The notes under the pieces were generated by a model. That model worked only from the letters and a program-made list of their open reading frames with translations. It was not told the DNA's origin and did not search any database. From a virus: a stretch of 25,477 nt of DNA. Positions 1 to 25,477 of the stretch are shown here, piece by piece. How positions within the stretch are numbered: position 1 is the stretch's first letter; every line of letters begins with the position of its first letter. The translations under genes were made by a program, and so were the position numbers. The DNA is taken from UHGV virus genome UHGV-2038699. The stretch is one strand, 5' to 3'.

Positions 1-549
1 TCAGCTAGCTGGAAACTTTTTATACAGAGTTGAGAGCCCTACTCCATACGTTTTTGATACGCTTTGTCGTGATTCACCGGTTGCCATCCGCTCCCCCATT
101 TCCCGCCATTGCTCATCCGTGAACTTAGGCCTGCGACCACCAACTCGCCCTTTTGCCCTGGCTACGGCCAGCCCTGCTAAGGTACGTTCGCTATTAAGAT
201 CAGATTCATATTGTGCTGCGGAAAGGATGTTACGAAAGTTATAGCGGCCGCTGGCTGTTTTGAGATCCACGCCATCGGTAATACTGCGGAAGTTGATACC
301 CTTTTCCTGTAACTGCTGGAACATCAACAGCGCATGCAGAACGTTGCGGCCTATCCTGTCCAGCTTCCAGACCACCAGTTCATCCCCCGGCTGCATAATG
401 GCGATCAGCCGTTTTAGAACCGGCCGATTCGATTTCCTCCCGCTGGCATGCTCTTCAAAAATTTTCTCACAACCCGCTGACTTGAGCGCCGTTAGTTGCA
501 ATTCAGTGTCCTGGTGGTTTGTTGATACTCGGGCATAACCGTAAATCAT
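1..549 (-). CDS. pin: Serine-recombinase DNA invertase (Pin/Gin/Hin/Cin family)
   Basis: Translation from the ATG at 549 begins MIYGYARVSTNHQD with the catalytic Ser context (YARVST) of small serine invertases; C-terminal HTH. AGGAG RBS upstream. The ORF track extends to 594 via a GTG, but the ATG at 549 fits the family N-terminus. Confidence 0.85.
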   Translation of the reverse strand: MIYGYARVSTNHQDTELQLTALKSAGCEKIFEEHASGRKSNRPVLKRLIAIMQPGDELVVWKLDRIGRNVLHALLMFQQLQEKGINFRSITDGVDLKTASGRYNFRNILSAAQYESDLNSERTLAGLAVARAKGRVGGRRPKFTDEQWREMGERMATGESRQSVSKTYGVGLSTLYKKFPAS

Positions 550-553
550 GGGA

Positions 554-580
554 TTTCTCCTGTTATGAAAACAGGAGAAA
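554..580. promoter_or_regulatory. Perfect 10-bp palindrome (TTTCTCCTGT / ACAGGAGAAA) overlapping the invertase RBS
   Basis: Arms at 554-563 and 571-580 are exact reverse complements around a 7-nt spacer; the arm on the mRNA contains the AGGAG Shine-Dalgarno. Function (operator or RBS-sequestering hairpin) is inferred. Confidence 0.4.
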
Positions 581-601
581 CGGCGAAGCATCACCAGATT
601 T

Positions 602-1090
602 TTGATGGTTATAAAAAAGGTTGGTTTGGGAGAAACGATAAATAAAGCCTCCGGAGCTATGCAGAAATCGGCTAATGGATCTGATATTTCTGATGTATCA
701 GCCTTCCGAAATGCGCTCCAGTTAGGGACCGCCGCAACACGAGATGTTGGAGCAGATAATGCCTCGAAGTTACTGGATTTAGACAGCTTCAGGTCAATGA
801 TGTCAGGGAATGGCTACATCTACATTCCATGCATTGCGACGACAGGAAACCCGGTGAAACTTATGTTGCAGTGGGGAACGGTGGCAACACAAAAGGGAGC
901 TGATGCTGGATATGCCTTACCATTTGCTTTTCCCTATGCAGGCTTATTTGCGACCGGAAACCGTGGAACATCTGGCTACAATGCCGCGATGAATGTGCGT
1001 ATTGCCAGCAGAACGCATATCAGTATTCAGAACTGGTCGCCATCCGGAGAGGGCACCGAAGATTGTTGTTTTATCGCGCTGGGGTATTAA
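602..1090 (+). CDS. Alternative tail-fibre C-terminal (variable) cassette, promoterless in this orientation
   Basis: The ORF opens on TTG directly at the crossover site and encodes VGLGE... in the same frame as LGLGE in the expressed fibre. No independent RBS or ATG start. Expected to be fused to the constant N-terminal part after inversion. Confidence 0.6.
   Translation: MMVIKKVGLGETINKASGAMQKSANGSDISDVSAFRNALQLGTAATRDVGADNASKLLDLDSFRSMMSGNGYIYIPCIATTGNPVKLMLQWGTVATQKGADAGYALPFAFPYAGLFATGNRGTSGYNAAMNVRIASRTHISIQNWSPSGEGTEDCCFIALGY
609..634. repeat. Invertase crossover site, left (hix/gix-like 26-bp site)
   Basis: TTATAAAAAAGG-TT-GGTTTGGGAGAA. The half-site GGTTTGGGAGAA and the central TT are identical to the reverse complement of the site at 2518-2543; overall resembles hix/gix sites as I recall them. 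Confidence 0.7.
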
Positions 1091-1092
1091 GA

Positions 1093-1509
1093 ATGAATAA
1101 ATTTTATAAAGGCTCTTTCTATCCGAAAGCACTAAAAGAGGTATATATCAGCGCCGGTTCATGGCCTGAAAATGGCGTTGATGTTGATGATGAAACAATG
1201 GCAATTTACACAGGCGTAGCACCAGAAGGTAAAACGCTGGGGGCTGACAAAGATGGTAATCCTGCGTGGATTGATATCCCGCCACTCTCCGCTGAACAAC
1301 AGATTATTCAGGCTGAACAGAAAAGAACGGTATTGCGTTCTATGGCTGATAAGGAAATAGTCTGGAGACAGGATGCTTTTGATGCGGAAATTGCGACGGC
1401 AGAAGAAACCGCCGCGTTGTCTGAATGGAAAAAATACCGGGTCTTGCTGATGCGCGTTGATACATCAAATCCCGTCTGGCCTACGCCTCCGGGGGAGCAG
1501 GCCAATTGA
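1093..1509 (+). CDS. Alternative tail fibre assembly chaperone (Tfa'), silent orientation
   Basis: ATG at 1093 follows the upstream stop (1088-1090) by 2 nt; C-terminus ...NPVWPTPPGEQAN parallels the expressed chaperone end (...INWPAPPEA). Convergent, overlapping 3' ends (1481-1509). Confidence 0.6.
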   Translation: MNKFYKGSFYPKALKEVYISAGSWPENGVDVDDETMAIYTGVAPEGKTLGADKDGNPAWIDIPPLSAEQQIIQAEQKRTVLRSMADKEIVWRQDAFDAEIATAEETAALSEWKKYRVLLMRVDTSNPVWPTPPGEQAN

Positions 1510-2074
1510 TATCCGGCGCGGTGCTGGTATCCGTTGCCGTCACTGCGTCAATGTAATCAAGCACGGCGTTAAGCCGGGTTGTTTCTGCCTGCGTCAGCTT
1601 CCGCCCGGCCTGTAATTTCAGCTGAATCAGGCTGATGGAAGCCATTGCAGCATCAATCAGTGACTGGCGCTGTGCTTCTGCCGCTTCTACTGCGGCACCG
1701 TGTTGTGCCTCAGTATCTGTCACCCATTTCTCACCATCCCATTTATCATATGGCGTTAACGGTGAAAGCGTGACATAACCGTTTTTGATGGCACCGATAT
1801 AATCCACTGTAACAGCAGCACCATTTTCGATTGAGTAAACAGTCTCATTGCGATGGTCTTCTTCATGGCTCCATCCCTTACCTGTAAATACTGCCACTCT
1901 TCCCGGAATGTTTTCGCCAGGGTCAATACCAGTGGAACAGGCGGGCATACTTACGCCAGTATTAATATATTCATCAGACCAGCCCGTATACTCAGATGTT
2001 TCAGCATCATAATAAAAACAACGCATATCGCCCGGCACTGTAGCCAGCCCATTTTCATCAAAAACAGGTTTCAT
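1481..2074 (-). CDS. Tail fibre assembly chaperone (Tfa / Mu U-like)
   Basis: Start ATG overlaps the fibre stop (TAATG); GAGGG RBS; sits directly downstream of the fibre gene; sequence and position typical of tail fibre assembly proteins. Confidence 0.7.
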   Translation of the reverse strand: MKPVFDENGLATVPGDMRCFYYDAETSEYTGWSDEYINTGVSMPACSTGIDPGENIPGRVAVFTGKGWSHEEDHRNETVYSIENGAAVTVDYIGAIKNGYVTLSPLTPYDKWDGEKWVTDTEAQHGAAVEAAEAQRQSLIDAAMASISLIQLKLQAGRKLTQAETTRLNAVLDYIDAVTATDTSTAPDINWPAPPEA

Positions 2075-2868
2075 TATTTAGCCCTCACCAGAAAGTTAAA
2101 TGCAATATTTCGCGGTCTGACAGCAACAAAATTCACACCATCACCCACAGAGTTACTGGTGAAATTAAATCGTGAAAATCCTGGCTGATTTCCGGCGATG
2201 CCATCATGAAAGTTAATTGCGTGTCCCGCACCTCCGCCTATATTCCCGGCAAACTGAGAAAAGTTTGTAGCTTCCTGCCAGCTTAATAATTCGCGACCAC
2301 CATCGGCACCTCGCCCGTCATCCCAGATACGAATGAAATCACCGCGGGCTTCAGGTAATACCAGTGAAGGAAACACTTTCGCCAGCACAGGGTAATCAGA
2401 GGCAGAAAATTTCGCCCCGTTGAACTTCAAAAACACCATACTGGACCAGCTGTCGATTACAGTATTTGGCATTGCAGCGGACGGCCAGAAGAACGGAACG
2501 CCAATAGCTGGAGCACCTTCTCCCAAACCAAGGTTTTCGAGAGCCGTTTTCACCGTGCCATCCGATTTGATATCGCCAAACGGATTCTTGCGGCTCAGGT
2601 ATTCAACAGCAAACCCCGATCCCAGCAATTCAACAAAACCGGGCAGATCACCATTATCAAGCACATCCCGTTGCGTTTTATCACTTACAAACTGGGCCAG
2701 AGCTGCAGCAATAAAGCTGGCCTGTCGAATAACCTTATTGACTTGCGCACTGGATGCTTTCCCTGCTGTAAATCCGGATATAAGCGCAGGCAACGCTTCC
2801 CATTCCTCCTGCGACATAACATTGGCATTCCGATCAGTTGCAAACGCTTTAAAGTCATTTTTCGCCAT
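2074..2868 (-). CDS. Side tail fibre protein: constant N-terminal part (2544-2868) plus variable C-terminal part inside the invertible segment
   Basis: C-terminus (...[13 protein letters not shown]...[18 protein letters not shown]...[12 protein letters not shown]) resembles lambda Stf / Mu S-type fibre C-termini. The crossover site lies in-frame at codons for ENLGLGE. Start at 2868 (TGATG overlap with upstream stop); an alternative ATG at 2886 gives 6 more residues. Confidence 0.7.
2518..2543. repeat. Invertase crossover site, right (inside the tail fibre gene)
   Basis: TTCTCCCAAACC-AA-GGTTTTCGAGAG. The first 14 nt are a perfect inverted match to 621-634; encodes LGLGE in the fibre reading frame. 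Confidence 0.7.
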
Positions 2869-3548
2869 CAGAGTAATACTCCCCATGCCCCTACATCAAA
2901 ACCACTGATGTATTCGTTATCAATATCAAACCCAAAGAATTTAGAACCCTCGGAAGGTGTTTCAACCGAAGGCGTTTCAACATCACCGGCCCATACGCCA
3001 GCTGATTTAACGGTGAGATAGCCCTGTTTGATAGCGGCGATCAGTTCGAGAGACACATCAGAAATATCAGTTTCAGGGAAAACCCAGACCGAAATCGTCA
3101 TGTCCTGGTTGTCGACGATCTGCATCCTCAGGCCTGAGCCTGCGGTAGCAGCGTCAAGGATGGGAGGCAGAGAGTCGTTCCGACCGTCCCAGTTGTTGAT
3201 AGCGATTTTCGCTTTCAGAATGATGCGGTACGTCTCATCGCTTAGAGTCGTATAGCCAGAATCAGGATCATATGGCCCTTGCCAGATGCCCTGGTCATAC
3301 CCAAGCCCGTCAGTGTCCCAGCTGAAATAAACTCCGCTAATTGGCTGGCTGACTATGCGACTGCGTCCGATCCACAGACCGAGGATGTCGAGCTGTACAC
3401 CGACAGCAGTATCGATATCGAAGGCTGTTATAAGCCCTGACATAGTGCTGGACACATCAATCAGCGGGCGGGTGCTCAGATCTATATGGTCAAAAAAGAG
3501 TGGCTTGGTAGCGTGGTAGTTAGTGATCAGTTCGGTGTATTTGCTCAT
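2868..3548 (-). CDS. Baseplate/tail protein (P2 gpI / Mu gp48 / e14 YmfQ-like position)
   Basis: 226 aa; ATGA start/stop overlap with the J-like gene upstream; lies between the baseplate J-like gene and the tail fibre as in Mu/e14-type tails. Family assigned mainly by synteny. Confidence 0.5.
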
Positions 3549-4744
3549 GAGGTCACCGTGATACTGATATTCGCGGTGCTACAGGACGCTGAAGCATCAT
3601 AGGCAATATCAATGTTTGATGCCGATACGCTGCCAGACGACTTACCGATCAGCAGGTCGGTAATATCGTAATAGCGGGCATTCCCGCCGCTCACAACGCC
3701 GAGGTTTGCCGGGGAATAAATACGGCTCAGCAGAACGTCGTCGCCAATTGTTAGGCCATTTATATAATCGGCAACAGCCTGTTTAATCTGCTCGCCGATT
3801 TGAGAGGTATAGCCGGTAAAAACTTTCAGGGTAATGGCTACGAAAATTGGCACATCGGTAGAGCGTGAAAAACTGATGACGTGAGGATTACCGTAAGTAT
3901 CCGGCACCGTGACAGAAGTTGTCCCGTAGGTTGCCGTTCCCTGTCCTTTATTCCCCCTGATGGTCTGGGCTATTTCGGTAACATCCCCACCATCGACGAT
4001 GGCGGAAATTGAGTGCGGCGGTAGCCCGTTGCTGTCTGTTGTTCCTGTGTCGTTCTCATACAACTTGTGACGTGTCACGCCAGCAACGTTAGCTATTGCA
4101 CCGTCGACACCTTCAAACGGTGTGATCGATGGTAGCGCGACGCTTTGCGACTGGCGGATACGTAACTCCGCATCAGTTTCTGCTGGAGTGCCTACAGTAG
4201 CTGCAGCAGGATTGGTTACCGAAACCCAGCCACGAGTCGGTGTGTTAATGGTGGTAATAGTCCCGGCCATCGCAGCAACCGAACCGCTATTCGCACATGT
4301 GGCCGTCACCAGCACAGTACCATCAACGCCGATCGCTACACTTGCGGGAAAATTCCAGATAATGCCGTTTTTATCCCGTGCGGAGCCATTCGTGATAGTC
4401 GTGCCTGCCGTACCGGTTAACAGAAGGTCAGCAGTAGAGTTTGTCGCTACTTTTCGCGTGATCCCGTTAATTTTCACATTGTTGCTAAGCGCTGCGGCCT
4501 GCGCTGTCGTCGGTGAAAAAGAGTTGTAGATCTCGATAGCGGTATTGTTAGCGTCATGCACCGCAAGAGCCACCAGCGCGACCATTTGCCCATCTTTGCT
4601 GTCTGGTTCGAGGTAGGCATCACTACCGTAAATCTGCCTGAAATAGCTGGTCAGTGTATCAAGGATTGTCTGGTAATCAGGCGCACTAATCCCCTGGGCG
4701 GTTACCGTTGCCGATAGCCCCAGCGTGTCGAGGTTCAAAGCCAT
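3545..4744 (-). CDS. Baseplate J-like protein (P2 gpJ / Mu gp47-like)
   Basis: 399 aa, tightly packed between the W-like and I-like genes; size and position match baseplate wedge J proteins. Confidence 0.6.
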   Translation of the reverse strand: MALNLDTLGLSATVTAQGISAPDYQTILDTLTSYFRQIYGSDAYLEPDSKDGQMVALVALAVHDANNTAIEIYNSFSPTTAQAAALSNNVKINGITRKVATNSTADLLLTGTAGTTITNGSARDKNGIIWNFPASVAIGVDGTVLVTATCANSGSVAAMAGTITTINTPTRGWVSVTNPAAATVGTPAETDAELRIRQSQSVALPSITPFEGVDGAIANVAGVTRHKLYENDTGTTDSNGLPPHSISAIVDGGDVTEIAQTIRGNKGQGTATYGTTSVTVPDTYGNPHVISFSRSTDVPIFVAITLKVFTGYTSQIGEQIKQAVADYINGLTIGDDVLLSRIYSPANLGVVSGGNARYYDITDLLIGKSSGSVSASNIDIAYDASASCSTANISITVTS

Positions 4745-5098
4745 TTATGCCTCGCTTGTTACAGTCGTCTGGCCGTAGATTGTGTCAATGGAGGAAGTGA
4801 AGGTGACGCGACGGCTGGTGCCGTCATAATTGGTATCGAAGGAAAGAATCGACAGAACGCCCGGTGTGTCCTGTATGCGTTCACGTATAGCCAGGATGTA
4901 GACGTCAGATCGCTGTTTACCAAGCACCGACTGAACATACGGCGTGCCTTCCGTCAGATCGAGAAACCACTGACCGCGCCACAGCTCGAAGCGGGTTTTT
5001 ACTGCCTGGGCGACACATTCCGGACTGTCGATAAGGAAAGTATCGTCACCCTGCCCGAAAGTGTAATCACCGTCGGTGTCTTCACGTCTGTATCGCAT
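4745..5098 (-). CDS. Baseplate wedge protein (gpW / gp25-like position)
   Basis: 117 aa; immediately upstream of the J-like gene (stop and start adjacent); size and synteny typical of W/gp25-type proteins. Confidence 0.5.
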   Translation of the reverse strand: MRYRREDTDGDYTFGQGDDTFLIDSPECVAQAVKTRFELWRGQWFLDLTEGTPYVQSVLGKQRSDVYILAIRERIQDTPGVLSILSFDTNYDGTSRRVTFTSSIDTIYGQTTVTSEA

Positions 5099-5101
5099 AA
5101 A

Positions 5102-5200
5102 TCACCACCAGCGTATAGCGCTAATAACGCTTGACAGACCGAATAAAAAGAACACGGCCCAGATGAGGAAGAATTTCCAGTTGGGTAGTTTTTCGCCCAT
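5102..5200 (-). CDS. Small hydrophobic protein, 32 aa (MGEKLPNWKFFLIWAVFFLFGLSSVISAIRWW), putative single-pass membrane peptide
   Basis: Not in the ORF track (below its 60-aa limit). ATG at 5200 with GGGAG RBS 9 nt upstream; stop 3 nt before the W start; one predicted TM helix. Confidence 0.4.
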   Translation of the reverse strand: MGEKLPNWKFFLIWAVFFLFGLSSVISAIRWW

Positions 5201-5274
5201 GACTCGCAACTCCCGTATCAGTTTGCTAAAATTAATCACATATTCTCCCTTGCTATCCTCAAGGTGCAGAAAGT

Positions 5275-5312
5275 AAAAAGCCCCGAAGTGTTAGCGCACC
5301 CGGGGCTTTTGT
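5275..5312. terminator. Bidirectional intrinsic-terminator-like hairpin between spike V and the small ORF
   Basis: GCCCCG...CGGGGC stem (5280-5285 / 5301-5306) flanked by an A-run on one side and a T-run on the other. Confidence 0.5.
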
Positions 5313-5326
5313 CTGTTTGGTAGTTT

Positions 5327-6067
5327 TTAATTAGGCGCGGTAGTATTCCCGCTGCCATTCTGCACACCGCCATGGGTATGCTGGATGAGGCTCTTTCCTC
5401 CAGCCTTCACATCGTTAGTCACCGTCACCGGCCCAAGCATCGTCGCAGTACCGCCACTTTCGCCCATTCCCTGAGACAGATTGCCATTAATCGTTACGTT
5501 GCCGTTCAGCGTGATAGTCGGGGATGTGATTGTCGTTCCACCTTCAGCCGTAGCCGTGAGCTGGCCCGGTGTTTGAACGGTGATGTTATGTCCTGCGGCA
5601 ACCTCTACGAACGCCGCACCATCATCGGTTCGCAGCTGCGCGGCGCTGGTACTGATACCGCTGATTTTCTGTGCTTGCGACTGCGGGCCAACGATGGCGA
5701 ACGCATCAGATAAGTCATGCTGTCGCGGATCGACGGTCTCCTGAACGCCGCCGCTCTGCCACCAGAAATCGATGCAACGGTCGGCAAAGATCAGCAGGCA
5801 CTCGTCGCCTTCTTTTACCGGAAAGGTCAGCGTGCAACCGCCGCCGCGCGGGAAGATAACCGGCACATCCACCAGCGGTTTTAATTCGGTGGAGCCATCG
5901 CCAACAATACCGCGAAGCGCTACCTCTACTGTGCAGGTAACAGTGTCAGGATCGAACGACTGAATGATGCCGGGCATCGCTACGCGCATCTGGGTAGACA
6001 CCGAATCGGCAATGGCCTGCGCGGTCTGCTGCTCACCCCCGATCTGTGATTGAGTTGGAATTGGCAT
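5327..6067 (-). CDS. Baseplate spike / assembly protein V (gp5-like OB-fold N-terminus, beta-helical C-terminus)
   Basis: N-terminal region (GIIQSFDPDTVTCTVEVAL...VPVIFPRGGGCTLTFPVKEGDECLLIF) matches the phage baseplate V family; C-terminal repetitive TITSPTITLNGNVTINGN and an HTHGG motif typical of spike tips. Confidence 0.75.
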   Translation of the reverse strand: MPIPTQSQIGGEQQTAQAIADSVSTQMRVAMPGIIQSFDPDTVTCTVEVALRGIVGDGSTELKPLVDVPVIFPRGGGCTLTFPVKEGDECLLIFADRCIDFWWQSGGVQETVDPRQHDLSDAFAIVGPQSQAQKISGISTSAAQLRTDDGAAFVEVAAGHNITVQTPGQLTATAEGGTTITSPTITLNGNVTINGNLSQGMGESGGTATMLGPVTVTNDVKAGGKSLIQHTHGGVQNGSGNTTAPN

Positions 6068-6078
6068 AAAACCCCCAT

Positions 6079-6101
6079 AAAAAAACCAGCCGAAGCTGGT
6101 T
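6079..6101 (-). terminator. Intrinsic terminator-like hairpin (CCAGC-cgaa-GCTGG followed by U7 on the minus-strand transcript) immediately upstream of the V RBS
   Basis: Stem 6086-6090 / 6095-6099, then a run of 7 A on the plus strand (6079-6085), i.e. U7 on the minus transcript; the V RBS (GGGGG) starts 2 nt after the U-tract. Confidence 0.55.
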
Positions 6102-6289
6102 TGGTATCAATTATCTCTTAGTAACTAAGCTACATCAGTGTGAAGTAAGGCTTTTCCGCTGCAATGGCACACATTCACAAGGTGTATTAGGATATGTTTG
6201 CAACAAGTAAGCATTGAAAATCAATTTCAGCCATGAAGCCGCCATAGAGTGGACCTGCACCATCGCATTATTGACTACAGGAGTAACAA

Positions 6290-6580
6290 ATGGGATTTAG
6301 ATTTCGTAAAAGAATCCGGATTGCGCCCGGACTCGCGATCAACATTAGTAAAAGCGGAGTAAGCACTTCAATTGGTGGTAAAGGTTCCACCATTAACATC
6401 GGAAAAAAAGGCGTAAAGATGACAAATGGCCTTCCCGGCACGGGGCTGTCGCATACCACTAACCTTTACTCTCCCGGGAAATCGACAGAAAAAAAACAAC
6501 TTACTCATAAGCAAAAAATAATTAGAAACATCCTGTTCGTAATTATTGTGTTTATTATAATTAAAGCTCAATATTTTTGA
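6290..6580 (+). CDS. DUF4236-like small membrane protein (N-terminal MGFRFRKRIRIAPGLAINISKSGVSTSIGGKG motif, C-terminal TM helix)
   Basis: ATG at 6290 with CAGGAG RBS 6 nt upstream; opposite strand to all structural genes; its own terminator follows; AT-rich relative to flanking genes; C-terminal hydrophobic segment ILFVIIVFIIII. Confidence 0.65.
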   Translation: MGFRFRKRIRIAPGLAINISKSGVSTSIGGKGSTINIGKKGVKMTNGLPGTGLSHTTNLYSPGKSTEKKQLTHKQKIIRNILFVIIVFIIIKAQYF

Positions 6581-6585
6581 CGCAT

Positions 6586-6617
6586 GCCCGCCTATCTGGC
6601 GGGCTATTTTACTTTTC
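6586..6617 (+). terminator. Intrinsic terminator of the DUF4236-like gene
   Basis: GCCCGCC-tatct-GGCGGGC stem-loop followed by TATTTTACTTTTC, 6 nt after the stop codon. Confidence 0.65.
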
Positions 6618-6954
6618 GGCAGTCGTATGTTGCATACTGACGCGGCGAATCCATGCTGGCTTGCAGCCACTGTGCGTTGAGAATGGCTTTGCCGTTGCGC
6701 TTGATGTACTCAAGCCCAACCCAGCGGCCGGGTTGATTAGTTGCAACCGTCCATTCCATCTTGAGATTTTGATAATCTTCCTTGGCTTTCAGAAAGGTCA
6801 TTTTCTGGTTTTCTGGCTTTACACCATTAATATGCATAAAACCATCATTACCTGCGGTGAGGCGATATGGCCCGCATTGGGTATCAGCCATTGCAGTTGA
6901 AGCTCCGACCAACGAAAGAACGGCTCCGCAGATAACATTCCTAATTTTTGTCAT
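6604..6954 (-). CDS. Secreted/periplasmic protein of unknown function, 116 aa, cleavable signal peptide, two Cys
   Basis: Starting at the ATG at 6954: MTKIRNVICGAVLSLVGASTAMA|DTQCGP (n-region K/R, hydrophobic core, AMA cleavage motif). Convergent with the DUF4236-like gene. The ORF track extends it to 7014, but that would overlap the hub gene. Confidence 0.6.
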   Translation of the reverse strand: MTKIRNVICGAVLSLVGASTAMADTQCGPYRLTAGNDGFMHINGVKPENQKMTFLKAKEDYQNLKMEWTVATNQPGRWVGLEYIKRNGKAILNAQWLQASMDSPRQYATYDCRKVK

Positions 6955-6955
6955 A

Positions 6956-8020
6956 TCACACCTGTACTTTTTGGAGCGTCGACTGACTATATAATTCACG
7001 ACTGCCACGCGCAAAGCACATCAAATCCATGTACCACGCCTGACCTCTGGTGTCGCCAGTATAGTCGATAGCTTTGACGATATAAACGCCATCCGTCGCA
7101 ATGCTGGCAGCCTGTGACGTCGTACCGGTCAGCACACGGTTGCCATTCTCTTCAGTTTCGGTGATACGCCCGGGCGACTGTGCGATTTCGCTATTACCGA
7201 GCGACGCGCGGTACACCGAAGCCTGATCGAGCTGGATAAGACCATTAATGCGGATGTTTGGGTTTATCAGGCACCGCACGTTTACGCCGCCGCCCATCGT
7301 CTGTTGCGGCATACCAATCAGGCCAGTATTGGCATTCAACACAATGGCTTCGTGAATATATTTATCCTCCGGCACCATCTGGACCTGACCATCCACCAGC
7401 TGCCATGTCGCTTTGCACTGCGCTGCAATATTATCCATCACGTTACGAGTGGATGAGTAAATCGCGCGGCCACGAGGAAACACGGTATCAGGAAAATCGC
7501 CGGTAATGCCCTGTGTCACGCCGAACACGTTGAAATCCTGCATCGTCGCCCGGTGCAGATCCGCAACGGTATAGCCAGCGGCAAGCGTAGTGATGGTAGT
7601 CGCGTAGAGGAACGCTTCATGATCTCCAATAGCCTGAATCAACACCCAGGAATCGGTAATGTTGTCCTTCCCGGTTACGGTAAAGCGAATATCACCGTCA
7701 AAAATCAGGCCGTAGTTCTGACCGTTCACCTGCCCTATCTGGTCTGGTGAAATCTCTCGGGCGACGCCGACCTGGCTCGCATCAACATCCGGCGCTATAC
7801 CGTCATACCCGGCAATGATGCGAATTTTGGCAAACTCCTGCCCCAGTATCTTGTTCGTGGTATCGGTCGAAAGGTTGTAAATTTTCACGTTCGCCACGCG
7901 CGGCCAGCGTGTGTCTGCCCACTCGATCTGGAACGTGACCTTAAAGTCAGACAGGGAAACGCCCTGCCCGTTCTGGTCCAACAGTTGCAGCTCAAAATGG
8001 CGCATCCAGTTAAGAGACAT
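6956..8020 (-). CDS. Baseplate hub / tail protein (P2 gpD / Mu gp44-like position)
   Basis: 354 aa, located between the tape-measure-proximal genes and spike V; assignment is by size and synteny only. Confidence 0.45.
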   Translation of the reverse strand: MSLNWMRHFELQLLDQNGQGVSLSDFKVTFQIEWADTRWPRVANVKIYNLSTDTTNKILGQEFAKIRIIAGYDGIAPDVDASQVGVAREISPDQIGQVNGQNYGLIFDGDIRFTVTGKDNITDSWVLIQAIGDHEAFLYATTITTLAAGYTVADLHRATMQDFNVFGVTQGITGDFPDTVFPRGRAIYSSTRNVMDNIAAQCKATWQLVDGQVQMVPEDKYIHEAIVLNANTGLIGMPQQTMGGGVNVRCLINPNIRINGLIQLDQASVYRASLGNSEIAQSPGRITETEENGNRVLTGTTSQAASIATDGVYIVKAIDYTGDTRGQAWYMDLMCFARGSRELYSQSTLQKVQV

Positions 8021-8022
8021 TT

Positions 8023-8328
8023 CTACTCCTGCACGAAAATGAGGTGGCTGTATGTGCCGAGGTTGGTTTTGGTGGGCTCGTCCGGTGCGCCTACATCGCA
8101 GCCAACGAGCAGCGCCCCGTTAATACCTAGTTGAGGATATTGCTCAAGAAGATTTACACCGGTTACCAGCGGCACGCCAGAAAGAAGCGCAGCACCGCCG
8201 CTATCCATCACGTCCATGATCCAGCCAGCCGCATCGCGCCAGATGATCCTGAGCGTATAGGTGGTATTGCCCAGCAAAACGCGGAACTGCTGATTGTCAG
8301 GAGAAAGCGGTATTTCGTTAAACTGCAT
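8023..8328 (-). CDS. Tail/baseplate assembly protein, hypothetical
   Basis: ATG at 8328 with GGGGGA RBS, 1 nt after the upstream stop; the track ORF extends to a TTG at 8364. Function unassigned. Confidence 0.4.
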   Translation of the reverse strand: MQFNEIPLSPDNQQFRVLLGNTTYTLRIIWRDAAGWIMDVMDSGGAALLSGVPLVTGVNLLEQYPQLGINGALLVGCDVGAPDEPTKTNLGTYSHLIFVQE

Positions 8329-8329
8329 A

Positions 8330-8932
8330 TCATCCCCCGAATGCTGATGTAACGCTTCCGCCAAGCTGGCTCAGCAAGGATTCGTTTGGCTGTGTAGTGG
8401 ATTTCGTCCCGGAATTTTGCACCGCCGATGTGCTGACGCCATCCTGCATATCTGATTTATCAGCAACACTAACGCTCTGCGTTTGCGACATGATCACTTC
8501 ACGCAGGGTAAGCGTGCAGTTCAGCACGTTTTCGCTGGTTTTGTCCGTTGTCACCTCGATGGCTCGCACCAGCATATTGCTGTACACCCGCTTTCCGGTC
8601 ACCACATCGAACGGCACCCGAGAGGACTGGAGATCCAGCAGTTGCTGATAGGTCTCTTTCGGGCTTAGTCCGGCGCTGAGGCCGATTGAAGATGTATCAA
8701 TGAAGTCCAGCAACGAACCGCCACCAGCGAAGCCGCATTCCATTGTGACTTCGCTGGGGCGCTTATACGCATGATCGGCGATGAAGCCCGAAGCGCTATT
8801 CGTTGTTGGCTTCTCCACCGGGTGCTCAGTAATTTCGAGCGCATCAGAATGCTTTTCGGAGACGACCACGCTGGGGATCAGCAGGCCAATTCGCCGGGAT
8901 TGCTGGCGAAAAATCGCTGATAAAATATCCAT
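8330..8932 (-). CDS. Tail protein, hypothetical (between tape measure and hub)
   Basis: 200 aa; ATG overlaps the tape-measure stop codon (translationally coupled). Confidence 0.4.
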   Translation of the reverse strand: MDILSAIFRQQSRRIGLLIPSVVVSEKHSDALEITEHPVEKPTTNSASGFIADHAYKRPSEVTMECGFAGGGSLLDFIDTSSIGLSAGLSPKETYQQLLDLQSSRVPFDVVTGKRVYSNMLVRAIEVTTDKTSENVLNCTLTLREVIMSQTQSVSVADKSDMQDGVSTSAVQNSGTKSTTQPNESLLSQLGGSVTSAFGG

Positions 8933-10944
8933 TATCTCGGTCCTGCGGGGAGTTGCTGGGTTAACTGTGAATTCACGCCCTTTTGACGGTCAACAGTCAA
9001 ACGGGCAGCTTCGCGAGGATCGGAAACGCCGTGGATGTTAATGTTCGTTTCCTGCTGAATCACCGGGGCGCTGGTGGGCATATTGCTCATTACTTTCGGA
9101 ATGTAATTGCGCGTTTCCTGCGGCATTAGCCCCATTCCATAACGCTTAACATTCCCGATCCCCCAGTTATATGATGCCAGTGCTTTGCTAAGGTCTCCGC
9201 CGTTCTGCCGCAACAGCTGGCTGAGGTACTTAGCGGCTGCCTGAGCTGACTTTTCCGGGTCGAATACATCATTCCCACGCAGGCCCATGTCGCGCGCCGT
9301 GCCATCCATAAACTGAAACAGTCCTTTCGCGCCTGCGCCGGATATGGCGAACTGGTTACCACCCGACTCGGTGATCGCCACGCTTTTCAACAGGCCAGCT
9401 GGCAGCTGATAAAGCGACTCCAGTTTATTGAACATTGGCCCCATCCAGTCGAGCAATACCTTACCCTGGGCTGTGGCTTGTGGGCGCTTCACTGACTGGG
9501 CGTATTGCTCCGGTTCAGCGCCTGGAATATCTGACTGAATATTCGCGCCATACACGGTATTGGGATTGCGGCCAAAATCGGTATTAAACCCCATCCAGCG
9601 GAGCGCATCTCCGATGTTTCCTTTGGTGTAGTCCCATGATGATTTAGCGCTTTCTTTAATATTATGCCTGTCGTCCACCAGATACCCGGCATAAATAGCC
9701 CACAGCTTCAGCCATGGCGGCATAGGTATTCCGGCTAACTTAGCAAATGCAGAGGTTATTTTGCTTAACCATACCCCTGCAATGAAGGTAGCCAAAATTT
9801 CCAGTGAGTTCTGCCACCCACCGACAGAATCTTTTAGCTCCAACAGCTTATCTCGCAGCCAGATAATTGCCTTTTTCGCCTTTTCTATTGCTGGTTCCCA
9901 CTTGCTCCAGTCAATCAGGCTTTTTCCGCCCTCTTTCCACGTCTGGTAATCGTCATAGAGTAATCCGATCGCCAGAATCAGCGTGGTGATAATTCCAATC
10001 GGGGATTTCAGGAACGCAGAATTAAGCAGACGCCATGCGACAAGTAGAGCACCGAATATTTTCAGCAGATTTTTACTGCCATCGTCAAGACGCTTCCACC
10101 AGTCGATGACAGAGCCAGCGCCCTGTATCAGCCGCCACGCCATTCTCGTGAATGCGTTCGCAAGCCAGATCACGCCGTTAATAACTCTGGTAAGCGTCTC
10201 TTCAATCTTCGGGAAATTGTCGAGGATGCGCCGCCGCAGGCTGTCCAGCGAACCAGCCAGGCCACCAGCGAGGTTTGAGCCGATCTTGTCCCGCATGATG
10301 CCGAACAGCGACGTAAGCCCGCGCATGGACGTCATGAATTTGTTGGACTGAACAGCCGCTTTATCAGCGTTGAACCCTGTCTTTTGCAGCATCGACTGGT
10401 AATCGGCGGTAAAGCCATTCATGCCGCGCCGCATCGCCATCAGCGTGTTTTCATCGATGCCAAGCATCTGCGCGTATTGCTTCGCGCGGTAATACGGCAT
10501 GTTGTTGAGCTTTTGCCCAACGCCAGTAAAGATGGCCGCAGTATCACGCATCTTTCCGCTGGCATCACGGGTCTGGACACCCAGGCGGTTCAGGAAGCCT
10601 TCCGCCCCCGGATTGCTACGCATGAACCCCGCCAGCCCTTCGAGGGAGGACATAGCCGACTCGGCGCTGGCACCGGTTTGCGATGCGGCATAGCCCAGCG
10701 CTTTGATGCCCTGGACGCTGGCCCCCGTCCGCTGGGATGCCCAGTAAATTTTATCCAGACCATTCGCGATCTGGGTGGTAAATCCGACAATGCTCAGCGC
10801 TGCGCCTTCCACCACCGCGCCGACCTTCAGAACGTTCGCGGTAACACCTTTCAGCACGGCTTCAAACTTATTAGCGCCAGCCTGATCGATATCGAATCCC
10901 AGCGAAACAAGGAAATCTTTAATCGTATCTGCGTTACCGCTCAT
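8932..10944 (-). CDS. Tail tape measure protein with C-terminal lytic transglycosylase (SLT) domain
   Basis: 670 aa, largest tail gene, downstream of chaperone/tube/sheath; internal hydrophobic segments; C-terminal motif SVAITESGGNQFAISGAGAKGLFQFM characteristic of SLT catalytic Glu-Ser region. Confidence 0.75.
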   Translation of the reverse strand: MSGNADTIKDFLVSLGFDIDQAGANKFEAVLKGVTANVLKVGAVVEGAALSIVGFTTQIANGLDKIYWASQRTGASVQGIKALGYAASQTGASAESAMSSLEGLAGFMRSNPGAEGFLNRLGVQTRDASGKMRDTAAIFTGVGQKLNNMPYYRAKQYAQMLGIDENTLMAMRRGMNGFTADYQSMLQKTGFNADKAAVQSNKFMTSMRGLTSLFGIMRDKIGSNLAGGLAGSLDSLRRRILDNFPKIEETLTRVINGVIWLANAFTRMAWRLIQGAGSVIDWWKRLDDGSKNLLKIFGALLVAWRLLNSAFLKSPIGIITTLILAIGLLYDDYQTWKEGGKSLIDWSKWEPAIEKAKKAIIWLRDKLLELKDSVGGWQNSLEILATFIAGVWLSKITSAFAKLAGIPMPPWLKLWAIYAGYLVDDRHNIKESAKSSWDYTKGNIGDALRWMGFNTDFGRNPNTVYGANIQSDIPGAEPEQYAQSVKRPQATAQGKVLLDWMGPMFNKLESLYQLPAGLLKSVAITESGGNQFAISGAGAKGLFQFMDGTARDMGLRGNDVFDPEKSAQAAAKYLSQLLRQNGGDLSKALASYNWGIGNVKRYGMGLMPQETRNYIPKVMSNMPTSAPVIQQETNINIHGVSDPREAARLTVDRQKGVNSQLTQQLPAGPR

Positions 10945-11121
10945 TGGCCGCTCTCCATTTATCTATCCGGGCGTCGTTATCCTCGCGCATGTCGAGGTAG
11001 TCATTGAGAAGCGCGATGCGGCAAAGATCTACCGCACCGCTGTTAAGGTCTTTCTGGTCAATATGGAAGGCAAGCGCCGGACGAAGAATAAAATCTTCAC
11101 CGCCCGGCAGGCTATTGAAGG

Positions 11122-11547
11122 TTATTCCGCTGGCGGGGTGGGCGTCTCGCTGGTAGGGAGTCCTTGCAAAAAATTTCCCAGAGAGTCGGCGACCACCCGC
11201 GCCACCAGTTGCAGCATGGTCAGCAGGTCGATATCGTCAAACGCCATTTCGCCATGCTGGCAGACCGGCACCCAGCCTTTCATGTGCTCGCGTGAAACAA
11301 CGGAAAGACAGGGGAACAGGATAGCGTCCACGTCGCCATCACTCAGATCGGACACAGCATTGGCAATCTTTGGCAGGATGGTAGCCATCGCGCCTTCGGT
11401 GTCTTTGCTGCTGATCTTCTCCTGAACGCTCCGGAAGTCAGAAACCATCCCGGCCAGAACCGGCAACAGCTTGCGGGACACCTTCAGCTGTTCGAAAACG
11501 CTGAGCTTTGCGGTGCGATATTTCACGCCTTTAATTTCGAATTCCAT
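11122..11547 (-). CDS. Tail assembly chaperone (lambda G-like role)
   Basis: 141 aa between tail tube and tape measure; acidic; followed by a 177-bp apparent gap that is covered by the -1 frame extension. Confidence 0.55.
   Translation of the reverse strand: MEFEIKGVKYRTAKLSVFEQLKVSRKLLPVLAGMVSDFRSVQEKISSKDTEGAMATILPKIANAVSDLSDGDVDAILFPCLSVVSREHMKGWVPVCQHGEMAFDDIDLLTMLQLVARVVADSLGNFLQGLPTSETPTPPAE
11167..11179 (-). promoter_or_regulatory. Putative programmed -1 ribosomal frameshift (slippery) site near the 3' end of the tail assembly chaperone gene
   Basis: mRNA reads GGG AAA UUU UUU G: heptamers A_AAU_UUU and U_UUU_UUG in the chaperone frame; the -1 frame stays open for a further ~65 codons to a stop at 10934-10936, overlapping the tape-measure start. 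Confidence 0.5.
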
Positions 11548-11550
11548 GCG

Positions 11551-11991
11551 TTAAAACTCCCCGAGAAGCTGGTCAATCTTGCCGCAGTCGAATACCCATG
11601 CGACGGTTCCGCCCTCTTTAGCGTTATTGAAATCAGGCTGTTTCTGGAATGCACACGAACGTGCAGTAGAAATATCACCCGATGCCGTGTTGCGAATGAC
11701 GATCACGTTATTGCCCCAGGTGGCAGAGGACTGGCTTTGCGCGTTATACGCCAGAGACAGCTTTTTATTCACCGGAGAGGTTTTGAGTAGCGTCACCGTA
11801 ATGGTGCCTGACTTATCGGCGTGCAGGCTGTGCATCACCTCGCCATCGGCACCGATGGTCATGGTGTTTTTGTTGCCGCCCATGGTCTGGGTGATACCTT
11901 CCTCAGAGTTCGCAGAACCCTGACCAAGATCGATAACGCCGGTCGGCCCGGTGAGCGACGCGGTTACATCGAGAAAAGAATAAGTTGCCAT
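11551..11991 (-). CDS. Tail tube protein
   Basis: 146 aa directly downstream of the sheath gene; synteny sheath-tube-chaperone-tape measure. Confidence 0.55.
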   Translation of the reverse strand: MATYSFLDVTASLTGPTGVIDLGQGSANSEEGITQTMGGNKNTMTIGADGEVMHSLHADKSGTITVTLLKTSPVNKKLSLAYNAQSQSSATWGNNVIVIRNTASGDISTARSCAFQKQPDFNNAKEGGTVAWVFDCGKIDQLLGEF

Positions 11992-12001
11992 TTATCGCTC
12001 C

Positions 12002-13162
12002 TTAGCGAACCACGTTGATCTGCACATCGGCATAATGAACTGCGCCAGCCAGCTTACAGGCCACCTGGATTAACGGTGCTTTGCGCGCTTCGCGGTCGGC
12101 CTGCGCCTGTTCGGACAGCGGTTGCGCATACACGTAATAGCCTTTGGTCAGCGTATCGCCGGAATTCAGCTGTCCGATAGGGCCACCATTCCACACGCCA
12201 GCAGCTACCAGACCGTTCGTGACGGACTGATCCATGGACTGTTCAACGTTGGAAAGCAGACGGGTCACACCGGCATCAGTCTGCGGAATTTTGGTGGTGC
12301 TGGTGTAAAGCAGGTTATAGAGGTTGGTCTGAACGTAGTTCTGCAACCAGTCGAGCCCGTGGCGCTCGTCGAAGAAGTCACCGTTCGCCATGACACCCTG
12401 TTGCAGGATCGCCGTGTCGTTGGCGTAGTACACGAATACGTTCGCATTCTTCGTATCCACCGCAGCCGCCTGGCCTACCGTCAACGTTTCGTAGGTTACG
12501 CTTGGTTCCTGTTTGAACTTCAGGGTAATGGTGGTATTGCTGCCGTTGAAATTGACAGTAAACGCACGACCGAAAGCAGAAACCGCTGCGTAAGGGCTGC
12601 TGGTGGAATACTGAATAAAGGTACGGGCATACTTGCCAGCCTTTAATTTCGACGCAACATCGGTCGTCGAAGTCGTGCTGATAATCTCGGCGTCGGCAGA
12701 GGTCACACCAAAGATACGGCTAAGGCTGGACGCTTCAATAAGTTTGGCGACCTCAATCACGTCATCAGCATCAAGCACATCGCCACCAGCGACAACATCA
12801 TCAGCGACAACCAGCCCATACCAGTTGGTATATTGCAGGCAGGCATTAACGGCTTGCACGATAGTTTCAGTATTTCCACTCTCGGAAGAACTCAGCGTCT
12901 TCGCCCAGCGACCAACATAAACCTGTGTCGGCTTCGGTGACTGGCTGAAGAAAACCTGCGCTGCTTTATATTCCGGGCTGTCGACACCGAAGTCTTCGCC
13001 AATGTCCTCAACGGAAGCATATAGGCGAGTACGTTCTGTCACCGGAATGACAGTGGAAGAGCCAAGGATTAGCAATGCGCCGAAGTTACGACCAGTAGCC
13101 GCTTTCGGCGAGATGATCACATCAACGTTTACAACGTTGGATACAGGTAAGCCCTGCGTCAT
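12002..13162 (-). CDS. Contractile tail sheath protein
   Basis: 386 aa, first gene of the tail block after the connector proteins; size and position typical; family (DUF3383-like) is from memory, not searched. Confidence 0.55.
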
Positions 13163-13165
13163 AGT

Positions 13166-13729
13166 TTATTCTCCAAAAAAGGTGACTGGCACTTCCACCA
13201 GCGATTTGATGCCATACTCGCGGACAACCTTCCGGCGCAGTCGCACCGTCATGTCGTAACGGCGAACCCATTGCTGGTTGATAAGTTCGGGGAAAGGGGT
13301 CAGAGCGGTATAGTCGCCAAGGGATAAACCAAGCGCGTTCAGCTCAGCATTGTTTTGCGGGACAGATATACCATCGCGAAAACGGGACGCATAAGACATA
13401 CCAGCCGGACCATAGAACGACGCCATGCACTCGAACGTTTCATGCCTCCAGAGCTGAGCGCCCTCTTCAGTCTGCCCGGTGAATGCAGGGTTGTTATCAA
13501 TGAGCAACCCGGTAACGCCAAACGCGCACCAGTTCGTTTCAACGGGTGGCAGTGGCGGCTGATTTTTCTGCCAGCGCGGACGAACCATTCCAGACGGCAA
13601 GCCGGAAACATTGCGCATCCACTGGCTTAGCAGCCTGTCGAGCGCTTCGTCATAAGCCGGATCGCCGCTGGTGGGTGTCAGCCAGCCGCGCTCTGTGCTG
13701 GTGTTATTGCTCAATGGGAGTTCCCCCAT
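13166..13729 (-). CDS. Head-tail joining / tail completion protein, hypothetical
   Basis: Start ambiguous: ATG at 13729 (chosen), GTG at 13771 (track), ATG at 13618. Part of the connector gene block. Confidence 0.35.
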   Translation of the reverse strand: MGELPLSNNTSTERGWLTPTSGDPAYDEALDRLLSQWMRNVSGLPSGMVRPRWQKNQPPLPPVETNWCAFGVTGLLIDNNPAFTGQTEEGAQLWRHETFECMASFYGPAGMSYASRFRDGISVPQNNAELNALGLSLGDYTALTPFPELINQQWVRRYDMTVRLRRKVVREYGIKSLVEVPVTFFGE

Positions 13730-14093
13730 CAAACGGCAGTAATTCACAATGAGCCTGGACGAAGCCAGCACCGTAAGCCGTATACGGGTCGACGAAGGTC
13801 ACACGATAATCACGGCCCTGATACGTCACGATATCGGCATCACGGCCAGTCTGTCCCTGCGTCAGTCGCTCAGTCGTCACAATCAGAATTGCACCGCTGA
13901 TCACCTGCCCTGCCTGCATACGGCGGTTTTCCAGAGAGCGATCAACAGTTACGACTCCGGCAAACTGCTTTTTAACTTCGCTGTCGCTGCCGATCCCATC
14001 CTCATCCACCGTTTGCACACGGCGTGTTACCCACAAATTGAAGTCGCAAAAATCGGGGTCAAAAAGCACATCTGTTACATCAAGAGTCGGCAT
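13704..14093 (-). CDS. Head-tail connector protein, hypothetical
   Basis: 129 aa; start overlaps the upstream stop; position between capsid and sheath. Confidence 0.4.
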   Translation of the reverse strand: MPTLDVTDVLFDPDFCDFNLWVTRRVQTVDEDGIGSDSEVKKQFAGVVTVDRSLENRRMQAGQVISGAILIVTTERLTQGQTGRDADIVTYQGRDYRVTFVDPYTAYGAGFVQAHCELLPFDGGTPIEQ

Positions 14094-14634
14094 CTTTATC
14101 CCTCACAATATGGGTAATAGCTCTGCGATATTGCCCGGTGTCGATTAGCGGTTTCACCAGATCGGTTCCAGGAGACTCACCAGCAGCGCGCCGCGCAAGT
14201 TCCTCTTTTGCCCCTTTGCGCCCACGGCGTGCGCGTGCTTCAACGGTGCTATCAGCAAGCGGTGTAAAGCCGGTAATGGTCATGTAACGCCTGACGCCAT
14301 TCGCGGCCAGCGTTCCGGCGCGGTTAAGCGCTCTTTCCGCACCCGCCGCATTTCCATCAAGCGCAGCCTGCGCCGCTGCTTTGAGCTGCGGCACCGTCTG
14401 TTCCTCTACCGATTTAACGCCTGGGATCAGGTGCGGGCGTGGGGGGATGTTTTGCGCTGGTGAGCCGTATTCGTTGACGTAACCGATCCCGGCATTACCA
14501 AACGGAACATCTTCACGCTCGCTGTCTGCTTCCGGGATACCCACCAGCACTTCTTTTTTACTGATGGATTTGAGCGCATCCAGAATGGCCTGAGCGTTAT
14601 CCACCCTCGTTGTTACACCGCTTTTGAAGCTCAT
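14080..14634 (-). CDS. Head-tail connector / head completion protein, hypothetical
   Basis: 184 aa; ATGA overlap with the upstream gene. Confidence 0.4.
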
Positions 14635-15038
14635 AGCTGGCGACCGCCCGCACCGAACATCGTGATCAGCTGATAAAATTCAGCGCCATATCGGGTGTTA
14701 TTCCAGAAGCCTGCGTCAGGGTTTAGCGTCGCGCTGGTGTCATAGCTGACGCTTACCTTGTCAACAGACTTGGAGGATTGAACACCATTGGTTGAACCGC
14801 CCGGGCCGCCAACCAGCATTGCCCGACTATCTGCCGCCCATAGCGTCATGTAGTGAGCCACGAACAACCCGGCAAAGTACGGAAACAAATCTTTGCCGGT
14901 GACGTTTTCGCTCAGCAGTTCATCGGCCAGATTCAGACGAAACTGGATTTGCGCTTCGGGATATTTGGCAGGGTCAGCAAACTGCGGGAAGTCGCGGCGA
15001 AAATCACTTACCGCTGGCAGACTTTGATTCTTTGGCAT
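14631..15038 (-). CDS. Head-tail connector protein (DUF4054-like)
   Basis: 135 aa following the capsid gene region; family recalled from sequence features, not searched. Confidence 0.45.
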
Positions 15039-15225
15039 TTTTTACCTCGTTACGCGCGTCTGTGGCTTTGCCAACGGATACTTCCGCGTGCGCACGAGTG
15101 AACCAGTGCGTGGCAACGTCTTCCTCCACTGCATGACGGCCTTTAACAAACTCGCGCCGCGAACCGTCGGGAAGCGTGAGCACAAACGGGGTATATACGT
15201 GTATTACTGCATTATTTTTTGCCAT
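15004..15225 (-). CDS. Small phage protein, 73 aa, unknown function
   Basis: ATG with AAGGA RBS 8 nt upstream; overlaps the next gene start by 35 nt; lysine-rich C-terminus. Confidence 0.45.
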
Positions 15226-15266
15226 CGGGTCATCCTTAATGGCCCCGCCAGGGGGCCATGTGGCTG

Positions 15267-16208
15267 TTAAATGCCATCAACGTACGAAATGGTTTCTTTG
15301 TACACTGGCTCAACCGCACCCAGCTTGCCGTAGTAGGTCGCAATCTGATACAGACCGCGATACTGGATAGGAACGCTCTGCAACGGCACCAGCGGATAGC
15401 GGACGTATTTTTTATCGTTGGTGTACGCAACCATGCGATCCTTATTCCCCACACCACGGCCTTTCAGCCATTTAACCGCGCGGATATTCAGCGGAACACC
15501 GTTCTGGTGATAGCTGATGGTGTTGGTCTGAAGGTACGTCAACAGGGACTGGTTACCCGCAGATGAAACGATGATGCTGGACAACAGAGCAAACTGCTCT
15601 GGCGGGATCAGCAAATCACGCGGAACCACAGAGTAACCGGAAGCGGCCCACGCATCAGACAGCACCTGGTTAATGCTTGCGCGGATTTCGTCCGGTGTTG
15701 AGGTTGCCCACGTTTTGGCAGCGTTGTTGACAGGAACACCGTTCAGGGTAACAAGGCCTTTCAGGTTTAATGCGGAATCGCCAACATACACCTGCTCGTC
15801 GTTGTCCATCTGCCATTTGAGCTGCATCCCGTCGTACTTCTGGGTGTCAATCGGGCGACCTACCTGCTGAGCTGCTGCCAGCTCTACAACGGTCCAGCCC
15901 AGTTCCATGCCCCAGAGATTCAGCGGGTTACCGGATTTGCCGATATCCACGTTTACGCCAGCAATAGCGGTTGAGTCTTTGCCTACCCAGTTTTTGCCAT
16001 TCGGATTTGCACCAGTACCCGCAGCGGCGAAGCTGGTATTCGTCCAGCTGGAAATGTCATCTGCGATAGAGACATCTTCACGCAACTGAATATCGCGGGT
16101 CCATGTGTACCCCACCAGTGGCAGGTTCAGAGTCTGGTCGAGTCGCTCCAGCTCTCCGATGAGAAAGGCACCAGAGCTGTCAACGGTTGCCTGATCAAAA
16201 GTAATCAT
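15267..16208 (-). CDS. Major capsid protein (DUF2184-type)
   Basis: 313 aa; position after the scaffold/protease and decoration-like genes and before the connector block. Confidence 0.6.
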   Translation of the reverse strand: MITFDQATVDSSGAFLIGELERLDQTLNLPLVGYTWTRDIQLREDVSIADDISSWTNTSFAAAGTGANPNGKNWVGKDSTAIAGVNVDIGKSGNPLNLWGMELGWTVVELAAAQQVGRPIDTQKYDGMQLKWQMDNDEQVYVGDSALNLKGLVTLNGVPVNNAAKTWATSTPDEIRASINQVLSDAWAASGYSVVPRDLLIPPEQFALLSSIIVSSAGNQSLLTYLQTNTISYHQNGVPLNIRAVKWLKGRGVGNKDRMVAYTNDKKYVRYPLVPLQSVPIQYRGLYQIATYYGKLGAVEPVYKETISYVDGI

Positions 16209-16219
16209 TCGTCTGTTCC

Positions 16220-16723
16220 TTAAATCTTCCAGGAAATTTCTGCATTGCCGTTAGCGTCACCGGCCCCTGTGAATTCGGCGTTGGTCAGCGCCACGTTTTT
16301 GCCACTGACGGACGTGGACATGAAACCGCCCAGCGGCACTTTGATGGATTCATCAGTGGAGACGACAACGTATACCGGGTCGCCTTTTTTGATGGTGCTG
16401 GCATCAAAATCAGAACCGAGATTAACGGTCATGTAGCCACGCTTCATGGCGTCACCCGGGAAGTTCTTATCCGTCCCCACCTGGCGAATCATGTCTGGCT
16501 GCGATGTGGTCGGATACGGACGAACGTAGATCCCCTTCACCTTGTCGGCGGTGTCACCGTCCGCCAGCGGCACGAAAAAGCCGTCAGCGTCATATTTGCC
16601 AGCCAGACCATAGGCAGCGAAGGCGTTAGCGGATTTAAGGATCACCGGTTCGACGGTTAAGTCCTGCGGGCGAGAGATAGCCCCGGCAATGCCAACAGGC
16701 ATCCGGTACAGATATGCAGTCAT
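16220..16723 (-). CDS. Head structural / decoration-like protein
   Basis: 167 aa between the DUF2213-type gene and the major capsid gene. Confidence 0.4.
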   Translation of the reverse strand: MTAYLYRMPVGIAGAISRPQDLTVEPVILKSANAFAAYGLAGKYDADGFFVPLADGDTADKVKGIYVRPYPTTSQPDMIRQVGTDKNFPGDAMKRGYMTVNLGSDFDASTIKKGDPVYVVVSTDESIKVPLGGFMSTSVSGKNVALTNAEFTGAGDANGNAEISWKI

Positions 16724-16727
16724 TGGA

Positions 16728-17948
16728 TTATCCTTTGCGGTTAGACCAGAAGTCGGCGTTTTGTTTGTTCAGGGAAGCGATGCTGGTCATGCCCATATTT
16801 GGACGTTGTGCATCGCCCGTGGTGCTGCGGGTGTTTCGCCCTTTGGCAATCTCAGACACGGCGTTAAACGCCATATCGACCGATTGCTTGGGCAATTTGC
16901 GTATATCCGCATCACCGACAACCTGGCGAACCAGTGTTTTGTCAGCGGCGGACAGCACATCACGTTTGAACGCGGTCGGTTTCACCTTACGGCTCAGATC
17001 GATACCCGGAACGATAACCTCGGCACGCCAGGCTGAGTCACCAGTAATCGTGGTTTCCTCTTCATCGTCCTCGCCGTCACCGGTCGGATTATCGTCAGGC
17101 TTATTGTCGTTATCGCCCGTCGCATTTCCTTCCAGCTTAGCCAGCAGGGCTTTGAGTAATGTTTTGAGGTTATCATCACTGTCGCCGGTTGGACCTCCAC
17201 CCATCTCTGGTGCTTTGTCCGGTAGTGGTTGCTGCGGGGACAGGTTGATGTTGAGATTAACGCCCTGCGGCAAATCCCCCTCATCTCCTGTAACCGATGC
17301 GGGAGCCGACTCCACCAGTTCGTTCATGGTGTCAGCGTCACCCGTTTTGATGGCCGTGCGCATGCGGGTCCACCAGCTTTTCTTTTGATTTGCCATTGTG
17401 TCTCTGTCTCCAATTGCACAACGATTTCCGGCTCTGCCTTTAGGGACAAGAGCCACATGGTTTCCGGTAATATCGACCTGCTGAGCCTTACCCGACTCAG
17501 CCTGTTTATATTCCGCGTCATAGCCACACGACACTTCGCGCAGGCCATCTTCGATAAGCTGAATAGCGCTTTCGTCTTTGACGATAAGGTCAGCCAGCAT
17601 CAAATCAGACTGGTCACCAGTCCCGCGCCGCACATTCTGAAGATGCCCGACAGCAAGCTCTTTCCAGTTCTCGGGATTTACCAGCCGCACATTCCCGTTT
17701 TCATCTTCAGGATGCAGGATCGTGATGCTCATCCCTTCGAATGAGGCGAGCGTGGCCGGATGGAATACCTGCTCAGGAGAACGCGTTACGACTATCTCAC
17801 CGAGCTTGTCGGGTTTGAGGTTTGGCAGTTCGGCAGCGCCGTAGAGCTGCTTACCCGTTCGACCTATCGGCACGTCTTTGCACAGCAGCGAGCCGTCAGC
17901 CAGCTGATAGCGGGTTTCCCCCAGCCGGGTATTGAAAAAATATTTCAT
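16728..17948 (-). CDS. DUF2213-type head protein (putative prohead protease/scaffold) with acidic low-complexity linker
   Basis: 406 aa; central D/E/G/N-rich stretch (GDNDNKPDDNPTGDGEDDEEETT); located between the Mu F-like and capsid genes. Confidence 0.55.
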   Translation of the reverse strand: MKYFFNTRLGETRYQLADGSLLCKDVPIGRTGKQLYGAAELPNLKPDKLGEIVVTRSPEQVFHPATLASFEGMSITILHPEDENGNVRLVNPENWKELAVGHLQNVRRGTGDQSDLMLADLIVKDESAIQLIEDGLREVSCGYDAEYKQAESGKAQQVDITGNHVALVPKGRAGNRCAIGDRDTMANQKKSWWTRMRTAIKTGDADTMNELVESAPASVTGDEGDLPQGVNLNINLSPQQPLPDKAPEMGGGPTGDSDDNLKTLLKALLAKLEGNATGDNDNKPDDNPTGDGEDDEEETTITGDSAWRAEVIVPGIDLSRKVKPTAFKRDVLSAADKTLVRQVVGDADIRKLPKQSVDMAFNAVSEIAKGRNTRSTTGDAQRPNMGMTSIASLNKQNADFWSNRKG

Positions 17949-17962
17949 GGTTTACCTGCGAT

Positions 17963-18736
17963 TCAGGCGAGATAAGAATGAGGGTTGGGGAAGACGATTT
18001 CTTTGTAACAGCGGCAGTTCGGCAGCTCACCAGCGTGACCGGTCATACCGTCAAGCGTTGGAGGTCGGCCCCATTCGACAAACTTACCTTCCATCTCCCG
18101 ATGAGAATGCCGGACGTCGCCATCTTCGGCTGTACGCCAGATATAACCATTCGAGCCGATTGACAGCGCACGCGCCTGATCGAGCGCGCCGGTTGCGCGT
18201 CCAAGCTCGGTACGGGCGATAAGGTTCGCTCGTGAGCGTGACACGTCACCGGACGCAGCTATCTCTTTCGCGAATGGCTCAGCGCGGCCACCAGTCACAA
18301 CGGCCTCGATGGCTTTGTTCTGAATGTCATACACCCGATCGGCGGCCTCAAGAGGTAGCGATTTGATGTACTTAATCTGCTCGGCAACGATGGATTTCAT
18401 CACCTGGCCTACCGGGGCGCGGTCAACCATGTTGCGCAGCTCTGCACTGATGTTCCGGCTGTGCTGACGCCACTGCTTTTCATTCTGGCGCGCAATGTCG
18501 GCGGTAAAGTTCTCAGCAACCTTCGTCGCCCAGGGGGTGATGATTTCGCTGTAGCGCTCCAGCGCATCCATTATTTCGGTGATGCTATCGTTTGAACCAT
18601 CGTAGCGACCATTTACGATATCCCCGACCGCCCGCGCTATCTGCCGTAGGCTCGTTCGATATCGGATCTCCGCCTGGCGGCTCTGGCGGGTTGTCGCCAA
18701 GTTCGCCGATGCCTGGCGGCGCTTCGTCTTCGGCAT
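17963..18736 (-). CDS. Head morphogenesis protein (Mu gpF / SPP1 gp7-like)
   Basis: C-terminal region with conserved H/C pattern (RHSHREM...PNCRCY) typical of Mu F-like proteins. The ATG at 18736 overlaps the portal 3' end by 152 bp; an alternative ATG at 18571 removes the overlap. Confidence 0.6.
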   Translation of the reverse strand: MPKTKRRQASANLATTRQSRQAEIRYRTSLRQIARAVGDIVNGRYDGSNDSITEIMDALERYSEIITPWATKVAENFTADIARQNEKQWRQHSRNISAELRNMVDRAPVGQVMKSIVAEQIKYIKSLPLEAADRVYDIQNKAIEAVVTGGRAEPFAKEIAASGDVSRSRANLIARTELGRATGALDQARALSIGSNGYIWRTAEDGDVRHSHREMEGKFVEWGRPPTLDGMTGHAGELPNCRCYKEIVFPNPHSYLA

Positions 18737-20054
18737 TCTCGATATCCTCGTCGGTAATGGATGCCCCGATGCCGGTGACGTCAGAGTTTTCGCGCAGGTC
18801 GGTCATCGCCGCCTTACGCGTCATCAATCCGTCGCCCAGCGCGGTACTGATCGCGTTGGTGGTGTTTACGGCCACCGTTGATCGGTCAACGTCTGACATT
18901 TGCCATAGCGGGTTAAACTCAAACGTGAAATCGTCCGGCAGCGGCTTTCCGAGTTCCGAGCGGTGCATAATGTCCAGTATCCGGCGCATCGGCAGCCGTA
19001 AGCGGCGCTCCTGCAATGAGCTCACCCGGTCGTAATAGTTGGCGAGGTCTGCATCACCAGTAGAGAAGCCTTTCGGGGATTGACCGAACAGGCGTACCAG
19101 CGGGATACCAACGGCACCGCTGATCTGCTCAGCAAACTGCGAAAGAATGTCATCCAGACCACTAAAGCTGTACTGGTGGGTTTCGAACTTATCCCGCGAG
19201 TCCATGAGCGTCATACCTTCATTGCTCTGGAACTGGCGGATCAGGTCGATGTTCTTCAGCAACGCTTCGAACGCCGGGCCTCCAAGCGCGATAAGCTCGC
19301 GCAACTTCTCCACGCTATAGGTACGCAGATGCGCTTTATAGACCAGCTGCGCCGCGCCGACAGTAGCGCTATCGAACGCAGTAAGCCGATCCCAGATACG
19401 CTCTACAACCGACATTCCCCATTCGTTTTCGGTCATCTTCTGCTGGAATGGCAGCGTGACGCCATCAAAGCGGATCAGGCGGCTGTGATGGATGCGCCAG
19501 GCCGGAATGCCCGTTGCGGTGGTCACCACGTCGTAAAACTCAGGCTTGCCGAGGTCCGGCCCCATCTCTTTAATGCGGCGTGTCAGCACCGGGTTAATCA
19601 TCCAGCGGTCGAGCGGGAGAATGCCCTTAAACTTGCCCTCGCCAATGGTTTCGAGTCGCAGCGGGGTCATTGGTGCTTGCCCCTCGATCATGATGAAGCC
19701 GACCGCGCCGCCGTAGAGGCGCGACCATTTCAGCACGTCGTTCAGCGCATCCCAGATCTGCAACTCATCCAGTTGCGCTTCGAGGGTGCCACGGTCTTTG
19801 GCGTCAATCTCCGAAGTGATGCGAATGCCCTTTCGGGTCATATCGTCCGGGATAGCGTCGACCGCTTCACCGATAACCCACGAACCGCGATATGACCATT
19901 CCACCAGCATGCGGTTGCGGCTGGTGAAGTTCGCCCGGTAGGTCGATGCTGAATGCTGGTTAGGCGTCTGCATCCCAACGCGGGCGACGAAGTTCTCGTA
20001 GCCGTCAGCGGTGGCCTGTGCCGTTCGCTGAGAGGATTGCTTGTTTCGTGCCAT
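18585..20054 (-). CDS. Portal protein (DUF1073-type)
   Basis: 489 aa immediately downstream of the large terminase, with ATGA overlap. Confidence 0.7.
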   Translation of the reverse strand: MARNKQSSQRTAQATADGYENFVARVGMQTPNQHSASTYRANFTSRNRMLVEWSYRGSWVIGEAVDAIPDDMTRKGIRITSEIDAKDRGTLEAQLDELQIWDALNDVLKWSRLYGGAVGFIMIEGQAPMTPLRLETIGEGKFKGILPLDRWMINPVLTRRIKEMGPDLGKPEFYDVVTTATGIPAWRIHHSRLIRFDGVTLPFQQKMTENEWGMSVVERIWDRLTAFDSATVGAAQLVYKAHLRTYSVEKLRELIALGGPAFEALLKNIDLIRQFQSNEGMTLMDSRDKFETHQYSFSGLDDILSQFAEQISGAVGIPLVRLFGQSPKGFSTGDADLANYYDRVSSLQERRLRLPMRRILDIMHRSELGKPLPDDFTFEFNPLWQMSDVDRSTVAVNTTNAISTALGDGLMTRKAAMTDLRENSDVTGIGASITDEDIENAEDEAPPGIGELGDNPPEPPGGDPISNEPTADSAGGRGYRKWSLRWFKR

Positions 20055-21676
20055 CAGGCCTGTCTCCCTAGCAGCTCCCAGATGTTCAGGGCTGAATTCA
20101 TTGGCGCGTAGCTGATCATCACCGAGTCGGCGAGGTTCGGCGACTTGGTGCCATCAGGCTGTTTATCAACAACGATTTTCCCCACGCCATTAATGGAGTA
20201 GGTCGGCTGCGACAGCTCAATGATGAGTTTGTCTTTGCTCGCCATGGCGCTGCTGATTGAGATGATTTCGTCCGGGTTGTAGGCCATGCCCTCAACCACG
20301 GCGCGATAGGTGTTCTGGAAAAGCTTGCGTAGCCACCACCAGCTTTGGGCCTTGGCGTTGGCGAAGAAGTCCTTGTTCAGGCGTGCGGCCTGTCCGTTGT
20401 CCCCGCGCACCGCTTCATCGTCCGGATCAAATACCGCGCCGCTACCACGAAACGGTGTGGCGAGTATTGACGGTCGTCGCGCAGCGTTACGCAGTTCGTT
20501 GATGGCGCGCGCATCGCCGCGAACGCCAGCACCCAGACCGTCCTCGTCGAAGCGAAACTCTTCGAGGTTGTCCTGTTCGCAAAAGCCGAAGACCTTCTCA
20601 ACAGACTGGTAAATGTCGCTGCCAACGCCGGACCATTCACGCACGTTCTCCAGAAGGAAGCCGTGACGGGTCGAAAAGGCATTTTTGTCCCGGCCTTCGT
20701 CGGCGACGTCCATCGCGCCCAGTCGCTTGCCCGTTGGCTGAATACCAAGTTTGATATGCGCGTCGACGGCAGCCTGTACCCAGTCGGACGGGATCAGGAC
20801 GCCTTCCGCAGATGCGCTGTAGTTCAGGTCAAGTTCCTGCGCCACCACCACCGGATTGTCGATTTTCTCGCACTCCCTGCGATACCACTCTTCATCCTTG
20901 CGCGGGTCATCTCGCCAGTGGAACGTGAATACTGGTATTTTTCCGCCGTGGCGCTTCTGCGCGAACGGGTTCGCCATGCCATTAACCGAGCTCAGGTCAA
21001 TACGGCAACGGGTGGTTTGCGACAGCGCCGCATCAATCAACAGAGGACGCTGGAGGAATGCAGCTTCATCCACCAGGTAGAGCGTGGTACGGTCACCACG
21101 TCCGATATTGTCGCCAGCCTCGCCTTTGATAACCGCGCCAGTATCTGGAAACTCAACGCGCATATACGGCGCATGCTTCTTCTCGTCCCACGAACCACGA
21201 AACTCTACAGGTAGTGTTTCCACGAACTTGCGCGCCTTCCAGAACAATGCTTTCGGGTCACCGGTGCTGTCGACGTATTCCTCTTTACGGGAGCCGAAAC
21301 CGATAACCATTTCTTTGTTGAAGAGACAAAGCGAGCAGGCCAGTCCGATCGCGGTCCAACTAAGTCCCATTTCACGGGATTTTTCGGTAATACCATTCTC
21401 CCGATTGCTCCAGCGTTCCATAATCCAGTGGATCCACTCCTCCTGCTTAGGGAAGAGTAAAAACGGAATGGTCACCGGCAGGCCATAATCAATATTACGC
21501 GGGTCCGTTGTCATGCCCCAGTCGATGATGAACTGAGCCGGATTGGTTCGGTAAAACTGTTTTAGTGCAGGCAATATTTCAGGATTCTGGCGAATGCGCT
21601 GTAGGCGTTCCATCCGCCATTCAAAAACCATCTGGTAATCAGGATGTTTAAAATCGAAGGGAAATGGTAACGGCAT
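20054..21676 (-). CDS. Terminase large subunit
   Basis: 540 aa downstream of the small terminase; Walker B-like LYLVDEAAF; size and position. Confidence 0.8.
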
Positions 21677-21678
21677 AC

Positions 21679-22230
21679 TTAGCCCATCATTTTTCTATAC
21701 GCCTCTGCAGCCTGCTCCGGCGTTAAGTTGGTAATTTCTGTTATGACTGGTCCTCCATCAGCGCCAGTAACTTCATTTTTGACGTTGTCTTTAAACGCCT
21801 GAACAGAAACATGACGCCCAAGCAATTCAAGATTTTTAACCTTATCAGGCCATTTGATTTTCTTCAGAAGTGCGGCGCTATCTGCAGATACCATCTCCAC
21901 GACATCCATTCCTGATAGCGTTGTGCGCCATACCTTAGGCCAGTCTTTGATGGGTTTTAGCTCACCGTTTTGCAGGAGAATGTCAAGCACATCCATCTGG
22001 TCGATTTCAATAAGGCGATTAAGTACATATTCTGCATTAATACCAACAAGATCATTGCGTTGCGCTTTCAGTTCGGCGATTCTTAACTTGATGTCAGGTT
22101 TTGACAGGTTTTCGGATGCGGTACGGTTAGCTGTCTTTGCGCTGTACCCCGCCCGAATAGCCGCTTGCGTGGCGTTTAAATCGATGAGGTACTCGCGACA
22201 GAACATTTCTTGCTTGTCGGTGAGTGCCAT
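21679..22230 (-). CDS. Terminase small subunit (Terminase_2-like)
   Basis: N-terminus [30 protein letters not shown] is characteristic of this small terminase family; AGGT RBS. Confidence 0.8.
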
Positions 22231-22252
22231 AAATTACCTTTAAGGATTTCAC

Positions 22253-22471
22253 ATGAGTGATGAATACAAACAGAAAATCGGCATTCCAGATGACCATACA
22301 CTGGAGCTTGTCTCTTCTAACTGGAAAGGAGCTCGAAAAGGTCAGGATACCGATGAATACCTTTACCGTGAGTTGGACGCTGCGGGAAATGTAGTGGCCA
22401 CTTATGAAATTAAAGATTCAACTTCTATATATCCACCATTCGGAAGATCTATCTCTTATAAGAAGGTCTAA
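22253..22471 (+). CDS. Hypothetical 72-aa protein, opposite strand to the late operon
   Basis: ATG with AAGGA RBS 7 nt upstream; start is only 22 bp from the divergent small-terminase start; hydrophilic, slightly acidic; no family recognised. Confidence 0.45.
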   Translation: MSDEYKQKIGIPDDHTLELVSSNWKGARKGQDTDEYLYRELDAAGNVVATYEIKDSTSIYPPFGRSISYKKV

Positions 22472-22962
22472 GCAACCAACTGACCAGCATGGCATTTCCG
22501 ATTGAACATTTACACGTCCAGGATAATGCCATGTCTATTCCACAGTTCTATCGTCACCTACCGATATTGGCGTGAACTACACGCACTTGACATCAGCAGG
22601 AGCGAAGTACGCCCCCTCCCGTCTAGGTCGCCAGCGGCACAAAGCCATTAACCAGCTCAGGCTGACGTCGTGGCATCTTGCCCGTTTACTCGCCGCCGTC
22701 GTTCGTATTCAGTTTGATGATGTAGATGTCGGACATTGAGAGCCTCTTTATCCGCTTGTGGGGATATCAGTTAAGTTATCCCGTGTAGGGTATAAGCCAT
22801 TGTCGAGACCACTCATTGAATGGCCTCTGCAATAACCGATGTCTTTCCATCAGTCCGCCACCACAAAGAATCTTTTTTGCCATCAGGCAGGAGGTTCATC
22901 TTTCAGTGGCTGCCAGTGTTATTTCCCCACTTACTGGCTTGGGTTGCTTCGCGGTACTGCCG

Positions 22963-23499
22963 TTAATTAGTGAGCCCGGGGATTACGGTTTGCCCGTGCT
23001 GTTCAAGGCGTTCAATTCTCGCCAGTAGCTGAGGCTTCTTAATTTTTCCCCAGCGATTGAGCAGGCGGCCAGACATACTGGCGACATCCTTCTCTTTCAT
23101 ATACTCCAGCATTATGGCGTTGCGTTCTGCTTCATAACTTTCGCTGTACTTACGGAGTTCTGCTGACATCCAGTTAAAGGCATTTATATAGGCCTCTTTA
23201 ACAGCGTCGGCTTTTGCGCCATTAAATCCCATGACCAGCATAACGAAGCCACTAAAGTCCATGCGGTAGTAAATCTGTTTCTTGTCGAAAATCCCTAACT
23301 CATTGATTTTTTCGGCAACGCAAAAATGCGCTCTCCGGAAATCTTCAGAGCAATGACAATTTTTCAGCGCCCTCAATACGTCCGCATGACGCTTACCAAA
23401 TGCCTTTGCGATCTGGAAGGTGTCAGTTACCGGTTGACCTTCTGCTGCGGTAACTAACTGGCGAAAGTCAAAGTCATGATTCACAATTAATTCATTCAT
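22963..23499 (-). CDS. Rha-family phage regulatory protein
   Basis: N-terminal motif ...TDTFQIAKAFGKRHADVLRAL typical of the Rha domain; ATG at 23499 chosen (track ORF extends to 23568). Confidence 0.6.
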   Translation of the reverse strand: MNELIVNHDFDFRQLVTAAEGQPVTDTFQIAKAFGKRHADVLRALKNCHCSEDFRRAHFCVAEKINELGIFDKKQIYYRMDFSGFVMLVMGFNGAKADAVKEAYINAFNWMSAELRKYSESYEAERNAIMLEYMKEKDVASMSGRLLNRWGKIKKPQLLARIERLEQHGQTVIPGLTN

Positions 23500-23650
23500 G
23501 GCGTTACCTGCTACTTCGAAATGAACCTTTGCCGCACAGGAAACCAGCCCACCGAGGCTCGCCAGCACTAACTGGTATCCTCAAAGGCCCATTCCAAAGG
23601 GTCAGGTTCGGTGGTTATTGTGCGCTGCGGTGCGCGGTGAAATACCTATA

Positions 23651-23676
23651 CAAAAACGCCCCGCATCTGCGAGGCA
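23651..23676 (-). terminator. Intrinsic terminator-like hairpin downstream of the lysis cassette
   Basis: On the minus transcript: GCCTCGC-agat-GCGGGGC followed by GUUUUU, about 40 nt after the Rz stop. Confidence 0.45.
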
Positions 23677-23717
23677 TTTTCCTGAAAGTCACTTGTTAAA
23701 TTTCAGTGAAATTAAAA

Positions 23718-24155
23718 TTATTTTAAGCACTGCGTCCTAATGTACTCCTGCAAGTAGTTAACCTGCGCGGTTATCCTGTCGATTCCACTTCGGAGACGGT
23801 AATAATTGAGTTCAGCATCTGCTGTAAGTCTTGGGCTTTCTCCATCGCCCATGCTGCTGGCTCCGGTCGTTGACTTTGCACAGGTGGCGGCGACTTGCAG
23901 GCGCTTACGCCCAGCAGAAACATCAGCACGGAGGCTTTCGATAGTCGCGTTAGCATCAGCAAGCTCCTTTGTATATCTGGCGTCGAGTTCTGCTACGTCA
24001 CGTTGACGCTTCTGCATGTCAGCGATGATGGATGCGGCCTTATCGCGCTGTTCTTTGTAGGCGATGGCGTTATCACGGTAATGATTAACAGCCCATAACA
24101 GGCAGACGATGATGCAGATAACCAGAGCGGAGATAATCGCGGTTACTCTGCTCAT
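23718..24155 (-). CDS. Rz: i-spanin Rz
   Basis: N-terminal TM anchor [19 protein letters not shown] and coiled-coil periplasmic domain; ATGA overlap with R; N-terminus close to lambda Rz as recalled. Confidence 0.85.
23771..23956 (-). CDS. Rz1: o-spanin Rz1 (lipoprotein, embedded in the +1 frame of Rz)
   Basis: ATG at 23956 with AAGGAG RBS; lipobox VSAC; proline-rich mature part; fully inside Rz in a different frame. Confidence 0.75.
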
Positions 24156-24628
24156 ACCTCAATCTCTCTGACCGTTCCGCCTGCTTCTTTGAATTTTGCA
24201 ATCAGGCTGTCAGCCTTATGCTCGAACTGACCATAACCAGCCCCCGGAAGTGAAGCCCAGATATTACTGCAACGGTCGATTGCCTGACGGATATCACCGC
24301 GATCAATCATCGGCAAAGCGCCACGCTCCTTAATCTGCTGCAGCGCAACAGCGTCCTGGCTTTTGGGAGAGAAGTCTTTCAGGCCAAGCTGCTTACGATA
24401 GGCATCCCACCAACGGGAAAGAAGCTGGTAACGTCCGGCTGCTGTTGATTTGAGTTTGGGGTTTAGCGTGACAAGTTTGCGAGGGTGATCTGAGTAATCA
24501 GTGAATAGCTCTCCGCCAACAATGACGTCATAACCATGATTTCTGGTTTTCTGACGTCCGTTATCAGTTCCCTCTGACCACGCCAGCATATCGAGGAACG
24601 CCTTACGTTGATTATTGATTTCCACCAT
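24152..24628 (-). CDS. R: Endolysin (lambda R-type lytic transglycosylase)
   Basis: 158 aa; [26 protein letters not shown]... is nearly the lambda R sequence as I recall it. Confidence 0.9.
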
Positions 24629-24935
24629 CTTCTACTCCGGCTTTTTTAGCAGCGAAGCGTTTGATAAGCGAACCAATCGAGTCAGTACCGATGTAGCCGA
24701 TGAACACGCTCGTTATATAAGCGAGATTGCTACTTAGTCCGGCGAAGTCGAGAAGGTCACGAATGAACCAGGCGATAATGGCGCACATCGTTGCGTCGAT
24801 TACTGTTTTTGTAAACGCACCGCCATTATATCTGCCGCGAAGGTACGCCATTGCAAACGCAAGGATTGCCCCGATGCCTTGTTCCTTTGCCGCGAGAATG
24901 GCGGCTAACAGGTCATGTTTTTCTGGCATCTTCAT
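24612..24935 (-). CDS. S: Class I holin (lambda S-type) with dual-start MKM motif
   Basis: 107 aa, three TM segments, begins [22 protein letters not shown] (lambda S107/S105 dual start); GGGGG RBS. Confidence 0.9.
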
Positions 24936-25177
24936 GTCTTACCCCCAATAAGGGGATTTGCTCTATTTAATTAGGAATAAGGTCGATTACTGATAGAACA
25001 AATCCAGGCTACTGTGTTTAGTAATCAGATTTGTTCGTGACCGATATGCACGGGCAAAACGGCAGGAGGTTGTTAGCGCGACCTCCTGTCACCCGCTTTC
25101 ACGAAGATCATGTGTAGAAGGCCGCAGCATAACTATCACTGATGAATTCAGGATAGCCAGTGGATACGGCTCAGTTA

Positions 25178-25253
25178 TGGTGCTGGTTAACGGACTTGAA
25201 CCGCTACCCATTCGCTTACAAGGCGACTGCTCTACCATTGGAGCTAAACCAGC
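25178..25253 (-). tRNA. tRNA gene, anticodon UGU (Thr) by manual folding
   Basis: 76 nt with encoded CCA; 7-bp perfect acceptor stem, D-loop with GG, T-loop TTCAAGT, anticodon loop CTTGTAA. Confidence 0.6.
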
Positions 25254-25258
25254 ATGTT

Positions 25259-25333
25259 TGGCGGGACAGCGTGGGCTCGAACCACGATAAGAAGGTTAAC
25301 AGCCTTCCGTAATGACCTTTATACGACTGACCC
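25259..25333 (-). tRNA. tRNA-like gene, anticodon GUU (Asn) by manual folding; possibly degenerate
   Basis: 75 nt with CCA; T-arm CGTGG-TTCGAGC-CCACG; anticodon arm GAAGG-CTGTTAA-CCTTC; one mismatch each in acceptor and D stems. Confidence 0.45.
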
Positions 25334-25379
25334 AAATAAAAAAAGCCACCGTTGCAACTTAAGAGTCACTAACGGCAGC
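25334..25379 (-). terminator. Intrinsic terminator (tR'-like) immediately downstream of the candidate late promoter
   Basis: On the minus transcript: GCUGCCGUU...AACGGUGGC stem followed by U7 (plus-strand A-run 25338-25344). Confidence 0.5.
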
Positions 25380-25389
25380 TTACCTTCTA

Positions 25390-25419
25390 ATTATGGCTAA
25401 ATGGATAATTGCATGTCAA
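25390..25419 (-). promoter_or_regulatory. Sigma70-type promoter (candidate late promoter pR'), -35 TTGACA / 18-nt spacer / -10 CATAAT
   Basis: On the minus strand, TTGACA (25419-25414) and CATAAT (25395-25390); sits upstream of the tRNAs and lysis genes, where lambdoid phages carry pR'. Confidence 0.5.
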
Positions 25420-25477
25420 GGCTTTTAACAGCAACATGCTTAACTTTCTCAACACGTTTACGCATTTTGAAAGCATT

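Follow-up and report, generated by a model that had tools for sequence, protein, structure and literature searches.

In a viral genome window of 25,477 nucleotides (the whole stretch of DNA analysed), which represents an E. coli prophage, we find that positions 22472-22962, read in the late-transcription (minus) direction, consist of a conserved untranslated element followed by a pseudogene and a hairpin spacer. Taken as a whole, this stretch is best explained as the leftover of a slot for accessory genes ('morons'), built of three parts and with a hairpin that punctuates the late mRNA, a reading that we regard as probable. The initial annotation had proposed a decayed gene and, alternatively, a structured RNA. 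The decayed gene explains 22535-22736 (minus strand), some 200 bp of the 491, but not 22747-22962, which is the conserved untranslated element, and the structured RNA was partly right, as a covariation-supported RNA hairpin is present in 22747-22962.

Flanking genes and position of the stretch

The 491 bp stretch is bounded in the six-frame ORF list by two stop codons, those of a plus-strand 72-aa ORF (22253-22471) and of the minus-strand rha gene (22963-23568). Just one ORF of at least 60 aa touches it, a 70-aa frame with a TTG start (22816-23028, plus strand) that lies antisense to late transcription and extends over the 3' end of rha; this agrees with the earlier statement that nothing of this length is present except one weak antisense frame. 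Because the neighboring late genes (TerS, TerL, portal and lysis genes) are tightly packed or overlapping in the same list, a gap of 0.5 kb is unusual for this operon. A gap of this size without ORFs is unremarkable in random DNA. On six E. coli chromosomes that carry a 100% identical sequence, the automatic NCBI annotation pipeline PGAP leaves the stretch without a gene or, inconsistently, predicts just a 55-aa plus-strand ORF; the latter call, made in one identical genome, is antisense to the pseudogene and should be dropped from annotation.

The gap is preceded by a last intact late-strand gene, which codes for a Rha-family protein of 201 aa (22963-23568, minus strand; Pfam Phage_pRha and ORF11CD3, phrog_518). 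The first packaging gene past the gap codes for the small terminase subunit TerS (21679-22230, minus strand, as annotated by RefSeq in identical genomes), whose homologue in the related loci L148 and L152 is Pfam Terminase_2. Between TerS and the gap, the plus-strand 72-aa ORFan (22253-22471) runs against the late operon and diverges from the start codon of TerS (22230). It has 26 homologous clusters from E. coli, Cronobacter and Yersinia that are nearly all 72 aa long (mostly 72-81 aa) and 58-99% identical, and L152 has the same arrangement. Cargo such as bor had been suggested for this position; this intact opposite-strand ORFan lies just outside of the stretch, and there is no intact example within it. 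Specifically, 22472-22962 contains no intact ORF and 21600-23800 contains no sigma-70-like promoter, so that the stretch is not an intact moron cassette.

The position of the stretch matches a known variable moron slot of phage P22, the site of pid, which is located between 'orf25' and orf80 (Cenens et al. 2013, PMC3573128; Wolput et al. 2022, PMC8835761). As in the window, the P22 pid locus is in the late operon after rha and the orf25 region (equivalent to element B1, described below) and before the packaging genes. Both pid and the 72-aa ORF of the window are small opposite-strand ORFans that diverge from a TerS start, P22 retains the decayed N-terminus of a TerS homologous to that of the window, and related phages have either no insert or a different insert in the pid slot. 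There are also several differences. The sequences of Pid and of the window's 72-aa ORF product are unrelated, only the window additionally has a PHROG 6581 pseudogene and element B2 in complete form, and the published work on pid (PMC3573128, PMC8835761) does not describe the B1/B2 element or its hairpin. Cargo at this slot in phage Huey carries 'anti-CRISPR' labels, which are not corroborated by PHROGs, where all matches are of unknown function.

A dead copy of a PHROG 6581 gene

Positions 22736-22535 (minus strand) are a dead copy of a gene for a small beta-barrel protein of 67-72 aa (PHROG 6581), with an ATG at 22736-22734 and the ancestral stop codon TAG at 22537-22535. Once repaired, the translation matches phrog_6581 over the full length, aligning with positions 1-59 of the 66 in the profile at an E value of 3.3e-27 (1e-35 for the intact CobraSix protein) and is 90% identical to intact 72-aa proteins (P0001), with intact homologues of 67-72 aa forming 234 clusters. 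The two peptides quoted in the initial annotation, MSDIYIIKLNTNDGGE and MPRRQPELVNGFVPLAT, read exactly on the minus strand and are consecutive pieces of this one gene, which is interrupted in turn by TAA, TAG, a 2-nt deletion and a second TAG. Comparison with intact homologues, the check proposed at that time, rebuilt the ancestral frame, as the pseudogene DNA aligns codon for codon with the intact genes of CobraSix, L148 and L152. In these minus-strand alignments, three sense codons of the intact homologues are stops in the window: TAC or TTC at codon 17 is TAA (22686-22688), GAG or GAA at codon 38 is TAG (22623-22625), and CAG or CAA at codon 55 is TAG (22577-22579). The fourth lesion is the loss of 2 nt in a G-run (22611-22619, near 22616-22612), where the window reads GGGA-GGGGGC-G and the intact genes read GGGTGAGTGGCTG; sister E. 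coli prophages are missing only 1 nt in the same run. The stretch is also not a conserved packaging site devoid of protein homology in every frame, a finding that would have spoken against a decayed gene, since the pseudogene matches PHROG 6581.

The surroundings of the dead gene are likewise those of the family. A Shine-Dalgarno sequence, AAGAGG (22743-22748, minus strand), read from the sequence 6 nt ahead of the ATG, is kept in the intact homologues of L148 and L152. As in these two loci, the gene follows post-lysis cargo and precedes TerS. The neighbors in L152 are the same as in the window, namely TerS, a homologue of the 72-aa ORF, an intact PHROG 6581 gene and, further upstream, Rha, and DNA homology to L148 and L152 reaches into the flanks of the PHROG 6581 gene. 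The window copy thus resembles the members of this family, small phage proteins of unknown function, in its profile match and in its place upstream of TerS; it differs from the intact members in that four lesions interrupt its frame, from which the protein can no longer be made. The structure model of the family is a confident five-stranded small barrel (pLDDT 79) whose only matches, with DUF903 lipoproteins and with Hfq-like folds, are weak (E about 6e-3).

Each of the three stop codons is one base from a sense codon, and the decayed allele, found without a gene call in 16 of the 69 E. coli genomes having a relative, persists unchanged in these 16. Both observations would fit a small gene that is still functional through stop-codon read-through or recoding. 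We consider this extremely improbable, given that read-through would have to deal with stop codons of two kinds (TAA and TAG) plus a 2-nt deletion, that the 1-nt indel of the sister prophages at the same run indicates relaxed constraint, and that the tRNA genes of the window are only an ordinary tRNA-Thr(UGU) and tRNA-Asn(GUU). The pseudogene itself would do nothing. It represents routine prophage decay, and its value lies in annotation.

Conserved untranslated element B and its late-strand hairpin

Ahead of the dead gene in the late direction is a 227-nt untranslated element, element B (22973-22747, minus strand), that is defined by homology across phages and has two parts. B1 (22838-22973, minus strand) comprises 136 almost invariant nt with shared boundaries and covers the last three codons and the stop codon of rha. 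B2 (22747-22836, minus strand) comprises 90 conserved untranslated nt within homology boundaries and ends just before the ribosome binding site of the following gene. Element B is present in 185-200 phage records, including P22, HK022, HK97, Sf6 and HK620, with an identity of 90-98%. Of the 5,426 complete E. coli genomes, approximately 2,300 (roughly 40%) have it. The left edge of B1 (around 22973) is shared by phages with unrelated upstream genes, the B1/B2 junction at 22838/22836 is a common breakpoint at which Sf6, Huey, Emek and HK544 have inserted cargo, and the boundaries of B2 are shown by HK022, Sf6, epsilon34, Sf101, Chlobot and others. B2 is located downstream of many unrelated cargo genes, and a B2 covariance model matches the window at 22762-22836 with 100 bits. 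The conservation and the boundaries of B1 and B2 are thus shown. The late region of the DLP12 prophage of E. coli K-12 has no element B, so K-12 transcript maps cannot help in its study.

These same distributions bear on the cos/pac alternative of the initial annotation. A stretch with stable hairpins and an inverted repeat directly upstream of the terminase genes might be taken for the packaging recognition site of this phage, but we found no evidence of cos or pac in 22472-22962, and element B does not covary with terminase type, occurring with at least three unrelated terminase/packaging types. Specifically, element B is shared by the cos phages HK022 and HK97, in which cos follows some 0.8 kb later, and by P22, Sf6 and ST64T, which package by the headful mechanism and have a different TerS. 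Note that pac of the headful packagers P22 and Sf6 is inside gene 3. Furthermore, the TerS-adjacent segment (22231-22572) is swapped for other cargo in relatives with the same TerS type, and the remainder of the stretch is the pseudogene, which has protein homology. A role as cos or pac is therefore very improbable.

We also analyzed the 35-codon frame MAKKILCGGGLMERHRLLQRPFNEWSRQWLIPYTG (22776-22883, minus strand), which corresponds to the 'orf25' region of P22 and, in ST64T, to the N-terminal extension of orf118. If this frame were a real small protein or leader peptide (22883-22776), then it would explain the conservation of the element. The frame is indeed open in most copies, with 35 plus 7 of 63 sequences giving one of two near-identical peptides; it is full-length in 138 phage records by tblastn, and it continues into DUF2560 in ST64T and phage L. 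However, neither the start nor the frame is preserved among the 63 distinct copies, five of which have AAG for ATG, four are frameshifted and three are truncated by premature stops. Variable sites at codon positions 1, 2 and 3 number 9, 5 and 10, which is no third-position bias, and the first 57 nt are equally invariant at all three positions. In addition, there is no Shine-Dalgarno sequence ahead of the ATG, where the sequence reads CCUCCUGCCUG, no match to PHROG or Pfam, and Sf6-type phages keep only the first 15 codons. This shows that the frame is without coding constraint; we judge it to be a non-gene and the small-protein explanation to be improbable.

Element B carries an RNA hairpin, H4 (22795-22837, minus strand). 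Its lower stem pairs 22830-22837 with 22795-22802, a 2x2 internal loop opposes CA (22828-22829) to GA (22803-22804), and its upper stem pairs 22818-22827 with 22805-22814 below an apical AAU loop (22815-22817), giving the general form YAUUR-CA-stem-loop-stem-GA-YAAUG. In the H4 alignment 98.5% of the cells are paired, four pairs are changed on both sides and the covariation score is reached by none of 500 shuffles, with the caveats that the compensatory changes mostly separate a few sequence families, and so represent few independent events, and that the 3' arm of the first alignment is partly fixed by the search pattern with which the copies were gathered. A set of 41 distinct copies, covering at least four stem families, has 566 of 574 cells paired, versus 511 +/- 4 after shuffling, and further stem families are found in L039, L148 and L152. 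The CA/GA loop beside the stems is invariant while the stems change. The structure is also strand-specific, with fold z-scores of -3.5 to -7.2 on the late strand versus -0.9 on the other strand, where the G-U pairs of H4 become C-A mismatches. H4 is thus shown to be a late-strand RNA hairpin, its pairing kept through compensatory substitutions on one strand only. An alternative pairing of the H4 5' arm with AAUGGCUU, 95% compatible, was set aside as that side is fixed by the search pattern.

Second copies of H4, found with the covariance model, directly follow cargo-gene stop codons in HK022, Sf6, ST64T, ES18, CobraSix and L152. The H4 of the window does not directly follow a stop codon, being about 125 nt after that of rha. 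A second hairpin, H5 (GGGAUA-10 nt-UAUCCC; 22761-22782, minus strand), is weakly supported, with few variable pairs of which some are broken. Neither is a late-strand intrinsic terminator in the window, as H4 is followed by UAUACCC and H5 by CACAAG, and a scan found no minus-strand terminator in the stretch. In many relatives H5 is followed by UUUU, where the window has CACA, and its status as a terminator may therefore differ between copies. B1 has a fold that is not unusually stable (z -0.8); a B1 consensus fold with a long-range AAGCC/GGCUU closing helix can be drawn, but its columns are invariant and hence uninformative.

The third part of the stretch, past the dead gene, is a hairpin spacer (22534-22472, minus strand) that faces the 3' end of the convergent intact 72-aa ORFan. 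The stable late-strand hairpin here, between the dead gene and the ORFan (22466-22560, minus strand), has a core inverted repeat of 22488-22496 with 22525-22533 and folds at -33.9 kcal/mol (z -4.1) on the minus strand versus -18.6 kcal/mol (z -1.9) on the plus strand. Its outer 8 bp are retained in the intact counterpart L152.

No Rfam family passes its threshold in the stretch. In a search of the whole window with Rfam 15, only two tRNAs reach the gathering score, and a permissive search of 22200-23100 with E values up to 10 gave nothing credible, including for AgvB, AsxR, Esr41 and STnc100. The published prophage small RNAs AgvB, AsxR, Pas and STnc6030 are either located elsewhere or are Rfam families without a match. 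Positions 22908-22981 (minus strand) weakly resemble Proteo-phage-1 (RF03044), with which they share the motifs AAGCCnGUnAGUG and GAAAnAACACnGGCAGCC, at 17.6 bits (E 0.7-2), where the gathering score is 42. Two conserved single-stranded motifs of the family are thus present in the 5' part of B1, which likewise occurs in a phage context; however, the family hairpin is not reproduced in B1. As the resemblance is also absent from 15 related loci and from ES18, we treat it as a lead only.

It is quite improbable that the conserved element acts instead on the opposite strand, either as a terminator or barrier for opposite-strand cargo such as the 72-aa ORF or P22 pid, or as a small-RNA gene. Opposite-strand cargo is common at this position, and a pattern scan of the anti-late strand identified a terminator-like hairpin, UUUUUUGCC-AUCA-GGCAGGAGG followed by UUCAUCUUUC (22873-22894, plus strand), which coincides with the minus-strand 'terminator' annotated in the phage L record at the equivalent spot and strand. 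However, the scan returned three such sites versus 2.5 expected by chance, which is not significant, and a promoter scan found no site on either strand. Furthermore, P22 pid has its own proven terminator adjoining its ORF, most phages with element B (HK022, Sf6, epsilon34) have no opposite-strand gene downstream, the covarying hairpin exists only on the late strand, and no small-RNA family of Rfam matches.

Proposed role in the late mRNA and in cargo exchange

We propose that H4 would act in the long late mRNA as intercistronic punctuation. Specifically, it may be a 3' protective hairpin or a processing hairpin, like the intergenic REP-repeat hairpins of E. coli or like RNase III sites, and such punctuation would give the packaging and head segment a fate independent of that of the lysis and cargo segments. 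Since both are conserved, the hairpin and B1 could double as homologous crossover points for the exchange of cargo cassettes. Overall, the hairpin probably punctuates or stabilizes the late mRNA and marks the boundaries of cargo cassettes, a mechanism that we infer by analogy.

Intercistronic hairpins of the REP type occur in E. coli operons, and RNase III processing hairpins occur in the mRNAs of phages T7 and lambda. H4 is likewise a stable hairpin in a polycistronic mRNA that is repeated at several gene boundaries, its upper and lower stems are likewise separated by a small internal loop and add up to about 18 bp, and its copies in relatives are likewise directly after an upstream stop codon. 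In contrast, H4 resembles neither REP nor the T7 R-sites in sequence, and the flanks YAUUR-CA ... GA-YAAUG are specific to its motif.

The extreme conservation of element B could in part stem from recent horizontal spread rather than from selection. A stronger version, in which element B is conserved only through recent recombinational spread as a neutral 'linker' at mosaic boundaries with no RNA function, is unlikely, though it deserves more weight than the other alternatives considered here. Its edges do coincide with mosaic junctions, identity is 93-98% even across phages of Salmonella, Shigella and E. coli, and B1 is almost without the variation needed to test structure. Neutral DNA, however, would not show changes on both sides that keep pairing in several stem families beside an invariant CA/GA loop. 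The structure is also strand-specific. The Sf6 record annotates 'boundary sequences' (bsq) elsewhere in the same region, which could be taken as a precedent for such linkers, and like B1 and B2 these are short conserved stretches that join otherwise unrelated modules. They differ in that the bsq annotated by Sf6 in this region exclude B1 and B2, and in that a part of element B has evidence of selected RNA structure beyond sequence conservation.

The dead gene is ordinary, whereas the H4 motif seems to be undescribed. It is possible, although we hold this only tentatively, that the hairpin together with the invariant B1 constitutes an undescribed class of cis-acting RNA signal by which accessory-gene cassettes are delimited within lambdoid and P22-like late operons. 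Element B is at present unannotated or inconsistently annotated (as 'orf25', as an N-terminal extension of DUF2560 or as a 'terminator') in hundreds of phage records, and it marks the slot of exchangeable lambdoid-phage cargo such as pid. A covarying hairpin after cargo stop codons is a testable handle on the punctuation of a 20-kb late transcript, and the H4 motif is a practical landmark for locating accessory genes. If such a class of signal does exist, then it would set the ends and the stability of the cargo and head-gene mRNA segments and define the sites at which cargo is swapped, and its motif would be usable as a sequence tag with which to search thousands of prophages for new accessory genes, anti-defence genes among them.

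The gap within the late operon

The window covers the late region, transcribed on the minus strand, of a prophage of lambdoid or P22-like type; six complete E. coli chromosomes, of dog, pig and human origin, carry the same sequence at 100% identity. Its minus-strand genes are tRNA-Asn and tRNA-Thr (25333-25178), holin (24935-24612), lysozyme (24628-24152), Rz with embedded Rz1 (24155-23718) and a Rha-family gene (23568-22963), followed beyond the gap (22962-22472) and a plus-strand 72-aa ORF (22253-22471) by TerS (22230-21679), TerL (21676-20054) and portal (20054-18585). The tRNA-Thr(UGU) and tRNA-Asn(GUU) genes (25178-25333, minus) head the late operon just upstream of holin, a feature shared with BTP1, where the late operon starts directly after two tRNA genes (PMC7067206); tRNA pairs with identical scores are also present in two related loci, L022 and L031. 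The Rha gene (22963-23568, minus) codes for 201 aa from a GTG start, the same length as P22 Rha (other relatives, 172-242 aa), and PGAP calls it a frameshifted pseudogene in one of the identical RefSeq genomes.

As the initial annotation stated, the gap at 22472-22962 has no credible ORF. It is flanked by two stop codons, its sole ORF of at least 60 aa is antisense (70 aa, TTG start, 22816-23028, plus) and overlaps the 3' end of rha, and both peptides quoted in that annotation were located within it. PGAP leaves the gap unannotated in most identical genomes; the 55-aa plus-strand ORF that it calls in one RefSeq genome (WP_187767215.1, 22572-22739) is probably spurious, because it runs antisense to a pseudogene and only some of the identical genomes have the call. 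The initial reading of the whole gap as a decayed gene proved half right, since the left part is indeed a pseudogene of the PHROG 6581 family of small phage proteins, whereas the right part is a conserved untranslated element. We hold this anatomical description with high confidence.

A dead PHROG 6581 gene in the left part

A sensitive nucleotide search with 22440-22780 matched Enterobacter phages only, and the CobraSix match falls inside an annotated gene, the last 72 codons of which encode MSDTYIIKLTTNDGGEYTGKMSRRQPELVNGFVPLATETGEWLYFAPADVKRVQFTPVPAEQ... The corresponding reading in the window is MSDIYIIKLNTNDGGE-stop-TGKMPRRQPELVNGFVPLAT-stop-TGGG-frameshift-YFAPADVKCV-stop-FTPISVGDDRTVE-stop. 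When repaired, this product matches the whole profile of PHROG 6581, to which no function is assigned there (E 3e-27), and it has 234 clusters of intact 67-72-aa homologues from Enterobacter, Citrobacter, Klebsiella, Salmonella and E. coli, the best being 90% identical and none having a Pfam domain. DNA alignment to intact homologues placed the lesions, all on the minus strand, and shows that the gene is dead: a TAA at 22688-22686 (TAC or TTC in intact homologues), a TAG at 22625-22623 (GAG or GAA), a G-run lacking 2 nt at about 22616-22612 (intact, GAGTGGCTG) and a TAG at 22579-22577 (CAG or CAA). The ancestral stop at 22537-22535 (minus) is retained, as in the intact homologues. The most telling comparison is the metagenomic contig L152, which has the same neighborhood as the window, with TerS, a 92%-identical homologue of the plus-strand 72-aa ORF and an intact 67-aa gene, and Rha further upstream.

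The three nonsense codons recur in three further E. coli prophages, which differ in upstream cargo and whose G-run is short by just 1 nt. Since the nonsense codons are common while the G-run loss differs (1 nt versus 2 nt), the gene must have died before these prophage lineages split and then drifted. Relatives of the gene occur in 69 of 5,426 complete E. coli genomes, 16 of which carry the dead allele without a gene call; in most of the remainder the copy has diverged and is annotated as an intact hypothetical protein. AlphaFold models the intact family (pLDDT 79) as a small beta-barrel of five strands, and because its matches, to DUF903 lipoproteins and Hfq-like folds, are all weak, we assign no ancestral function. 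The spacer at 22534-22472, which separates the dead gene from the convergent 72-aa gene, folds on the late strand into a stable hairpin (-33.9 kcal/mol, z -4.1), the outer 8 bp of which are retained in L152.

A conserved, modular and untranslated element in the right part

Phage matches in a similarity search of 22400-23000 were confined to the right 240 bp, where 185 records from Salmonella, Escherichia and Shigella phages show 90-98% identity. Searched alone with sensitive settings, 22747-22973 recovered 200 phage records, and a wider query matched ~2,300 of the 5,426 E. coli genomes, nearly all via this conserved segment. Its 5' edge stays at ~22973 with any of rha, a GIY-YIG nuclease, a KilA-N protein, HK022 gene 73 or Rz as the preceding gene, and its 3' edge at 22747 lies just ahead of the ribosome-binding site of whichever gene follows, be it DUF2560/orf80 in P22-like phages, the PHROG 6581 gene in the window or others elsewhere. 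A common breakpoint at 22838/22836 divides the element into B1 (136 nt) and B2 (90 nt). Cargo is inserted exactly there in Sf6 (gene 66), Huey, Emek and HK544, and in viral contigs B2 alone is found after many unrelated cargo genes. The gene 66-type cargo at this junction (Sf6, L014 860-1240; Huey, L015 135-635 and 870-1250) is called 'anti-CRISPR protein' in the Huey record, a label that the PHROGs entry for the family, of unknown function, does not back. B1 itself appears modular, because homology to ES18 (L155 838-950), where a hairpin copy after rha precedes it, passes to a different downstream sequence after the first ~57 nt; SPN3UB, S137 and 29485 match the same ~57 nt.

The element contains a 35-codon frame (22883-22776, minus), part of which is annotated as 'orf25' in P22 and which continues into DUF2560 as 'orf118' in ST64T and phage L. 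We rejected this frame as a protein-coding gene. Among 63 distinct full copies, AAG replaces ATG in five, an A-run is frameshifted in four and an early stop occurs in three; variable sites are distributed 9/5/10 over codon positions 1/2/3, with all three positions equally invariant in the first 57 nt; and the frame has neither a Shine-Dalgarno sequence ahead of its ATG nor a protein-family match.

A packaging site, which had been offered as an alternative for the gap, is very unlikely, as the element is common to the cos phages HK022 and HK97 and to the headful packagers P22, Sf6 and ST64T with their unrelated small terminases, and relatives whose TerS is of the same type have other cargo instead of the TerS-adjoining segment (22231-22572). 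No sigma-70-like promoter was detected and terminator-like sites are no commoner than expected by chance; one, at 22873-22894 on the anti-late strand, lies where phage L annotates a terminator. No Rfam family reached threshold for the element. The 5' part of B1 scores 17.6 bits against Proteo-phage-1 (RF03044; gathering score 42), with single-stranded motifs in common, a resemblance that we treat as a lead only because the relatives and ES18 give no score.

The gap occupies the position of the P22 locus between 'orf25' and orf80 and closely parallels it. In P22, B1 and part of B2 are followed by pid, an accessory gene on the opposite strand, and then by the decayed N-terminal end of a TerS, a homologue of the TerS in the window. 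In the window the place of pid is taken by the 72-aa ORF (22253-22471, plus), which has no sequence relationship to pid and is divergent from TerS, with its start 22 bp from the TerS start codon. It belongs to a conserved ORFan family (26 clusters, mostly 72-81 aa, from E. coli, Cronobacter and Yersinia) that has no Pfam or PHROG match. In other relatives this place holds DUF6953 and DUF2158 genes or a membrane-like protein of 90 aa. A further case of opposite-strand cargo at exactly this position is the E. coli prophage L148, which has DUF6953 (79 aa) and DUF2158 (73 aa) genes at 3217-3722 between its intact PHROG 6581 gene and TerS. Note that P22 packages with gene 3, which is unrelated to its TerS relic beside pid (L009 1983-2171; NC_002371.2, about 40744-40932), and that the pid promoter, as placed by the published TSS coordinate (40,880), falls within this relic.

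A late-strand hairpin under selection

A long hairpin (22795-22837) forms in B2 on the late strand. Its 8-bp lower stem and 10-bp upper stem are separated by a 2x2 internal loop (CA opposite GA), and its apical loop has 3-6 nt. Fold z-scores for three sequence variants were -3.5, -3.9 and -7.2, and the reverse complement (z -0.9) does not form the hairpin. When 31 distinct B2 copies were aligned, 98.5% of cells were paired, four pairs were altered on both sides and several others alternated among U-A, U-G and C-G; the covariation score was reached by 0 of 500 shuffles and slid controls fell to 30-50% pairing. A covariance model built from this alignment found one copy in the window (100 bits) and, in related loci, second copies with quite different stems, located immediately 3' to the stop codon that ends an upstream cargo gene in HK022, Sf6, ST64T, ES18, CobraSix and L152. 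In 41 distinct hairpins, which represent at least four stem families, pairing holds in 566 of 574 cells, compared with 511 +/- 4 after shuffling (0 of 1,000 shuffles), with the compensatory changes mostly dividing a few families, so that independent events are few, and with the 3' arm of the first hairpin alignment partly fixed by the collection pattern. The flanks YAUUR-CA ... GA-YAAUG are essentially invariant. These results show that the late-strand hairpin is under selection, and it belongs to the late transcript because its many G-U pairs would turn into C-A mismatches on the opposite strand. The B1 sequence is too invariant for a covariation test.

Late transcripts running from the lysis to the packaging genes would carry the B2 hairpin as intercistronic punctuation, possibly as a 3' protective or processing structure by analogy with REP hairpins or RNase III sites; we regard this specific role as tentative and rather doubtful. 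The conserved B1 and B2 segments may also provide homologous crossover points for exchange of cargo cassettes. The pseudogene is of an ordinary kind. Both the conserved element and its hairpin motif seem not to have been described before, and they hold moderate interest.

Follow-up and report, generated by a model that had tools for sequence, protein, structure and literature searches.

The late-operon leader of the virus genome UHGV-2038699 carries a tRNA-Asn(GUU) gene followed by a tRNA-Thr(UGU) gene. In the reading that we favor, with moderate confidence, the two form a functional cassette of the phage 21/Sf6 type in the 5' leader, expressed in dependence on the late antiterminator Q, whose main benefit is the provision of nuclease-resistant tRNAs and whose secondary benefit is codon supply; resistance has been published for the tRNA-Thr and would extend to the tRNA-Asn. 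The stretch of DNA that was analysed, referred to as the window, comprises 25,477 nucleotides. As a genome feature the cassette is ordinary and already known. What changes relative to the original prediction is that the tRNA-Asn is not the weak member of the pair, that the cassette is a substitution module, and that the mismatch in the tRNA-Thr corresponds to a published resistance feature. The tRNA-Thr half of the counter-defence reading is likewise in the literature. The one new lead, we infer, concerns the tRNA-Asn: this so far unexplained partner matches the second shared target of the Toprim anti-phage tRNases.

The tRNA genes and the late leader

In the 25.5-kb window, ARAGORN at default settings calls two tRNA genes and no more. 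Both lie on the minus strand, which also encodes the holin and the late genes. The tRNA-Asn(GUU) gene (positions 25259-25333, 75 nt) has the anticodon stem GAAGG/CCUUC, the tRNA-Thr(UGU) gene (25178-25253, 76 nt) has GUCGC/GCGAA, and each includes an encoded CCA. On the same strand, a spacer of 5 nt (25254-25258) lies between them, which reads AACAU in the RNA and AAUAU in other copies of the cassette. The Rfam model RF00005, with a gathering score of 29, returns 61.5 bits (E = 2.8e-11) for the tRNA-Thr and 53.0 bits (E = 5.9e-9) for the tRNA-Asn. Both genes are bona fide cloverleaf tRNAs and members of RF00005. The original prediction had proposed two CCA-encoding cloverleaves 5 nt apart on the late-gene strand, with these same two identities; ARAGORN, Rfam and direct reading of the sequence agree with it, and both genes are called at the ARAGORN default and well above the Rfam threshold.

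The two stem mismatches that had been noted in the tRNA-Asn are real: the acceptor stem contains U4.U69 and the D stem U13.U22. In the tRNA-Thr a single mismatch, G27.A43, occupies the top of the anticodon stem. C9 and the 4-nt variable loop of the tRNA-Asn fall within the normal tRNA range. In both molecules U8, A14, G18G19, the T-loop UUCRA (UUCGA in the tRNA-Asn), U33, the purine at position 37 (A37 in the tRNA-Asn) and the 3' CCA are intact. The identity elements of Escherichia coli AsnRS are G34, U35, U36 and G73, and those of ThrRS are G1-C72, C2-G71, G35 and U36. Both window tRNAs carry the nucleotides recognised by these enzymes, with a GUU anticodon and discriminator G73 in the tRNA-Asn, and G1-C72, C2-G71, a UGU anticodon and discriminator A73 in the tRNA-Thr.

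Upstream of the tRNAs, the window ends within the late antiterminator gene Q, of which the last 26 codons are present (25397-25477, minus strand; stop codon 25397-25399; translation ending ...VKSLDMQLSI*). The DNA of this gene end is nearly the same as that of Sf6 gene 59, which carries the annotation 'similar to phage 21 Q', and the window Q can be classed as an Sf6/ST64T-type relative of phage 21 Q. The late promoter pR' (25390-25419, minus strand; TTGACA-18-CATAAT) overlaps the end of Q, agrees with the consensus at 11 of 12 positions and coincides with the promoter annotated in Sf6. It is the sole sigma-70-like site found by a consensus scan of positions 24900-25477, and the scan revealed no separate tRNA promoter between pR' and the holin gene S. 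The late leader terminator tR' (25338-25381, minus strand), which is overlapped by the qut region, consists of a hairpin (25343-25381) and a run of seven U (25338-25344). Its fold of -20.2 kcal/mol (z = -3.5) was equalled in stability by 0 of 200 shuffles. The tR' sequence is identical in phage 21, Sf6, JLK-2012 and ST64T, and is annotated as such in Sf6; at the same place, the phage 21 record has a 50-nt 'aRNA' that abuts the 5' end of the tRNA-Asn called by ARAGORN. Only 4 nt separate the U-run from position +1 of the tRNA-Asn.

Downstream, 241 nt of leader (24936-25176, minus strand) extend from the 3' end of the tRNA-Thr to the S start codon. This stretch had been suspected to be the lambda S leader, and 232 of its 241 nt are indeed identical to lambda 44945-45185. 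Within it lies a conserved hairpin with UUUU after it (25063-25088), which we considered as a terminator and rejected: the fold of a 71-nt region around it is not significant relative to shuffled sequences (z = -1.6), and a terminator scan did not flag it. The holin/antiholin gene S (24612-24935, minus strand), with its dual start MKM... and a match to PF05106 Phage_holin_3_1 (E = 2.4e-30), is the first protein-coding gene past the tRNAs and aligns with lambda S and with Sf6 genes 60/61. It is followed by R, Rz, a rha gene, terminase and portal, and the rest of the window is a late region of the SEN34/Omnitron myovirus type. The position had also been described as one where some lambdoid phages carry tRNAs, which is the case in Sf6, phage 21, SfI and 933W.

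This anatomy is the basis of the mechanism that we propose. Because the tRNAs lie 4 nt past the tR' U-run and no other promoter-like site precedes S, their synthesis is expected to depend on Q, so that their transcription would occur exclusively, or for the most part, when RNA polymerase passes tR' with the help of Q. Host RNase P and 3'-end trimming enzymes would excise them from the late transcript, the encoded CCA would make CCA addition after trimming unnecessary, and host synthetases would charge both tRNAs. Their supply would thereby coincide with the burst of late-protein synthesis, and on hosts that deploy tRNases the phage would profit while its late proteins are being translated. Added decoding capacity, for the rare ACA codon as well as for structural proteins rich in Thr and Asn, would be a secondary and compatible benefit.

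Target motifs of anti-phage tRNases

The case for a defence-related function starts from P2-OLD, which kills via cleavage of tRNA-ThrU at a paired CNG motif (Govande et al., NAR 2025, PMC12445682). According to the same study, phage tRNA-Thr(UGU) genes rescue cells poisoned by P2-OLD, and tRNA-Thr21 of phage 21, tested as plasmid-expressed or in-vitro-transcribed tRNA, resists cleavage and rescues toxicity, the rescue being dependent on decoding of ACA. Two features in combination were held responsible for its resistance, the change C28U/G42A in the CNG motif and a shorter anticodon stem (PMC12445682). The window tRNA-Thr is exactly identical in sequence to this tRNA (phage 21 record AJ237660) and shares its UGU anticodon, CNG loss and 27:43 mismatch; the assays used plasmid or in-vitro-transcribed tRNA, whereas the window copy sits in its native late leader. 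The anticodon arm of host thrU reads ACUGA/UCAGU, with CUG/CAG as the paired motif and UAAUC|A further along the arm. In the window tRNA-Thr, positions 28-30 are UCG and positions 40-42 are CGA, neither of which is CNG, and 27:43 is G.A. These features correspond to the C28U/G42A change and the shorter anticodon stem of tRNA-Thr21. Since the window gene has the tRNA-Thr21 sequence, G27.A43 included, the apparent cloverleaf defect would be a functional feature, and we read the mismatch as the published P2-OLD-resistance feature rather than as damage.

A second nuclease brings in the tRNA-Asn. AriB of the PARIS system cuts at 40|41, adjoining U36-A-A-U39; a U39A change abolishes its cleavage of tRNA-Lys, and distal contacts matter too (PMC12409363). 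Its prime target is tRNA-Lys(UUU), host tRNA-Asn(GUU) is a secondary one, and the Lys, Thr and Asn tRNAs of phage T5 together neutralise PARIS (PMC12409363). The anticodon arm of host asnT, GCGGA/UCCGU, carries both a paired CNG motif (CGG/CCG) and UAAUC|C. The window tRNA-Asn has no CNG on either strand, and C39 replaces U39 of the UAAU motif that is conserved in AriB targets. At the AriB site, the window tRNAs thus read U36-A-A-G39-C40|G41 (Thr) and U36-A-A-C39-C40|U41 (Asn), compared to UAAUC|A and UAAUC|C in the host.

That both window tRNAs are devoid of the motifs used by P2-OLD and AriB suggests a counter-defence pair. As the host targets include Thr and Asn, and the motifs are absent from the window copies, the cassette matches the two non-Lys targets common to Toprim tRNases, and the window tRNA-Asn would be a second nuclease-resistant replacement tRNA. 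The argument for the tRNA-Asn is qualitative and has a weak base rate, because foreign tRNAs lack short motifs by default, and the strength with which P2-OLD cuts host tRNA-Asn is not stated in the text of PMC12445682. Moreover, the cassette has no tRNA-Lys(UUU), the prime AriB target, and therefore cannot alone defeat PARIS B185.

We extend this reading, tentatively and with less than even confidence, to the recurrent pairing of Asn(GUU) with Thr(UGU) in temperate enterobacterial phages (lambdoids and P1), which might represent a dedicated two-tRNA counter-defence cassette, both members being nuclease-resistant stand-ins for the host tRNAs that, besides Lys, are depleted by Toprim tRNases. 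If so, the tRNA-Asn would be accounted for, the position after tR' would make the supply coincide with late translation, and read-through might protect lysogens.

A functional parallel to such a pair, the Lys/Thr/Asn set of T5 (PMC12409363), has the same UGU and GUU anticodons and a nucleotide other than U at position 39 beside the AriB cut, and its copies also have weakened anticodon stems. T5 differs in being virulent, in encoding more than 20 tRNAs, among them the essential tRNA-Lys(UUU), and in expressing them early from promoters of their own, whereas the window has no Lys gene and a Q-controlled terminator upstream; the tRNA sequences are not closely related. Regarding timing, Q-dependent late expression may come too late if Gam triggers P2-OLD early.

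The tandem in phage P1 has the same anticodons in the same Asn-Thr order with a 2-nt spacer, but it belongs to the ban operon, which is under the control of the repressor C1, while the window cassette is located in a late leader. The P1 tRNA-Thr is approximately 80% identical to that of the window, with compensatory changes on both sides of the pairs 28:42 and 29:41, whereas the P1 tRNA-Asn shares only about half of its positions with the window tRNA-Asn. The lambdoid JLK-2012 offers a further parallel, as its cassette is linked to tciA/tciB, as in P1. Not every Asn-Thr tandem fits the counter-defence model: the P1 tRNA-Thr keeps CUG/CAG and a full stem of 5 bp, and the P1 tRNA-Asn keeps UAAUC|A.

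Possible roles in codon supply and in lysogens

The tRNAs could instead serve purely for codon or amino-acid supply, covering the rare ACA codon and Asn codons in the late burst with no link to defence, an explanation that we consider unlikely. We compared the 28 late genes of the window with a 42-gene sample from K-12. ACA occurs 10.4 times per 1000 codons in the late genes vs 5.4 in the sample (p = 0.016) and makes up 14.9% vs 10.2% of Thr codons. Thr and Asn residues are both about 30% commoner in the late genes, at 69.6 vs 53.2 per 1000 for Thr and 47.9 vs 37.7 for Asn. Published observations point the same way: the SfI genome paper gives ACA as 17.3% vs 7.1% in the host, the phage L paper reports that AAC accounts for 24 of the 25 Asn codons of the capsid gene, and the tRNAs that phage 933W carries at the same position (Ile, Arg and Arg) are rare-codon tRNAs. 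The 933W genes, ileZ-argN-argO, occupy the same niche between Q, pR' and terminator on one side and downstream late genes on the other; they differ from the window pair in their identities, in having a putative promoter, pT, annotated for them, and in being followed by stx2 rather than directly by a holin gene.

Several observations argue against codon supply as a sufficient explanation. ACA ranks only sixth in enrichment, and the five codons above it, AGG, AGA, AUA, GGA and CGA, have no carried tRNA. AAC and AAU are not rare, the AAC fraction is lower in the late genes than in the host sample, and the SfI authors, who arrived at a similar assessment for their phage, saw no Asn bias. Hence, of the codon-usage pattern that had been proposed as a check on the pair, the Thr part held in the form of a modest ACA enrichment, while no favorable Asn codon bias was found. 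One and the same cassette also accompanies unrelated virion modules, namely those of P22-like podoviruses, an HK97-like siphovirus, SfI-type phages and the SEN34/Omnitron-type myovirus of the window, and so it is not tunable to one gene set. Finally, codon supply leaves unexplained the weakened anticodon stem of the tRNA-Thr, whose G27.A43 mismatch is present in 105 of 105 Thr21-type copies. As the ACA signal is modest and Asn codons show no bias, we rejected codon compensation as the main driver and retained it as a secondary rival to nuclease resistance.

It is improbable that the benefit falls mainly to lysogens. In such a scenario, read-through of tR' from a constitutive pR' would give tRNA precursors ending at the leader hairpin before S, and the resistant Asn and Thr tRNAs would counter tRNase toxins such as colicins, CDI toxins or a co-resident P2 old. 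The near-consensus pR' fits this scenario, as do the position of the conserved hairpin and UUUU between the tRNAs and S and a passage of PMC7547250 according to which pR' in lambdoid prophages is constantly active, with termination a short way downstream. Against it stand the strength of tR' as a terminator and the results for the S-leader hairpin given above, which do not mark it as a terminator. The Stx pR' paper makes no mention of tRNAs.

Conservation, junctions and spread of the cassette

The tRNA-Asn is identical in phage 21, Sf6, HK446, JLK-2012 and ST64T, and the window copy differs from these in a single T-loop base, C59, a minority variant found in 10 of 129 database copies. These copies were retrieved with an exact 33-nt tRNA-Asn pattern, and conservation within that 33-nt stretch is therefore by construction; over the entire gene, 102 of the 129 are identical, which left too little variation for a compensatory-change test. 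Of the 117 IMG/VR copies whose flanks are complete, more than 94% keep the mismatches U4.U69 and U13.U22. No part of the cassette is more conserved than the tRNA-Asn. The suggestion that it might be a pseudogene or a tRNA-derived remnant does not agree with its score of 53 bits, its intact invariant nucleotides and its near-invariance across phages.

Variation and decay, where they are seen in some phage lineages, affect the second gene instead. In ST64T and L it has a 4-nt deletion that leaves a 6-nt anticodon loop, and ARAGORN makes no call at default settings; the phage L paper reads this type of gene as Leu(UAA). In JLK-2012-type cassettes the second gene is a chimera, with a 5' third from the phage and a remainder resembling host thrU, and with two broken anticodon-stem pairs it falls below the ARAGORN default threshold. 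Among the 105 Thr21-type copies, G5-C68 is replaced by U5-A68 in five and A49-U65 by G-C in one; most other stem changes produce G-U, and three single copies break a pair.

These data bear on the notion that one or both genes are non-functional relics, either pseudogenes or mosaic filler between the terminator and the S leader, which we regard as very unlikely. The one or two stem mismatches per gene, the deteriorated second genes of ST64T/L and JLK-2012, and the fact that lambda manages without tRNAs and has an unrelated 163-nt segment in their place would all be compatible with relics. Functional genes are favored by Rfam scores far over the threshold, by tertiary-interaction and synthetase-identity nucleotides that are all intact, by substitutions among copies that are compensatory or preserve wobble pairs, by the near-invariance of the tRNA-Asn across divergent phages, and by the activity in vivo of the identical Thr sequence, whose rescue requires ACA decoding (PMC12445682). 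We give hardly any credence to the notion that the tRNA structures serve mainly as processing or stability signals of the late mRNA, where RNase P/E cleavage would remove the qut/tR' leader and set the 5' end of the lysis mRNA, or are remnants of a tRNA-linked integration site: a location in the 5' leader, with the terminator immediately before and the S leader immediately after, would suit a signal, but the late genes of lambda and P22 are expressed without these tRNAs, complete genes with anticodons, identity elements and encoded CCA would be superfluous for such a role, and the neighbors are Q and lysis genes with no integrase or att context.

The relation to lambda is best seen in HK446, which has the lambda-type Q, pR', tR' and S leader, and yet has the same two tRNAs, which its record leaves unannotated. 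HK446 and lambda are identical through the T-run of tR'; then approximately 159 nt in HK446 stand opposite an unrelated 163 nt in lambda (44782-44944), and identity returns 1 nt past the CCA of the tRNA-Thr and continues to S. The cassette had been thought to be an insertion, but in HK446 it takes the place of the lambda segment rather than being added, and for this reason it is a substitution module, whose junctions, at the tR' T-run on one side and the S leader on the other, are fixed. The junction ...TTTTTTATTT|GGGTCAG is common to nearly all of the 117 full-flank IMG/VR copies. In the same set, the terminator before the cassette is of the 21/Sf6 type in 96 copies and of the lambda type in 20, and the module thus occurs behind several types of Q and terminator. 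We also considered whether the 163-nt lambda segment is a decayed tRNA pair and rejected this, as nothing resembling a tRNA was detected in it by ARAGORN or by an Rfam search with a permissive cutoff (E up to 10).

Phage 21 and Sf6 both have the order Q, pR', qut/tR', tRNA-Asn, 5 nt, tRNA-Thr, and in Sf6 a lambda-type S comes next, as in the window. The window differs from both in its late genes, which are of the SEN34/Omnitron myovirus type, while phage 21 has its own virion genes and those of Sf6 are P22-like; in addition, the window variant of Q and the promoter is of the Sf6/ST64T type and not exactly that of phage 21. The Sf6 record AF547987 annotates the entire series of gene 59 (Q-like), pR', qut, tR', tRNA-Asn, tRNA-Thr and S107/S105, with the note 'similar to phage 21'. 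Over 156 nt the window pair is 99.4% identical to phage 21 AJ237660, the T-loop base of the tRNA-Asn being the difference. The phage 21 tRNA genes have been known since 1991, going by the citation of Guo, Kainz & Roberts 1991 in PMC3636060, and the announcement of the phage 21 genome (PMC9119081) counts two tRNA genes. In SfI, too, the tandem follows Q according to the genome paper of that phage, which also names Sf6, ST64T, PS3 and phage 21, with reference to Guo, Kainz & Roberts 1991 as cited there, as having one or both genes.

The tRNA pair is annotated in many P22-like phages. A 578-nt region matches 184 phage records, many of which annotate tRNA-Thr and tRNA-Asn, including Sf6, SPN9CC, BTP1, Oslo and Kapi1. 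A 211-nt core is present in 369 of 5426 complete E. coli genomes, in which both tRNAs are annotated by RefSeq. An exact-match scan of 185,579 species genomes yielded five loci, in Escherichia sp., E. albertii, Shimwellia and two gut MAG contigs labelled Segatella and Collinsella, the latter two of which are probably mis-binned.

Divergent forms of the Thr-position gene

The second gene of the cassette, which occupies the Thr position, occurs in two divergent forms. In lambdoid phage JLK-2012 (1501-1576 of L005), and in about 11 copies from IMG/VR, it is a chimera whose positions 1-26 are those of the phage Thr gene, while the remainder resembles the host gene thrU. Positions 39-43 of the chimera read UCAUC instead of the UCAGU of host thrU, which breaks pairs 27:43 and 28:42 as well as the 3' CNG motif, part of the paired anticodon-stem motif at which P2-OLD cleaves tRNA-ThrU; the gene is not called by ARAGORN at default settings. 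One IMG/VR copy retains the unaltered thrU arm. Govande et al. (PMC12445682) linked a stem-weakening change to P2-OLD resistance, and the chimera looks like the product of recombination with host thrU followed by stem weakening of this kind.

The other form is characteristic of ST64T/L/PS3-type cassettes; its anticodon arm has lost 4 nt by deletion and its loop is 6 nt long, as seen in ST64T (about 1201-1272 of L006). ARAGORN calls this gene only at a relaxed threshold and without a definite anticodon, and in the phage L paper tRNAscan names it Leu(UAA). This form of the gene is probably either decayed or atypical.

Cassette boundary and tRNA-Asn allele

A near-constant motif, TTTTTTATTT/GGGTCAG, marks the cassette's left junction, both in the window (25334-25344) and in almost all cassette copies. 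It is independent of the preceding terminator hairpin, be this of the 21/Sf6 type, the lambda type or a third, rarer type, and the T-run of the terminator may be the recombination boundary of the cassette module. Lambda-type Q, pR' and tR' accompany the cassette in phage HK446 (L003, JQ086372), where ARAGORN calls both tRNA genes (1479-1634), although neither is annotated in the GenBank or RefSeq records.

At position 59 of tRNA-Asn, in the T loop, the window carries C (25275), whereas phages 21, Sf6 and HK446 and most other copies carry T; C is a minority allele (10 of 129 copies). Short contigs assigned to Segatella copri and Collinsella MAGs (L014 and L017) also match the enterobacterial phage tRNA-Asn exactly; these contigs are probably mis-binned fragments of Escherichia prophages.

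The S leader and the Rha-family gene

A conserved, GC-rich 8-bp hairpin, CAGGAGGU...ACCUCCUG, lies on the minus strand at 25063-25088, in the lambda-type S leader with the tRNAs on one side and S on the other, and is followed by the U-run CCGUUUUGCC (25056-25059, minus strand). The 71-nt fold that includes it falls short of significance (z = -1.6). Downstream of its pR', lambda carries terminators in tandem; if the hairpin is one of these, read-through of tR' could supply the tRNAs without lysis-gene expression.

A Rha-family regulatory gene (22963-23568, minus strand; Pfam Phage_pRha and ORF11CD3) separates the lysis cassette from the gene for the small terminase. In the neighboring 22231-22962 (about 730 nt), any ORF on the minus strand is shorter than 60 aa.

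P1-type relatives

Phage P1 (1501-1654 of L004) carries tRNA-Asn and then tRNA-Thr, in the same order as the window and 2 nt apart, within the C1-controlled ban operon, with tciA/B/C and tRNA-Ile after them. The order in JLK-2012 is Q, Asn, Thr, Gly, tciA, tciB (662-1656), which suggests a tRNA and tci module common to P1-like and lambdoid phages.

In the 107-kb element CMS-2020a (L008, about 2001-2170), a P1-type tRNA-Thr is preceded by another putative tRNA that, as read by eye, has a long variable arm and the anticodon GUA (Tyr), replacing Asn. The retron-Eco7 nuclease PtuAB has Tyr(GUA) as its target.

Follow-up and report, generated by a model that had tools for sequence, protein, structure and literature searches.

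The window analysed here is the whole 25,477-nucleotide stretch of the virus genome UHGV-2038699. At its right end, read along the minus strand, lie the 3' end of a Q antiterminator gene, a sigma-70 promoter (pR') overlapping that coding end, a hairpin followed by a T-run (tR'), two tRNA genes, an untranslated leader and the first protein gene of a late operon, a holin/antiholin gene of the lambda family (Table 1). The segment 25334-25419, which an earlier sequence-only reading had described as a candidate late promoter with a terminator hairpin starting almost at +1, extends exactly from the -35 hexamer through the base preceding tRNA-Asn.

Table 1. Features of the late regulatory region at the right end of the window, in the order in which the minus strand is read.
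Feature	Coordinates	Strand	Basis or remark
Q antiterminator gene, 3' end	25397..25477	minus	last 26 codons NAFKMRKRVEKVKHVAVKSLDMQLSI; stop TAG 25399-25397; rest past window edge
pR' -35 hexamer TTGACA	25414..25419	minus	consensus match; inside Q coding sequence
Upstream Q-binding subsite AATTATCC (QBEu-equivalent, predicted)	25403..25410	minus	aligns with phage 21 QBEu ATTGAGCA; C25404 at -21
Downstream Q-binding subsite ATTTAGCC (QBEd-equivalent, predicted)	25395..25402	minus	aligns with phage 21 QBEd AATGAGCA; C25396 at -13
pR' -10 hexamer CATAAT	25390..25395	minus	consensus match; same position relative to TAAGCT as the annotated phage 21 -10 AACACT
Transcription start +1 (inferred), G, 7 nt past the -10	25383..25383	minus	position
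Sigma-dependent pause element (SDPE) TAAGCT, -10-like, +2 to +7	25377..25382	minus	identical to the annotated phage 21 SDPE
tR' intrinsic terminator, hairpin 25381-25343 and T7 25344-25338	25338..25381	minus	fold; identity to phage 21 tR'
tRNA-Asn (GTT)	25259..25333	minus	ARAGORN; Rfam RF00005, 53 bits
tRNA-Thr (TGT)	25178..25253	minus	ARAGORN and Rfam, 61.5 bits
Lambda-type untranslated leader upstream of holin S (~240 nt)	24936..25177	minus	aligns with lambda just upstream of S and with Sf6
Lambda-family holin/antiholin S107/S105, first late protein gene	24612..24935	minus	ORF list; homologous annotations in Sf6, Bas106 and E. coli 300081

A sigma-70 consensus scan of both strands gave TTGACA-18-CATAAT (minus strand, 25419-25390, spacer of 18 nt) a score of 11/12 and found no other site of at least 11/12 in the whole 25.5-kb window, in agreement with the promoter proposed by the sequence-only reading. 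In dinucleotide shuffles the chance expectation for such sites is 0.21 per window and 19% of the shuffles contain at least one, and the promoter match by itself is only moderately unusual. That the element is not a product of chance follows from its homology to the late leader of phage 21, which has been annotated and studied experimentally. Indeed, the window's promoter aligns hexamer for hexamer with the annotated phage 21 pR', its -35 falling on the annotated -35, and TTGACA is invariant in nine of nine aligned relatives; across the alignments and the loci survey described below it is unvaried in every relative, even where the adjacent codons differ. As in a phage 21-type cassette, this sigma-70 promoter lies at the 3' end of Q and overlaps it. 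The start of transcription would be at about G25383, the positional homologue of the annotated phage 21 start (an A just before TAAGCT).

The GC-rich hairpin and U7 claimed to follow within a few nucleotides were recovered by folding as 17 pairs with one bulged A, a CUUA loop and a G-C closing pair (G25379-C25345), followed by T7. The hairpin sets in at A25381, 9 nt past the -10 on the minus strand, and has a minimum free energy of -21.2 kcal/mol (z = -3.5), equalled in 1 of 200 shuffles. A consensus terminator scan of the window missed it since the bulged A breaks the simple stem rule, and folding was needed to find it. The hairpin and U7 are identical to 21tR' and form an intrinsic terminator that separates the pause site from the late genes, with a predicted terminated RNA of ~44-46 nt. 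The pause site itself is TAAGCT, a -10-like element in the initial transcribed region, which is also the start of the terminator 5' arm. A search of 24000-25477 against Rfam at a permissive threshold returned the two tRNAs only and assigned no family to the leader RNA.

Upstream of the terminator, translation of the Q codons in the window gives a peptide with no difference from the C-terminal residues of the 172-aa Q found in HK75 and in the E. coli prophage 300081. The 172-aa relatives hit Pfam PF06530, the Q21 family (E. coli 300081 Q at 90 bits against a cut-off of 26); the Pfam hits of the relatives' Q were PF06530 and DUF1133, and PF03589, the Q-lambda family, was absent from them. Furthermore, the near-identical Q protein of Sf6 (gp59) matches the Q21 structures 6JNX and 6P18 with E = 1e-92 and ~86% identity. 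By these family matches the Q of the cassette is assigned to Q21 (PF06530) and not to the lambda Q family. The sequence-only reading had expected a Q-like gene just right of the window and had suggested extending the sequence rightward to look for it. In the nearest prophage spanning the window's right end, Q, a ninI-like phosphatase and NinG are indeed found directly past that edge, and near-identical prophages carry the rest of Q there, but the last 26 codons and the stop lie inside the window. A PF06530 gene thus stands directly upstream of the late promoter, its remainder beyond the edge being presumed from relatives that are 98-99% identical.

The Q coding end overlaps both the -35 and a predicted Q-binding repeat. 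Two direct-repeat subsites of 8 bp lie in the promoter spacer, AATTATCC adjoining ATTTAGCC over 25410-25395, with C:G pairs at -21 and -13 as numbered from the inferred +1; the Q stop codon falls within the downstream subsite, which ends on the base that opens the -10. The cores are TTATCC and TTAGCC instead of TGAGCA, the core of the site read by Q21 itself, and in each subsite two of the six core positions depart from the phage 21 site, with an extra G-to-T change in the upstream one. This difference probably marks a subclass of the family with its own specificity and leaves membership of the family unaffected. Judged from sequence, the TTAGCC-type repeat would be bound by the cognate Sf6-type Q. 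In this Sf6-type class, as in loci L001, L005-L007 and L009, the Q ORF has 10 more codons than that of phage 21 (172 against 162 aa); the added stretch (25397-25426, minus strand, in the window) reads through the -35 and the upstream subsite and ends inside the downstream subsite. The same bases therefore serve as the Q C-terminus, as promoter and as Q's own binding site.

Matches to the final 578 bases of the window were obtained in 184 phage records, with Sf6, HK75, BTP1, ST64T and phage L at 97-99% identity; these five belong to the same subclass as the window and are 98-99% identical to it over the whole element. In the Sf6 record (AF547987, 98.9% identical) the same hexamers are annotated as P R', "nearly identical to phage 21 late promoter", and the same hairpin as t R'; the record also carries a qut site "by homology with phage 21" and, upstream, gene 59, "similar to phage 21 Q". 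The GenBank features of this Sf6 cassette coincide with the coordinates of the window's element, and the HK75 record (99.3% identical) has pR' and Tr' annotated on the same bases. Hexamers, terminator, tRNAs (missing from HK75) and the lambda-type S leader are common to the Sf6/HK75-type cassettes and the window, and the differences from Sf6 are an upstream subsite AATTAGCC with T6 there, compared to AATTATCC with T7 here.

Phage 21 is more distant upstream of the start site and practically identical downstream of it. From TAAGCT (25382) through the hairpin, the T-run, tRNA-Asn and tRNA-Thr, a single base, in tRNA-Asn, separates the window from phage 21. The phage 21 record, which gives literature references, annotates in order the -35, the QBE (QBEu ATTGAGCA, QBEd AATGAGCA), the -10, the start site, the SDPE, the terminator, tRNA-Asn and tRNA-Thr; the window has the same order of Q gene, -35, direct-repeat QBE in the spacer, -10, SDPE at +2 to +7, terminator and the two tRNAs. 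In contrast, phage 21 has TGAGCA as QBE core where the window has TTATCC and TTAGCC, a 17-nt spacer and the -10 AACACT where the window has 18 nt and CATAAT, which is closer to consensus, and other bases between the -10 and the SDPE. The Q of the window's class is ~86% identical to Q21, both in PF06530, but carries the 10-residue C-terminal extension through the -35 and QBE and has R95 and N128 as base-contact residues instead of H95 and R128. The lysis genes differ as well, being of the lambda S/R/Rz type in the window and a pinholin with a SAR endolysin in phage 21. The lambdoid pR'/tR' arrangement requiring Q antitermination, put forward by the sequence-only reading, is thus supported by the annotations of Sf6, HK75 and phage 21 on the same or identical bases. 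In light of these results, the element is very probably the late-gene regulatory cassette of a lambdoid prophage with a phage 21-family Q antiterminator. Such a cassette is already known: the same annotation stands in GenBank records 98-99% identical to the window, and the downstream half is the same as in the phage 21 element, which has been characterised both by experiment and by structure.

Variation of the cassette was followed in 240 Q21-family loci from IMG/VR together with GenBank records, with 248 loci for the Q/QBE pairing and 212 phage 21-type leaders. The cassette was always found behind a Q21-family gene in the 248 related loci, and its promoters fall into two classes (Table 2).

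Table 2. The two promoter/Q classes among the surveyed loci.
Feature	Window/Sf6 type	Phage 21/Nil2/SE16 type
Q-binding repeat	TTAGCC or TTATCC	TGAGCA
-10 hexamer	CATAAT	AACACT, AATCAT or AATGAT
Spacer length	18 nt	17 nt
Q length	nearly always 172 aa, ORF through -35 into repeat	162 aa
Q residue 95	R	H or Y
Q residue 128	N (S once)	R

The downstream subsite ATTTAGCC is kept in all Sf6-type loci surveyed but one, L192, which has ATTTGGCC. In phage 21, Q residues 95 and 128 are among the four that read bases in the major groove (Shi 2019); the other contacts, R113, A124 and R127, are kept in the window's class. The residues at 95 and 128 (H95R, R128N) pair with the repeat type without exception in the 248 loci, a pairing that does not amount to proof of co-evolution since the sites are only 100-200 bp apart and linkage alone could produce it. 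It is plausible from these sequences that the Sf6-type subclass is a separate specificity class. A stronger proposal, to which we give slightly less than an even chance, is that the Sf6-type Q, with R95, N128 and its 10-residue C-terminal extension, reads the TTAGCC-type repeat without cross-action with phage 21 Q (H95, R128, TGAGCA), in such a way that co-resident lambdoid prophages of the two classes would keep independent late switches although their pause elements and terminators are identical. Were the Q proteins of the Sf6 type and the phage 21 type truly orthogonal, they would form a natural non-cross-reacting antiterminator pair sharing one leader, useful for studies of how prophages avoid cross-induction and for synthetic circuits. 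Given that this is a textbook system with solved structures, a further copy teaches little and its value is mainly for annotation; the mildly new point is the Sf6-type Q/QBE subclass only.

Two transcribed leaders were found, each behind both promoter classes: the phage 21-type, which is the window's, and the HK629-type, which has TATGCT at +2 to +7 and a separate GCCCAC/GTGGGC terminator further downstream. The presence of both leaders behind both classes points to a recombination junction near +1. Mosaic junctions are seen at ~25383-25390 (L006, L121, L152 and other loci), where one promoter/Q module is joined to either leader and the reverse, and a second one past the T-run, where the sequence runs onward into the tRNAs or into GTTTGCACAACA. 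Among the 212 phage 21-type leaders, 179 are identical to the window from +2 to +39, and in TAAGCT the fifth base alone varies. Leader haplotypes with several substitutions on the 3' arm preserve the pairing, mostly by one-sided changes; compensatory changes were sought in the 212 leaders as support for the hairpin, but the leader varies too little for a proper test of covariation. The same terminator occurs with no tRNAs behind it in HK75 and in more than 70 IMG/VR loci, where the tail is GTTTGCACAACA or ATTTGCACAACA.

The lambda pR'-qut-6S RNA-tR' region shares the logic of the window's cassette: the late promoter is constitutive, a sigma-dependent pause occurs close to it, the QBE lies between the -35 and the -10, an intrinsic terminator precedes the late genes and Q works by the nozzle mechanism. 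Moreover, S in the window and the leader immediately preceding it are homologous to lambda. However, the lambda Q family (PF03589) is unrelated to the family in which the window's Q falls, and Q-lambda requires NusA and a -35-like element. The lambda terminator does not overlap the pause element whereas the window's 5' arm contains it, and the terminated RNA of lambda (6S) is ~194 nt long compared to ~45 nt here.

For the sequence features, the identity to phage 21 and Sf6 and the Q family of the relatives we rely on the present analysis; the pause, the QBE contacts and the nozzle are taken from the phage 21 literature. The cassette and its nozzle mechanism have been defined there (Yin 2019; Yin 2022), with Q21 structures 6JNX and 6P18-6P1C. 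One phage 21 Q protomer forms a ring in the RNA-exit channel; since only single-stranded RNA passes this ring, terminator hairpins cannot form. The three Q families share no sequence similarity. According to Shi 2019, two Q protomers bind a direct repeat, the QBE, which lies between the -35 and the -10; its C:G pairs at -21 and -13 are essential (the window keeps C at both), and sigma region 2 re-binds a -10-like element in the initial transcribed region, causing polymerase to pause, with the Q-engaged complex backtracked to +14. In the same work 21PR' followed by 21tR' was a working Q-dependent unit, 21Q with GreB raising 21tR' read-through ~10-fold.

Transposed to the window, host sigma-70 RNA polymerase would start constitutively at pR' (+1 at ~G25383) and sigma region 2 would re-bind TAAGCT (+2 to +7) on the non-template strand, producing a pause at an RNA of ~14-18 nt. 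Without Q, the 3' arm would then be transcribed and termination would occur in U7 at ~+40 to +46, yielding an RNA of ~45 nt and leaving the late genes silent. With Q present, two protomers would bind the direct repeat AATTATCC/ATTTAGCC (25410-25395) and dock onto the paused complex, one of them becoming a ring or nozzle on the RNA-exit channel through which the nascent RNA threads, so that no hairpins form. Polymerase would then pass tR' and go on through both tRNA genes and the late operon, which covers ~25 kb of the minus strand (lysis, terminase, head and tail). According to the nozzle model, Q has to load while the RNA is very short. Since the 5' arm doubles as pause and loading site, the short distance between promoter and hairpin would pose no problem, and Q would always get the chance to load first because termination becomes possible only ~30 nt past the pause, with the 3' arm still untranscribed at that point. 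On the phage 21 alignment this short distance is the normal phage 21 arrangement. The suggestion of the sequence-only reading that it may reflect a pause or qut-like element holds alongside the terminator, the 5' arm containing the SDPE. The ~25-kb late operon of the window is given a definite start by the cassette, which also accounts for a strong promoter standing beside a terminator.

Other readings of the same bases were considered. The Q stop lies only 16 nt upstream of the hairpin, a usual spot for the 3' terminator of an operon, and an 11/12 promoter match turns up somewhere in a fifth (19%) of the shuffled windows; the hairpin and T7 might then be a mere terminator of the early-right (nin-Q) operon and the hexamers in the Q end incidental. 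This we regard as extremely improbable, given that the hexamers align exactly with the annotated late promoter of phage 21, that TTGACA is invariant in the relatives and that 21PR'-21tR' works as a Q-dependent unit (Shi 2019). The hairpin surely also stops unmodified polymerases arriving from the Q gene, which is compatible with a Q-controlled late cassette and is no substitute for it. Likewise, tRNA-Asn starts only 4 nt past the T-run, and the BTP1 transcriptome paper, which makes no explicit start-site or short-RNA call for pR', names the two central tRNA genes as highly expressed features of the prophage; it could be argued from this that the promoter serves mainly the two tRNA genes and that the hairpin is their attenuator or processing structure. 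The many loci with this promoter and terminator and no tRNA genes, HK75 and the more than 70 from IMG/VR, argue against such a role, to which we attach almost no credence.

The ~45-nt terminated RNA could instead be the functional product, a trans-acting small RNA in lysogens like StxS of Stx phages, with antitermination as a second role. StxS shows that by-products of pR'-tR' can be Hfq-dependent regulators, and the StxS paper notes short RNAs of this kind from phages 21, phi80, 82 and P22; both RNAs would be short, constitutive in lysogens and by-products of Q-controlled termination. A hairpin with a U-tail is a typical Hfq-binding 3' end, and the identity of most leaders from +2 to +39 is unusually high in spite of swapped promoter/Q modules. 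However, the conservation of the 5' arm is explained by the pause and loading signals at the DNA level, the same promoter can be followed by the HK629-type leader, in which the whole RNA is exchanged, with no apparent problem, and the leader RNA belongs to no Rfam family. The pR'-tR' interval that gives rise to StxS, furthermore, is 258 nt long, and processing leaves an Hfq-binding sRNA of 74 nt whose seed is defined, whereas in the window +3 to +45 is nearly all one hairpin, the only single-stranded parts being the loop of 4 nt and the 5'-terminal 2 nt; because almost the whole ~45-nt RNA is locked in this hairpin, it offers no obvious seed. A regulatory small RNA as the main product is for these reasons very unlikely, and the Q-dependent late cassette is retained as the explanation of the element.

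Downstream of the cassette, tRNA-Asn is the first gene on the read-through transcript, and its position after the terminator is the same in phage 21, Sf6 and BTP1. It shows several non-canonical pairs against the Rfam tRNA model, and its T-arm has GAGCCC in the window where phage 21 and Sf6 have GAGTCC, a difference of one base. Given the many loci in which the tRNAs are missing, both tRNA genes are seen as optional cargo on the late transcript.

A second hairpin rich in GC (CAGGAGGT...ACCTCCTG, then CCGTTTTG; ~25093-25055, minus strand), with GTTTTG after the stem, lies in the leader that separates tRNA-Thr from the holin start. It folds weakly (z = -1.6), is common to Sf6 and could be a weak secondary terminator or an mRNA structure. 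It was considered as a displaced lambda tR' and rejected, as it aligns to lambda ~120-160 nt upstream of the S start, a position which, by the 6S RNA coordinates, we take to be well downstream of lambda tR'.

The virion genes of the window resemble those of Citrobacter phage Omnitron, its best relative in INPHARED (~94% identity over 68% of the window), and of E. coli vB_EcoM-type prophages, and are unlike those of the P22-like phages that carry the same Q/pR'/tR' cassette, Sf6 among them. The regulatory cassette has therefore been exchanged between virion types. The main long downstream ORFs are all on the minus strand. A 72-aa ORF (22253-22471) runs on the plus strand, opposite to the late operon, and is flanked by the genes for the small terminase subunit and a Rha-family regulator (22963-23568, minus strand), both annotated after the homologous E. 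coli 300081 prophage; it could be a moron or accessory gene within the late region.
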